The notes: generated by a model from the sequence alone, not told the origin. A DNA stretch of 63,980 bases, filler included, from a bacterium (GCA_037439705.1; 7 parts of 7 records of this genome joined end to end with filler, not necessarily neighbours in it); one strand, 5' to 3'. Positions 1 to 63,980 are shown, numbered from the whole stretch's first letter. A program made the numbers and translations.

Positions 1-372
1 CATTGATGAGGTTCTTCGTATAATACAACAGGTTATTATGTTTAATAATCACCATCCCTCGGAGATATAGACAATGATGGAAAGCTTGAGGTTGTATTTG
101 GGTCTAATTATAAAATCTATGCCATTAATGGTGAGGATGGCTCAGTTCTATGGTCTTATACAACAGGTTATTATGTGCGATCCTCCCCATCCCTCGGAGA
201 TATAGACAATGATGGAAAGCTTGAGGTTGTAGTTGGGTCTTATGATGATAAAATCTATGCTATTGGAGCAGGTGGTAATGTTCCAGTCCCTTCTCTTTTG
301 CCCTGGCCAGAGTTCAAACACGATACAAAGAACACTGGATTTTACACAGGAAATCCAAATCCACCCTGGTAA
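1..372 (+). CDS. C-terminal fragment of an FG-GAP/VCBS-like repeat beta-propeller protein (5' part outside the window or disrupted)
   Basis: Frame 1 reads SPSLGDIDNDGKLEVV(F/V)GS...KIYAI twice and ends PWPEFKHD...NTG. The frame is open from 49 to 372, with in-frame stops at 4-9 and 43-48. Confidence 0.75.
24..263 (+). repeat. Intragenic tandem repeat, 135-bp period, ~2 copies
   Basis: ccatccctcggagatatagacaatgatggaaagcttgaggttgta is identical at 52-96 and 187-231; tacaacaggttattatgt occurs at 24 and 159. Confidence 0.9.
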
Positions 373-399
373 AATTGGGTTTCTGAATGAAAATTTTTA

Positions 400-1488
400 T
401 TAAAATGCCCCGAAAACAATTTCTTTCATTTTTTCCTGAAACACCTTTATGTCAAATTTTTTTGCATTTTCCCTTATTCTTTCAGGGTCAAAATCCATCT
501 TTTCAAACTTCATCACAGCATCAATTATTGCTTCAGTGGTCTGTTCATAAAAGAATATCCCCGTTTCTTCTGGAACCAAAGTTTCAAGAATCCCCCCTTT
601 TCCATAGGCTATAACAGGTCTTCCTGATGCCATGCATTCAAGGGGAACAATTCCGAAGTCCTCTTCCTGAGGAAAAATAAGTGCTCGGCAGGTTGAATAT
701 AGACTTTTCAATTTTTCGTCGTCTAAGGAGCCACAAAATTTTATGTTTGAGGAGGAGATTCTTTTTAAACTTTTATAAGCCGGTCCAGTTCCAATTATTA
801 TCAGTTTTTTCTTGAGTTTGTTAAAGGCGGAGATTGCAATATCTATCTTTTTATGGGGTAAAAGCCTTGATACGATGAGGTAAAAATCTTCCTGATTTCT
901 TTCTATGCTGAAGTTATCAACTTCAATTGGTGGATGAAGGATTTCGCTTTTCCTTCCATAGATGTCTTTTATTCTCTTTTGTATGTTCCTGCAGTTTGTG
1001 ATTATGAGGTCAATATTTTTAACTGCTTCCATGTCTTCATTTTTTAATTTTTTCAGAAATGCCATAAGGTATATTTCTTTTATAAATGAAAACCTTTCCT
1101 TCTCAAGGTAATGGTATTTAAAATAAAGAAACCTTGGCGGGGTATGGATATAACCTATATGAATGGCTTCGTTCTTTTTTATGCATTTTGCAAAAGCGGA
1201 GGAGGATGAAATGATGAGGTCATAACCGTTGAGGTCAAGGCTTTTAAAGGCTTCAGGATATAATGGTAGGTAGATTCTGTGCCCGATGAAGTGAAAATAG
1301 ATTTTTTGTAGGAAACTGGTTCTTATTTTTAAATTTTTGAAAAAGGGAAATGTGCCTTCGGGGTCATAGAGAGAGGTGAAGAGATCAGCCTCAGGAAATG
1401 TTTTCATAAAGGCAATAACAACCCTCTCTGCTCCTCCTCTCTGTGTCAGATAATCGTGAACCACTGCAATTTTTTTACAGCTCTTCAT
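400..1488 (-). CDS. Glycosyltransferase family 4 (GT-B)
   Basis: HDYL..RGGAERV N-terminus; EDFGIVPLECMASGRPVI donor-binding motif. Confidence 0.9.
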   Translation of the reverse strand: MKSCKKIAVVHDYLTQRGGAERVVIAFMKTFPEADLFTSLYDPEGTFPFFKNLKIRTSFLQKIYFHFIGHRIYLPLYPEAFKSLDLNGYDLIISSSSAFAKCIKKNEAIHIGYIHTPPRFLYFKYHYLEKERFSFIKEIYLMAFLKKLKNEDMEAVKNIDLIITNCRNIQKRIKDIYGRKSEILHPPIEVDNFSIERNQEDFYLIVSRLLPHKKIDIAISAFNKLKKKLIIIGTGPAYKSLKRISSSNIKFCGSLDDEKLKSLYSTCRALIFPQEEDFGIVPLECMASGRPVIAYGKGGILETLVPEETGIFFYEQTTEAIIDAVMKFEKMDFDPERIRENAKKFDIKVFQEKMKEIVFGAF

Positions 1489-2620
1489 TCAGAATTTTTT
1501 TAATTCTATCAGAGATTTCGTCCGGTGAAAAGAGTTCGTAGGAAAGAAATAGTCCTCTTATAACTTTTTCTTTTGAGGCTTCATCGTGAAGAACCGAAAT
1601 AATTTTTTTTGAAAGGTCATCACCTTCTGAAAATAACCATCCGCAATTTTTTTCCTTTATTATTCTACCAATTCCGCTTTCTTCAGGAACAAGAACTGGA
1701 ACCACGCATGCCATTGCCTCTCCTATAACCCTTCCGAATGGCTCATTTAAAGATGTCAAAAGAACGAGGTCAGAAGCATTAATTACCATTTCCACATCAT
1801 CCCTTCTTCCAAGAAACATCACATTTTCCGAAAGGTCTTCCTCTGATACCATTTCTTTGAGGCTTTCATAATAAAGTTCATTTGGAAGCCTCCTTTTCTT
1901 TCCCCTGAATACGACCTCACCAACTATTAAAAGAAGCACATCAGGGTATTTATTCCTTATGGATTTTACTGCATTAATCGTCATTTCGAGCCTTTTCCAT
2001 GGAGCAATCTGCCCTATCACGCTTATAATGGGGTATCTGTTTTCAATCCCGAGAGCTTTCTTCGCAAATTTTGAATCAATGAACCTGAAAAACCTGTATC
2101 CTACAGGGCTATAGATTATGCTTGTTTTCTTTTCGTCTCTTATTCCGAATTTTTCTCTTGTAAATTCTGAATTGAAAATGAGGTGACCTGAAAAATTCGT
2201 GAGGAAGTAGGTAATTATTTTTGAAATTAAAGAGTTGTGAGGGAGTATATCCCTTATGTGAACAACGGTTCGGATACCACAAAGAAATGAAAGGATAGTT
2301 GCCAGTCCTCCTCTTATAGTATTTGCATATATTAAATCTGCCTTCCATCTTCTTGAAAAAATCAGGAGCCACAGGGATGCTCTGAGAAGGTGTGCAAGGA
2401 AAACAAGTATATAAAAAGGATTTTTCTTCAAACCAATATCTAAAGCGGGAGCGGAAATCCATTTTATTTTTCTCTTTTCTGCAAATTCAACAATTTTTCC
2501 CGGTGGACATGCAAGTATAAACTCGTTATCTTTTATCTCCGAAAGCATTTCTAAAAGGGAAATCTCTGCTCCACTTACAAGGGATGTGTGATTGTAAAAA
2601 AGGATTCTTTTATCCCTCAT
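1475..2620 (-). CDS. Glycosyltransferase family 4 (GT-B)
   Basis: SGAEISL, EPFGRVIGEAMAC motifs. Start moved to the ATG at 2620 (MRDKRIL), which overlaps the upstream gene's end. Confidence 0.88.
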   Translation of the reverse strand: MRDKRILFYNHTSLVSGAEISLLEMLSEIKDNEFILACPPGKIVEFAEKRKIKWISAPALDIGLKKNPFYILVFLAHLLRASLWLLIFSRRWKADLIYANTIRGGLATILSFLCGIRTVVHIRDILPHNSLISKIITYFLTNFSGHLIFNSEFTREKFGIRDEKKTSIIYSPVGYRFFRFIDSKFAKKALGIENRYPIISVIGQIAPWKRLEMTINAVKSIRNKYPDVLLLIVGEVVFRGKKRRLPNELYYESLKEMVSEEDLSENVMFLGRRDDVEMVINASDLVLLTSLNEPFGRVIGEAMACVVPVLVPEESGIGRIIKEKNCGWLFSEGDDLSKKIISVLHDEASKEKVIRGLFLSYELFSPDEISDRIKKILNEEL

Positions 2621-3965
2621 TCCTGATGTATTTCGGAGAAAATTCATTCAGAAGTAGAGAAATGGCTTCCTCTTTTGTTTTTATTCTATTTGCTATCATG
2701 TTGTTTATAATGAAATCTTTCGCCTTTCCAACAAGTGGAGATGGAGGAATTTTAAGAATCTTCTGAATCTCAAACCCATCAAGAAGTGGCTTTATTTTTG
2801 TGGTCTTCATCTTTATTACTTCTTCCTTTACCCTTCTTAAAAGTTCCTCTGCCAGCCTTAACCTGTTCTCGTAATCTAAGGAGCCCCTTGTTGATTTTAT
2901 ATCCGCTATCAGGTGATCAAGTGTTTCCCAGATATGGTCTCCGAGTTTATATATTAATCTTCTTATTGCTGAATTCGTCCACGAGGCAGTATATATTATC
3001 ATATGCTGTTGAATGATAAATACTGCTTTATCCCTTATTTCCTTTGGAAATCCCCACCTTGTGAGAACCTTTTCACATATTTCCGCCGAAATCTTTTGGT
3101 GCCCGTAATAGACCCATTTTCCTTTTTCATATCGTTCAGTAAAAGCCTTTCCGAAATCGTGGAAGAATCCAGCAATTTTGAGCGGAAGGGATTTTCCCTT
3201 CAGAAGTTTTACAGTTCTTATGCTGTGTGAAAAAATGTCTTCAATGTGATAGGGAGTTTTTTGCTCTTTATAAAGAGCAGGAACAATTTCTGGAATAATT
3301 TTTTCAATAATCTCGCCATCCCTTAACATGAGAAGTGAAGCGGATGGGTCAGGAAGTTCAAAAATTTTCATCATTTCTTCTCCAATCCTTTCTGCTGGTT
3401 CTTCTTGAAGGAGATATGAAAGTTCTTTCATATTGTTCCACAGGTTTTCATCTATTGAAGATGATGTCTCACAGGCGAAGCGCACAGCCCTTATAATTCT
3501 TATAGGGTCCTCTTTCAGGGTTTTTTCAGGAGACATGGGTGTTCTTATAACCCTCAGAGAAAGGTCGGTTTTACCGGTGCCAAGCGGGTCAAGCATTTTG
3601 TCAGCCTTTTCTTTAAGTGGAATCACAAGCGTATTAATTGTGAAATCCCTATGTAAAAGGTCTGTTTTTAAGGTTTTGAACTTGGAAGGAATGATCTCAA
3701 TCTCCACACCCATTCTGAATAGAATTTTTTCAAATCCCTTACCGGTCTGGTATCGGATATGGTGGGGGAATCTGTAATCCCTCTCCAAAATTTCTATTAA
3801 TTTTTCAATCTTTTCGTTTTCCATGATGAGCACATCAATGTCCCTGATCTTTCCCTGAATAATTTTTGCTCTTGGATATCCACCAACTATATATGCGGAA
3901 AGTTTCAGCTTTTTTACCGCTTCCACCAATATGTTGATAATTTTTTCTTCAACTTCTTTTTCCAT
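2610..3965 (-). CDS. cca: tRNA nucleotidyltransferase (class II) with HD domain; probably CC-adding type
   Basis: VGG..R, DIDV, RDFTIN, EDPIRIIRAVRF, ERI..E motifs and an HD domain (FHDFGK). The segment before RDFTIN is short. Confidence 0.85.
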   Translation of the reverse strand: MEKEVEEKIINILVEAVKKLKLSAYIVGGYPRAKIIQGKIRDIDVLIMENEKIEKLIEILERDYRFPHHIRYQTGKGFEKILFRMGVEIEIIPSKFKTLKTDLLHRDFTINTLVIPLKEKADKMLDPLGTGKTDLSLRVIRTPMSPEKTLKEDPIRIIRAVRFACETSSSIDENLWNNMKELSYLLQEEPAERIGEEMMKIFELPDPSASLLMLRDGEIIEKIIPEIVPALYKEQKTPYHIEDIFSHSIRTVKLLKGKSLPLKIAGFFHDFGKAFTERYEKGKWVYYGHQKISAEICEKVLTRWGFPKEIRDKAVFIIQQHMIIYTASWTNSAIRRLIYKLGDHIWETLDHLIADIKSTRGSLDYENRLRLAEELLRRVKEEVIKMKTTKIKPLLDGFEIQKILKIPPSPLVGKAKDFIINNMIANRIKTKEEAISLLLNEFSPKYIRNEG

Positions 3966-3993
3966 TTTTTAATTGGTATCACAAAATTGATTA

Positions 3994-5370
<1,377 letters not shown>

Positions 5371-5374
5371 TCAA

Positions 5375-6148
5375 ATGAAGGGAGATTTTTTCAAAGGAAT
5401 TGTTCAGTGGGAATTTAAAAAGGAAGGACTTGAGGGTAATTTTAAGCTGCCTGTTTTCTATTATGATAATACCTCCGTTACCGCAATTTATACTGCTTCA
5501 ACATCAAAGGTAAGGAAATACCTTCCTCATCCGGATATGAATCCAGTTGAATTGTTTCCTGGTAGATGTCTTGTTGGTTTTACAGCCTTTGAGTACAGGA
5601 AGACCGATATAAATCCTTATAACGAATTTTCCATTTCTGTTCCGATAAGCTTCGGTAAGAAATCATGGGTTGGAATAGGAGTTCTGGGACAGATGTTGAA
5701 AAGGAGGTTCACCGTTTATATATGGCATCTTCCTGTAACCACTGAAATTGCAAGGTTTGGAGGGGTTGAATTGTACGGATATCCAAAATTTATAGCAAAT
5801 ATAGATTTTAAAGAATCTGGAGACTTTATAGAATGCAAACTACAGGAGGGTGAGGAACATATTCTTACATTGAGAGGAAAAAAGCTCAAAACATCAAAGG
5901 AAAAGGAGATGAAATACACAACCTATTCTATAAAGGACGGAATTCCTCTTGTTGCGAATGTTTTAGTAAATCCAATTGAGTTTGCACAGAGCGTGAATCC
6001 CTCTTCTGCAGAATTACAAATAGGTGAGGACCACCCCATCTGTAAAGAACTTAAAGATATAGAGCTTGGGAAATATCCGGTTTTCTATCAATACATTCCA
6101 TTGAACGAAGCAATTCTATTTGGACCAAGAAATCTTATTGATATATGA
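5375..6148 (+). CDS. Acetoacetate decarboxylase-like superfamily protein
   Basis: FEYRKTDINPYNEF and LPVTTEIARFGGVELYGYPK (Schiff-base Lys motif). RBS aggaggt upstream. Confidence 0.75.
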   Translation: MKGDFFKGIVQWEFKKEGLEGNFKLPVFYYDNTSVTAIYTASTSKVRKYLPHPDMNPVELFPGRCLVGFTAFEYRKTDINPYNEFSISVPISFGKKSWVGIGVLGQMLKRRFTVYIWHLPVTTEIARFGGVELYGYPKFIANIDFKESGDFIECKLQEGEEHILTLRGKKLKTSKEKEMKYTTYSIKDGIPLVANVLVNPIEFAQSVNPSSAELQIGEDHPICKELKDIELGKYPVFYQYIPLNEAILFGPRNLIDI

Positions 6149-7515
6149 AGGATATTCTGGAAGAGCATCCCGAACTTAAAAGGGACAAACTGGCAAGATA
6201 TGTTATTGAATCCGGAAGGAAATTTAAAGAAAGGTTTATTGTTCCACATGCTCACGAACTTGATAGAAAACTTCTTCTTGACCCTCACTATCATCCGGAA
6301 GAAATAATAAAAAGGGGATGTGAATTCAGATTTTTTAGCCTTCCGGTTCCTAAATTCATAGGTGGATTGGGCGGAGGTGCATTGCATGTTTCATTGCTCA
6401 TGGAAGAACTCTGTTCAGGATGTGGGGGGATTGCAAACATTTTTGGTGCCCATTATTTAGGACTCGCTGGAGTCCTTGTATCCGCTGACCTTTACGCATA
6501 CGGTAAATTCGTTACGGAGATAGTGAAAGGGGAAATGGAGAAAAAACCCATTATATTTTCAGCAGCCATAACAGAACCAACTGCTGGGACGGATGTAGAA
6601 GATAGAGACCTTCTGCCAAAAGCAAAACTTGTCCTCTCAGCAAAAAAACTGGATAATGGCTATCTTCTTAATGGAAGAAAGGTATTTATAAGCAATGGAA
6701 GCATTGCGGATTATAACCTTGTAGTGTGTGCCCTTGACAGAAAAAGACCACTTGAAACATTTAGCGGTTTTGTTGTCCCAAAGGGAACACCGGGATTTTC
6801 CATTGGAAGAATAGAACTCAAAATGGGACAGAGGGCGTGTCATGCTGCAGAACTGGTTTTTGAGGATTGTTTTATCCCCGAGGAAAACAGGGTCGGAATG
6901 GAAGGAGACGGTATGCTTGCAGTTGAACTTGTTCTTTCCGCATCAAGGGGGCCTGTTGGTGCGATAGCCACAGGGATTGCAAGAGGGGCTTATGAAAGAG
7001 CCCTTGATTATGCAAGAAACAAGAAGACGAGAAACGGAAGGTTAATTGATAAACAGTGGGTTCAGTTAACACTTGCAGAAATGGATGCAATGGTGAGAAA
7101 GGCAAGAAATGCTTATATTCAGGCTTCCATCTTTTTTGACAGGTTTATTCTCAACGGAATAATGAAGGGATTTCCTCAAATTGGATTGCTGAAAAGGATT
7201 TTTGAAAGTAAAGGATTTCTCAATTTCACTAAAAGGGATTTCTTTAAAAAGAGATGGTATGAATTCATAAAAAGCAGAATAGACCAGAAAATGCTGTACA
7301 CATCCTTCGGACTATCCTCTTTCGCAAAGTTTTCCTCAAGCGATATAGCGGTTAAGGTGTGTTTAATGGCAATGAAGATTCTCGGGAATGAAGGTGCTGA
7401 AGAAAGGAATTTGGTGGAGAAATTTATGAGGGACGCAAAACTTACCCAGATTTATGAGGGCACGAATCAACTCAATAGACTGACTGTTTTCAAAACCCTA
7501 ATTTCAGGACACTGA
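6145..7515 (+). CDS. Acyl-CoA dehydrogenase, catalytic-type subunit
   Basis: ITEPTAGTD, LNGRKVFISNG, KMGQRA, QIYEGTNQ (catalytic Glu). Confidence 0.9.
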   Translation: MKDILEEHPELKRDKLARYVIESGRKFKERFIVPHAHELDRKLLLDPHYHPEEIIKRGCEFRFFSLPVPKFIGGLGGGALHVSLLMEELCSGCGGIANIFGAHYLGLAGVLVSADLYAYGKFVTEIVKGEMEKKPIIFSAAITEPTAGTDVEDRDLLPKAKLVLSAKKLDNGYLLNGRKVFISNGSIADYNLVVCALDRKRPLETFSGFVVPKGTPGFSIGRIELKMGQRACHAAELVFEDCFIPEENRVGMEGDGMLAVELVLSASRGPVGAIATGIARGAYERALDYARNKKTRNGRLIDKQWVQLTLAEMDAMVRKARNAYIQASIFFDRFILNGIMKGFPQIGLLKRIFESKGFLNFTKRDFFKKRWYEFIKSRIDQKMLYTSFGLSSFAKFSSSDIAVKVCLMAMKILGNEGAEERNLVEKFMRDAKLTQIYEGTNQLNRLTVFKTLISGH

Positions 7516-8549
7516 TGAACGGACAAGAGAGAAAGATAATCATTGAGACAGCAGAAAAATTTATGAGAAAGGTTTTTCTTCCTCATATTTCCACCTTTGA
7601 TAAGTTTCCTCTATTACCTCCTCCTTTTGAGCCAAGCAAAAAATTCTTTGAAATGGGAATTCATGAACTCGTAAAAGGTATGGACATACTTTCGGTTGTT
7701 GAAGTTCTAATGAAAGTATCGGAATTCTGTGCAGGTTTAGGGGCTTTTTTAGGTTATATGATTGCTGGAGAGATTTTGAAAATAAAATCTGGAATTGAAA
7801 CTGATGGAATTACATCAATTGCTATCTTTGAAGATGAGGATTTAGATTTAGAAAATGGCGGAAGGTTTTTTGTGAAAATGGAGGATGGAAAATTGAGGGG
7901 GATAAAAAAATCTGTGTTTCTTTTTCATCTGGCAGATATTTTTGCTGTTTTCTGCGAACTGGATGGAGAAAAAACAATTGCCTGGATAAGAAGAGAGGAT
8001 GTCAATGTGAATGAACCATCTGGTTTGATCGGCATAAGGGCATGCCCGTGTTCTGACATAGTTATAAAAAATTCTGTTCAGCCTTTAAAATTAACCCCTG
8101 CAGACAAACTTTTTCATTATTCCATTTCTCTTATCAGTTTGTTTTCATCAGCCTGTGCCTGTTCCACAGCAATTTCCGCCATTGAAAAAGCCTCTTCCTA
8201 TGCAAAGGAAAGGTATCAGGGAGGAAGCTTAATAATTGAATACGATGCCATAAAACTAATGCTATCCCATAACAGGATTTTACTCGGGAAGTGCAGGGAT
8301 TTAATTTTGAAGACTGCCGAAAATTTTAGAGAAGATGAAGTTTTATGGGTTGATGCTGTAAGAACCAAAATTTTCGCATCGGAGGTGGCAGTTAATGCAT
8401 GTCTTGATGCAATCCAGGTTTTTGGCGGATATGGATATATGAGGGATTACGAGGTTGAGAAGAGGTTCAGAGACGCAGTCGCCCTTTCCCTTCAACCCTT
8501 TGATAGTATCAGAGCGACCCTCTACCTTAATTCCATTGGAACCAAATGA
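7515..8549 (+). CDS. Acyl-CoA dehydrogenase-family protein, short partner subunit
   Basis: YAKERYQGG and IQVFGGYGYMRDYEVEKRFRDA present; TEP and YEG motifs absent. Its start overlaps the upstream stop. Confidence 0.85.
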   Translation: MNGQERKIIIETAEKFMRKVFLPHISTFDKFPLLPPPFEPSKKFFEMGIHELVKGMDILSVVEVLMKVSEFCAGLGAFLGYMIAGEILKIKSGIETDGITSIAIFEDEDLDLENGGRFFVKMEDGKLRGIKKSVFLFHLADIFAVFCELDGEKTIAWIRREDVNVNEPSGLIGIRACPCSDIVIKNSVQPLKLTPADKLFHYSISLISLFSSACACSTAISAIEKASSYAKERYQGGSLIIEYDAIKLMLSHNRILLGKCRDLILKTAENFREDEVLWVDAVRTKIFASEVAVNACLDAIQVFGGYGYMRDYEVEKRFRDAVALSLQPFDSIRATLYLNSIGTK

Positions 8550-8595
8550 TTTTAAAGACTTTAAAAATGAAAATTGGAATAAAAGGAGGAGAAAG

Positions 8596-9452
8596 ATGAA
8601 AAGCGCGATGAGAAAATGGGGCACCTGCAAAATTTTTCTGGTTCTTTTTTGCTTTTTTTTAAAGCCAGAGGTTATGCTGGCAGTAGATTTTGATAAAATG
8701 CACAGAGAAATTGAGACATTTTTAACCGGGAAAAAATTCAATTTTGAAAAAACTTATAATTTAAAAATAGGGACCCTCGCTCCTGAAATGACTCCCTGGA
8801 CAAACATACCAAGAAATTACATAATCCCTAAAATTCTTGAGGTTTCTGATGGAAAAGTAAAATTGGTGTTGTATTCCAGTGGTGTGATGGGAGATGACCC
8901 TGATGTTGTAAGAAAAATGAGACTGGGACAGCTTCAGGGATGCGGATGTACCGCAACAGGACTTTACATTCTTGATCCCGAACTTTCGGTATTTTCACTT
9001 CCTTTTATCTTTTCAGACTATGATGAGGTAAATTATGTCCTTGATAAATTGAAACCTGATATTGAGGCTTTACTGAAGAAGAAGAATCTCATGATTTTTT
9101 CGTTGATTCACACGGGATTTATGTACCTTTTTTCAAAAGAAATGATTAACTCACTGGAACTTATGAGAAAGGCAAAGGTTCTTACATGGTTCGGGAAAAT
9201 AGAACAGGAAACCCTGAAATCCATTGGAATTAATCCAGTTCCTCTTTCTGTGCCTGAAGTTGTTATGGGTTTGAGGAGTGGGCTTATAACTGCGCATTTC
9301 TCTCCTCCTGTATGGTCATTGAGTGCTCAGGCTTACCTTTCAACTCCTTTCTCCATGGAACCTCCGTTTTTTTATGCTCCAGCAGGAGTAGTGGTTGACA
9401 CCAACAGCATAAAGGATTTGCCTCCGGAAGCAATTTTCCTCTCAAATGATAT
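8596..9452 (+). CDS. TRAP transporter substrate-binding protein (DctP family), truncated at contig end
   Basis: LKIGTLAPEMTPW, GVMGDDPDVVRKMRLGQLQG. RBS aggagg at 8584 supports the ATG at 8596. Paralogous to 49298-50296. Confidence 0.85.
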
Positions 9453-9552
9453 NNNNNNNNNNNNNNNNNNNNNNNNNNNNNNNNNNNNNNNNNNNNTTAA
9501 TTAATTAANNNNNNNNNNNNNNNNNNNNNNNNNNNNNNNNNNNNNNNNNNNN
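9453..9552. other. Artificial contig linker (N run with TTAATTAATTAA all-frame stop)
   Basis: 100-nt spacer, identical in six places. Confidence 0.98.
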
Positions 9553-9666
9553 AGTTATTGTGAAGGTAGCTTTGCATTTGAGACATTGAATTTTTCCACC
9601 GTGGTCCTCAATAAATTTGTCGCTGTAAATATACAATGCTCCGCAGGCTGGGCACTTAACCTTCAC
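9553..9666 (-). CDS. MJ0042-type zinc-ribbon domain protein, N-terminal fragment (not in ORF track)
   Basis: Hand translation from GTG 9666: VKVKCPACGALYIYSDKFIEDHGGKIQCLKCKATFTIT, with two CxxC pairs. Runs into the gap. Confidence 0.8.
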
Positions 9667-9670
9667 CTTC

Positions 9671-10321
9671 TCACCCCATTCTTTTTAAAAGTGAAACTTG
9701 GTTGCTCTGAATAATCTCCAACTCTTCTTCAGAAATTCCCAGTCCCTTAACAAATTTTTTCCATTTTTCCTCATCCATTATATCCGATGGAGAGTGGGCG
9801 TCTGAATTTATAACTACAGGTAATCCGTAATTTCTTGCCAGTTTTAATACATGCCCGTTTGCCATAGAATGTCCCCTCCTTGAGGAGATTTCAAGAAAAA
9901 CCCCCATTTCCACAGCTGTTTTTACTGTTTCTTCATTGAGGAAACCCGGATGGGCGAGTATATCTATACCTGCCCTCACCCCGTAAAAATTGGTTTTTTC
10001 AGGCACAGGTTCAACTGGAGTTTCTCCGTGAAGGACAATGAGCTTTGCTCCCAATTCCCTTGCCCTTTTAACAAGCCCCTCTATCATCCTCGGTGGAACA
10101 TGGGTAAATTCTATTCCTGGAATCGCAATTATTTCTGTTTCCCTTGTTATGTCCTCACACACCCTTAGTATTGAGGAAATGACGAATTCAAAGTTTGAAG
10201 TGTCAGCATGGTCGGTAATAGCAACAGCCTTATAGTTTTTTTCTTCATACCTCCTCAATAACTCAGAAGGTAAAAGCTCTCCATCGCTGAAAATGGTGTG
10301 GGTGTGGAAATCAAAAAGCAT
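9671..10321 (-). CDS. PHP-domain phosphoesterase (histidinol-phosphatase-like)
   Basis: DFHTHT..SDG, AITDH, LAHP, NSDAH motifs. Confidence 0.88.
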   Translation of the reverse strand: MLFDFHTHTIFSDGELLPSELLRRYEEKNYKAVAITDHADTSNFEFVISSILRVCEDITRETEIIAIPGIEFTHVPPRMIEGLVKRARELGAKLIVLHGETPVEPVPEKTNFYGVRAGIDILAHPGFLNEETVKTAVEMGVFLEISSRRGHSMANGHVLKLARNYGLPVVINSDAHSPSDIMDEEKWKKFVKGLGISEEELEIIQSNQVSLLKRMG

Positions 10322-10421
10322 AATTTATTATACCATAAAAAGAAGACAAAAAACAATTCAACCAGTTCCATTTGCCTTTTTGTTTTATTTTTTTTAAAAT
10401 CTCAAAAAAAGGAGGAGCGAG

Positions 10422-12209
10422 ATGAAGTATAGAAATCTTGCTGAGATGTTCTGGGATAGAGTGAATACATCCAAAGGAACTGTTGGGCATCTTGTCAAAA
10501 TAGAGGGGAAGTGGAGGGAAAGGAAATGGGAGGAAATTGGTGAAATCACGAGAAATATATCAAAGGGTCTCCTTTCACTTGGAATTAAAAAGGGAGATAA
10601 AGTCTGTATAATGTCGCAGACAAGGGCTGAATGGGTTTATTCCGATTTCGGAATACTCTCCATAGGAGGGGTAAGTGTTCCCATATACCCATCAAACACC
10701 CCAGAACAGGCTATGTACATAATAAACGATTCTGAGGCAAAAGCAGTGATAGTGGAGGACCTCACACAGCTTGAAAAGATGTATAAAATAAGGAATGACA
10801 TTCCAAATGTGAAAAAGATAATTGTGATAGAGGGCTTTAAGGGAGAGGATGAGTTTGTAATGTCTCTTGAAGCTTTGATTTCCCTTGGAAAGAATTATGA
10901 CGATAAAGGATATATTGAGAGAACCATTCAGGATATAAAACCGGATGAGATTGCTACAATAGTCTATACATCAGGAACTACAGGACCTCCGAAAGGCGTT
11001 GTTCAAACCCATAAGAATCATCTTGCAATGGTTGAGGGAATTGTATCTCTTGCCATAATAGGAAAAGAGAAGGAAATTGACCTCGCATTCCTTCCCCTTT
11101 CCCACTCCTTTGGAAGGGGGGGTGAGTTCACAGAAATCTATCTTGGGAATGTTGTTGCCTTCGCTGAAAGCATCCAGAAACTTCCGGAAAATCTTGTAGA
11201 GGTGAAGCCAACAGTTATTTACAGCGTGCCAAGAATATATGAAAAGGTATATGCTACAATCCTTTCAAAGGCGAAGGAAAGTCCGCTCAAGGAGAAATTG
11301 TTTAACTGGGCATTGAAGGTAGGAAGGAATAGGAGTGAATGTATACAGAAGAAAAAGCCAGTTCCTTTAGGATTAAATCTCAAATTCGCATTGGCTAAGA
11401 AACTTGTTTTCAACAAGGTTATGGAAAGACTTGGTGGAAGACTTAAATATGCTATATCAGGTGGTGCACCATTAGCAAAAGAGATAGCGGAGTTCTTCCA
11501 TTCCTGCGGACTTTTAATTCTTGAGGGTTACGGACTTACTGAAACCTGCCCTGCTCTTACAATAAACAGACCCGATAATTTCAAGTTTGGAAGCGTAGGA
11601 CTTCCGATCCCAGGATGTCAGATAAAGATAGCAGAAGATGGAGAGATTCTTGGCAAGGGAGATAATGTGGCATATCTCGGATATTTCAAAAAACCCGATC
11701 AGACAAAAGAGGTTTTCACAGAAGATGGATGGTTCAAAACAGGAGATATAGGATATATAGACGAAGATGGATTCCTTTTCATCACTGACAGGAAAAAAGA
11801 CCTGATTGTTACCGCTGGTGGAAAAAATGTTGCCCCACAAAACATAGAGAATATGGTAAAGGCAGACCCATTTATAAGCCAGATTGTTGTTCTTGGTGAT
11901 AAAAAGCCATATCTCGTCGCACTTGTAACAGTGAACAAGGAAGAGGCTGAGAAATTAGCCAAAGAAAGGGGAATCACATATTCCTCCTACGAGGAACTTG
12001 TATCTCACAAAGAAGTATACAACAGGTTGAAAAAATGGATCGATGAGGTGAACTCAAAACTTGCTTCTTTTGAAACAATAAAAAAGTTTGCTATCCTTCC
12101 TCATGATTTCACCATTGAATCAGGAGAACTTACACCCACATTGAAGGTAAAAAGAAAGGTGGTTTATCAGAAATATGCGGATATCATAGAAAAGCTTTAT
12201 GCTTCATAA
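10422..12209 (+). CDS. fadD: Long-chain fatty acid--CoA ligase
   Basis: YTSGTTGPPKG, EGYGLTET, TGDIG, DRKKD, TPTLKVKR. RBS ggagg. Confidence 0.92.
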   Translation: MKYRNLAEMFWDRVNTSKGTVGHLVKIEGKWRERKWEEIGEITRNISKGLLSLGIKKGDKVCIMSQTRAEWVYSDFGILSIGGVSVPIYPSNTPEQAMYIINDSEAKAVIVEDLTQLEKMYKIRNDIPNVKKIIVIEGFKGEDEFVMSLEALISLGKNYDDKGYIERTIQDIKPDEIATIVYTSGTTGPPKGVVQTHKNHLAMVEGIVSLAIIGKEKEIDLAFLPLSHSFGRGGEFTEIYLGNVVAFAESIQKLPENLVEVKPTVIYSVPRIYEKVYATILSKAKESPLKEKLFNWALKVGRNRSECIQKKKPVPLGLNLKFALAKKLVFNKVMERLGGRLKYAISGGAPLAKEIAEFFHSCGLLILEGYGLTETCPALTINRPDNFKFGSVGLPIPGCQIKIAEDGEILGKGDNVAYLGYFKKPDQTKEVFTEDGWFKTGDIGYIDEDGFLFITDRKKDLIVTAGGKNVAPQNIENMVKADPFISQIVVLGDKKPYLVALVTVNKEEAEKLAKERGITYSSYEELVSHKEVYNRLKKWIDEVNSKLASFETIKKFAILPHDFTIESGELTPTLKVKRKVVYQKYADIIEKLYAS

Positions 12210-12211
12210 AG

Positions 12212-13195
12212 ATGAAAAAAGGAAGGGTATTGAGCGGAATGAGACCTTCTGGGAAGCTCCACATCGGGCATTTTCATGGAGCCCTGATTAACTGGAGGAG
12301 ACTTCAGGAAGAATATGATTGCTTTTACTTTTCTGCTGATTGGCACGCCCTTACAACTGAATACGAAAACACCTCTGAAATATCAAACAATACAATTGAG
12401 ATGGTTAGAGACTGGATTGCTGTTGGGCTTGATCCGGAAAAGTGTACCATTTTCCTCCAATCACTGGTTATGGAACATGCAGAACTTCATCTTCTTTTAT
12501 CAATGATTGTTCCCCTTCCATGGCTTGAGAGGAATCCTTCATATAAAGAACTGCTGCGCGAGCAGAAAACGAGAGACCTCCATACATACGGATTTCTGGG
12601 ATATCCTGTCCTTCAAGCCGCAGACATACTCATATATAAAGCTGATTATGTCCCTGTTGGCGAAGATCAGGTGGCACATGTGGAGATTTCAAGGGAGATA
12701 GCAAGGAGGTTCAATAATTTCTACAAACCAATTTTTCCTGAGCCTCAGGCGCTTCTCACACCGTATCCAAAAATACCAGGGATTGATGGAAGAAAGATGT
12801 CAAAAAGCTTTAACAATGCCATTTATCTCTCCGATTCTCCAGAGGAGATAAGAGAAAAAATTTCTGAAATGTTTACAGACCCGAGGAGAAAGACAAAAAA
12901 AGACCCCGGAGAACCCGAAGAGTGTGCCCTTTTTCAACTGGATAAAATTTACACCGCAGAAGAAAGGAGAAATGAAATAGCATCTGCATGTAGAAAAGCA
13001 GAAATAGGATGTGTGGAACACAAAAAGGAAATTGCAGAGAGTATCGTTTCTTCGCTTGAGCCTATAAGGAAAAAAAGGGAAACTGTTTCAAAAAGCGATG
13101 TGATCGAAATTTTAAGAATGGGTTCAAAAAGGGCTAAAGAAGTGGCTGAAGGGACAATGGAAGAGGTAAGAACCGCCATGGGTTTGAAGATATGA
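12212..13195 (+). CDS. trpS: Tryptophan--tRNA ligase
   Basis: SGMRPSGKLHIGH, YPVLQAADIL, VPVGEDQ, KMSKS. Confidence 0.97.
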   Translation: MKKGRVLSGMRPSGKLHIGHFHGALINWRRLQEEYDCFYFSADWHALTTEYENTSEISNNTIEMVRDWIAVGLDPEKCTIFLQSLVMEHAELHLLLSMIVPLPWLERNPSYKELLREQKTRDLHTYGFLGYPVLQAADILIYKADYVPVGEDQVAHVEISREIARRFNNFYKPIFPEPQALLTPYPKIPGIDGRKMSKSFNNAIYLSDSPEEIREKISEMFTDPRRKTKKDPGEPEECALFQLDKIYTAEERRNEIASACRKAEIGCVEHKKEIAESIVSSLEPIRKKRETVSKSDVIEILRMGSKRAKEVAEGTMEEVRTAMGLKI

Positions 13196-13947
13196 GAGTT
13201 AATCTTCCTCTTTTTGAAGGACCCCTTGATCTTCTCCTCTACCTTATAAAGAAGAACGAATTTGACATTTTTGATATACCAATCTCACAGATCACACAGG
13301 AGTACTTAGAGTATCTTTCTAACATGGAAAAACTAAATATGGAGATTGCTACGGAATTTATTGTAATGGCTGCCAAACTTCTTCAGATAAAGGTAATGAT
13401 GCTTCTTAGAGGAGATGAGGAGGCTGAAGAGGACCCCCGTGAGGAGCTGGTTTCTGCGCTCATCTCCTATCAGGCATTTAAAGAAGCGGTAGATTTTCTC
13501 CTTTCCAGAGAAATTCTCAACAAGGATGTGTTCTTAAAATCTCACGCTAAAAAGCAGATTGAAGACGAAGAGGTCTGGACTGAACTTTCCCCTTCCGATT
13601 TAATGCTTCTTATGAAGGACATCCTCAAAAGGATGAAGAAGCCCTCTTTTCAGGAGATTGAGATTGAGAAGGTTTCGGTGGTGGAAAAGGTAAAATTTAT
13701 AATAGAAAAAACATCAGAAAATAAAACCTTCCTTTTTGATGAACTCGTTTCTGAAATTTCCAATCTCATGCACCTTGTAGCTTTTATCCTCGCAATACTT
13801 GAATTGATGAGACTTGGAATAGTAAAAGTGGTTCAGATGAAACCATTTGGAAAAATAATGGTTTACAGGACAGAAAAGAAATTTGAAGAAAACCTTCTCA
13901 AGGGAATAGAGGAATATGGAGAGAGAAGAGCTCAGGAAGATAATTGA
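13192..13947 (+). CDS. scpA: Segregation and condensation protein A
   Basis: FEGPLDLLLYLI, DPREELV, FILAILEL; trpS-scpA-scpB gene order. Confidence 0.93.
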   Translation: MRVNLPLFEGPLDLLLYLIKKNEFDIFDIPISQITQEYLEYLSNMEKLNMEIATEFIVMAAKLLQIKVMMLLRGDEEAEEDPREELVSALISYQAFKEAVDFLLSREILNKDVFLKSHAKKQIEDEEVWTELSPSDLMLLMKDILKRMKKPSFQEIEIEKVSVVEKVKFIIEKTSENKTFLFDELVSEISNLMHLVAFILAILELMRLGIVKVVQMKPFGKIMVYRTEKKFEENLLKGIEEYGERRAQEDN

Positions 13948-14452
13948 GGGGATTATATTTGTTTCAGATGAACCCGTTAATGAGAAGACAATCCAGAAGG
14001 CCATCGGAGATTCTGTTGACCTTTCAACAATAAAAGGAATTTTGCAGGAACTCCAGTTAGAATATTCCTCATCCACTCATGGATTTGAACTTGTTGAGGT
14101 GGCTGGCGGATACCAGTTCAGAACAAAAAAAGAGCTTAGAGAGTGGATAAGAAAACTTGAGAAGTTTCAACCCCAGAGGTTTTCAAGGTCTGCAATGGAG
14201 GTTCTATCAATTATTGCCTACAGACAACCCGTAACCAGGGCTGAGATAGAAGCAATGAGGGGAGGAATTGATTCATCGGGTGCTTTAAGGACACTTCTTT
14301 TGAAAAAATTAATAAAAATCTCAGGAAGAAAAAATGATGTCCCGGGAAGACCTTTTACCTATTCAACCACGAAGAAATTTCTTGAAGTTTTTGGTCTCAA
14401 GGATTTGAGCGACCTCCCTCCGATTGAGGAATTCATAAAAAAGGAAGTATAA
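13916..14452 (+). CDS. scpB: Segregation and condensation protein B
   Basis: VAGGYQFRT, LSIIAYRQPVTRAEIE, GRPFTY.TT.FL.FGL. Confidence 0.95.
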   Translation: MEREELRKIIEGIIFVSDEPVNEKTIQKAIGDSVDLSTIKGILQELQLEYSSSTHGFELVEVAGGYQFRTKKELREWIRKLEKFQPQRFSRSAMEVLSIIAYRQPVTRAEIEAMRGGIDSSGALRTLLLKKLIKISGRKNDVPGRPFTYSTTKKFLEVFGLKDLSDLPPIEEFIKKEV

Positions 14453-15077
14453 CCCATCCCTCCCTGAGCACTCCATTATCTTCAAAGAAGTTCATTCCAA
14501 GAGAAATAAAACTTTTCCTTTTTGCTAAACAGGCTGTAAGAGCGCAGGCTCCCGCATCTATTATGTCATGTGTTACAAGTTTTTTGAGTTCTATTCCAAA
14601 CTCCTTCAGGATTTTTAATCTCTCAATTTTTCCTTTTTTTGTACTTTTTTTCTCTAAAGGCGTTCTTAAAATTATGCTCCATATTCCATGAGGATATGTC
14701 TCCATAATCTCAAAATTTTTTAAGTTTGAACTATTAAAAATTAAGAATCCATTTTTGTAAAGGGAATAAAAAAATTGGAGAGACCCCCTTACAAATTCTG
14801 AGTAGGGATTTGAAGGAGGCGGAATTTCGTATCCACATTTTACAGGCGTGTTAAGGATTGAGTCCGCAAACCTGATTTTTCCTTTTTCCCCTGATAAACC
14901 CTGTGGTCCATCTATTGCAACCGCTATTTTCCTTTTTCTTTTCAAGTCTTTTAAAAAATCAACCAGGTCTGAAAAAGGGATGTAATCAGCAAAAACGACA
15001 CTTCTTCCGTCAAAAGCACACACTCCTGATTTTCCTTCAGGAGATGAAAGGTCAATCCCGAGAAAAATTTCTTTCAT
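14433..15077 (-). CDS. DUF429-family RNase H-like putative nuclease
   Basis: LGIDLS, AIDGPQG, ETYPH, HDIIDA motifs. Confidence 0.75.
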   Translation of the reverse strand: MKEIFLGIDLSSPEGKSGVCAFDGRSVVFADYIPFSDLVDFLKDLKRKRKIAVAIDGPQGLSGEKGKIRFADSILNTPVKCGYEIPPPSNPYSEFVRGSLQFFYSLYKNGFLIFNSSNLKNFEIMETYPHGIWSIILRTPLEKKSTKKGKIERLKILKEFGIELKKLVTHDIIDAGACALTACLAKRKSFISLGMNFFEDNGVLREGWVILPFL

Positions 15078-15585
15078 AAACGCTTCTTTCTATAAAATCT
15101 ACTGCCTCCTCAGGATATGAAAAAAATAAAATTTCTGAAGAATTCTCTTTTATTATCTCAAGGCTCCTCCTCACCTTTTCTTCCATCTCCTTTCCAATCA
15201 CTATACAGGGTTTTGGTGTGCCAATTCTCCTTGTTTTGAGGGTTAATACTAAGAAAAGTTCTGTAAATGTTCCTATACTTCCGTCAAAAAATACCCATAT
15301 ATCGGATTCTTCAATCAGTCTTGCCAATCTCTGCGGATAGGTTTTTACCCATATAATATCTGAGAGATATGGATTCGGAGTTCTTTTCAGTTCCTCTGTG
15401 CATACCCCCAGTATTTTTCCTCCTTTTTCGTATGCTCCTTTCGCAACAGCCTCCATAATTCCGCTGTATCCGCCGCAGACTATTTTATGATTTCTCTCCG
15501 CCAGTAATCTTCCAAATCTATACGCAGAACGCCATGCCTCGCTATCGGGATGCACGCATGAGCTTCCAAACACTCCGATTTTCAT
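15052..15585 (-). CDS. LOG-family nucleotide monophosphate nucleosidase-like protein
   Basis: IGVFGSS, GGYSGIMEAVAKGA, GSIGTFTEL. Confidence 0.85.
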   Translation of the reverse strand: MKIGVFGSSCVHPDSEAWRSAYRFGRLLAERNHKIVCGGYSGIMEAVAKGAYEKGGKILGVCTEELKRTPNPYLSDIIWVKTYPQRLARLIEESDIWVFFDGSIGTFTELFLVLTLKTRRIGTPKPCIVIGKEMEEKVRRSLEIIKENSSEILFFSYPEEAVDFIERSVYERNFSRD

Positions 15586-15667
15586 TTTTCATTTTTAATA
15601 ATTTTTCAAAACAAGTGCAAATTTTCATTGCAATTGATCTCTTAGAGATATATAATAAAATTCCACC

Positions 15668-16390
15668 ATGAAGGTAAAAGGAGTAGGAGCAACAGATAGA
15701 GGAAAAAAAAGGGCACTGAATGAGGATTATTACTTTTTTGACGAATCCCTCGGGCTTTTCATTGTTGCTGATGGTATGGGAGGGCATCTCGGAGGTCAGG
15801 AGGCGAGCAGAATGGCTGTGGAAGAGGTTGTAAATTTTTTTTCAAGTGCACAAGAGATTCCTCATCCTCCGGTAAAATTTATAAAGGAAGCCTTTTATTC
15901 TGCTAACAGAAAAGTATGGGAGAGGGGAAATTCAGACCCTTCTTTGAAAGGTATGGGAACAACATTGACTATGGCTTTGATAAAAAATGGAAGTATATGG
16001 CTCGGGCATGTTGGAGATAGCAGGGCATATCTTTATTCGGAAAAAACCTTTACCCTCTTAACAAGTGACCATTCATGGGTTGAGGAGCAAATAAAAGCTG
16101 GTCTGCTTTCTGATGATGGAACAAGGAGATACATGAAAAATGTGATAACCAGGTCCATAGGCTACAAAAAGGATGTGGAGGTTGATGTATACAGGTATGA
16201 CATAAAGGTTGGTGATATATTTCTTTTGTGTACCGATGGATTAACAGGGGTAGGAAGCGATGAGGAGATTGCGAGCATAATTGAATCAGTAAAATTTGAA
16301 GAACTTCCAAAAAAGCTTATTGATTTTGCAAATTCAAGGGGAGGACACGATAATATAACGGTGGCGATCGGGAAGGTGCTTGAAATTTGA
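15668..16390 (+). CDS. PP2C-type Ser/Thr phosphatase (Stp1/PrpC family)
   Basis: NED, VADGMGGH, MGTT, HVGDSRAY, LLCTDGL, GGHDNIT. Confidence 0.93.
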   Translation: MKVKGVGATDRGKKRALNEDYYFFDESLGLFIVADGMGGHLGGQEASRMAVEEVVNFFSSAQEIPHPPVKFIKEAFYSANRKVWERGNSDPSLKGMGTTLTMALIKNGSIWLGHVGDSRAYLYSEKTFTLLTSDHSWVEEQIKAGLLSDDGTRRYMKNVITRSIGYKKDVEVDVYRYDIKVGDIFLLCTDGLTGVGSDEEIASIIESVKFEELPKKLIDFANSRGGHDNITVAIGKVLEI

Positions 16391-17394
16391 ACGGAGAAGG
16401 TTTCAAGAAAATTGAAAGGGATTACAGGATAGTAAGAGAAATCGGGAAGGGAGGAATGTCAGTTGTATATGAGGGTTATCAACCATCTTTAAAAAGAAAA
16501 GTGGCAATAAAGGTTCTTCAGAAGGACATGAGAAACCCGGAAATATATCAGAGGTTTTTCTCAGAGGCACTTGCCCTTGCAAAGCTTTCCCATGAAAGCA
16601 TTGTTGACATAATTGACCTCATAGATGAGGACGATGCCAGCTACATAATTATGGAGTTCATAAATGGTAAAACGCTCGGTGAAATCATAAAAAAGTTTGG
16701 TCCCCTTTCTTACGAACTTGCTGGTAGCATAGCTTTAAAGATAGCAAACGCTTTGGAGCACATCCATGAGGTGGGGATAGTCCACAGAGACTTAAAGCCA
16801 GGAAACATAATGGTTACCCCAAACGGAACGGCGAAAGTAATGGATTTTGGAATTGCTCACCATCCAGATGTTTTGAAGGGTCTCACGAGAACAGGGGTGA
16901 TGATGGGAACTCCTTCTTATATGTCTCCTGAACAGGTGAGGGGAGAAAAGGTAGATGCTCGTTCGGACATATTTTCCTTTGGTGCCATTCTTTATGAAAT
17001 GGTCTGCGGAAAGAAGGCTTTTGATGCGGAAACAGAAGGAAAACTTATTGAAAAAATTCTCAAAGCAAATTATGTTTCTCCCAGATTTTACAGAAAAAAA
17101 ATTCCCCGACCGCTGGTAAAAATTATTGGAAAATGTTTGAAAAGAAGACCGTCTCAGAGGTATGAAAATGTAAAGGAACTCATTCATGACATTGAGCAAT
17201 TTCTTTTGAAATACGGGATTTCAAATCCTACAAGAGTTATTGGAGAGTTTATGAGAAATCCCGAAGAATATATGAAATTTTATGAGGCATCAGCTTTTAG
17301 AATGAGACTCAAAACCGCTATTAACTGGATAATTCTCGCAATTATTGCTGGAGCAATGCTCGGTATCTTTCTTAAAATTTTTAATATCATATAG
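16387..17394 (+). CDS. Hanks-type Ser/Thr protein kinase with C-terminal membrane anchor
   Basis: GKGGMSVV, VAIK, HRDLKPGN, DFGIA, GTPSYMSPEQ, and a terminal hydrophobic helix. TTG start overlaps the PP2C stop. Confidence 0.93.
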   Translation: MNGEGFKKIERDYRIVREIGKGGMSVVYEGYQPSLKRKVAIKVLQKDMRNPEIYQRFFSEALALAKLSHESIVDIIDLIDEDDASYIIMEFINGKTLGEIIKKFGPLSYELAGSIALKIANALEHIHEVGIVHRDLKPGNIMVTPNGTAKVMDFGIAHHPDVLKGLTRTGVMMGTPSYMSPEQVRGEKVDARSDIFSFGAILYEMVCGKKAFDAETEGKLIEKILKANYVSPRFYRKKIPRPLVKIIGKCLKRRPSQRYENVKELIHDIEQFLLKYGISNPTRVIGEFMRNPEEYMKFYEASAFRMRLKTAINWIILAIIAGAMLGIFLKIFNII

Positions 17395-17500
17395 AAGCCC
17401 GTGTCAAAAATTGGACAATTTATGAAAAATGGTATAACTATTAGTAATCCAGCGGTGGTTTTTTTGTATTTATCTTTGGCATAAAAATTGTAAATTTTAT

Positions 17501-17599
17501 AGATGAGCCTGCCTCTCTCGTGCTTAAGGGTTTGTCCCGGCAGGTAGAGGCGGAGAGATGACCGGAGAGACAACCCTCACACGGAGAGGCGGGTTATTT
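17501..17599 (-). ncRNA. Candidate structured small RNA of unknown family (~100-nt long hairpin)
   Basis: GC-rich island in an AT-rich spacer. Stems: 17506-17522 with 17580-17595; agggt(t)tgtc with gacaaccct; ccgg with ccgg; 21-nt loop. A minus-strand promoter lies immediately upstream. Confidence 0.55.
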
Positions 17600-17604
17600 T
17601 ATTT

Positions 17605-17633
17605 ATTATATCAGATAAAATTATGAAATGCAA
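17605..17633 (-). promoter_or_regulatory. Sigma70-type promoter with extended -10, pointing into the hairpin
   Basis: Minus strand: TTGCAT (17633-17628), 17-bp spacer ending TGA, TATAAT (17610-17605). Predicted start about 17598. Confidence 0.7.
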
Positions 17634-17641
17634 GTTTTTGA

Positions 17642-18763
17642 ATGAAAATTGATAAAGAAACAAAAGGGACATTCCTTGAAAGAATTAATCGCTTTCTTGT
17701 AAAGGTTAAAGTAAATGGAAAGGCTCATTTTGCCTATCTTCCAAACCCGGGGCGTCTGCTGGAACTTCTGATAAAGGGAAGAGAACTAATTTTGAGCAAA
17801 ACAGGTGGCGGAAAATTTAAATATGTAGTTATCGGCTGTATAAAAGATGGATACCCTGTCCTCCTCCATACCCATCTGACAAATAAAATTGTTCGTAAAC
17901 TTATTGAAGATAAAAAAATTCCATTTTTAAAGGATTACAGAGTCATACAACATGAGGTTCCCTTTAACAGATCAAAATTTGACTTTCTGCTGGAGAAAGA
18001 AGAAAAGGAAAAACTTTTCCTTGAAGTAAAAACCTGCACCCTTTTTGGAAAAGATGTGGCCATGTTTCCGGATGCAGTTAGCGAGAGAGGAAGAAGACAT
18101 TTATATGAACTATCTCAAGCGACAGAACATGGGGTCAAGGGTGGTTGTCTCTTTGTTGTTATGAATCCTGAGTTAAAATATTTTCTCCCCGCATATCACA
18201 TTGACTTTGAGTTTGCTAAAACATTCCTTCAGCTCAGAAACAAAATAAATCTGTGGGCAATTTCGGTAAGATTTACGAATGATTTTAAAGAGCCTGAGGT
18301 AGTAAGGGAACTGGAAATCCCTTACGAGATTATTGAAAGGGAAGCGCAGGACAGGGGAGCGTATTTTTTGAACGTTGAGGTTCCATCTAAAAAGCTCAAA
18401 ATCGGGGGGCTCGGAAAAATATCTTTCAAAAAGGGATCTTACATCTATGTGGGTTCAGCACGAAAAAACCTTGAGGCACGGATAAGAAGGCATTTGAGAA
18501 AGAGGAAGAGGTTGAGATGGCACATAGATTATCTTTTAGAAACAGCAAAAAAAGTCAGAGCAATTCCCATCAGGACATCAAAGGATTTGGAATGCGAGAT
18601 AGCTCAAAAGTTGTCATCTATTGCAGATGATAAAATTGATGGATTTGGAGCAGGAGATTGTTCCTGTTCAACGCACCTTTTTTATTTTTCTGAAGACCCC
18701 TTAAAAAACGAGAATTTCATAAATATTCTTACATTTTTTATGCTTGATAAAATAGTTTCTTAA
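17642..18763 (+). CDS. sfsA: SfsA-family nuclease fused to C-terminal DUF123/GIY-YIG-like domain
   Basis: N-terminal part: RINRF, LPNPGRL, SKFDFLL, LEVKTCTL, FPDAVSERG..HL. C-terminal part: GAY, YIYVGSA, RIRRH, WHIDYL, GFGAGDCSCSTHL. Confidence 0.88.
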   Translation: MKIDKETKGTFLERINRFLVKVKVNGKAHFAYLPNPGRLLELLIKGRELILSKTGGGKFKYVVIGCIKDGYPVLLHTHLTNKIVRKLIEDKKIPFLKDYRVIQHEVPFNRSKFDFLLEKEEKEKLFLEVKTCTLFGKDVAMFPDAVSERGRRHLYELSQATEHGVKGGCLFVVMNPELKYFLPAYHIDFEFAKTFLQLRNKINLWAISVRFTNDFKEPEVVRELEIPYEIIEREAQDRGAYFLNVEVPSKKLKIGGLGKISFKKGSYIYVGSARKNLEARIRRHLRKRKRLRWHIDYLLETAKKVRAIPIRTSKDLECEIAQKLSSIADDKIDGFGAGDCSCSTHLFYFSEDPLKNENFINILTFFMLDKIVS

Positions 18764-18903
18764 ACTTTTGTGGCAGACAGGTTGTTTTATGGAATATTTT
18801 TAGCAAATAGTTTATCGTCCATGCTGGCACTTTATGGCACTTTTCAATAATTTTGTTTCAGTTTTATGAATAAGATGAGTAAAGTGGGAAAGTTCTGCCT
18901 GCG

Positions 18904-18951
18904 TCTACAAAGAGTGTTCTGAAAAAGCGGGGCTCTCTTGTAGATTTTTTT
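18904..18951 (+). terminator. Putative intrinsic terminator downstream of sfsA
   Basis: tctacaa...ttgtaga stem enclosing a second G/U-rich stem, followed by T7. Confidence 0.5.
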
Positions 18952-18984
18952 GAAGGAATTTTTGATTTCTTTGACATAAGACAA

Positions 18985-19084
18985 NNNNNNNNNNNNNNNN
19001 NNNNNNNNNNNNNNNNNNNNNNNNNNNNTTAATTAATTAANNNNNNNNNNNNNNNNNNNNNNNNNNNNNNNNNNNNNNNNNNNN
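18985..19084. other. Artificial contig linker
   Basis: N run with TTAATTAATTAA. Confidence 0.98.
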
Positions 19085-19690
19085 AATTTCAAGAGAGAGT
19101 TCTTCAAGATTTATATCTTTGAGAATTTCTCTTATTGCCTCAGCTCCCATTCCAGCTTTAAATGCATCAGCACCATACTTTTTCACATTCTCCTCATACT
19201 CCTGTTCGGTAATGATTTGTCCCTTCTCAAGCCTTGTTTTTCCTGGATCTATAACTATATAGCTCTGAAAGTATATAACCTTTTCCACTTCATGAACGCT
19301 TTTACCCAGTATAGCGCATAGTTTGGAAGGTATCGTTCTGAAAAACCATATATGAGCAACAGGTGCTGCAAGTTCTATGTGCCCCATTCTTTCTCTCCTC
19401 ACCTTACTGGATATCACTTCTACTCCGCATTTCTCACATTGAATCCCCCTGTATTTCATCCTTTTGTATCTTCCACATAGACATTCATGGTCTTTTATGG
19501 GTCCAAATATTCTCGCACAGAATAATCCATCTCTTTCTGGCTTAAGGGTTCTATAATTTAGGGTCTCTGCTTTTTTAACCTCTCCATGTGACCATGAACG
19601 AATCTTCTCGGGAGAGGCTATAGAAATTCGGACAGCCTTAAAAGTTGGAGTTCTTTTAGAAAACTCCTGCTCCATTAGTAAATTTTTCAA
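19085..19690 (-). CDS. rpoC: RNA polymerase beta' subunit, N-terminal fragment
   Basis: [27 protein letters not shown], zinc-binding Cys, [20 protein letters not shown] before the TTG start. Cut by the gap. Confidence 0.97.
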
Positions 19691-19705
19691 GGCTATACCT
19701 CCTTC

Positions 19706-22700
19706 TTATATTTTTTTAAATTCATCCGAAAATTCTTCTTCAGATTTTTCATTTTCTATCAATTCTACATCAAGTCCAAGTGCCTGAAGTTCCTTCACAA
19801 GAACATGGAAAGATTCTGGAAGCCCAGGTTTCAAATCATATTTACCTTTCTTTATACTTTCAAAAATTTCCCTTCTACCACGAACATCGTCCGATTTAAT
19901 GGTGAGAAACTCCTGCAGCAGATGAGCAGCTCCATATGCCTCAAGAGCCCAAACCTCCATTTCTCCAAGTCTCTGACCACCCCTCTGAGCCTTTCCACCG
20001 AGGGGTTGCTGGGTAATAAGAGAATACGGCCCTGTTGACCTTGCATAAACCTTATCTTCAACCATATGTTCAAGTTTCATCATATACATATACCCAACTG
20101 TCACCTTCTGATCAAAAATATCTCCTGTTCTTCCATCTCTTAACTCAACAGTACCTGATTCAGGAAGTCCAGATTTTTTGAGCATTTCCTTTATTTCGTT
20201 CTCTTTTGCTCCATCAAAAACTGGAGAAGCCACAAAAAACCCATTTTTCAAATCGGCAATAACTCTTTTGATTTCATCATCGGTCATAGAATCTATAATT
20301 TTGGAAACATTTGGAGAATTGTATAGCTCCTTTAACAACTTTCTCCATCTATTTGGTTCATTCACACCGTCTACAATTGAAGCTATTTTACTTCCAATCT
20401 CCTTGCATGCCCATCCAAGAAGGGTTTCCAGTATCTGCCCTATGTTCATTCTGGAAGGAACTCCAAGGGGATTAAGAACTATATCCAGAGGGGTCCCATC
20501 TGGAAGAAATGGCATATCTTCCACAGGAAGAACCTTAGAAATCACCCCTTTGTTACCATGTCTTCCTGCCATCTTATCGCCTACTTGAATCTTCCTCAAA
20601 GAAGCAATTGTCACCTTTACCTTCTTATTCGCTCCCACAGGGAGTTCGTCTCCTTTTCTCACAGCATTTATCTTTTCTCTATAAACCGTTTCAATAACTG
20701 CTATCTGTTCCTCAAGTTTTTCAACGAGCTTTTCAATCTGATTGACCACAGATTCTCCAGAAAGATTTTCAGCTATTTTCTTCCACAGAGAATAATGAAC
20801 CTTCTCCAGAGCATCTTCTTTAAGAACGGTTCCCTTTTTAAAAAGTAATTTCCTCTGATGCGTAAAATTACTCAGAAATGTTCTACCCACAAGAAGTGAT
20901 TTCACCTTTTCAAAAATACTCTTCTTAACAAATTCTATTTCCTCAACCTTCTCATCAAGAAGTTTCTTTATGATTTTACTCTGTTCTTTACTTTCGGACC
21001 CCTTCCTTACAAAAACCTTTACATCAATTACTATTCCTTCTGTACCTGGTGAAGTTCTCAAAGACGAATCTTTAACATCGCCTGCTTTATCGCCAAAAAT
21101 TGCCTTCAGAAGCTTTTCCTCAGGAGACAAAATTGTCTCGCCTTTCGGGGTAACCTTTCCTACCAGTATATCACCTGGCTTTACTCTCGCACCAATCCTT
21201 ATTATTCCATCCTCATCAAGATTAAGTAAAGCTTCTTCAGGAACACCTGGCACATCCCTTGTAATTTCTTCGGGTCCAAGTTTCGTTTCCCGTGCCTCGC
21301 ATTCATATTCTTCAATGTGAATTGATGTATACACATCATCCCTTACCAATTTTTCGCTTATAAGAATTGAGTCTTCGTAATTATATCCTCCCCACGATAA
21401 AAATCCCACTAAAACATTTCTACCAAGAGCGAGCTCGCCTTTTTCAATACATGGACCATCAGCAAGCACCTGTCCTTTTTTAACAAACTCTCCCCTTCGC
21501 ACAGCTGGTTTCTGATTTATACATGTCTTCTGATTGCTCCTTTTGTATTTCTTTAAAGTGTATATCTTTATTTTGTCCTCCTCATCAGGGTGGTCCTTAT
21601 CTTTAATCCTCAATACAATCCTTGTTCCGTCCACATATTCAACTATCCCTGAACGATCTGCGGTAATTGCATAACCCGAATCCACTGCTACCTTCCATTC
21701 AAGACCCGTTCCAACAAAAGGGGCTTCTGATTTAATAAGAGGAACTGCCTGTCTTTCCATATTTGAACCCATAAGAGCCCTGTTAGCATCATCGTGCTCA
21801 AGAAATGGAATGAGAGAAGCAGAAACTCCCACGAGCTGAGCAGGCACCACATCCATCAACTCTACCTTTTCTCTATTGACTTTTATTATTTCCCCTCCCT
21901 TTCTTGCTACTACGATTTTATCTTTTATATATCCGTTTTCATCCAGAGGAGTATCTGCTGGAACAATGGTAAATTTTTCCTCCTCAAGAGCACTAAGATA
22001 CACTATCTCCCATGTAAGTTTTCCATTTATTACTTTCCTGTATGGTGTTTGAAGGTATCCAAATCTATCAACCTTTGCGTATGTAGCGAGAGAGGTGATT
22101 ATTCCTATATTCTGCCCCTCTGGTGTCTCAATAGGACATATCTTTCCATAATGTGAAGGGTGAACATCTCTAACTTCATATCCTGCTCTCTCCCTTGTCA
22201 ATCCACCTGGACCAAGTGCGCTCAGCCTTCGTTTATGGGTCATTTCTGAAAGCGGATTTACCTGTTCCATGAACTGGCACAAAGAATTCGTGTTGAAAAA
22301 GTCTTTCACAGCAGAGATGGCTGGTTTGAAATTTATAACATCACCTGCCTTCAAAATTGAAGAGGTCTGAAGGGTGCTTAACCTCTCTGCTGTCATCCTC
22401 GCCACTTTTTTCATACCTGAAAGGAAATACATCTCAATCAGTTCGCTTCCAGCTCTCACTCTTCTATTTCCAAGATGGTCAATATCATCAAATTGCCCTC
22501 TCTGATTTCTTAACCAGAAAAGTTTCTTCACTATTAAAAACAAATCTTCCTCAGTAAGTGCCCTGCTCTCAATGGGCACATCTCTCTCAAGAGCCATATT
22601 AATTTTGTGCCTTCCAATGTAAGAAAGGTCGTATATTTCCGGATTGAAAAACATATTGTGGATGAACTTCATTTTCTCCTCAAATAGAACCTGTTCGTTG

Positions 22701-23848
22701 GGCTTGAGTTTAACAAATATCTCATTTATAGCCTCTTCTTTTGTTCTGGCGGTATCAATTTTTAGAGTATCAACAATAGAAGCGTAAATGTACATGTTAT
22801 CAAAATATACAATTTCAAATTCAGAAATTTTGAGTTTTCTCAGATCTTCAAGCATAGCAGGTGTAATTTCATCCAGTGCATAGAACAAAACCTCTCCTGT
22901 GTTAGGATGTTTTATATCAGAAGCGAGAACTTTCCCGTATAAAGATTCTTCGTCAACTGGTAGTTTTTCTATTTTGTTTTCAAGTAATGCCTTAACTATA
23001 TCTTCTCCGAACCTTTTGCCTTTTTCTAAAATAATTTTTCCAGAGGCGTCAACTATATCTACACTTGAAACCTGATATTTAAGCACCTGTGGATTTATCG
23101 CCTTATAAATTCCGTTCTTTTCTATTAATATCCTTTCAATTGGATACATCCCTTTGAGAATATCTTCTTCTGTATATCCAAATGCTTTCAGAAGAGTAGT
23201 TGCTGTAATTTTTTTCTTTTTCTCTATCTTAACTACAATCCTGTCTTTGTTATCAAACTCGAAATCCATCCACGAACCATGGTATGGAATTATCCTCGCT
23301 ATAAAATAATGCCTTCCTGTGCTTTTAAACTTTGACTTATCTATTTCAAAAAACACACCGGGTGACCTGTGAAGCTGATTAACTATTACCTTCTGCGACC
23401 CATTCATAACAAAATGACCTGTAGGTGTCATGAATGGAATCTCTCCAACAAATACATCTTTAAGCTCTCTTACTTCACGAAGCACCTTACCGTTCTCGTT
23501 CTCTTCATAGATAAAAAGTTCCATAGTCACCTTAAGTGCCCCAGCGTAACTTATTCCTTTCTCAACACATTCTTCGGGTGAGAAAGGAGGTGGTGTAATA
23601 CTGTATGATTTATATCTTAACTCAGCCAATCCGTTAGAAGCAACAATAGGAAAGACTTCTCTGAAAACCCTTTCTATTCCAACGCTTTTATCTCTTTTTT
23701 CAGGAGGGACATCCATCTGAAGAAATTTTTTGTAAGACTCTCTTTGGAAATCGAGAAAATAGGATGGTTCAACAGGATATCCTATTTTCCCAAACAAACT
23801 CCTCATTCGTAAATTATTATATAGTACTTTCATCTTCCCCTCATACAT
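19706..23848 (-). CDS. rpoB: RNA polymerase beta subunit
   Basis: QLHRSPG, HKRRLSALGPGG, GDKMAGRHGNKG, GGQRLGEME. Start may be the ATG at 23833. Confidence 0.98.
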   Translation of the reverse strand: MYEGKMKVLYNNLRMRSLFGKIGYPVEPSYFLDFQRESYKKFLQMDVPPEKRDKSVGIERVFREVFPIVASNGLAELRYKSYSITPPPFSPEECVEKGISYAGALKVTMELFIYEENENGKVLREVRELKDVFVGEIPFMTPTGHFVMNGSQKVIVNQLHRSPGVFFEIDKSKFKSTGRHYFIARIIPYHGSWMDFEFDNKDRIVVKIEKKKKITATTLLKAFGYTEEDILKGMYPIERILIEKNGIYKAINPQVLKYQVSSVDIVDASGKIILEKGKRFGEDIVKALLENKIEKLPVDEESLYGKVLASDIKHPNTGEVLFYALDEITPAMLEDLRKLKISEFEIVYFDNMYIYASIVDTLKIDTARTKEEAINEIFVKLKPNEQVLFEEKMKFIHNMFFNPEIYDLSYIGRHKINMALERDVPIESRALTEEDLFLIVKKLFWLRNQRGQFDDIDHLGNRRVRAGSELIEMYFLSGMKKVARMTAERLSTLQTSSILKAGDVINFKPAISAVKDFFNTNSLCQFMEQVNPLSEMTHKRRLSALGPGGLTRERAGYEVRDVHPSHYGKICPIETPEGQNIGIITSLATYAKVDRFGYLQTPYRKVINGKLTWEIVYLSALEEEKFTIVPADTPLDENGYIKDKIVVARKGGEIIKVNREKVELMDVVPAQLVGVSASLIPFLEHDDANRALMGSNMERQAVPLIKSEAPFVGTGLEWKVAVDSGYAITADRSGIVEYVDGTRIVLRIKDKDHPDEEDKIKIYTLKKYKRSNQKTCINQKPAVRRGEFVKKGQVLADGPCIEKGELALGRNVLVGFLSWGGYNYEDSILISEKLVRDDVYTSIHIEEYECEARETKLGPEEITRDVPGVPEEALLNLDEDGIIRIGARVKPGDILVGKVTPKGETILSPEEKLLKAIFGDKAGDVKDSSLRTSPGTEGIVIDVKVFVRKGSESKEQSKIIKKLLDEKVEEIEFVKKSIFEKVKSLLVGRTFLSNFTHQRKLLFKKGTVLKEDALEKVHYSLWKKIAENLSGESVVNQIEKLVEKLEEQIAVIETVYREKINAVRKGDELPVGANKKVKVTIASLRKIQVGDKMAGRHGNKGVISKVLPVEDMPFLPDGTPLDIVLNPLGVPSRMNIGQILETLLGWACKEIGSKIASIVDGVNEPNRWRKLLKELYNSPNVSKIIDSMTDDEIKRVIADLKNGFFVASPVFDGAKENEIKEMLKKSGLPESGTVELRDGRTGDIFDQKVTVGYMYMMKLEHMVEDKVYARSTGPYSLITQQPLGGKAQRGGQRLGEMEVWALEAYGAAHLLQEFLTIKSDDVRGRREIFESIKKGKYDLKPGLPESFHVLVKELQALGLDVELIENEKSEEEFSDEFKKI

Positions 23849-23883
23849 AAGGTTTTAAAAGGTTATATTTTCTCAGCCTAATA

Positions 23884-24309
23884 CTAATACTTGAACTCCA
23901 CTTTTGCTCCTTCCTTTTCCAGCTGTTCTTTCATCTTTTTGGCTTCTTCAATGGGAACACGCTCCTTCACTACAGAAGGAACATTATCAACCAGTTCCTT
24001 TGCCTCCTTGAGAGGAAGTCCGGTGATAGCCCTTATTTCCTTTATAACCTGTAGCTTTTTATCCCCACTATCCACAAGCATCAATGTAACCTCATTCGGT
24101 TCCTCTTCTTTCTTAGCCTCTGCTGGTGCAGAAGGAGCAACCACCGCAGCGGGAACTGCAACAGGTATCTGGGCGCTAACACCAAATTTTTCCTCAAGAG
24201 CCTTCACTAATTGATTGAGTTCCATAGCATTCATAGAAGCAATCGCTTCTACTATCTCCGATATCTTAGTCTTTCCTTCTTCTTTCTCTTTTTTTACAGC
24301 TTCTTCCAT
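23884..24309 (-). CDS. rplL: 50S ribosomal protein L7/L12
   Basis: ELNQLVKALEEKFGVSA, Ala-rich hinge, LKEAKELVD. Confidence 0.95.
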   Translation of the reverse strand: MEEAVKKEKEEGKTKISEIVEAIASMNAMELNQLVKALEEKFGVSAQIPVAVPAAVVAPSAPAEAKKEEEPNEVTLMLVDSGDKKLQVIKEIRAITGLPLKEAKELVDNVPSVVKERVPIEEAKKMKEQLEKEGAKVEFKY

Positions 24310-24310
24310 T

Positions 24311-24835
24311 TCAATTTTCCTCCTTCTTTTTCTTTATTGTATAAATTGTATTTATTACAGAGGTATAAGGACTCCCAATAATGTAAATCAATCTTGTCAG
24401 AGGAGAGCGTAGAAGTCCTATCAACTGGCCAATCAATTCGTTCTTTCCAGGAAGAGTAGAAAGTTCTTCCATCATTTTAGGATTTATAAATTTAAAATCG
24501 TATATTCCGCCTTTTATTTTTAGGTTCTCCTTATCCTTTAGGTGGGAAATCAAACTCTTAGCCATCTCTAATGGATCTCCTTTACAGAAAACTACCATTG
24601 TTGTATTCTGAAAAACATCGTCATTCGTCTCCATCCCCATATCCAGAAGAACCCTTCTCAACAAAGTATTTTTTACTACTTTCGCCTCTCCATCTCGCCT
24701 TTTCAAGTCCTTTTTAAATTCTATTACTTCCTGAACAGAAATACCCTTGAAGGTCAAAAAGAACAAAGCCTTTGACGAATTTATTGCCTCTTTCAACCTA
24801 TTCATGTAATTAATTTTTTCCTCAAGCCTTCTCAT
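24311..24835 (-). CDS. rplJ: 50S ribosomal protein L10
   Basis: KVVKNTLL, LSTLPG; position between rplA and rplL. Confidence 0.92.
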   Translation of the reverse strand: MRRLEEKINYMNRLKEAINSSKALFFLTFKGISVQEVIEFKKDLKRRDGEAKVVKNTLLRRVLLDMGMETNDDVFQNTTMVVFCKGDPLEMAKSLISHLKDKENLKIKGGIYDFKFINPKMMEELSTLPGKNELIGQLIGLLRSPLTRLIYIIGSPYTSVINTIYTIKKKKEEN

Positions 24836-24838
24836 TTA

Positions 24839-25546
24839 TCATCCCCTTATCCAGTTATAAATTTCTGAAACCCCGCATTTTATACCGGGTCCCATTGTAG
24901 CAGATAGTGTTATACTTTTAAAATAACTCCCCTTGCTTGAAGGTGGTTTCGCTTTAATAAGAGCCTCAAGAGCGGTCTTTATATTTTCCTTGAGCTTCTC
25001 TATGTCAAAAGAAATCTTCCCAACAACCAGATGCACATTTCCACCCTTATCAGTTTTAAATTCCACCTTACCCGCCTTTGCTTCTTTAATCGCCTTAGCC
25101 ACATCAAAAGTTACTGTTCCTGTCTTGGGATTTGGCATCAATCCATGAGGTCCAAGAATTTTTCCTATTTTACCCACAGCTGGCATCATATCAGGAGTAG
25201 CTACTGCAATATCTAAATCCATCCATCCATCCTGAATTTTTTTTATCAAATCCTCACCTCCAACATAGTCAGCCCCAGCATTTCTCGCTTCGGTCTCCTT
25301 ATCCCCCTTTGCAAAAACCAGAACTTTCCTTTCCTTACCAATTCCATGAGGAAGAACCACAGCTCCTCTTACCATCTGGTCGGATTTTTTTGGGTCAATT
25401 CCCAATCTTACATTCAAAAGCACACTTCCATCAAATTTCGTGTAGGATGTCCTTTTTACCAAATCTACTGCTTCGTCTATAGAATACCTTTTTGTTCTAT
25501 CCACTAATTTAAGAGCATTTAAATACTTTTTCCCTCTCTTCGCCAT
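24839..25546 (-). CDS. rplA: 50S ribosomal protein L1
   Basis: [35 protein letters not shown]. Confidence 0.97.
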
Positions 25547-25548
25547 TT

Positions 25549-25983
25549 TTAATCCTCTACAATTAATCCCATACTCCTTGCAGTCCCCTCAATAATTTTT
25601 TCTGCCTTCTCCAGAGCATCAACATTTAAATCTGGAAGCTTTATTTTAGCGATCTCTCTTATGTCGCTTCTCTTAATCCTTCCAACCACTTCTCTCCCGG
25701 GATTTGTCGCCCCTTTTTCCAGTTTTGCTCTTGCTCTTAATAAAGCTGATGTCAAAGGTGTTTTTATCTGAAATGTAAATGACCTGTCAGAGTAAATTGT
25801 AATTTTTACTGGAAGAATCAAATCTTTTGACATATTTTTGGTTTTCTCATTAAAATGTTTGCAGAATTCCATAATGTTTACTTGATACTGTCCCAACGCA
25901 GGACCAACTGGCGGAGCAGGTGTAGCTCCCGCTGGAGGAAGTTGAAGTTTGACATTTGCAATTTTTTTCTTCAATACTGCCAT
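25549..25983 (-). CDS. rplK: 50S ribosomal protein L11
   Basis: [27 protein letters not shown]. Confidence 0.96.
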
Positions 25984-25993
25984 CTTTCGCCTC

Positions 25994-26566
25994 CTACGAA
26001 ATTTTTTCCACCTGAGAAAACTCTAATTCCACCGGCGTGGACCTTCCGAATATACTTATTAAAACCCTTAATCTTTTTTTATCAAGAAAAACTGCTTCCA
26101 CTTCACCATTAAAATTCATAAATGGGCCGTCTTTTACTCTAACCTTATCTCCCACATCGTAGGCAACAAGTGTGCGAAGTTCTCCCTTTTCTATCCTTTT
26201 CTTCAATTCTTCTACCTCGTTGTCTGGGACAGGGGTGGGCTCATTTTTTACTCCAAGAATTCCCATTACATAAGGAGTGTATCTTACAACCTTCCACAGT
26301 TTTGACCACTCTTCAGCCTTTTTTTCATCTTTCTTCCTTTCTTCAGGAGGTATGTATTCCACGTGTATAATTATATATCCTGGAAATACTATTTTTTCTT
26401 TTTTCTTCTTCGGACTATCTTCCTTCAACTTATCATTGGTTTTTGGAATAAATATCTCATCTACTTTATCCTCCAATCCGCTTTCCTTTAACCTTTTAAA
26501 AATACTGTCCCTTACAGCTGTTTCAAATCCTGATAGAACATGGAGTATGAACCACCTTTTTTCCAT
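25994..26566 (-). CDS. nusG: Transcription termination/antitermination factor NusG
   Basis: [18 protein letters not shown] domain [17 protein letters not shown]. Confidence 0.96.
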
Positions 26567-26772
26567 TACCCTAAAATTTTATTCAATAAAGAAATAAGAG
26601 ATTGAATCAGCATGTCTACCAGCCCGAGATATAAAGAGGTAAGAATAATCAGAATTATAACAACAGCAGTAGCACCCAGCGTCTCTCTTCTCGTTGGCCA
26701 TGTCACTTTTTTCAATTCCTGCCATGTTTCTATCAAGAAACTTTTTAATTCTTTAAAACTTTTTATTTTCAC
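26566..26772 (-). CDS. secE: Preprotein translocase subunit SecE
   Basis: ELKKVTWPTRRE followed by a TM helix. Start moved to GTG 26772 because the ORF-track start lies inside tRNA-Trp. Confidence 0.92.
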   Translation of the reverse strand: MKIKSFKELKSFLIETWQELKKVTWPTRRETLGATAVVIILIILTSLYLGLVDMLIQSLISLLNKILG

Positions 26773-26784
26773 CTTTCTTTCACT

Positions 26785-26858
26785 CAGGTCAGGGGGGATT
26801 CGAACCCCCATCCTCCGGTTTTGGAGACCGGCGCTCTTCCAGTTAGAGCTACTGACCT
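26785..26858 (-). tRNA. tRNA-Trp (CCA anticodon); 3' CCA not encoded
   Basis: Acceptor AGGTCAG/CTGACCT; anticodon arm CCGGT-CTCCAAA-ACCGG; GTTCGAATC T-loop; canonical position before secE. Confidence 0.95.
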
Positions 26859-27006
26859 ATTTAACCTCTTTATGCAGCGTCTGTTTTCCACAAAATGGAC
26901 AAAACTTTTTCAATTCTAACCTCTCCGGAGTATTCTTCTTGTTTTTTATAGAAGTGTAATTCCTCCTTTTACATTGCTGACATTCAAAGTGAATTATAAC
27001 TCTCAT
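26857..27006 (-). CDS. rpmG: 50S ribosomal protein L33, zinc-binding form (not in ORF track)
   Basis: Hand translation: [49 protein letters not shown]. Confidence 0.96.
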
Positions 27007-27023
27007 TTTTTCTTATGTCAATA

Positions 27024-28220
27024 CTATTTCAATATCTTTGTCACCACGCCAGCCCCAACTGTCTTTCCACCTTCTCTTATGGCGAACCTCAATCCTTCTT
27101 CCATAGCAATTGGGGTTATAAGATCAACCTTAAAATTAATTCTGTCCCCTGGCATAACCATCTGGACGCCTTCAGGAAGTATAATTGTGCCTGTTACATC
27201 AGTAGTTCTGAAATAAAATTGCGGACGATACTTGCTGAAAAATGGAGTATGCCTTCCACCTTCTTCCTTGGAAAGCACATAAACCTCCGCTTCAAATTCT
27301 GTATGAGGAGTAATGGTACCTGGAGCTGCCACAACCATACCCCTTTCAACTTCATCCTTTTTTGTTCCCCTTAAAAGAATATTATCTCCAGCAATTCCCT
27401 CATCAAGTACCTTGCGGAACATTTCAACACCAGTTGCTACAGTCTTTATAGGTTCATCTCTTAACCCCACAATTTCAACCTCATCCCCAACCTTTATCTT
27501 CCCTCTCTCTACCCTTCCTGTCACCACGGTACCTCTTCCACTGATACTGAACACATCCTCTATCGGCATAAGAAATGGCTTATCAATTGGTCTCTCAGGT
27601 TGTGGAATAAAATTATCTATAGCGTCAATAAGTTCCCATACAGGACCACACCACTGACAATCTTTCTTTCCACATCCGCACTCACCCGCTTTCAAAGCAC
27701 TCCCTCTTATTATCGGGGTTTTATCTCCTGGAAATTCATATTTTGTCAAAAGTTCTCTTATCTCAATCTCCACAAGGTCAAGTAACTCCTTGTCTGGAAC
27801 CATATCTATCTTGTTCATAAATACAATAATTGATGGAACCCCCACCTGTCTTGCAAGAAGAATGTGTTCCCTTGTCTGAGGCATAGGACCATCATCTGCA
27901 GCCACAACCAAAATTGATCCATCCATCTGAGCTGCTCCTGTTATCATGTTTTTTATGTAATCCGCGTGACCTGGACAGTCAATATGTGCATAGTGCCTTT
28001 TTGGAGACTCATATTCTATATGAGAAATAGCTATGGTAATTCCCCTCGCCTTTTCTTCAGGAGCTTTATCTATTTCTTCAAAAGGAATAAACTTCGCAAG
28101 ATTCTCCTTTGAAAGGATCTTTGTCATCGCCGATGTGAGAGTAGTCTTACCGTGGTCAATATGTCCTATGGTTCCTACATTCACATGTGGTTTTTTCCTC
28201 TCAAACTTTGCCTTTGCCAT
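27024..28220 (-). CDS. tuf: Elongation factor Tu
   Basis: [41 protein letters not shown]. Confidence 0.98.
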
Positions 28221-28248
28221 CTTTTCTACCTCCTGTAATTATCTTCAA

Positions 28249-28321
<73 letters not shown>

Positions 28322-28334
28322 ATAACCTTCTATA

Positions 28335-28390
28335 TGGAGCGGGAAACGGGATTCGAACCCGCGACCCTCAGCTTGGAAGGCTGATGCTCT
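28335..28390 (-). tRNA. tRNA-Gly (TCC), 5' part cut by gap; CCA encoded
   Basis: TCAGC-CTTCCAA-GCTGA anticodon arm, GGTTCGAATCC, ends TCCA. Confidence 0.9.
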
Positions 28391-28490
28391 NNNNNNNNNN
28401 NNNNNNNNNNNNNNNNNNNNNNNNNNNNNNNNNNTTAATTAATTAANNNNNNNNNNNNNNNNNNNNNNNNNNNNNNNNNNNNNNNNNNNN
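28391..28490. other. Artificial contig linker
   Basis: N run with TTAATTAATTAA. Confidence 0.98.
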
Positions 28491-29724
28491 TGAGGGAACA
28501 ATAAGGGAGATGTATGGGGATATCGCCATAGGACATGTTAGATACTCCACAACAGGAACATCGGATATAAAAAATGCTCAGCCATTTGTGGTTGAATTTT
28601 CAAAAGGTCCTATAGCGGTTGCCCACAATGGAAACCTTGTAAATGCATACGAGATAAGAAAAGAACTGGAAGGAGACGGTTCAATTTTCCAGTCAACTAT
28701 GGATACCGAGGTGATAGTTCATCTCATTGCAAAATCAAGGGCGAGGAGCCTTGAGGAGTGTATATTTGAAAGTTTGATGAGAATAAAGGGTGCCTTTTCA
28801 CTGGTTTTCCTTTCAAAAGATATGCTCATTACTGCAAGAGACCCTTATGGATTTCGTCCACTTGTCCTCGGAAGGCTGAAAAGGAGTTATATAATAGCAT
28901 CTGAGACCTGCGCCTTTGACCTGATTGATGCTGAATATATAAGAGAAATTGAGCCAGGAGAGGTTCTTTATATAACAAAGGATTCCGTATTTTCCGAAAG
29001 ACTTCCATCGCCTCCGAGAAGGGCATTTTGCATATTTGAGCATGTATATTTCTCAAGACCTGACAGCATAGTCTTCGGGAAGGGCGCGTACTCCACAAGA
29101 GTTAAGATGGGCAGGATTCTTGCAAGGGAAGCTCCTGTTGATGCAGATATAGTGATTCCTGTTCCAGATTCTGGTATGCCCGCTGCCATAGGATATTCAA
29201 GAGAGTCAGGCATACCAATAGAGATGGGTTTTATAAGAAGTCATTATGTTGGCAGGACATTTATTGAACCAGAAGAATCAATAAGGCATTTTGGGGTAAA
29301 ATTGAAATTGAACGCACAGAGAGAAGTATTGAATGGGAAAAGGGTTGTAGTGATAGATGATTCAATCGTTCGGGGAACCACATCAAGGAAGATAATAAAG
29401 ATGGTGAGGGATGCTGGAGCAAGGGAGGTTCATGTCAGGATAAGTTCTCCGCCCATAATAGCACCCTGTTATTATGGGATAGACACGCCGACAAAAAAGG
29501 AACTCATAGCTTCATCCCTTTCAGTTGAAGAAATAAGGAAATTTATCCTTGCGGATACACTATATTATCTGAGCCTGGATGGAATGGTTGAGGCTACAGG
29601 GCTAAACAGAAATGATTTTTGCCTGGCGTGTTTCACAGAAAGATATCCAGTTGAGGTTCCATCAGCCATTGAAGAATCGCAGTTGAAGTTCATATTTGAG
29701 CAGATATATGTCAGAGATAGATAA
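28491..29724 (+). CDS. purF: Amidophosphoribosyltransferase, 5'-truncated
   Basis: [50 protein letters not shown]. The N-terminal Cys is lost in the gap. Confidence 0.96.
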
Positions 29725-30265
29725 TCTTAAATTACTTATTCTAACCCTTGCTTTAAAAAGAGGAGATTTTATTCTTGCATCAGGAAAGAGAAGCAATTAT
29801 TACATTGACATGCGTGAGGTTACATTACATCCAGAAGGGATGTATCTCGTTGGAAAGATAATGTTTCAGATGATAGAGGAGAAAAGGAAAGGTGGTTTGC
29901 AGATTGAAGCAGTAGGAGGGGTTACACTCGGCGGTGACCCGATAGTTTCTTCAACAGCACTTATTTCATATATTGAGAGGAAGCCTGTTATCCCGTTCAT
30001 AATAAGAAAGGAACCAAAATCACATGGAACAGGTCAATGGATTGAGGGGGTAGGCAATTTAAGAAAAGGAATGGTGACGGTTATCCTTGAGGATGTGGTA
30101 ACCACCGGAGGTTCATCCCTCAAGGCAGTCAAAATTTCAAGAGAGCACGGGCTTGATGTAAGAGGAGTATTTGCTCTTGTTGACAGGGAAGAAGGCGGAA
30201 GAGTGGAGATAGAAAAAGAAGGTCTATTTTTTCATCCGGTTTTCAGCATAAAGGAGCTTTTGTAG
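29708..30265 (+). CDS. pyrE: Orotate phosphoribosyltransferase
   Basis: [35 protein letters not shown]. Confidence 0.94.
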
Positions 30266-30269
30266 TATT

Positions 30270-32243
30270 ATGAAAAGGACAGCAATAATGCTCTGTGTTC
30301 TCTTCTTTTCCTGCAGTGAAAAAGTGCACATAGAAATTGAAGAGGGGTGTAATCCCATTACAACCTCTGATTGCTTTCTTCCATTTCCATCTTCTTTCTT
30401 TTTAAAAGAAGACAAAAGCACAGAGACCGGATTCAGGGTTAATTACAGTCCGTCAGTTCTTCCTGTTTCAAAGGAAGGAATTGAGATGGATGTTATTCCA
30501 TTGAATGAAGCAGATGGTTTCAGCCCAGCAAGTCAGATTCTTGTCTATTTTGAAGAAGGTGTTGACCCGTCAACTATTCCATCCATGAAGGAGATTTCAA
30601 AATCCATAGAGCCTGAAAGCGGAATTCAACTTATAGAATGGAAAACAGGTGAGAGGGTTCCTTTATTTGTTGAAATAGATGTTAATGCTATTGGAGCTAA
30701 TGGAAAGATAATCGGAAGGCAGGGTTTGATAATAAGACCTCAGGTCAGACTAAAACCAAAGACGAGATACATCGTTGTCATAATGGATAGTGTAAAGAGC
30801 AGGACAGGGGAAGAGATAAAACCGCCAAAGCCGTTCAAGGCTTTAAGGGATGGAGAAAGAACTGATAATTCAGTGATTGAATCCATCAGGGATAAATACG
30901 AAGAGATTTTTCAATTTCTATCAGAGCTCGGGATTGAAAGAAAGAGGATTTTGCTTACATTGGATTTTATAACCGCAAGCGATGAATACATCCTTTCAAA
31001 ACTTTTAAAAATGAGGGATAAAGCGTTAAGCCTTTCTGAAAATATAGATTATGAATGGGTTAGCGATGTTTATTATCCAGATGCTAACTCATCCCCTCAC
31101 CTGTCCAGACAATTGAAGGGAAAATTTAAATGTCCATGGTTTCTTGAAAAGAGGGATGGCATTGATTTTTTAAAAACCAATGAGTTAGGCGAGCCTGTTA
31201 CCACTGGTTTCAGTGAGGTTGAGTTTGTAGTTCACATTCCGTTGTCAATAACGAACACAGTTCCATCAACCCATCCTGTAATGGTTTTCGGTCATGGACT
31301 TTTTGGCTCCGCTGAAGGTGAGATGATGACCATGTATCAGAGGGAACTCATTGACGATGACCTTCAGATGGTTCAAATAGGAACAAACTGGCTCGGAGCA
31401 TCGGTAGAATATAGAGAGACGATGGCAGGAAAGGTTCTTTTTAACATAAATCTAATAAAGACGCTCACGGACAGAATGCTTCAGGCACATATCAATTTCA
31501 CCATACTGACAAAACTTATAAAATTCCAATTGAAGGATGACCCAGAAATAGGAAATCTTATAAATCCCGATGAAATTTATTATTATGGAATTTCAAATGG
31601 AGGTGTTCAGGGAGGGACATTTATGGGGATAAATCCATATATTATAAAAGGGGTTTTGAATGTCCCCGGTGCTGTATGGACGCAGATGATACAGAGAAAT
31701 CTGATGTGGCCATTTTTAAAACTCCTTCTGGAGACAAATTATTCAGAAGACCCTCTTGAAATTCTGAAACTCCTTTCACTAATTCAAACATATTTTGACT
31801 TCGTTGACCCGATTTCATTCGCTCCCTATGTGGTGAAGAATCCTCTCCCCGGAACACCTCCAAAAATGGTTTTGATACAGGAAGCAATCGGCGATGCTCA
31901 GGTTCCAAATTTTGCAACGGAGATGCTCGCGAGAACAATGGGTATTCCAGGATTAAAACCACTTGTTTATTCAGTCTTTGGTGTTGAAGAGGTTGAAGGA
32001 CCAATTGATGGTTCTGCACTCACCCAGTGGAATCCGATGGATATGAAGAACATCCAGATTGAGGAAAAAATTCTTCCTGAATGTGGACCATATCCACCTG
32101 AAGGAAATACTGCATTGATAAATGATAACTGCGCCCACGAGGCTATAAGAAGGCTTCCTGCATTAAGAAAACAGCTGAAGGAGTTCTTCAAATCCAATGG
32201 AAAAATCGTTCAGACCTGTGATGGTGTATGTGACCCGGAGTGA
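30270..32243 (+). CDS. Putative lipoprotein with alpha/beta-hydrolase (lipase-like) domain and Ig-like N-terminal region
   Basis: Lipobox-like FFSC, DGFSP, FGHGLFG, nucleophile elbow GISNGG, candidate Asp (GDAQV) and His (CAHE). Confidence 0.65.
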   Translation: MKRTAIMLCVLFFSCSEKVHIEIEEGCNPITTSDCFLPFPSSFFLKEDKSTETGFRVNYSPSVLPVSKEGIEMDVIPLNEADGFSPASQILVYFEEGVDPSTIPSMKEISKSIEPESGIQLIEWKTGERVPLFVEIDVNAIGANGKIIGRQGLIIRPQVRLKPKTRYIVVIMDSVKSRTGEEIKPPKPFKALRDGERTDNSVIESIRDKYEEIFQFLSELGIERKRILLTLDFITASDEYILSKLLKMRDKALSLSENIDYEWVSDVYYPDANSSPHLSRQLKGKFKCPWFLEKRDGIDFLKTNELGEPVTTGFSEVEFVVHIPLSITNTVPSTHPVMVFGHGLFGSAEGEMMTMYQRELIDDDLQMVQIGTNWLGASVEYRETMAGKVLFNINLIKTLTDRMLQAHINFTILTKLIKFQLKDDPEIGNLINPDEIYYYGISNGGVQGGTFMGINPYIIKGVLNVPGAVWTQMIQRNLMWPFLKLLLETNYSEDPLEILKLLSLIQTYFDFVDPISFAPYVVKNPLPGTPPKMVLIQEAIGDAQVPNFATEMLARTMGIPGLKPLVYSVFGVEEVEGPIDGSALTQWNPMDMKNIQIEEKILPECGPYPPEGNTALINDNCAHEAIRRLPALRKQLKEFFKSNGKIVQTCDGVCDPE

Positions 32244-32246
32244 GCG

Positions 32247-33185
32247 ATGGAAAGAGATTTGGCGATTATAGGTGCGGGACCTGCTGGATTAACCGCCGGA
32301 CTTTATGCTGGGAGAGAACTTCTTGATGTTTTGATAATTGAGGAGGGAATTCCTGGTGGACAGACAAATTTGAGTCATAAAATTGAAAACTATCCAGGAT
32401 TTCCGGGAGGAATAGAAGGGATTGAACTTGCAAAAAAACTAAAGGAGAGCATTGATGACTACAAAAATGTGAGCATAGTGATGGGAAGTGTGGAAAAGGT
32501 ATTAAAAATGGATAATTTTTTTGAGGTAAGGTTCGGCAAAGAAAGCGTTCTTTCAAAGGCTGTCATTGTATGTTCAGGAATAAAGCAAAAAATGCTCGGC
32601 GTCAAGGGAGAGAAGGAATTTTTTGGAAGAGGTGTATCTGTATGCGCTACATGCGATGCTTTGTTTTTCAAAAACAAAGAAGTAATAATGGTTGGCGGAG
32701 GGGATACTGCTGTTAAAGAGGCACTTTTTCTTACAAGAATTGCGTCAAAGGTTAAGGTGGTTCACAGAAGGGATGAGTTCAGGGCAGAAAGGATTCTTCA
32801 GGAAGAATTGAAGAGAAATCCAAAGATAGAGCTATGGACTAGCAGGGTAGTTGAGGAGATTGTCGGAACTTCAAGGGTTGAGGGAGTATATGTCAGGAAC
32901 CTGAAAACCAATGAAAGAGAATTTATAAAGGCAGATGGTGTCTTCATTCACATAGGGGTTATCCCGAGAACGGAATTCTTAATGGAGGTTGAGGGAATAA
33001 AGTTTGACAAAGATGGTTTTATAATCACCAACGAATATATGGAGACAGGTGTAAAAGGACTTTTTGCAGCGGGTGATGTTCGTTCAAAGAAGTTCAGGCA
33101 GGTATCCATATCTGTTGGAGAGGGGGCTGTAGCAGGGCTTTCAGCATCTGAATATGTAGAATCAATAAAAAGGGGTGAAATATGA
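32247..33185 (+). CDS. trxB: Thioredoxin-disulfide reductase
   Basis: GAGPAGLTAG, CATCD, GGGDTA, HRRDEFRA, FAAGDV. Confidence 0.95.
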   Translation: MERDLAIIGAGPAGLTAGLYAGRELLDVLIIEEGIPGGQTNLSHKIENYPGFPGGIEGIELAKKLKESIDDYKNVSIVMGSVEKVLKMDNFFEVRFGKESVLSKAVIVCSGIKQKMLGVKGEKEFFGRGVSVCATCDALFFKNKEVIMVGGGDTAVKEALFLTRIASKVKVVHRRDEFRAERILQEELKRNPKIELWTSRVVEEIVGTSRVEGVYVRNLKTNEREFIKADGVFIHIGVIPRTEFLMEVEGIKFDKDGFIITNEYMETGVKGLFAAGDVRSKKFRQVSISVGEGAVAGLSASEYVESIKRGEI

Positions 33186-33646
33186 AGATAGAAGAAATGC
33201 TCGCAAAAACAGTCCTTTTCGCAGGACTTACCTCTGACCAGATATATCAACTGATGAAGACTGCGAAGTCAGAGGAGTTCAAGGCAGGAGAGATAATTTT
33301 CAAGGAGGGTGAAAAAGGAGACAAACTTTACATAATCCTTTCAGGAAGCGTAAGAATCAGCAAGCAGATTCCCGGAAGTGGTGAAGAGGCACTTGCTGTT
33401 CTGAAACCCGGTGATTTTTTCGGTGAGATGGCACTCATAGATGATGTGGAGAGGTCAGCAGATGCCATTGCCAATGAGAGTTCCCGACTTTTGAGCATTG
33501 ATAGAGCCTCGTTTGAATCCCTTCTTTTTCTCAACAAAGAACTTGCCTATACTATCTTGTGGAACTTTCTGAGAACCCTCTCAAAGCGATTAAGGGAGAC
33601 AAACGAAAAAATAAGAGCCCTTCTTGCGATGAAGGGAGGGTTTTAG
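33182..33646 (+). CDS. Stand-alone cyclic nucleotide-binding domain protein
   Basis: IFKEGEKGDKLYIILSG, GDFFGEMAL, RSADA; no HTH domain. Confidence 0.9.
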   Translation: MKIEEMLAKTVLFAGLTSDQIYQLMKTAKSEEFKAGEIIFKEGEKGDKLYIILSGSVRISKQIPGSGEEALAVLKPGDFFGEMALIDDVERSADAIANESSRLLSIDRASFESLLFLNKELAYTILWNFLRTLSKRLRETNEKIRALLAMKGGF

Positions 33647-34039
33647 TTTTCAATTATTTCTTCTTTGATTTTTTCAAGAAGCATATCCCTAACCTGGCGG
33701 AGGGTTTCAATATCTCCTTTTTCTGCCGGATCAGGAATTGACCACGAAAGTCTTTTATTCGCTTTTCCAGGGAAAAACGGGCATGTTTCCTTCGGGTCTC
33801 CAGCACAAACGGTAATTACATAATCAAATTCCTCTCCTGTGAACTGGTTTAGATGTTTGCTTTTGTGATATATTTATTCCTATTTCCCTCATAACCTCTA
33901 TCGCAAGTGGATGAACCTCTTTTATTTCAATACCAGCACTAAATGCCCTGAATTTTTCTTTGAAAAGGAAATTTACAAGTCCCTCTGCCATCTGAGACCT
34001 TGCTGAATTCTCTCTGCAAAGAAAAAGAATTTTTTTCAT
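33643..34039 (-). pseudogene. arsC: Arsenate reductase (LMW-PTP/ArsC family) with frameshift near 33867
   Basis: N-half LFLCRENSARSQMAEG...EIGINIS continues in another frame as HKSKHLNQFTGEEFDYVITVC...CPFFPG...WSIPDP...RQVRD...IIEN* (stop 33643-33645). Confidence 0.85.
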
Positions 34040-34041
34040 TT

Positions 34042-34203
34042 TCAATCTAAGGGTTCAAAATCAGATTTAGAAGCACCGCATACAGGACATACCCACGAAT
34101 CAGGAAGGTCTTCAAAAGGTGTTCCGGCTTTTATTCCTGCGTCTGGGTCCCCTTTTTCAGGGTCATAAACATATCCGCAGATCTGACACTTATATTTTTT
34201 CAT
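34042..34203 (-). CDS. Rubredoxin (not in ORF track)
   Basis: Hand translation: [56 protein letters not shown] aggagg. Confidence 0.96.
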
Positions 34204-34218
34204 CTCGTACCTCCTTCT

Positions 34219-34857
34219 TTATTTAAAAATCTCACCTGTTTCCTTGAACCACAAAAGCAGGTCAAGATGAGCCACCGGTATTGAGCATTTTTTGGAAAAG
34301 TTAATAAATTTTTGCTCCAGTTCAAGATATTTTTTCTTTGACAGGAATTCTGGAATTTCATCTATCACACCATATTTTTTCATATTTTTCAGAATGTGCC
34401 TGTCAAGAATAGCAATTTCTTCTCCGAGCCCTATATTTCTCAAAAAATGGCTTGCTTCCTTGTAACCCATTCCATTTACGCTTTTTACGAGAAATTCTCT
34501 GAGCTCGTGAAGAGATTTAAAAGAAGAAGGTAAATTCTTTATTTCTATCTTTCCGTTTTTTATAAAAAGTTTTCTCGCTGAAACTATATACTCAGCCTTT
34601 TTGTTCTTAAATCTCACACCCTTCAAATATGGAAGTATATTTCTCCTTGTGCCATTCAGAAGGAGTCCAGTTTCTGAAAGTGCTTCTATTGCCTCCCAGC
34701 AGATTTTCGCCTTTGATTGGGGAGTAAGAAGGCAGAACGCGAGTTCAGCAAAAATTTTCTTTTCGTCTTTTAGGGTTTTCCTGAATTCATCAATTTTAGA
34801 TTTTATCGCAGATTTCTTTTTTCTATAAAGGTTTTTCAGTTTATTTATTTCTTCCAT
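34219..34857 (-). CDS. ogg: 8-oxoguanine DNA glycosylase/AP lyase (archaeal/Thermotoga-type Ogg)
   Basis: ELAFCLLTPQS, RFKNKKAEYI, HhH GMGYKEASHFLRNIG, ILDRHI, LDLLLW..TG.IFK. Confidence 0.9.
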   Translation of the reverse strand: MEEINKLKNLYRKKKSAIKSKIDEFRKTLKDEKKIFAELAFCLLTPQSKAKICWEAIEALSETGLLLNGTRRNILPYLKGVRFKNKKAEYIVSARKLFIKNGKIEIKNLPSSFKSLHELREFLVKSVNGMGYKEASHFLRNIGLGEEIAILDRHILKNMKKYGVIDEIPEFLSKKKYLELEQKFINFSKKCSIPVAHLDLLLWFKETGEIFK

Positions 34858-34923
34858 TTTCTTTTATTTTATTCAGGCTCTAATTTTTTTCAAGAGGTAT
34901 TAAAAATTTAGAATTCATAAAAA

Positions 34924-36045
34924 TTATGGCATAAAGGTCATCGCAAAAATTGAGGAAATTCCCGAGACTATGAACGGCGTTGAGGAATTAACAAACTGAA
35001 TGAGGATTCCAGAAATTATTGCTCCCATAAATGCTGAAAGGGCAACTCCCGAACGTATTCCACCCCATATCCTTCCCATCCTTTCCTCTACAAAAATTGA
35101 TGATGCTACCTCCCTTGAGCCGACGAAAATAAAGGCATCTCCTGCTACATGTAAAAACCTGAAAAGGAGAACGGAAAGGAACCCTTCAGAAAAAACCATC
35201 AATATACTGCCAGTTCCTGAAAGGAAAAGCCCAAGAGAATATAATTTCCTTCCGCTTATTCCCATTTCTGAAAGCCTCCTTGTGAAAAGTCCGCAGAAGG
35301 ACAGAAAAAAAATGGACAACCCCAGGACAAGTCCTATTTCTGACTCATTGAGTTTAGGAACACTCTTGAGGAAAATTGCGAGTGCACTTGTTTCAGCACC
35401 AAAATGCAGTCCGTGGAAGATGTTCACAAGCAGGAGGGAGATGAATTTCTTCTCCTTCCAGAACTTATTGTTTCCTTCATAATCTCTTTTTTCTATTCCA
35501 TTTTTTTTAAAGAATTTAAACGAGAAAAAAGATGTGAAAAAAGAAATGATAGCAAGAAGGTAAAAAAATGGAGGAAATCCGGCATTTTGCGTGAGAAATC
35601 CAGCCACGATGTATCCAATTCCCATCCCTATCCCTCCAGAACCTATGTATCCGCTGAATCCCTTTTCTGATTTTTCTTCACGATAGAACAAAGTGTCAAT
35701 GGAGATGTTTATGAGTGCCATGCCAATGCTTCCAGCAATATAAACTAAAATGAACCCTGTAAAATTTTTTATGAGCCCTATAAGGAAGGAGAAGATAAAG
35801 AATAAAAGAAGACCAGTTGAAAGGACAATTTTTGAAGAAAGGACATCGCATAAATAACCAGCGTATGGATAAAAAATTGCCGGGAATATGTAAACTGTTG
35901 AAGTGAGAAATCCAATCTGGCTTCCGTTTAGGGAGATGCTTTTGAGGTAGGATGGTGCAAATATAAAAATTGTATTCAGAAACCAGCTCACAAATGCGAT
36001 TAACATTTTGAGAGAAGTTTCTTTATCTCCTTTTATTCCTGCCAT
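34924..36045 (-). CDS. MFS transporter
   Basis: About 12 hydrophobic segments; GYLCD motif-A-like sequence. Confidence 0.8.
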   Translation of the reverse strand: MAGIKGDKETSLKMLIAFVSWFLNTIFIFAPSYLKSISLNGSQIGFLTSTVYIFPAIFYPYAGYLCDVLSSKIVLSTGLLLFFIFSFLIGLIKNFTGFILVYIAGSIGMALINISIDTLFYREEKSEKGFSGYIGSGGIGMGIGYIVAGFLTQNAGFPPFFYLLAIISFFTSFFSFKFFKKNGIEKRDYEGNNKFWKEKKFISLLLVNIFHGLHFGAETSALAIFLKSVPKLNESEIGLVLGLSIFFLSFCGLFTRRLSEMGISGRKLYSLGLFLSGTGSILMVFSEGFLSVLLFRFLHVAGDAFIFVGSREVASSIFVEERMGRIWGGIRSGVALSAFMGAIISGILIQFVNSSTPFIVSGISSIFAMTFMP

Positions 36046-36145
36046 AATTGAACTCTATAACACAGAAAAAAAGAAAATTAAAATTCAGAAATAAAAAACC
36101 CAAAATTTACTTGATTTTTATTTTTATCATAGTAAATTAAAAAAT

Positions 36146-36652
36146 ATGGTCAAGAAGAGATGGATATTTTTGGTTTTCATTCTTTTATCTCCCTTTCTTT
36201 TAAACTTCAAAGTGGGTGAGAGGGTAAAGCCCTTTGAGTTAAGGGATATAGATGGGAACTGGTTTCAACTTAAGGATTATTGTGGTGACAGTCCAAAGGT
36301 GAAGGTTGATGTTATTATTCTTGATTTCTTTTCTACGGATTGTTCTCCATGCAAAAGGGCGATAGAGGTTCTCAAAAGGATAAAGAATGAGTATAAGGGT
36401 GTTGAGGTATTTCTTATAAGTTTCAAGGAGAGCGAGAGGGGTTTGAGGAAATTTTTTGGGGACAATTTTCCTTTCAAAATTCTTATGGACAAGTATGGGG
36501 ATACAGCGAGCGATTACGGTGTTATAGGGTTGCCCCATACTGTTTTTCTTGATGGAAAATGTGTGTGGATGGATGAGATAAGGGGGGAGATGAAGGAGCA
36601 TGAGAAGGTTTTGAGGGAGAAGGTTGAAAAGATAATCGGGATAAGGAGATGA
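36146..36652 (+). CDS. TlpA/ResA-like thioredoxin-fold protein
   Basis: Signal/anchor, FELRDIDG, DFFSTDCSPCK, YGVIGLPHTV. Confidence 0.85.
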   Translation: MVKKRWIFLVFILLSPFLLNFKVGERVKPFELRDIDGNWFQLKDYCGDSPKVKVDVIILDFFSTDCSPCKRAIEVLKRIKNEYKGVEVFLISFKESERGLRKFFGDNFPFKILMDKYGDTASDYGVIGLPHTVFLDGKCVWMDEIRGEMKEHEKVLREKVEKIIGIRR

Positions 36653-37573
36653 GGAGGATTTTTTTAATTTTTTCTGTATTTTTTGTTTCGGGCTTATTTT
36701 TTAACCTTAAAGCATTGGAGAGGGAAGGGGACCTTGCGGTGCTTGAGTTTGTGAAGGGTAAGGGAGTTCCTGAGGAGGTGAATGTTGGTTTTTTGAGGAG
36801 GGTTGTTATGGAGGAGGCATCAAAACTTACAAACTACAGGGTGATGACCCAGGAGAATGTATTTGTCATATTGAGGGATAAGGGGGTTGACCCGAGTAAG
36901 TGTGGTGATGTAGAGTGTGCGGTTGAGTATGGAAGGTTTCTTCAGTCGGATAAGGTTGTTATAGGGCATCTTGAGTTCATAGAGGGTGTATATTATATAA
37001 GCCTTCTTCTTTATGATGTTTCATCAGCGAGTATAGACCGTTCTGTGTCAAGGGATTGTGAGGGGTGTTCTTTTAAGGTGATTGTTGAGAAGGTGAGGGA
37101 TGCTGTGAAGGAACTTTTTGGAGTTGTTACAGTTGAGCCATCGGGTGTGGTTAAGAAAGAGGGTGCTGGGAGGGAGCTGAAGGAGGGTGAGGTGAATGTG
37201 ATGGTTTGTGATGAGAGTGGGAATCCGATTAAAGGCAGGATTTATATAGATGAGAAGATGGTGGGGATGGGTTCTGGGAGTTTTGTAGTTTCAGAGGGCA
37301 GGCATTCCATAAGGGTTGAGAAGGAGGGGTATAAGGGTGAGGAGAAAAGAATTTCTGTGAAGGCTGGTATTAAGGAAGAGTATAAATTCAAACTTAAAGT
37401 TGAGAAGAAGGAAGAGAAGAAGAAAACGGTGGGGAGTTATTTTTACCTTTTAGGAGGATTGCTGGGTCCAATTTCTGGAATAAGTTATTTAGAAGGTTCT
37501 GTTGAAGCGGTTATAGATATGGGATTTAGCGTATTTTCAAGAAAAGGATTTTCTCTTTCTCTTGGAGGCAGGT
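36649..37573 (+). CDS. Secreted PEGA-domain protein with N-terminal CsgG/TolB-like domain, truncated
   Basis: Signal peptide; CGDVECAVEYGR; IYIDEKMVG...GRHSIRVEKEGY (PEGA-like). Confidence 0.7.
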
Positions 37574-37673
37574 NNNNNNNNNNNNNNNNNNNNNNNNNNN
37601 NNNNNNNNNNNNNNNNNTTAATTAATTAANNNNNNNNNNNNNNNNNNNNNNNNNNNNNNNNNNNNNNNNNNNN
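37574..37673. other. Artificial contig linker
   Basis: N run with TTAATTAATTAA. Confidence 0.98.
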
Positions 37674-38508
37674 CCATAAGGTCATACACTCCAACACGGG
37701 AACTTGAAAGGTCTGTATCATAGAGGTCAGGAAGGTTAAGGAGGTGCCCGAATTCGTGGGCATAAACACCCATATCTATCAGATCGTCTTTTCCGTTTCT
37801 TGGAATAGCTGTTAGTTCGGGTCCGAGAATAAACCTGTCTATAGAAACTCCATCATCAGTTTCAAAATAGCCTCCTGTTGCAGAAAAAGAAAATGACTGA
37901 GACCATATCTTATTGCAACCGCTTAAAGTAGTGCACTTCTGTTCCCCGCCATATCCAGAATGAACTACAATCAGGCAATCAACAATTCCGTCTCCATCTC
38001 TATCATAATTGCTTTAGTTAGAACATCCTTTACAAAATTCAACCCGCCAAGACATGTTCCGCCATCCTGTGATGGAGAACATCTTGGGTCGTCATTACAG
38101 GAACCACTTCCGTAACAGGCTTCTGTATTTGGGACGGGATATACTCCGAAGACATCTCCTTTTATGCTGAATTTTCCAATGCTCATTTCCGTATAAAATT
38201 CGTTCATGCTCGGGTATGGATAAAGAACCGGTTCTGTTAAACTTCTGAAAAACATTTCCCTTAAAATAATCCGCAACGGTCATGTTTTCAGGATATTTTA
38301 TAGGTACATCTTTGAACTCACCGATTAGAACAACACACTTCATTTCCCCTGATACGGGTTCGGGATAAAATTGCTGATAAAGAAATCTGCTCGTCTCCTC
38401 AAATAAAACCATTTCTTCCTTTTTAATTCCAGGGATTTCTTTGTAAATTCTTAAATCAGGAGGAGAAAGGAGAAAGAGAATCACTTTTAAGAATAAGATG
38501 CATTTCAT
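37674..38508 (-). pseudogene. M6-family (immune inhibitor A-like) metalloprotease with two frameshifts, cut by gap
   Basis: Three frames join: ...VVLIGEFKD.. / ..SMNEFYTEMSIGKF..VLTKA / SNYDRDGDGIVDCLIVVHSG..IWS..GVYAHEFGHLLNLPDLYD..YDLM. Confidence 0.85.
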
Positions 38509-38557
38509 TTTTTTATTATCTCAAAAAATAAAACCAAATGCAAAAATTAACTGCTTT

Positions 38558-41218
38558 TTACAGAAATCTTCCAACCGAAAAATGAAAGACATTTAACTTT
38601 TCGCCCGTTCTTCTGTCGAGTTTAAAACCCATATCACCTGCCATCTCTCCAATTGGTGTGCTCCACCTTATTCCAAATCCAGCCCCTTCCCTTAACTCAT
38701 TTATGTTAAATTTTTCAGGGCTTTCAAAAACACCACCTCCGTCAAGGAATAAGGCAAAGGAAAGTTTGGTGGTTGCCTTTATGGATAGTTCAAGTCCATA
38801 ATTCACCATAAAATTTCCTCCGATGAATTGATTCGTTACAGGGTCTATCGGAGACGCTGAATCTTCTTCAAACCCCCTTATGGAATTTGAACCTCCGAGA
38901 AAAAACCTTTCTTCAATCGGAACTTTAAAATCCCTTCTGAAACTTATGGCAAATCCTATTCTATTAGTAATTCTCAGATTTACAAAACTGTTCAAAGGAA
39001 TGTATTCCTTCCCCCTTACCACAACTTTTGCATAATCGCCCTCAGAAGCAAATTCTTCAAGAGCCAGATCGGCTCTCGTTTCCAGTATAAATCCTCTTTG
39101 AGGAAGAACCTCATTGTCCCTTCTGTCAAGGATTAAATCAGCAAATAGAAATCCTACAACAGTAAATCTTCCTTCCTCAGCATATTCAGGCGCAACTTCC
39201 ATTGGTTCCCTTCTTCTGAATGTATAACCTCCTGTGAGATAGGCAGACGGAGAAATTTCTGTTCTGTTTATGAAGGAAAGGTCAAGGAATTTGACCTCAA
39301 ATGCGGGTCTGTTGATGTACTTGTAATCTGCACTCAACCCGCCGATCAGATTTCTGTGAAAGAAAACCTTTTTGTTCATTTCCACCTTTCCTTCAAAAAC
39401 TGAAAGCTCATAATTCCTTTCATCAAAAATAACATCGGGTTGCACGCTGTGAATCCATGAGGCTACTTTTCCATAGAAGAATAAATCTATTCCTTCACCG
39501 AAGAGGTCATAAAATCCAAGTCCTCCAAAGACCCTTGCTCCCTCTTCTGTTGCGTAGCCAAATCCAAGGGTAAATCTTCTCATTGCTCTTTCTTTCAGAC
39601 TCACTCCCATATCAATGCTTGTATTTCTTTTAAGGTCAAAGGTTTTTATGCTCATGTCTTTAAAATAATCAAGAGCAGTTAAACGGGTATATATTTTTAA
39701 TCTTGTATCTGGCGTAAAAGGTGAATTTTTTATGTCAGAAACAATAGTATTAAGAAGCCGATTTTTTGCTCTTTTATTTCCCGTAAAAAATATATTTCCA
39801 ACCTTCCACTTTGTTCCTTCTTTTACCTCAACGATGTATTTTAGATAAACTTCATCTTCTGTTTCGTGTATGATATACCTTTTGATGTTAAAATCCGCTT
39901 CAGAAAATCCCGAGTTTTTGAATGTTTCTTTGAATTTTATCAGCTCCTTCTCCATTTCATATACTCCTGAAGGTAATACGGGTTTTTTAAATTTTACGGG
40001 CACAGAAAATGGAGGTTCGAAAATCAATTCATTCACAATATATTTCTTTCCCTCTTCTATTTTTATTACTATCTCATATCCCTTTGGTGTTTCTATTATT
40101 TTTTCTAAAAAGACATCTGCGTCAGGAAAGGATGCTTCCCTGTAAACCCTTTTTATAGCTTCTATATCCCCTTTCAGCCATTCCCTATCAAGAATTCCAT
40201 TTTCATCGTTCAAGATTCTCTTGAACCATTTTACTTCCTTTGTTTTCATAACCCCTTTCAGTTTTTTTTCAGGAATCATTTTTCTTCCTTCAAATTTTAT
40301 TTTTTTAACAAAAAGCCCTCTCCCTTCAAAGATGAGCAGGGTATATATCTTTTCTTCATCTGTTTCCTCAAGTTTTAGTTTCACAATGGTTTTATCAAGT
40401 CCCCTTTTTGCAAGGATTTTTTTTACCTCCGATACAATCGTATCTTCATCAATAAAACCTCTTTCTTCGTGAACCTTCATTGATATTCTTTTAAAATCAT
40501 CATCTGAAAGAAGGTGATATCCTGAAATAACCCTGAATCTGAATTTTTTACCATGGTATACCTTTATTTTCAGAACCTCTCCATTCCCTTCTGATTTCCA
40601 CTCCACCTCAGCTTCAAGAAATCCCTTTTTTGTAAAATTTTCTTTAAACTCTCTGATTTTTTCTTCAACGAGAAATCTTGAAAAATCCATTCCTTTCATA
40701 TCTTTAAAGAATTTGGCATCACCTTCCACTATAACTTCTTTTACGGTATTCCTTTTTCCTCTTTTTAACCGAACGTAGAGGATTACGGACTCCCTTTCAA
40801 ATTTTTCTGATACTTCCACTTCTACTTCTGGATATCCATCGCTTTTTAGTAAATCTTCTATCTCTCCTTTTATCTCCAGAAGTTCATCCTTTGTATAATA
40901 TTCGTTTGTCCTCAAAGAAATCCTTTTTTGAAGCCATTCCCTTTCCCACTTTTTAAAGTTGTAAAATTTTATTTTTTTTAAAAGGAACTTCGTTTTCAAT
41001 GAGATAAGAAAGTCATTTTCCATTTGATAAATTTCAACATAATGGACAAATGGAAATTGCATGAGATACTTTATGAGAAAGGAAACATCCGATGGACTGG
41101 AAAAATCGGTATGAACTTTTTGAACCACATTTTCTATTACCGGTTTATAGGCTTTATTATCAACCTCTATTATTTCCTTTGTGAATATAAAATAAAGAAA
41201 AAGGATGCTAAAACTCAT
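38558..41218 (-). CDS. Omp85-family outer membrane protein (TamA/BamA-like) with POTRA domains
   Basis: POTRA-like repeats, ERFFLGGSNSIRGF, GAGFGIRWSTPIG, C-terminal FHFSVG. Start set at ATG 41218. Confidence 0.88.
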   Translation of the reverse strand: MSFSILFLYFIFTKEIIEVDNKAYKPVIENVVQKVHTDFSSPSDVSFLIKYLMQFPFVHYVEIYQMENDFLISLKTKFLLKKIKFYNFKKWEREWLQKRISLRTNEYYTKDELLEIKGEIEDLLKSDGYPEVEVEVSEKFERESVILYVRLKRGKRNTVKEVIVEGDAKFFKDMKGMDFSRFLVEEKIREFKENFTKKGFLEAEVEWKSEGNGEVLKIKVYHGKKFRFRVISGYHLLSDDDFKRISMKVHEERGFIDEDTIVSEVKKILAKRGLDKTIVKLKLEETDEEKIYTLLIFEGRGLFVKKIKFEGRKMIPEKKLKGVMKTKEVKWFKRILNDENGILDREWLKGDIEAIKRVYREASFPDADVFLEKIIETPKGYEIVIKIEEGKKYIVNELIFEPPFSVPVKFKKPVLPSGVYEMEKELIKFKETFKNSGFSEADFNIKRYIIHETEDEVYLKYIVEVKEGTKWKVGNIFFTGNKRAKNRLLNTIVSDIKNSPFTPDTRLKIYTRLTALDYFKDMSIKTFDLKRNTSIDMGVSLKERAMRRFTLGFGYATEEGARVFGGLGFYDLFGEGIDLFFYGKVASWIHSVQPDVIFDERNYELSVFEGKVEMNKKVFFHRNLIGGLSADYKYINRPAFEVKFLDLSFINRTEISPSAYLTGGYTFRRREPMEVAPEYAEEGRFTVVGFLFADLILDRRDNEVLPQRGFILETRADLALEEFASEGDYAKVVVRGKEYIPLNSFVNLRITNRIGFAISFRRDFKVPIEERFFLGGSNSIRGFEEDSASPIDPVTNQFIGGNFMVNYGLELSIKATTKLSFALFLDGGGVFESPEKFNINELREGAGFGIRWSTPIGEMAGDMGFKLDRRTGEKLNVFHFSVGRFL

Positions 41219-44200
41219 ATTGAAGGATAAGGTCAACCGATATGTTTCCAAGCTCTGAATTGCCAGTAGTCATTTTTGTGTTCCTGTTATCCCATCCACT
41301 TTTTACGGAAAGAGTCCCTGAGGGTCTCCATAAAAATTTGAATTCCTGCTCGTCATAATTCAGGTCCCTTGCATACTCCATCCAGAGTTTTTCTCCAATT
41401 TTTTTCCCAACGCTCATAAATGTGGTGGTTTTGTGAAGGGTTTCGGAATACTTGGGATATATGGTAAATTTATCAAGTCTCCATGTCCTTTTCAGAGATT
41501 CCAGTTCTTTTCCGAGTATTGCACCGGAACCTATTTCATAAATTTTTGCAGTTGCTCCTTCTCCCTTTACAGGATTTTCATAAATATCCTTTATTGTCTT
41601 TCCGGTGAAAAGAAGTGCGAGGAGGTCCTCTCTGCTCAGAGATGGTGAAGAGTATAATTCAACAACAGGAGATTCAGCAGAACCTTTTATGGTGAGATAG
41701 ATTTCATAAGAAGAAGTAATTTCGCTTTCTTCGAAATATGCTCTTTCCTGAGTGGTTTGAGCAAGGATGTCAAGAAATGGAATGAGCCCGCTTCCGTCCC
41801 ATAGGATTTCTCCCTTTCTTATTTCAAAATCCTTTCCAAGATAAGATAGTTTTCCTTCAAAATTCAATTTTCCAGACGCAGTAACGGAAGTTAGACCTCT
41901 TAGTGTAATTTCTCCCTTTCCATTTAAATCGTTCCCTCCCCCTTTTATTTTAACATCCGGAAACTTTATCCTCAGATTTTCAATCTCAATTTCTTTTTTT
42001 GGTGTATTTTCTGTAAAAGAAAAATTTTTTATGAATGAAAGGTCAAAGGGCAGAAAAAGTTTTGTGAACTCAACTTCTCCATTCAGGGATACTCTCTCGG
42101 GGCCTAAAATTCCCCTCAAAGAAGAATTTATCTCCGCATTTAATCCCTCCCTCATAATTTTAAGTTCCTTTGTTTTAATGGTAGCGGAAATAATTCCGTC
42201 CTCAATAGAATATGTTCCTTCAACATTTATTTCTGTCGGGAAATCGGAGTAAATTTTGAAGTGTAAGGTTTTTCCGTCCAGTTCTCCCTCTCCCCATATT
42301 TTTTCAAGTTTTATATATCTGAGGCCAACGGATATGTTCTCAACCCTTATATAACCCTTCACATTTTTAACTGGCTCCTTTAATGGGAAAGATAGATTTC
42401 CCTCTACATATCCCTTTTTTATTTCGTATCCTCCCCAAATTGATAAAATGTCGGGAGGAAACTGGAAGGTCAATTTTGCTTCTTCTTCTGAAAGATTTAA
42501 TCTCACAAATCCGTTTTTTCCTTCAAATGTAAGTTTGCCCTTTGTGTCTTTTATTTTCACCGGCTCTTTCAAATAAAATGTTTCATTGCCCAACCTTATG
42601 GATAAATTTTCAAAAGTTCCTTCTAATTCTGTTTTCCCGTGAGACAATGACGCCAAAAAACAGACATTTATCTTTGAAGAGATATCTTTGAGTTTAAAGA
42701 ATTCTCCTATATCAGAATTTACAAGACATCCTCCAAATTCTGCATCGTTCAATCCCTTTTTATAAAATACAAAATCTTTGTTAATAATCAGAACTTCTTT
42801 TAATTCCTCTCCTATTTCTCCCAGAAAGGAAAAGTCTTCAGATTTTCCATTCAGGGCAAGTAATGGCGAAAAAATTTCTCCATAAACTTCTGCCTGGACC
42901 TCAAGGTTTTTTATTAACTTTACGCTATTAATTTCTGGATTTCCCGATATTTCCGCATATATAACCCCATTTTTATATCCTCCCTCAAAAATCACCGGAT
43001 TACCCTTTAATCCATATCCTTTAAAATGAACCTCACCATCTGAAAAACCTCCCTCCGCATAAAACTTATCAATGCCTTCTCCAAGATAGGTTGCAGATGA
43101 TGTTTCAAGATGCCCGAACATGCTGGGAAGTTTTTCTTTTATTGAGCCTTCCATTAAAAAGTTACCGTTCCATCTGGCAAGGATTTTATTTATTTCTTCT
43201 TTTACAGGTTTAGGAAGTCCTATCATATCTGCAAGTTCTTCTGTTTCTACTTCCTCAAAGGAAGAAATGTGATGAATTGTAGGTTCATCTGAAAAGTCTA
43301 TAAATCCATCGGCAAGCAAACTACCCCCGCTTTTCGTTTTTACAGCACCCGAGTAATAAAGAATTTCATTTCTGTAGAAAATCGTATAATTTCCACTTTC
43401 AAAATGGAGGGGGGTTATTGAATAATTCTCTATTTCTCCTCTGTAGTGCACCGATACATCATTGAACGGACCCGTAATATAAACATCTCCTTTCATCATT
43501 CCTGACATTGGAATTTCCGCTATCGGAGAGAGATAACCTATTTCCAGTGAATGAACCTTTATACTTAAATTCAAACTTTCATCAAAAAAGATGCTTCCAT
43601 CTGCGGTTATATATCCTTTTGAATCAGGAAGGTATATGTTCACATCAATTACCTCAACCCCGTATGGACGAATTTCAAATCTGAGATTTGTTTTTGCGGA
43701 GGGAAATTTTAAAACAGGTTTTATGCAAGGATATGGATACAGTTCCTGACAAACTCTAAAATTGGATGCTGATAATTCTGCATCTCCTTTTATCATTACC
43801 GGTTTTATACTTCCTTCAGCCCTGATATTTCCTGTATAGGTGTTAAAAACCCTTGTTTCCACATGCCCCGTGTTTAGAAGTAGATGCTCAAACGGAACCT
43901 CCACCAGCTCAATTTCAAAGCGGATATTTCCGTTTGAAAAATCTCCTTTTTGAACCTTTAAAAATCCGTCCCCATATTTTATCTTTCCATTTTCAACAAA
44001 TAAAGTTTTATTTTTTATTGAATACCTGAGAAAAAGTTCTCCCTCTTCCGCAAGAAATTTTTTGTATCCTGCTTTTCTGAAAGAGCAATTTGTGTTGACC
44101 TCATCCTTTTCTAAATCATAACTTCCCTCAAAACTTCCATAGCCAAGAGAAAATTCTTTCTCTTTCAGGTTCGTAACAGTTAAATCAAAATCCAGTTTTT

Positions 44201-44876
44201 TTCCGATTTTCCAGTCAAGTTTATGGGCAAAAACCGTTCCGATTTCTGAATCCAGAAGGAGGTTAAAAAGATAAATTCCATTTTTTCTGTAAATAAAATC
44301 CGATGATAAAGCCCTTACCGGAATTTCTTTTGAAGATAATACAAGTTTTTTAAAAGAAAGAATGGTTTCTCCATTTATAATTTCTGAAATTTTATCGGTT
44401 TTAAAACCGAGTATTTCTCCTTCCGCCTCAATTTTTCCTGCAGTTATTTCAAAACGAAGATTTTTTAGGGACAGGAATGAGCCCTCAAGAAAAGGTGGTA
44501 TTGAAATTTTTTCTCCTTTTTCAGTTTTTCCTTCTTTCACAAGAAATTTTACATAACCATTTTCAAACTCAATGCCCCTTAATGGTTTTTTCAGGTCTGT
44601 GAGGAGCCTTTTGAATTTAATGGTGCTTTTCTCTATTTGCGCTGAAACCTCAAAATTTTCTCCCTTTAACTGGTATTTTAAGTTGTTTAATTTTAGAGCC
44701 TGAGAAAGGTAGTCTATTTTCATGGATGAGAAGGAGATTTCTCCGAGGTTCATTTTTGAAAAAATAGCGGGTGCCATCTTTTCAATATATTTTTCAAGAT
44801 ACCTGCTCAAAATCATTAAAAGAAATACAAACAAAAGTATCCCTCCCGAATAAAACAAAATTTTAATTTTCTTCAT
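41208..44876 (-). CDS. tamB: Translocation/assembly module TamB (AsmA-like, DUF490 C-terminus)
   Basis: N-terminal anchor, long beta-rich body, LYSSPSLSREDLLALLFTG, C-terminal YEF; directly upstream of an Omp85 gene. Confidence 0.78.
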   Translation of the reverse strand: MKKIKILFYSGGILLFVFLLMILSRYLEKYIEKMAPAIFSKMNLGEISFSSMKIDYLSQALKLNNLKYQLKGENFEVSAQIEKSTIKFKRLLTDLKKPLRGIEFENGYVKFLVKEGKTEKGEKISIPPFLEGSFLSLKNLRFEITAGKIEAEGEILGFKTDKISEIINGETILSFKKLVLSSKEIPVRALSSDFIYRKNGIYLFNLLLDSEIGTVFAHKLDWKIGKKLDFDLTVTNLKEKEFSLGYGSFEGSYDLEKDEVNTNCSFRKAGYKKFLAEEGELFLRYSIKNKTLFVENGKIKYGDGFLKVQKGDFSNGNIRFEIELVEVPFEHLLLNTGHVETRVFNTYTGNIRAEGSIKPVMIKGDAELSASNFRVCQELYPYPCIKPVLKFPSAKTNLRFEIRPYGVEVIDVNIYLPDSKGYITADGSIFFDESLNLSIKVHSLEIGYLSPIAEIPMSGMMKGDVYITGPFNDVSVHYRGEIENYSITPLHFESGNYTIFYRNEILYYSGAVKTKSGGSLLADGFIDFSDEPTIHHISSFEEVETEELADMIGLPKPVKEEINKILARWNGNFLMEGSIKEKLPSMFGHLETSSATYLGEGIDKFYAEGGFSDGEVHFKGYGLKGNPVIFEGGYKNGVIYAEISGNPEINSVKLIKNLEVQAEVYGEIFSPLLALNGKSEDFSFLGEIGEELKEVLIINKDFVFYKKGLNDAEFGGCLVNSDIGEFFKLKDISSKINVCFLASLSHGKTELEGTFENLSIRLGNETFYLKEPVKIKDTKGKLTFEGKNGFVRLNLSEEEAKLTFQFPPDILSIWGGYEIKKGYVEGNLSFPLKEPVKNVKGYIRVENISVGLRYIKLEKIWGEGELDGKTLHFKIYSDFPTEINVEGTYSIEDGIISATIKTKELKIMREGLNAEINSSLRGILGPERVSLNGEVEFTKLFLPFDLSFIKNFSFTENTPKKEIEIENLRIKFPDVKIKGGGNDLNGKGEITLRGLTSVTASGKLNFEGKLSYLGKDFEIRKGEILWDGSGLIPFLDILAQTTQERAYFEESEITSSYEIYLTIKGSAESPVVELYSSPSLSREDLLALLFTGKTIKDIYENPVKGEGATAKIYEIGSGAILGKELESLKRTWRLDKFTIYPKYSETLHKTTTFMSVGKKIGEKLWMEYARDLNYDEQEFKFLWRPSGTLSVKSGWDNRNTKMTTGNSELGNISVDLILQYEF

Positions 44877-45048
44877 CTTCTTTATCCTTCTTTTTTCTTT
44901 CTACATCCGGGATGTAGTATTCACCTCCCAGCCACTTGCTTAAGTCAATCAGATAACATCTTTCAGAACAGAAGGGACGGTATTTTGAAGTCTCCCACTC
45001 TATTTCCTTCTTGCATATAGGGCATTTTACCTTCATTGGTCTTTTCAA
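44863..45048 (-). CDS. yacG: DNA gyrase inhibitor YacG
   Basis: CPICKK...RPFCSERCYLIDL.KW..Y.IP. Confidence 0.92.
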   Translation of the reverse strand: MKRPMKVKCPICKKEIEWETSKYRPFCSERCYLIDLSKWLGGEYYIPDVERKKKDKEDEEN

Positions 45049-45199
45049 ATTTTACCAGTTAAATCGGGTGTTTTCAAAAGATTGTATAAGTTATATACAT
45101 ATGCGACATTTTATGAGTTTGAATGAGAAAATTTAAGGGGCTTTTTGAACAAGGGATTTGTTTCATCTCTCCCTCTCACTCCTTAATGTCGCTCATATC

Positions 45200-46045
45200 T
45201 TAACTTTTCCAGCTTTCGGCGTTCCTGGAAAGAGTTTCCACGAGGAAATCCTCCTCCATATAAATTCTAACCGGAGAATTTTGAAGGAGGTTTATTATTT
45301 GTGCATAGAGTCTGAACCTTATTCCTCTTGGGTAACGGAGTTTTCCATCCTTGCAAAGAACAAATTCTTCCTTCAGTATAAGAGATTCAGTATTTTTTGA
45401 GTATATTAGTTTTCTCAAAGGAGGTGTCAATCTCAAAACACCCATCTCCAGAACCTCATCAAGGGCAAAAGAGGCCATCTCTAAAAGCCTTTTATATCCT
45501 TCTTCCCATTTTTTATAAAATATTATAGGCTCCAGTCTTATAGCAACCCTGAACCCAATTTCCTTTGTCTTTCTCATTGCTTTTACTCTTTCCGCAACAG
45601 GCGGAACATCCTTTTCTATTATTTTTGAGATATCCTCAGGCATCAGCGACCAGGCAAAGATAATGTTTTTTGACGGTTTAATTTCTCTCAAAAAATCTAC
45701 ATCCGTCCACTTTGTTCTTATCTCAAGTTCCTCATCTGGATATTTTCTGAAAATTTCTATAATTTCAGGGATTATCTGAGAAAACCTGTTTGCCCATAGA
45801 GGTTCAGAATACTCACCGAGATAAAACCTTCTCCTCTTACTTTCTGAAAGCCTTGCTTCAATCTCATCCATCAATGCATTTTTATTTGTATAGACTACAA
45901 TCTCATCAGTAGAAAAATAAGCCTTTAAAAAGCAATATTCACAATTGAAAGGACATCCATTTGCCTCTTCTATGGCAAGTGTTTCAAATGGAAGTCCATA
46001 ATCAACAGGATGGATAAAAGAACCCTTATTTTCCTTATATATCAA
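45200..46045 (-). CDS. Spore photoproduct lyase-like radical SAM protein
   Basis: GCPFNCEYCFL, LEIRTK, FAWSL, DGKLRY, IYME motifs resemble the SplB family. Confidence 0.78.
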   Translation of the reverse strand: MIYKENKGSFIHPVDYGLPFETLAIEEANGCPFNCEYCFLKAYFSTDEIVVYTNKNALMDEIEARLSESKRRRFYLGEYSEPLWANRFSQIIPEIIEIFRKYPDEELEIRTKWTDVDFLREIKPSKNIIFAWSLMPEDISKIIEKDVPPVAERVKAMRKTKEIGFRVAIRLEPIIFYKKWEEGYKRLLEMASFALDEVLEMGVLRLTPPLRKLIYSKNTESLILKEEFVLCKDGKLRYPRGIRFRLYAQIINLLQNSPVRIYMEEDFLVETLSRNAESWKS

Positions 46046-46751
46046 CTCCTTCCACCACTATCCTTCTAATTTTTGAAATAACCTCTTCAAAATTTTCCGG
46101 AATTTTCAATCCATCAAGGATGTTGAAGGTTATTTTCAATTCCACATTGTTTCCTGATAGAAATTCAGGAAGTTTCAGGGTGAATCCGGGAGGAAGTTCA
46201 ATTATAACTTTTTCTATTTCATCCATGCATTTTGATGTCCTTGGATGTGAAAGTTTAAAAATTTCTTCTGAGGCAGATTTGAGCTCAGAAAATTTTTCAA
46301 TGAAACTTATCTCCCTGACCATTCCTGAATAATATCCGTCCTCTAAAAGCCTTAAAAATCTGAGAAAATCTCCACAAGAGCCTTTAATTCTTCCGAGAAA
46401 AGAAAGAATGGGCTTTCTTAAATCCTCAGGAAATTTGAGAACCTCTTTTGCTAATGTGAGATTGATTTTTCCCTGATGAAGGTATTCCACAATTTCAGGG
46501 ATTTCGTCATAAAGTTCAAAGCATTCTTTAAGAAAATTTTTTGATATTTTCAATCCTGATACCTTTTCCCATACTTTAATTATCTCGTCATCCTGAAAAC
46601 CGAGTTTTCTGAACCTGTTAAAAATCAAAATTTTTTCTCCTTCCGAAAAGCCCCTCCATTTTATGTTCAAAGAGATGTGAAAGACAAAGGCTTCTTATAA
46701 AGAACAATTTAGAATATGAGATTGAACTTTTTCTATGGAATGCTTCCCGGC
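46035..46751 (-). CDS. Probable ParB-like protein, C-terminal part (in-frame TAA at 46695-46697 near contig edge)
   Basis: EAFVFHISLNIKWRGFSEGEK resembles the ParB helical segment. The frame is otherwise open to the gap, and it overlaps the start of the radical SAM gene. Confidence 0.45.
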
Positions 46752-46851
46752 NNNNNNNNNNNNNNNNNNNNNNNNNNNNNNNNNNNNNNNNNNNNTTAAT
46801 TAATTAANNNNNNNNNNNNNNNNNNNNNNNNNNNNNNNNNNNNNNNNNNNN
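46752..46851. other. Artificial contig linker
   Basis: N run with TTAATTAATTAA. Confidence 0.98.
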
Positions 46852-46928
46852 TAAAAATGAAAAAATTCAAAAATAAACCAATTGCCAAAAATATCCCCTC
46901 CTTTTTCAGAGACCATTTCACAAAATAC

Positions 46929-46982
46929 TTGACAAATACTATATATTGTGGTAATAATAAAATTATATACAACATTTAGGAG
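46929..46982 (+). promoter_or_regulatory. nrdJ promoter with tandem NrdR boxes
   Basis: TTGACA at 46929. ataCtAtATaTtGtgg (46936-46951) and ataCaAcATtTaGgag (46967-46982) match acaCwAtATaTwGtg and start 31 bp apart. Confidence 0.85.
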
Positions 46983-46989
46983 GTTAAGG

Positions 46990-49236
46990 ATGTTAAATCT
47001 ATCTTCCAATGCGTTGGTGGTTCTTAAGAAGAGGTATTTAAAAAAGGACGAAAAGGGGGAAGTTGTTGAAACTCCTGAGGAGATGTTCAGGAGGGTAGCA
47101 AGGCATATCGCAAGTGCAGAGAAACTTTATAATCCGAATGCTCCCGTAGAGGAATGGGAGGAAAAATTCTATGAACTTATGGCATCTCTTAAATTTCTTC
47201 CAAATTCTCCGACCCTTATGAATGCTGGAAGGGAGCTCGGACAGCTCTCCGCATGTTTTGTGCTTCCCATTGATGATTCTATGGAAAGCATCTTTGAAGC
47301 GATAAAGCACACAGCCCTCATTCACAAATCAGGTGGAGGAACGGGTTTTTCCTTTTCAAGGATTCGTCCAAAAAACGATGTTGTAAAATCCACCAAGGGT
47401 ATTTCAAGTGGTCCAGTATCTTTTATGACAGTTTTTGATGCAGCAACAGAAACGATAAAACAGGGAGGAACGAGGAGGGGAGCAAATATGGGAATATTGA
47501 GGGTTGACCATCCTGATATCCTTGAATTCATAACTTGTAAAACAAAAACAGACAAACTGAACAATTTCAATATCTCCGTTGCTTTGACTGATAAGTTTAT
47601 GAAGGCTGTTGAAAACGATGAGGAGTATGAACTCATAAATCCAAGAAATGGAACAGTTACAGGAAAACTCAGGGCAAGAGAGGCTTTTGAGAAAATTGTT
47701 GAGCAGGCATGGCTCAACGGAGAACCCGGAATTATTTTTATAGATAGAATTAACGAAAAAAATCCAACTCCCCACATCGGAGAGATAGAAAGCACAAATC
47801 CATGCGGTGAGCAACCGCTTTTATCATACGAATCCTGTAATCTCGGTTCAATAAACCTTTCAAAATTTGTAGTTTCAAATGGAAATGGAGCTTTTATAAA
47901 CTGGGATGACCTCAGAGAGACAGTTAGGCTTGCTGTTCGTTTTCTTGACAATGTGATAGATGTGAACAAATTTCCCATTCCAGAAATAGAAAAAATGACA
48001 GTAGGGAACAGAAAAATCGGTCTCGGAGTAATGGGTTTTGCGGATATGCTTCTTGAACTTATGATTCCATACGATCTTGAAACAGCCCTTGAAATGGCGG
48101 AAAAAGTCATGAAATTCATAAGGGATGTGGGATGGGAAACCTCCGAAGCGCTCGCTGAGGAAAAAGGAGTATTTCCCAATTACAAAGGCTCAATTTTTGA
48201 AAAGATGATGAGGAAGATGAGAAACGCTACAGTAACAACCATTGCACCAACCGGTTCCATAAGTCTGATAGCAGGCTGTTCATCTGGAATAGAACCTATC
48301 TTCTCCGTATGTTATTTCAAAAATGTGCTTGACGGAGAAAAGCTTGTTGAGGTAAATCCTGTTTTCAAAAAATTTGCCATAAAAGAAGGTTTTTATTCGG
48401 AAAAACTTATTGAAAAGATTGCTGAACGCGGGACTTTAAGGGATATTGAGGAAGTCCCTGAAAAGTTCAAAAGGGTTTTCGTGTCAGCCCTTGAGATTTC
48501 TCCTGAATGGCATGTTAGGATGCAGGCCGCATTTCAGAAATATACAGATAATGCTGTAAGCAAGACTGTGAACTTTTCACGAGATGCAACGAAAGAGGAC
48601 ATAAAAAAGGTTTATCTTTTGGCATATAAATTAGGATGTAAGGGAGTAACTGTTTACAGGGATGGAAGCAGAGAAAATCAGGTTGTTGAATTTAAAAAGG
48701 AAGAGAAGAAGGAAATAAGATATGTCACTCCAAGGGAGAGGCCGTTGAAGGTAAATGGCGCTACATACAGGATGGTAACTGGTTGCGGAAATCTATATGT
48801 CACTGTCAACTACGATGAACTCGGTCTTTTTGAATGTTTCGCTGCTATGGGAAAGGCTGGAGGGTGTGCTGCTTCGCAGGCAGAGGCGGTAAGCAGGATG
48901 ATTTCCCTTGCTCTGAGGTCAGGGGTTGAACCTGAGGCTATTGTCAAACAACTTAGAGGGGTGAGATGTCCTGCCCCTGGCTGGACAAAGGAAGGCATCA
49001 TCTATTCCTGTGCGGATGCCATAGCAAGGGCTATTGAACTTGCCCTATCAGAAAGAGAGGGATTTCTTCACAGGTCTCAGGAAGGTCCACCAGAAAGAAA
49101 AATTTCTTCACAGGAAAAAAAGGCTTTAAAGGGGATTGACAGAATTTTTGGAATATGTCCCGAATGTGGAGGAACAACCGAAATAGGAGAGGGCTGTTTT
49201 AAATGCCTCTTCTGCGGATATTCAAACTGTTATTGA
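46990..49236 (+). CDS. nrdJ: Class II (adenosylcobalamin-dependent) ribonucleotide reductase with C-terminal TSCPD/zinc-ribbon domain
   Basis: PNSPTLMNAG, LSACFV, RRGANM, TNPCGEQ, CNLGS, TIAPTG, AVSKTVN, YRDGSR, C-terminal CPECG..C..CG. RBS aggagg before ATG 46990. Confidence 0.95.
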   Translation: MLNLSSNALVVLKKRYLKKDEKGEVVETPEEMFRRVARHIASAEKLYNPNAPVEEWEEKFYELMASLKFLPNSPTLMNAGRELGQLSACFVLPIDDSMESIFEAIKHTALIHKSGGGTGFSFSRIRPKNDVVKSTKGISSGPVSFMTVFDAATETIKQGGTRRGANMGILRVDHPDILEFITCKTKTDKLNNFNISVALTDKFMKAVENDEEYELINPRNGTVTGKLRAREAFEKIVEQAWLNGEPGIIFIDRINEKNPTPHIGEIESTNPCGEQPLLSYESCNLGSINLSKFVVSNGNGAFINWDDLRETVRLAVRFLDNVIDVNKFPIPEIEKMTVGNRKIGLGVMGFADMLLELMIPYDLETALEMAEKVMKFIRDVGWETSEALAEEKGVFPNYKGSIFEKMMRKMRNATVTTIAPTGSISLIAGCSSGIEPIFSVCYFKNVLDGEKLVEVNPVFKKFAIKEGFYSEKLIEKIAERGTLRDIEEVPEKFKRVFVSALEISPEWHVRMQAAFQKYTDNAVSKTVNFSRDATKEDIKKVYLLAYKLGCKGVTVYRDGSRENQVVEFKKEEKKEIRYVTPRERPLKVNGATYRMVTGCGNLYVTVNYDELGLFECFAAMGKAGGCAASQAEAVSRMISLALRSGVEPEAIVKQLRGVRCPAPGWTKEGIIYSCADAIARAIELALSEREGFLHRSQEGPPERKISSQEKKALKGIDRIFGICPECGGTTEIGEGCFKCLFCGYSNCY

Positions 49237-49297
49237 AAGAAGAACAGCACAGTTAAAAATTTGAAAATAAAAAATGATATCTTTATGATAATTAATA

Positions 49298-50296
49298 ATG
49301 AAGGGGTTAAAATTCATAATTCCATTTCTCTTTTTTAGTTTTCCTTCAAATGCAGATGAATACATCTTGAAGATGTGTGCTATTGCTCCTGAAGGGACAA
49401 GATGGGCTCATTACGGTTATCTATACAAAGAAATGGTGGAGAAAAAGACGGGAGGAAGGGTAAAGGTTAAATGGTATCTTGGAGGGATAATGGGTGATGA
49501 ACCCACTGAAGTAAGAAAGATGATGCTCAATCAGCTTCAGGGTTGTGGATTTACTTTAGTAGGTTTAGGAATTATTGCGAAGGAGGTAAAAATTTTTGAA
49601 CTTCCATTCCTGTTTGAAAATTTTGAAGAAAAGGACTTTGTTCTTTCAGAATTGACCCCTGATTTCAAAAAGATATTTGAGGATAAGGGATTTATTCTCG
49701 CAGGATGGCTTGAAGTGGGTTTCGCAAGGTTGTTTTCCATGAAACCCCTTAAAACCATTTCCGAGCTCAAAAACACGAAAATGTGGGCATGGTCAGGAGA
49801 TGAACTTGCAATTTCTGCACTAAAGGGATTCGGAGTTACCAATATAATTCCCCTTCAACTTACCGATGTTTTAACTGCGATTCAGACAGGAATAATAGAT
49901 GCCCTTTATGTGACCTGCTATGCAGGTTTAAGCCTTCAGTGGCACACAAGGATGAAGTTCATCACGGACTTGCCTTTTTCCTATACCCCTGCGGGCATCC
50001 TTTTTACAAAAAAGGCAATTGATTCCCTTCCAGAGGATTTGAGGAAGACAGTTCTTGAATTGTGGAAGGATATATTTCCACAGATGAACAGGGATTTGAG
50101 GGAGGATGAGATGAAAGCATGTGAAGTTCTTGTTGAAGGCGGTCTTAAGCCAGTGGGATTTGACCCAGTAGATTTGAAAAGACTGAAGGAGGCATCCTCG
50201 GAGCTTCATAAAAAGTTTGTTGATATCTTTTATCCGAAATGGCTTCTTGAAAAGGTTTATGAGAAAAGGGAGGAGTTCAGGACAAAGAAGAGATGA
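49298..50296 (+). CDS. TRAP transporter substrate-binding protein (DctP family)
   Basis: LKMCAIAPEGT.W, GGIMGDE..VRKM..QLQG; signal peptide. Confidence 0.85.
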   Translation: MKGLKFIIPFLFFSFPSNADEYILKMCAIAPEGTRWAHYGYLYKEMVEKKTGGRVKVKWYLGGIMGDEPTEVRKMMLNQLQGCGFTLVGLGIIAKEVKIFELPFLFENFEEKDFVLSELTPDFKKIFEDKGFILAGWLEVGFARLFSMKPLKTISELKNTKMWAWSGDELAISALKGFGVTNIIPLQLTDVLTAIQTGIIDALYVTCYAGLSLQWHTRMKFITDLPFSYTPAGILFTKKAIDSLPEDLRKTVLELWKDIFPQMNRDLREDEMKACEVLVEGGLKPVGFDPVDLKRLKEASSELHKKFVDIFYPKWLLEKVYEKREEFRTKKR

Positions 50297-51363
50297 ACTT
50301 TAGGCTCATAGTTTCTGACCTTCATCTCGGGAAGGGAAAATTCAAGAAGGACGGAAGTTTAAATCCATACGAGGATTTTGTTGATGAGGAGATGTTTTGT
50401 GAATTGCTCAGGTTTTTCTCCACCGGAAAATACGAAGGTGTAGAGGCAGAAATAGTTTTCAATGGCGATACATTAAATATCGTTCAGACTGCTGTTGAGG
50501 AAAATCCTGATAAAATAGAGATTACAGAGGAAGATGTGCTTTCTGCAGCGTATGAAACAATTGAGGGACATCCGAAATTCTTTGAGGCTATAAATTCATT
50601 TTTTTCAAAGAGAAAATGGGGAAAGGTTATTTTCGTAGCTGGAAATCACGACCAGGCAATTCTTCATCCTGAGATTCAGAGGATGATAAGGGAAAAAATT
50701 GAAGGAAATGTTCTGTTCTGTCCGGTTTCATACGATATAGGAGATGTGCACATTGAACACGGGCACAATATGGAGTTTATCCACCAGTACAATCCCGAGG
50801 AGATGTGGTACATAAAAAATGGAAAAAGGTTTCTCAAAATACCTTGGGGAAGCCATTTCATAATCCAGATAATAGTTCCTTTGAAGGAGAAACTGCCGGT
50901 AATTGACAAAATAAAACCCTTCGGAACATTTATCAAATGGGGATTGTTTTTCAAAACAGGATTTGCCTTAAAAGCCCTTGCAAAGATGCTCTGGTTTTAC
51001 ATATACAATCGTTTCTTTCATCCATATAAAGAACACAGGGATACCTTCAAACTCAATATACCCGCTATAATTGATGGCGCCACCCACAGAAATGTCTGGA
51101 AATATGTTACAGCACTTGGAAGAAGAGGGTTCAAAACCGTTATAATGGGGCACACCCACATTCCAATGAAGAGATACATAAATGGGGTTTATTATATAAA
51201 TAAAGGTACTTGGATAAATATGGAAAGCGTAGCCCTCGGTTCATTTGGAATGAAGTGGAAAAAAACCTTCGTGCTTGACGAGAATATTGATGGAAAAAGG
51301 AAAATCTCGCTTAAGGTTTGGAGGGGAGGAAGAAGGGAAAAATCAGAGATTCTTTATTTATGA
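50293..51363 (+). CDS. Calcineurin-like metallophosphoesterase
   Basis: SDLHLG, NGD, GNHD, EHGH, MGHTH. Confidence 0.85.
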   Translation: MNFRLIVSDLHLGKGKFKKDGSLNPYEDFVDEEMFCELLRFFSTGKYEGVEAEIVFNGDTLNIVQTAVEENPDKIEITEEDVLSAAYETIEGHPKFFEAINSFFSKRKWGKVIFVAGNHDQAILHPEIQRMIREKIEGNVLFCPVSYDIGDVHIEHGHNMEFIHQYNPEEMWYIKNGKRFLKIPWGSHFIIQIIVPLKEKLPVIDKIKPFGTFIKWGLFFKTGFALKALAKMLWFYIYNRFFHPYKEHRDTFKLNIPAIIDGATHRNVWKYVTALGRRGFKTVIMGHTHIPMKRYINGVYYINKGTWINMESVALGSFGMKWKKTFVLDENIDGKRKISLKVWRGGRREKSEILYL

Positions 51364-51403
51364 GAAGTTGAAGTTAAATGGAATTAAGAATATAATTTTT
51401 ATC

Positions 51404-51619
51404 ATGCAGGAAATGGGAAAACTCCTTATAACTTTTGGGTTATTTTTCATTTTTATAGGAGGGATTTTAACACTTTTTTCAAAGTTTTCATTTATCGGTC
51501 ACCTGCCGGGAGATATAATAATAAAAAGGAATTCGTGGTCCTTTTACTTTCCGCTGACCTCTTCAATAATTATAAGCCTCATTCTTACCCTACTTTTAAA
51601 TCTCTTGTTAAGAAAATAA
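51404..51619 (+). CDS. DUF2905 small membrane protein
   Basis: GHLPGDIII...FYFPLTSSIIISL between two TM helices. Start set at ATG 51404. Confidence 0.85.
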   Translation: MQEMGKLLITFGLFFIFIGGILTLFSKFSFIGHLPGDIIIKRNSWSFYFPLTSSIIISLILTLLLNLLLRK

Positions 51620-51620
51620 A

Positions 51621-53930
51621 ATGGAAGGACTTCTTTACGAGATATTGAAGGGAATTCCCGTTTTTCTTTCTATACTTCTATTAGTAATCCTTATCTTCAA
51701 AAGGAGTCCTTCAAAAGAAGAAAGTTCAGATGCATTGATAAATTTCTACAAAAGGAAAAAGGATTTTTTGAGGGCAGGATTTCTCTATGAAAAAAAGGGG
51801 GATATTAAAAATACAATTTCCATGTACGAAGAAGCAGGAGCACACGGACTTATGCTTAAACTGAGCGAAAAATATGGGTTGAAAGAAGAAGAGGCTAAAG
51901 CACGCTCCTGTCTTGGAGATAATGAAACAGCAGGTCAGATTTATGAGGATTTAAAAAATTTCAAAAAGGCTTTTGAAGAATATGTGAAAGGAAAAAGGAT
52001 GAGAAAATCAATGGAATGTGCAAGAAAAATTGGAATGGATTTCCTTCCCCTTGAATCCATTGAAGAGGTGGGAGGTTATGAAAAGGTATTTTTTACGGAA
52101 CTCAAAAGGGGGAACATAAAAAGGGCTTTAGATGTAGGAAAAATTCTTTTCAAGGAGAAATTTACCAGCCTTCCAGATGAACTTAGGGCATCGAATCCCT
52201 TTCTGAAAAGAATAGCAAAAGAGATGGGAAAAATATGCGAAAAAGAAAATCTGCTTGCGGAAGGAGGAAGGTTTTATTTTTATGCTGGAGAGCTTTCAAA
52301 ATCCGCTCAACTTTACGAACTTGCTGGAGATAAAAAAAGGGCTGCGGAGATATTTTTTCAGGTAAGGGATTTTAAAAATTCAAAAAGGATTTATGAGGAA
52401 CTAAAAGATAAAGAGATGCTGAAAAAGGTAGAGCTGGAGATAGCAATTGAAGAAAAAAAATTCTTTGATGCAGGAAGGATTGCGGAAGAGATGGGTGATT
52501 TTAAGAGGGCTGCGGAATTTTACGAAATAGCCGGGAATTACATGAAGACCGGGGAGATGCTTTTAAAGGATGGAGAGCCGATAAGGGCAGGAGAGATGTT
52601 TGAAAGGGCTGGGAATTTTATGATGGCAGCGGAAGCATTTGAAAGGGGAGGAAATTTCAGAAAAGCCGGAGAGATTTACAGAAAATTAGGAAACAAAAAG
52701 AAAGAAATAGAATGCTATATTGGTGCAGGAGACTTTTTCATGGCGGGCATAACCTCCTTTGAAACCGGGGATATAGAAAATGCGATGAAATTTCTTCAGA
52801 AGGTTCCTTCAAATTCAGAGAATTATTTAAAAGCCTCTGAACTTCTTGGGATAATATTTGCTGAAAGAGGACTTTACACACAGGCAATAGAGAGATTAAA
52901 ATCCGCATTGAAAGACCAGTCCTGTGATTCCTCAAATATAAGAGCCTTTTATGCTCTTGGACTTTCCTATCAGGTAACTGGAAATGTAAAATCCGCTCTT
53001 TCCGCTTTTGAAAAGGTTCTGGCGGTGGATATAAATTACAGGGATGTTCCACAGAGGGTTCATGAATTGAAACAGCTTTTAACTCCTTCTTCAAGGAGGG
53101 ATTTTGAAGTAGAGACAAAAGATATGAGAAAGAGGGAAAAACCCATTGAAAAATACGAGATAATTGAGGAGATAGGAAGAGGGGGGATGGGAATACTCTA
53201 TAAGGCAAGGGATAAAATTCTTGACAGAATTGTTGCATTAAAGGTTCTTCCACAGGAACTGGCATCAAATAAAGAGGCAGTTGATAGTTTTATAAAAGAA
53301 GCAAAAGCCTGCGCTTCCCTTCTTCATCCTCATATTGTAACAGTTTATGACGCTGGCTTTTTCAGGGACTCACTTTTTATGTCAATGGAATTCATAGATG
53401 GACCGAGCATAAAAGAGTTGCTTGAAAAGGGGAGGTTGAATTACAAATATGTTATTTTTATATCCGCTCAGGTGTGCAAGGGACTGGATTTCGCCCATTC
53501 AAAAAAAATTATTCACAGGGACATAAAGCCCGGTAATATAATGCTTACAAGCAAGAAAGTGGTAAAGATAGTGGATTTTGGGCTGGCAAAGGTAATTGAG
53601 GAGGTGAGAAAGGGATACACGGTAGCTTCAGGAACTCCTTATTACATGTCTCCGGAGCAGACCCTCGGTGAGGAGGTAGATCATCGGGCAGATATATACT
53701 CTTTCGGAGTTACTATGTTTGAAATGTTAACAGGAGAACCACCTTTTACAGGTGGAGATGTTGGCTACCATCATGTTCATACTCCTCCACCACCGATAAG
53801 AGAGTTTGCTTCTGATGTTCCTCCTGAGCTTGAGGCGATTGTTCTGAAATGCCTTGAAAAGAAGCCAGAAAACAGGTTTCAATCGGTTAAGGAACTTTTC
53901 ATTGCATTGAGGAATGTTTATAAAGGATGA
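51621..53930 (+). CDS. Membrane-anchored TPR-like-repeat Ser/Thr protein kinase
   Basis: N-terminal TM; 13-aa helical repeats (AAEFYEIAGNY, AGEMFERAGNF, AAEAFERGGNF); kinase motifs GRGGMG, HRDIKPGN, DFGLA, GTPYYMSPEQ. Confidence 0.9.
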   Translation: MEGLLYEILKGIPVFLSILLLVILIFKRSPSKEESSDALINFYKRKKDFLRAGFLYEKKGDIKNTISMYEEAGAHGLMLKLSEKYGLKEEEAKARSCLGDNETAGQIYEDLKNFKKAFEEYVKGKRMRKSMECARKIGMDFLPLESIEEVGGYEKVFFTELKRGNIKRALDVGKILFKEKFTSLPDELRASNPFLKRIAKEMGKICEKENLLAEGGRFYFYAGELSKSAQLYELAGDKKRAAEIFFQVRDFKNSKRIYEELKDKEMLKKVELEIAIEEKKFFDAGRIAEEMGDFKRAAEFYEIAGNYMKTGEMLLKDGEPIRAGEMFERAGNFMMAAEAFERGGNFRKAGEIYRKLGNKKKEIECYIGAGDFFMAGITSFETGDIENAMKFLQKVPSNSENYLKASELLGIIFAERGLYTQAIERLKSALKDQSCDSSNIRAFYALGLSYQVTGNVKSALSAFEKVLAVDINYRDVPQRVHELKQLLTPSSRRDFEVETKDMRKREKPIEKYEIIEEIGRGGMGILYKARDKILDRIVALKVLPQELASNKEAVDSFIKEAKACASLLHPHIVTVYDAGFFRDSLFMSMEFIDGPSIKELLEKGRLNYKYVIFISAQVCKGLDFAHSKKIIHRDIKPGNIMLTSKKVVKIVDFGLAKVIEEVRKGYTVASGTPYYMSPEQTLGEEVDHRADIYSFGVTMFEMLTGEPPFTGGDVGYHHVHTPPPPIREFASDVPPELEAIVLKCLEKKPENRFQSVKELFIALRNVYKG

Positions 53931-54292
53931 AAAGAAAGGATAGAATCAATTCTTCGGTCCTCAAGGCAATTCCTTACGAAATGGAGAAGAAGGTAGAGGT
54001 TTCTTACATAACTGAAGAATTCACATGCCTTTGTCCATGGACAGGACTTCCTGATTTTGGAAAACTTACTATAACCTATGTTCCTTCGGATAAGCTCATT
54101 GAGCTCAAGTCACTCAAGTATTACCTCCTTTCCTTCAGAAATGCAGGCGTAATAAATGAGCATGCTGTAGCAAGAATATTGAAAGACCTTTCTTCCCTTG
54201 TAAAGCCCCAGAGAATGGAAGTAAAGATAGAATTTAATCCTCGCGGCGGTATAACAACAGTTGTGAGTGCAAAATTTCCGGATGAGAAATGA
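53927..54292 (+). CDS. queF: NADPH-dependent 7-cyano-7-deazaguanine (preQ0) reductase, type I
   Basis: EFTCLCPWTGLPDF, ELKSLKYYL.SFRN, FNPRGGI. Confidence 0.9.
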   Translation: MKRKDRINSSVLKAIPYEMEKKVEVSYITEEFTCLCPWTGLPDFGKLTITYVPSDKLIELKSLKYYLLSFRNAGVINEHAVARILKDLSSLVKPQRMEVKIEFNPRGGITTVVSAKFPDEK

Positions 54293-55926
54293 AGGTTAAA
54301 AAAATAGAAGGACATGTGGTTGATCCGGAGCTTGAAAATATTTCTCCTCAGAGGATTGTATTTACTGATAAAATTGAAGAAATAAAAAACCTCCAGAAAG
54401 CACCTTCCCGTTACATCCTCCCAGGATTTATTGATGCCCACATTCATATTGAAAGTTCAATGCTGATTCCATCAAGGTTTGCAAAACTTGTTGTCCCGAG
54501 GGGAACGGTAGCGGTTGTTTCAGACCCTCACGAAATTGCTAATGTTCTTGGAGTAGAGGGCATTAAATTTATGATAAAGGATGGAAAAAGTGTGCCACTG
54601 AGATTTTACTGGACAGCCCCTTCGTGCGTTCCTGCAACGGAATTTGAGACTGCTGGTGCGAAAATTGGAGAAAAAGAAATAGAGAAGCTCCTTTCAATGG
54701 GAGAAGTAGTTGCTCTCGGAGAGATGATGAATTTCCCTGGTGTGATAAATGAGGATGAATCGGTGATGAGAAAAATAGAAGTTGGAAGGAAGACGGGAAA
54801 ACCAATTGACGGACATGCGCCAGGTCTCATCGGAGAGGATATAAAAAAGTATTTCGGAAAAGGGATAACCACCGACCACGAATGCTTAACCCTCAAGGAA
54901 GCAATTGAAAAGGCTGAATGTGGAGTGAAAATCATGGTGAGAGAAGGTTCAAGTGCAAAAAATTTTGATTCCCTCTGGAGGGTCTCGGAAAGATTTGAAG
55001 TTTTTCTCGTGACCGATGATATCCATCCACATGACCTCCTGAACGGGCACCTTGACCTTCTTTTAAACAGAGCCATATCTTCCGGCATGAACTTTTTCAA
55101 GGCATTGAGGGCAGTAACATCTAATCCGTCAAAGCATTATTCTCTTCCCACCGGAAGGATTAAAGAGGGAATGAAGGCAGATTTTGTCATTTCAAAAAGC
55201 ATAGAAAGAATAGAACCGGATGAGGTTTACATAGACGGGAAAATTGTGGCAAGAAAGGGGAAGGCACTTTTTAAAATTCCAACTGTAAAACCTGTAAACA
55301 GATTTATGGTAAAAAAATTTAAAAAGGAGAATTTCATCATAAAGGGTGAGGGTGAGGAAGTCCCTGTGAGAGTGATACTCGCGAGGGACGGAAGTTTGAT
55401 GACGGAGGAGATAATTGAGATATTAAAAGTAAAGGATGGGGTCATCCTTCCAGACCCTGAAAGAGACATCCTGAAAATCGCTGTTCTTGACAGATACGGA
55501 AAGGGAAGAATTGCTAATGGATTCATAAGGGGGTTCGGATTGAAAAAAGGGGCGATAGGAAGCTCAATCGCCCATGACAGCCACAACATACTGGTGGTTG
55601 GTGTTGATGATGGTTCAATTTTCTCAGCTGCGAAAGAAATTTCAAAAATGAAAGGAGGAATTGTTGCTCTAAATGGAAAGAAGGTGGTTAAAATTCCGTT
55701 GAGGATAGCGGGATTGATGTCCGATGAGGATGGAAAAAAACTCTCAAAAATGCTTGAAAGGATAAATTCTTTCGTAAAGGAAGAACTTGGTTGTAGTCTT
55801 AAAAATCCCTTCGGAACACTGAGCTTTATGGCTCTTCTTGTCATACCTGAATTAAAAATAAGTGATATGGGACTTTTTGATGGAAGGAATTTCAGGTTTA
55901 CAGGGCTCGTATATGAAAAGGGAGGA
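54289..55926 (+). CDS. ade: Adenine deaminase (stop codon lost in gap)
   Basis: PGFIDAHIHIESSM, DPHEIANV, EMMNFPG, DGHAP, TDHE, AHDSHN, LLVIPELK. Confidence 0.95.
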
Positions 55927-56026
55927 NNNNNNNNNNNNNNNNNNNNNNNNNNNNNNNNNNNNNNNNNNNNTTAATTAATTAANNNNNNNNNNNNNNNNNN
56001 NNNNNNNNNNNNNNNNNNNNNNNNNN
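55927..56026. other. Artificial contig linker
   Basis: N run with TTAATTAATTAA. Confidence 0.98.
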
Positions 56027-57011
56027 CATATCTTCAGCAATAGCCATAAAATCTGCCGAGGAAGGGCGAAAAACTCTTGTTATGACAGTTGACCCCGCAA
56101 GGAGGCTTGCGGATTCGCTCGGGCTTCCTTCATCTGATATAATCTCAGAGCCTTTGAGAATCGCAGATAATCTCTACGCTTTCATGGTAGATATGAAAAA
56201 AAGTGCTGATAGATTGGTGGATAAATTTTCACCGTCAAGGGAAGTGGCTGAAAAGATAAAGGCTCACAGGTTCTACAAACAGGCTACAGATTTTTTAATG
56301 GGCTCACACGAATATGTGGCTGGAGAGCTTCTGGTGGACTTCTACAAAAAGTGTGAATTCGACATTATCGTGCTTGATACGCCTCCAGCGAGGCATGCGT
56401 TTGAGTTTTTTGAGGCTCCTTCAAAGGTGATGGATTTTTTAAGAAGTAGAATTATATCAAAATTTTTGAAGACATATCTGATGGTTGGTAAAGCGGGCAT
56501 TCAAATTTTTAAGAGGTTCGGAGGAGTTTTTTCTATAATAGAAAGGCTCACAGGTGCAGATCTGCTTCTTGAAATATCAGAATTTATACTTTTTTTTGAG
56601 GGTATGTATGAAAAATTCTTTATAGAGGCTGAGACCCTTTATTCCTTTCTTAGAAGCGATGATGTTTCGTTTTATTTAGTAACTTCTCCTGAAAGGGAGA
56701 GGATTTCTGAAACAGCGGAACTGAGGGAAAGGCTTAAAGATATTGGTATAAAAAGATGTGGATTAATAATAAATCGTGTGAATCCCTTTCTTTTTTCCCA
56801 TTTTATGGAGGGGTTGGAGATGCAAAAGGAATTTCCGGAAAAATTTCTGAAGGTTATGAATTTAATGAAAGAAAAGGCATCTGCTCAGGAAAAAATTATT
56901 GAGGGACTTATGAAGAAATACAGAGACATAGTTATAATTCCTGAACTTCCCGAAGAGGTTCTTACAATTGAAAAAATAAAGGAACTTCTACCCTATCTGT
57001 TCAAAATGTAG
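56027..57011 (+). CDS. ArsA/Get3-family ATPase, 5'-truncated
   Basis: Frame open from the contig start: SSAIAI..GRKTLVMTVDPARRLADSLG, IVLDTPPARHA, IINRV. Confidence 0.85.
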
Positions 57012-57149
57012 GGTCTACAAGATTCCACCTGTGAGTGTTCTCCATTTTTATTTTTTAGCGAATGGGATGTGCTGGTAATAGATTTTATTCTCTTTTAACT
57101 TAAACTTTCTCCTCTTCCTCCTGTAATGACCTCCGTGTTGTTTTTACAA

Positions 57150-57905
57150 TTACCTTTTTGCAATGGAATTTTTTATGATTTCTGAAAAGCTCTGCGGATT
57201 TATACTCGCGCCTCCAACAAGGGCACCTTCTATGTTTTTCATTGAAATAAGAGAACTTATATTTTCGGGTTTTACACTTCCTCCATATATCACAGTGACT
57301 TCCTTTCCTGAAATTTTTTTAATTAAATCCTTTATAAAAGAATGAACCTCCTCTGCCATCTCGGGGGTTGCTGTTTTTCCAGTTCCTATTGCCCAGACAG
57401 GTTCGTATGCAATAACTATTTTTTCTACATCAACTCCCTCAATGTCTTTTTCAACCTGATTTTCTATTACCTCCATTGTCCTTCCCCTTTCCCTTTCTTG
57501 CAGTTTTTCTCCAACGCATAAAATTGCTTTAAGCCCGTTTTTTATTACAGCCTTGAGTTTTCTGTTTATCATCTCGTCGGTTTCAAAAAAATATTCCCTC
57601 CTTTCTGAATGCCCGATAATTACATACTCCACATCCATATCCTTTAACATTGATGGTGAGATCTCTCCTGTGAATGCACCTTTGTCCTCCCAGTGGCAGT
57701 TCTGGGCACATAAAAGGATAGACAAATCATCTTTCTTTATGAAATCTCTCACAACAGGAATTGATATAAACGGTGGTGCTACTCCAATATCTACATGTTC
57801 TTTAAACTCTCCTGTTCTCTTTGTAAATTCTTCCATAAATGCAGATGCCTCCATCGGTCCAAGATGCATCTTCCAGTTTCCAACTATTAATGGCTTTTTT
57901 CTCAC
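57150..57905 (-). CDS. tpiA: Triosephosphate isomerase
   Basis: GNWKM, GHSERR, AYEPVWAIGTG, YGGSV, LVGGAS. Confidence 0.97.
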   Translation of the reverse strand: MRKKPLIVGNWKMHLGPMEASAFMEEFTKRTGEFKEHVDIGVAPPFISIPVVRDFIKKDDLSILLCAQNCHWEDKGAFTGEISPSMLKDMDVEYVIIGHSERREYFFETDEMINRKLKAVIKNGLKAILCVGEKLQERERGRTMEVIENQVEKDIEGVDVEKIVIAYEPVWAIGTGKTATPEMAEEVHSFIKDLIKKISGKEVTVIYGGSVKPENISSLISMKNIEGALVGGASINPQSFSEIIKNSIAKR

Positions 57906-59133
57906 TACCTTTTGAACTCCTTAAGGGCTTTAATGCCGGGCAAGAGCTTTCCCTCAAGAAGCTCAATAAACGCTCCCCCTCCTGTTGAAATATAGGAGAT
58001 ATTTGCAGTTTCTCCTGCTTTGTGAATTGCTACATCCGTGTCTCCACCTCCAACAATTGTGAGCGCATAACTTGACGATAGAGCAGATACCATTGCGTAT
58101 GTTCCCCTGCTGAATGGTTCTGCCTCAAAAACCCCCATCGGACCATTCCATATTATAGTTTTTGCATCGGAAAGAGACTCTTTAAAAAGCAATATTGTAG
58201 CAGGTCCTATATCAAGGGCAAACCATCCATCCGGTATTTCCTTAATCGGAACTATTTTTATCTCCGCATCCTGTGGAAGTTTCTTTGCTGGAAAATCAAA
58301 TTTGTTAGTAATTACGCAGTCAACAGGTAGATATAGTTTTACGCCATTTCTTTTTGCAGACTCTATTATTTCCAGGGCTATTCCTGTGAGGTTTTCTTCA
58401 ACAAGGGAATTCCCAACGGAGTATCCCCATGCTTTAAGGAATGTAAAAGCCATTCCACCACCTATGAGGAGTTTGTCCACCTTTTTCATAAGGTTTTTTA
58501 TCGCTTCTATCTTTCCAGCAACCTTTGCTCCTCCCAGAAGGGCTGCAAAGGGTCTTTGCGGGTTTTCAAGAGCCTGTTTGAAGTAATTCAATTCTTTTTT
58601 CATTAGAAAACCAGCACAGCATTCCTTTGCAAATTTCGTAACACCAACTACTGAAGCATGAGCCCTGTGTGAAACTGAAAACGCATCATTGACATATATA
58701 TCTCCTAAAGAGGCAAGTTCCTTTGAAAATTCATCATCGTTTTTTTCCTCTCCGGAATTGAATCTCAGATTGTCAAGAAGCATTACTTCTCCCGGTTTCA
58801 GGGAAAGGGCTTTTTTCTTCACATTCTCTCCAATCACCTCGTTCGGAATGAAAATCACCTCTTTGTTGAGGTATCTTTCAAGTCTTTTCACAACCGGAAG
58901 AAGTGAAAGGGCGGGGTCAACTTTTCCCTTTGGTCTTCCCATGTGAGACATCAGAATTACTGAAGCACCTTCGTCAAGACAAAAATTTATGGTGGGAAGC
59001 ACGCTTCTTATCCTAACATCGTCCACGATGTTCCTGAATTCATCAAGAGGCACATTGAAGTCCACTCTCATCAGAACCCTCTTATCCTTTAGAAGCCCCT
59101 GAGATTCCTCTATGTATTTTATTCCTGTATCCA

Positions 59134-59134
<1 letters not shown>
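57905..59134 (-). CDS. pgk: Phosphoglycerate kinase
   Basis: RVDFNVP, SHMGRP, GGAKV, WNGPMGVFE, STGGGA. Start set at ATG 59134, overlapping the gap stop. Confidence 0.97.
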
Positions 59135-60141
<1,007 letters not shown>

Positions 60142-60242
60142 TCACCTCTTTTTTTTCAAAATTTTATACACGAAAAATGTGGTATTTCAACAAAATTTTA
60201 AAATATGGAGTTATTTAAAATATTAAAAATGAGGATTTTAGG

Positions 60243-60317
60243 TGGAGCCGGCGACCCGATTTGAACGGGTGACCAGTTGATTACGAATCAACTGCTCTAC
60301 CGCTGAGCTACGCCGGC
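60243..60317 (-). tRNA. tRNA-Thr (CGT); CCA encoded
   Basis: Acceptor GCCGGCG/CGCCGGC; anticodon arm GTTGA-TTCGTAA-TCAAC; ends TCCA. Confidence 0.95.
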
Positions 60318-60337
60318 ATATTTTTAATTTTACCCAT

Positions 60338-60595
60338 CTATTTTAAAAATCTCAAGTTTCTTATAATAAGATAAAGAGAGAGGGGAAGAACCAAAAGGAC
60401 ATTCATGTTATATTTCAGAGCCTGATTCAGGTTTCCGTGAAGAAGGCTTGATAAGGCCCTTAAGGTTCCATCAGCAGGACATTTTCCGAAAATTGGCTCA
60501 ATTAAACATATATGTGGAAGTCTTTCCAGAAAATCAGTGGTGAAGAGAAACCCAAAAATCAGGATTGAAAGTGGAATTAATAGCCTTCCGTTCAA
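60338..60595 (-). CDS. DUF2752-like small membrane protein
   Basis: C.....G.CP..G..RA...LLHG...A..YN pattern. Probable TTG start at 60595 overlaps the upstream stop. Confidence 0.7.
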   Translation of the reverse strand: MNGRLLIPLSILIFGFLFTTDFLERLPHICLIEPIFGKCPADGTLRALSSLLHGNLNQALKYNMNVLLVLPLSLYLIIRNLRFLK

Positions 60596-61014
60596 ATTGA
60601 ATAAAAATCCTGTGCTGTAAAAATTGAAAAAAGGAGTGAGAGGAACCAGAAAAATATTCCCGCGAGCATAAGTCCTATCAGCAGATAAGCTACCCATTCC
60701 TTTCCTCCTCTTCCCACAGGATAGTTTCCATTTGCATCTTTTAACTTATTAAATGCTATCAGAATAAAATCTATTAAAGACCATATCCCGCATCCGCCAA
60801 GGGTAAACAGTTTTAAAAGTCCCAACCCGGTATATCCTAAATAAAACCTGTCAATTCCGAGTCCACCCAGGAAGAAGGAAAAAAGAAGGGTAGCAAGCCA
60901 TTCTCTCTTTTTCGGTTCATAAGAAACATATTGAGGAGGAGAAACAGGGCTTCCGCAATATTTACAGAATTTCGTATCTACTTCTATTTCCTTTCCACAG
61001 TTTGAACAGAACAT
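60592..61014 (-). CDS. Zinc-ribbon + TM2-domain membrane protein
   Basis: MFCSNCG..FCKYCG; FLGGLGIDRFYLGYTGLGLLKLFTLGGCGIWSLID. Confidence 0.9.
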   Translation of the reverse strand: MFCSNCGKEIEVDTKFCKYCGSPVSPPQYVSYEPKKREWLATLLFSFFLGGLGIDRFYLGYTGLGLLKLFTLGGCGIWSLIDFILIAFNKLKDANGNYPVGRGGKEWVAYLLIGLMLAGIFFWFLSLLFSIFTAQDFYSI

Positions 61015-61039
61015 AACAAAACCTCTTTTTTATTATAAT

Positions 61040-62515
61040 TCAAAATTCCATAGATTCAAGAAAAATTTTTTCAAATTCTTCATTCATTGCCAGTTCAACG
61101 GTCTCCAGTTTTGAGATTATGTTCTCTAATTCATTCCTTGCACTTTCAAATTTTTTTATCAAAAGAAAAGCTCCGTTCAGTGCTGAAGTTTCTATAAATT
61201 TTATATTCCCCCTGAAACCCGGAGGCATGAATCTGCAGCTGAGAAAGGCTTCGGTATCAATGCTTTTTCCAAATCCACCTGTTATAATAATTTCATTTAT
61301 GTCCTCCAGTTTTATTCCTGTTTTTTTAAGAAGGATTTTTATTCCGGATTGCACAGCGGATTTGGCAAGTTGAAACTCTCTTATGTCCTTCTGAGTTATA
61401 AAAACATCCTTTTCTCCCCTCCAGAGATAAAAAGCCTTTTTTTCTCTTTCAAAATACTTATCAAAGGGATGTGGAATTGCTTCAGAAAATTTTCCATCTT
61501 TCATCAGTATCCCTTTTTTTAACATCTCGCTTACAGCACTTATAAATCCACTTCCACATATTCCCAAAGGATTAACATTTCCTATCACCTCAAGTTTAAT
61601 ATCTCCTTCCAGCCAAACCCTTTCAATTGCTCCTTTCTCAGCCCTCATTCCGCATGAAAGACTTCCTCCTTCAAAGGCTGGACCTGCAGGGACGGAGCAT
61701 GCAACAAGATTTTTTCCGTCATTAAGAACAATCTCTCCGTTTGTCCCGAGGTCCATGTATAAAGAAGGAAGAGACTTTTTGTGGAATTCGGAAAAGAGAA
61801 GTCCTGTCATTACATCTGCTCCTATGAACCCAGAAGGAAATGGAGGAATGTAAAGAAGTCCTGAGAAGGAAAGCCCGGTGGAGCGGGCGTCAATTATTAA
61901 TCCTCCCTTGAATTTGGGGATATAGGGAAATATTCCGAGAGGAAAGGGGTCAATACCGAGAAAAATGTGAAGCATTGTTGGATTTCCCACCACAATTGTT
62001 GAGCTTATCTCTTTTTCCTTTAATTTTAACCTCTGGAAAAATGATTCTGCTATTTCATTAAGTTTTTTTATCAACATCTCTTTAAAGGTTTCAAGCATAC
62101 CTTCAGTGGTTGAGCGATAAATTCTGGTTATTATGTCCGTTCCAAAAACCCTCTGGGGATTTTCCGTGGCTGCAACAAAAAAGGGATTTCCGTCCATCCC
62201 TGTGAGGGCGGATAGAATTGTTGTTGTCCCTATATCAAAAGCCAGCCCAAATTCTTTATCCGCTTCCCTATCTTCACGGAGGACAGTAAAATTTGGTTTT
62301 TCCTCTTTTATTTCTAAAAAAGCATCTCCTTCAACCTTTGAAGTGCATGCAAGAACCTCTTTTCCGTTTACTCTTACCCTGCACTTTTCACATATTCCAA
62401 GTCCTCCACAGGGTGAATCTACATATATTTGATTTTTTGTGAGAACATCAAGAACCTTTTCTCCTTCTTCCGCTTCAATTTCAATTCCGAGATTTTTAAT
62501 GAAGAGTTTAGCCAC
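61040..62515 (-). CDS. 2Fe-2S + ASKHA-domain protein (RACo/DUF4445 corrinoid-activator family)
   Basis: CGGLGICEKC..LAC, DIGTTT, DLGTNGE, AGPAFEG, GICGSG, DIREFQLAK. Confidence 0.88.
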   Translation of the reverse strand: MAKLFIKNLGIEIEAEEGEKVLDVLTKNQIYVDSPCGGLGICEKCRVRVNGKEVLACTSKVEGDAFLEIKEEKPNFTVLREDREADKEFGLAFDIGTTTILSALTGMDGNPFFVAATENPQRVFGTDIITRIYRSTTEGMLETFKEMLIKKLNEIAESFFQRLKLKEKEISSTIVVGNPTMLHIFLGIDPFPLGIFPYIPKFKGGLIIDARSTGLSFSGLLYIPPFPSGFIGADVMTGLLFSEFHKKSLPSLYMDLGTNGEIVLNDGKNLVACSVPAGPAFEGGSLSCGMRAEKGAIERVWLEGDIKLEVIGNVNPLGICGSGFISAVSEMLKKGILMKDGKFSEAIPHPFDKYFEREKKAFYLWRGEKDVFITQKDIREFQLAKSAVQSGIKILLKKTGIKLEDINEIIITGGFGKSIDTEAFLSCRFMPPGFRGNIKFIETSALNGAFLLIKKFESARNELENIISKLETVELAMNEEFEKIFLESMEF

Positions 62516-62531
62516 AGGTGATTTCCAAAAT

Positions 62532-63254
62532 TTATTGAACTATAATTTTTTCTCCTTCTATCTCCTCAATAAGCTTCTTGAAATTCAGGTCAATTTGAAT
62601 CTGTTTCTCAAGACCATCCAGTTGTTCCTTTGCTATTCTTCTCGGGTCATCAAGGTTAATGGAAAAGCCAATTCTTCTGCTCAAAAATTCCAGTGCGGAA
62701 AGAACCGCAGGGTAATAAACAACATTCGGAATATATGCAGGTACACTGAACCAGAAAGTGGTTGCATCAAGGTTTCTTTTTCTACTTTCATAAATGATAA
62801 AACTGTGTATTGAACCAGGACCATGATAATTTACAACTCCACAATCAGGTTCTTCCCTCAAGTTTTCCTTACTCGTAACAATTGAAATCCTCTGTGCCTT
62901 TCTGTGGGAAACCCTGTCATACATGCTTCCTATGGTAAAAATTCTATTTACTTTGTTTGCCTCAAGGAGACCAAAAATTTCTTCCACATATTCTCCCCAT
63001 CTTAAATCGGGTTCAAATCCGATGGAAACTATGAACCCCTTTTTTTCGCAGAGAAAGAAGTTTGTTGAAGGTTCCTTAACACTTTTTATCAATCCGCCAT
63101 CAATCAAAAAATATGGACGGGTATGTGTTATGACATTGTAACCTTTAATCTCTTTTATTAAATGGGGATTAAAACTGCTCAATATGTATCTGACCGTTTC
63201 TGTGGAGACCATTCCTGCATCAGACCATCCGTAGAAGCCTGCCAGAAAAATCAT
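62532..63254 (-). CDS. PAC2-family (proteasome assembly chaperone-like) protein
   Basis: GFYGWSDAG, RP, GFEPDLRW, YHGPGSI, VPAY. Confidence 0.8.
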   Translation of the reverse strand: MIFLAGFYGWSDAGMVSTETVRYILSSFNPHLIKEIKGYNVITHTRPYFLIDGGLIKSVKEPSTNFFLCEKKGFIVSIGFEPDLRWGEYVEEIFGLLEANKVNRIFTIGSMYDRVSHRKAQRISIVTSKENLREEPDCGVVNYHGPGSIHSFIIYESRKRNLDATTFWFSVPAYIPNVVYYPAVLSALEFLSRRIGFSINLDDPRRIAKEQLDGLEKQIQIDLNFKKLIEEIEGEKIIVQ

Positions 63255-63396
63255 GATTTAATTATACCTGTGAACTTAAAATAGGTCAAATTTATGTACA
63301 AGTTTTATACATTTATGGAATTTTACAATTTTTTTCAGCACATTCTTTTTTTCTTTATACCCCTCTACTCTGTAGTAACCTGAAAGAGATAATGTT

Positions 63397-63425
63397 TTGA
63401 CTTTTTAAATGAAATGAGATATGAT
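63397..63425 (+). promoter_or_regulatory. Sigma70-type promoter of the response regulator gene
   Basis: TTGACT, 17-bp spacer, TATGAT, 23 nt before the ATG. Confidence 0.55.
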
Positions 63426-63448
63426 ATAAAAAATTTAAGGAGAAGGAA

Positions 63449-63980
63449 ATGGCAAAAAAGATATTAGTGGCGGATGACAGCATTACCATCCAGAAAGTTA
63501 TGAAGATGGCATTCGCAAATCAGGATGTGGAACTAACCATCATTGATAATGGAATAGACGCCATAAAGAAAACAAAAGAACTTATGCCCGACCTCGTATT
63601 GGCGGATGTCCTCATGCCCGGGAAAAATGGATACGAGGTATGTAAAGCAATAAAATCGGACAGCAAAACAAAACACATTCCTGTTCTTCTTCTTGTAGGA
63701 GCCTTTGAAACCTTTGATGAAAATCTGGCAAGGGAAGCCGGTTATGACGGTCATATAACAAAACCCTTTGATACAGCCACTTTGCTTTCAAAGGTAAAAG
63801 AAGCAATGGAAAAGGGAAAAGAAGAGGAAGTGGTTGAAATGGAGATTGAGGAGGAACCAAAAGAACCCGAAGAAAGTTTTGAATCCCTTGAAGAAACAAT
63901 GGAACCCGAGGGTATCTACGAACTGGTAACAGAGGAGCCTGAAGAAAGCATTTATGAACCAGAGGAAATAGCGCCTGAAG
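63449..63980 (+). CDS. RomR-like response regulator (receiver domain + acidic linker), runs off window (not in ORF track)
   Basis: Hand translation: MAKKILVADDSITIQKVMKMAFANQDVELTIIDNGIDAIKKTKELMPDLVLADVLMPGKNGYEVCKAIK...IPVLLLVGAFETFDENLAREAGYDGHITKPF, then a Glu/Pro-rich region. Confidence 0.88.
   Translation, partial: MAKKILVADDSITIQKVMKMAFANQDVELTIIDNGIDAIKKTKELMPDLVLADVLMPGKNGYEVCKAIKSDSKTKHIPVLLLVGAFETFDENLAREAGYDGHITKPFDTATLLSKVKEAMEKGKEEEVVEMEIEEEPKEPEESFESLEETMEPEGIYELVTEEPEESIYEPEEIAPE

Follow-up and report, generated by a model that had tools for sequence, protein, structure and literature searches.

A single-copy GC-rich hairpin upstream of an sfsA-DUF123 fusion gene: a candidate small or antisense RNA of an uncultured subsurface bacterium

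The spacer between a Ser/Thr protein kinase gene and an sfsA-DUF123 fusion gene of an uncultured subsurface bacterium contains a structured element that is real, thermostable and single-copy and belongs to no known family. The element is a GC-rich interrupted hairpin of 90 nt, and the promoter motif that leads into it on the minus strand is of the kind used by tRNA, SRP RNA and tmRNA genes of the same genome. We regard the hairpin as a well-defined candidate, and not as a discovery, for a bacterial small or antisense RNA; a small RNA is probably transcribed from its minus strand, starting near 17598.

All coordinates refer to the window, which is the whole stretch of DNA that was analysed (63,980 nt). 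It derives from a metagenome-assembled genome, G000, of 2.03 Mb in 239 contigs, with 38% GC and 88% completeness, which is the sole member of its phylum in the species-genome set searched. The window consists of several contigs (C75, C76 and others) strung together by spacers, each made up of 44 N, 12 bases and 44 N, with joins at 9453-9552, 18985-19084 and five further sites; features that span a join are assembly artefacts, such as the apparent rpoC start at 19037-19690, which is cut after 217 aa. The hairpin is on contig C76 (9553-18984), in a housekeeping gene order of fadD-like, trpS, scpA, scpB, LOG-like, PP2C phosphatase, Ser/Thr kinase, hairpin and SfsA-DUF123 fusion. It lies in the spacer from the kinase stop (17394) to the sfsA start (17642), and the fusion gene has neither a Shine-Dalgarno (SD) sequence nor a consensus promoter of its own. 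A 97-aa minus-strand open frame at 17280-17573 was rejected as a gene, having no Pfam family and overlapping the kinase gene. Between the kinase stop and the hairpin there is also a 20-codon plus-strand frame with a hydrophobic tail (17422-17484), and after it a weak stem of 3 bp with seven consecutive T (17449-17466), all of which are probably there by chance. The features of the locus are as follows:

15668-16390, 5' of the kinase gene: PP2C phosphatase gene (PP2C_2, 1.5e-16)
16387-17394, plus strand: Ser/Thr protein kinase gene, upstream of the hairpin (Pkinase, 4.2e-57)
17506-17595, either strand: GC-rich interrupted hairpin, 90 nt; the plus-strand fold pairs 17506-17595 and the minus-strand fold 17593-17508
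17509-17553, plus strand: early alternative hairpin of the nascent RNA, formed between the 5' arm and the 8-mer copy in the loop
17541-17561, both strands: apical loop of 16-21 nt, with 17 purines among 21 bases on the plus strand and CU-rich on the minus strand
17546-17553 (loop) and 17585-17592 (3' arm), plus strand: two copies of the 8-mer AGAGGCGG
17551-17557, 17563-17569 and 17582-17588, plus strand: three copies of CGGAGAG in a 38-nt stretch, one each in loop, bulge region and basal stem
17558-17626, plus strand: possible 22-codon upstream open reading frame, with an SD-like AGAGG and its AUG both in the loop
17594-17606, plus strand: terminator-like U-rich tract directly after the hairpin, with 9 U in 11 nt
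17605-17613, minus strand: extended -10 element, TGa plus TATAAT (17610-17605), after a 17-nt spacer and ending 11 nt before the first paired base
17623-17652, plus strand: 9-codon open reading frame whose ATG overlaps the stop of the 22-codon frame and which itself overlaps the sfsA start
17628-17633, minus strand: -35 box TTGCAT (17633-17628)
17642-18763, plus strand: sfsA-DUF123 (GIY-YIG-like) fusion gene, downstream of the hairpin, 373 aa (SfsA, 2.4e-37; DUF123, 2.1e-26; SfsA_N, 1.5e-14)

The initial annotation described a sharply bounded GC-rich island that folds into a long interrupted hairpin, and both parts of this description are borne out. The GC fraction is 0.57 at 17500-17599, against 0.26 at 17400-17499 and 0.24 at 17600-17699, and the DNA folds on either strand: with 35 pairs and -47.9 kcal/mol on the plus strand (z -4.74), and with 29 pairs and -41.6 kcal/mol on the minus strand (z -5.39). 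Significance was judged against 200 dinucleotide shuffles per strand, none of which was as stable in either case, and the hairpin fold persists at 60 and 75 °C. The minus-strand loop comprises 19-21 nt, and the central 21 nt show a strong strand skew and no palindrome. The caveat raised initially—that two stem pairs are G-U on the plus strand and A-C on the minus strand—is correct as to the pairs themselves (17507-17594 and 17510-17591, both basal), but these are offset by three pairs that are G-U on the minus strand only and C-A on the plus strand (17579-17523, 17578-17526 and 17561-17541). With two wobble pairs favouring plus and three favouring minus, such pairs do not decide the strand. 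Among 5000 composition-keeping shuffles, a 7-mer in three copies occurred in 0.94% and an 8-mer in two copies in 10.3%; one of the three GGA-containing repeats is unpaired.

The hairpin occurs once in the 2.03-Mb, 88%-complete assembly, both by BLAST and with R1, a covariance model built from this single sequence. The REP or MITE type of dispersed repeat is ruled out on these two counts. Rfam at gathering thresholds identified three tRNAs elsewhere in the window and nothing at the hairpin. At E≤10 over 17380-17720 the best match was to the eukaryotic SCARNA11 (26.9 bits against a gathering threshold of 37; E 0.0017), which was read as a chance match, and the other two matches had E values above 1. 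The comparison with Rfam proposed in the initial annotation thus yields no match that reaches threshold at the hairpin, which agrees with the view that it is a structured RNA element outside the known families.

The same holds for the classes that had been discounted at the outset, namely SRP RNA, tRNA and 6S RNA. Bacterial small SRP (4.5S) RNA is likewise a single GC-rich hairpin of about 100 nt with its own promoter, but the hairpin does not match the corresponding model (RF00169) over 17380-17720 even at E≤10, and the actual SRP RNA of the genome is on another contig (G000:C162:3459-3556, 74.2 bits). ARAGORN found 38 genes in G000 and no tRNA or tmRNA at the hairpin. Whereas 6S RNA has about 180 nt, in which a closing stem leads through a large central bubble to a terminal stem-loop, the hairpin is about 90 nt long and has an apical loop and no central bubble. 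The 6S model (RF00013) gave no match in the whole of G000 at E≤1; it matched in only 5 of 14 control genomes, and its absence here, in an assembly that is 88% complete, may reflect a limit of sensitivity. A sponge of the CsrB/RsmZ type was rejected, with CsrA (PF02599) not found in the 88%-complete G000 and only one of the three GGA repeats unpaired, as were TRAP- or PyrR-like sites, for which there is neither a regular triplet spacing nor an Rfam match.

Structured RNA genes reportedly appear as GC-rich islands in AT-rich genomes, an observation attributed to Klein, Misulovin and Eddy in 2002. A scan of G000 in 80-nt windows for at least 58% GC gave 104 islands, 28 of which are tRNA or tmRNA genes. 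Nearly all of the other 76 are inside long open frames, and those outside frames are RNase P RNA, 23S/5S rRNA, SRP RNA, a cobalamin riboswitch and the hairpin. No Rfam match was found for eight borderline islands, which lie in frames of 120-259 codons; these frames are protein-like (ribosomal proteins and a response regulator, for example), and the one on contig C44 could not be named. All of the 104 islands except the hairpin are either in a protein-like frame or a known structured RNA. A non-coding GC island in this genome has so far always been a structured RNA, and the hairpin is the sole one without an assignment. The island approach is a principle of detection and not a family, and it is silent on function. 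The cobalamin riboswitch (G000:C143:3861-4055, minus strand, 71.9 bits) is accompanied by a TTGACT-16-TAAAAT promoter.

The minus-strand promoter described initially, TTGCAT-17-TGaTATAAT with a start at about 17598, is present, and this predicted start lies 4-5 nt before the first pair. Its hexamers and spacing are those of the tRNA-Arg gene on C162 (TTGCAT-17-TATAAT), to which the hairpin adds the TG extension. The arrangement TTGnnn-16..18-TAnnnT, ending 6-14 nt before the mature 5' end, is found at 24 of the 40 stable-RNA genes of G000, where an A-rich run usually follows the -10 box. We also applied a fixed rule, by which TTG...TAnnnT must match in 9 or more of 12 and lie 3-16 nt from the RNA. 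Under this rule, 22 of the 40 known stable RNA genes carry a sense-side motif and one, 5S rRNA, carries an antisense-side motif, and the hairpin has it on its minus side and not on its plus side. On its minus side, therefore, the hairpin carries the putative promoter by which stand-alone stable RNA genes are recognised in G000. The description of this promoter as strong holds only by the genome's own convention, since the -35 box matches the textbook TTGACA at three of six positions; for the same reason a consensus promoter scan did not list it, listing instead a weaker minus-strand site, TTTTCA-17-CATAAT, at 17648-17620.

Motifs that follow the fixed rule number 1315 genome-wide, or 0.32 per kb per strand, rising to 1.7 per kb per strand in AT-rich DNA, a density at which one would land by chance in the appropriate 9-nt slot, on one side of the hairpin or the other, with a probability of roughly 3%. 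There are 1297 motifs with 80 nt of downstream sequence, and this sequence is at least 55% GC in 27 of them: 22 are at known RNAs in the sense direction, two are antisense to a known RNA, and three, the hairpin among them, are unassigned. The other two unassigned sites are G000:C157:2048-2127 and G000:C103:7093-7172, both on the minus strand, the former within a 296-codon open frame. A minus-strand RNA is favoured because in known RNAs the motif is on the sense side in 22 of 40 and on the antisense side in only one; the promoter data as a whole would amount to roughly ten-fold or better support for such a transcript, on counts that are small. The nascent minus-strand RNA is predicted to fold directly to the final hairpin, past weak alternatives of -8 to -11 kcal/mol. 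No intrinsic terminator was found after the hairpin on the minus strand, and the SRP RNA, tmRNA and RNase P RNA genes of G000 are likewise without one.

On the plus strand, the hairpin and its U-tract have the look of a terminator. The DNA of the U-tract is the A-rich start region of the minus-strand promoter, however, so the tract is not independent evidence for a terminator, and the terminator scan did not call the structure. In a survey of 1236 structures adjacent to U-tracts, the hairpin came first in stability, at -41.2 kcal/mol as opposed to -36.8 for the runner-up; only the ranking is used, since the 110-nt folds of this survey take in some long-range pairs that form by chance. The plus strand shows no consensus promoter at 17352-17752, which covers the whole kinase-sfsA spacer; an sfsA mRNA from a consensus promoter would therefore start further upstream and carry the hairpin, and the operon promoter would most simply provide that start. 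The repeated 8-mer gives rise to the early alternative hairpin of the nascent plus-strand RNA, computed at -23.9 kcal/mol for transcripts ending at 17558-17570. The barrier from this fold to the final hairpin is estimated at about 8 kcal/mol, which is low enough that the early fold would cause at most a brief delay, and a switch is not compelling. An AUG is expected by chance in such a loop about one time in four (an estimate), so the 22-codon frame is not significant and is given little weight; its reading as a type I toxin was rejected on this ground and because its hydrophobic part is too short.

The initial annotation also proposed that the minus-strand loop, as the complement of an SD-ATG-like string, blocks translation initiation regions in trans. 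The complementarity is true but trivial: the exact complement of the loop is the plus strand of that same loop, which is also its sole perfect complement. The loop does contain CUCUCC and CCUCU, complementary to GGAGAG and AGAGG. We compared it with 2261 predicted start regions, a crude set made up of the first SD-preceded start codons of open frames with 80 or more codons. The loop reached -27.0 kcal/mol in its best duplex and had 88 sites at or below -20, while six shuffled loops of the same composition gave best values of -26.8 to -31.4 and 33-93 such sites; a genome-wide duplex scan with the loop was topped by Gly-rich, purine-rich coding repeats. Shuffled loops bind the predicted start regions equally well; composition alone thus accounts for the anti-SD likeness of the loop, and the comparison, which had been suggested at the outset, singles out no target. 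Strict SD sequences (GGAG, GAGG or AGGA at -17 to -4) precede 211 of 556 well-defined ATG starts—those of open frames whose ATG is fixed by a nearby upstream stop—so masking of SD sequences would reach a minority of genes. With 345 of the 556 starts lacking one, the missing SD of sfsA needs no special coupling. Many of the SD-less starts of G000 have a -10-like box just upstream, several of them TATAAT- or TAAAAT-like at 5-8 nt, which suggests that leaderless or very short-leader mRNAs may be frequent in this lineage.

Relatives were sought by DNA, protein, covariance model and loop pattern. The initial annotation had proposed a BLAST search of related genomes: by DNA none of 60 other genomes matched, and R1 gave three weak matches (E 0.1-0.23) in 150 other genomes, all of them inside long open frames. 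Among public sequencing runs, a search listed no RNA dataset with this sequence, and the single DNA dataset listed, with a small share of it, gave no coverage of 17100-17599. The nearest genome by a 1380-aa RNA polymerase subunit frame is G023 (55% identity), also the sole genome of its phylum in the species-genome set, and it has no match to the hairpin. When metagenomes were scanned with the SfsA-DUF123 protein, 593 stretches matched; 140 of these were relatives, of which 80 were kept. Only two of these loci, L007 (48% identity) and L008 (47%), cover the whole fusion, and the DNA upstream of both contains no such hairpin; nearly all of the other kept loci match the DUF123 part alone. Among 82 loci from other sources R1 matched L087 only (E 0.044), a locus that had been picked by the loop 19-mer, has no fold (z -0.48) and is coding, and which was rejected. 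A scan for the loop pattern gave two chance matches in a genome contig collection and two matches in a viral contig collection, neither of the latter scored by R1. There is thus no homologue in the 150 other genomes, the 82 loci or the two pattern scans, and the element is a probable orphan small RNA restricted to its lineage.

Our best model, which we hold tentatively and at somewhat less than even confidence, is that the minus-strand RNA is an antisense regulator of the overlapping sfsA leader. We infer transcription, the 3' end of the RNA and the whole of the mechanism, which would run as follows. A sigma-70-type promoter would start the transcript near 17598, and the RNA, of about 95 nt or somewhat longer, would fold at once to the thermostable hairpin and display its CU-rich loop. 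It would act by antisense pairing in cis, with the plus-strand RNA of the kinase-sfsA-DUF123 spacer as its one certain perfect target. In that leader, where the mirror hairpin and U-tract are terminator-like, the early alternative hairpin would compete for the 5' arm. Once the countertranscript had paired with the purine-rich segment, either the terminator fold would gain or the duplex would be cleaved, with lower expression of sfsA-DUF123 as the outcome. Of the initial proposal of a novel base-pairing or antisense RNA, the antisense part is plausible in cis, as the RNA would be the exact complement of the kinase-sfsA spacer RNA, and the part that was not supported is the blocking of ribosome-binding sites in trans. 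The stability of the fold against shuffles, the exceptional place of the hairpin among the GC islands, the promoter geometry, the direct folding of the minus strand, the expectation that a consensus-promoter sfsA mRNA would contain the complement, the U-tract and early alternative hairpin of the plus-strand RNA and an Hfq encoded in G000 argue for the model. Against it are a loop much larger than those of classical antisense RNAs, the partial match of the -35 box, the lack of a terminator on the minus strand, the two basal A-C pairs on that strand and the barrier of only about 8 kcal/mol; a false minus-strand promoter is also possible, as the chance antisense motif at 5S rRNA shows.

Countertranscripts control a leader terminator in pT181 and pIP501, and a leader peptide in the CopA/CopT-tap-repA system of plasmid R1. 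The locus resembles these systems in that the promoter of a small, highly structured antisense RNA would lie within the leader that this RNA regulates. It is also like them in having a terminator-like hairpin and U-tract just before the open frame with a competing earlier pairing, and in having the SD and AUG of a short upstream open frame in the target loop. It differs from them in its setting, which is chromosomal and housekeeping and not a replicon control region, in its low computed barrier, and in its loop of 19-21 nt, the loops of classical antisense RNAs being much smaller (5-8 nt). A full chromosomal countertranscript switch, in which a strongly expressed minus-strand RNA would set the balance between antiterminator and terminator and thereby gate a rare SfsA-GIY-YIG fusion in a deep-branching phylum, seems to us unlikely. 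To our knowledge, such a switch is otherwise known almost only from the control of plasmid copy number.

The hairpin might instead act only in cis on the plus strand, as a terminator of the PP2C-kinase operon or as an attenuator or stabiliser in the sfsA-DUF123 leader, with the minus-strand promoter a chance occurrence in AT-rich DNA. This is rather unlikely in our judgement, even though several observations suit it: the GC-rich basal stem is followed by the run of U, the plus-strand fold is the more stable of the two, the two basal G-U pairs are specific to it, a consensus-promoter sfsA transcript would cross the hairpin, and the alternative hairpin formed through the repeated 8-mer is antiterminator-like. 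The cobalamin riboswitch is also a GC island in G000, so that cis elements can look alike. In reverse complement, however, the U-tract reads as the A-rich run found after the -10 box of the genome's stable-RNA promoters, and as a terminator, which the scan did not call it, the hairpin would be an extreme outlier. A promoter motif on the wrong side is as rare as one in 40 known RNAs, three pairs are G-U on the minus strand only, and the two closest SfsA-DUF123 relatives are without such a leader.

A minus-strand RNA could also act in trans, its CU-rich loop masking the SD or AUG of other mRNAs in the manner of the C-rich-loop small RNAs of Firmicutes. The minus-strand promoter, the loop motifs complementary to GGAGAG and AGAGG and the presence of Hfq are consistent with this, and there is a precedent: in PMC2790875, unpaired UCCC motifs of RsaE and other Rsa RNAs are described as binding SD regions and preventing formation of the initiation complex. 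As described there, RsaE/RoxS and the other Rsa RNAs are like the candidate in their size of about 100 nt, their 5' hairpin and their unpaired pyrimidine-rich anti-SD motif (PMC2790875), and unlike it in that the candidate has no UCCC, no 3' terminator and no Rfam match, and is predicted to bind targets no better than shuffled loops do. An RsaE-like RNA with a C-rich anti-SD loop was rejected, there being no UCCC in the loop and no terminator, and the duplexes equalling those of shuffled loops. With no specific target and no excess over shuffled loops among the 2261 regions, Gly-rich coding repeats at the top of the genome scan, and strict SD sequences at fewer than half of the starts, action in trans is improbable. 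It is quite improbable that the hairpin encodes a lineage-specific stable RNA that binds a protein, perhaps the neighbouring nuclease-like SfsA-GIY-YIG protein, through its loop and the three CUCUCCG/CGGAGAG repeats. Such an RNA would fit the combination of GC island and promoter common to SRP RNA, tmRNA and tRNAs, the unusually large and strand-skewed loop, the scarcity of a threefold 7-mer among shuffles and the adjacent gene for a nucleic-acid enzyme; but adjacency alone is weak evidence, there is no recognisable protein-binding motif or Rfam family, the closest SfsA-DUF123 relatives (47-48% identity) are without the RNA, and a CsrB-like sponge is unlikely with CsrA not found. Least probable is a DNA palindrome with no RNA function, whether the decayed end of a mobile element or a site for protein binding or recombination. 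The hairpin is an imperfect palindrome whose mismatches are mostly of the transition type, and the searches brought no conservation to light, but it is present in single copy in a housekeeping-gene setting, its 21-nt centre is non-palindromic and skewed, and all other non-coding GC islands of G000 are structured RNAs.

If the hairpin is transcribed, a bacterial phylum of which a single genome is known would gain its first described small RNA, and the locus would be a clean example of how a GC island combined with a native promoter signature can lead to an RNA outside Rfam. If the RNA acts in cis as our preferred model has it, plasmid-type countertranscript control would extend to the chromosomal sfsA-DUF123, a gene of unknown function, and would offer a handle on when this gene is needed.
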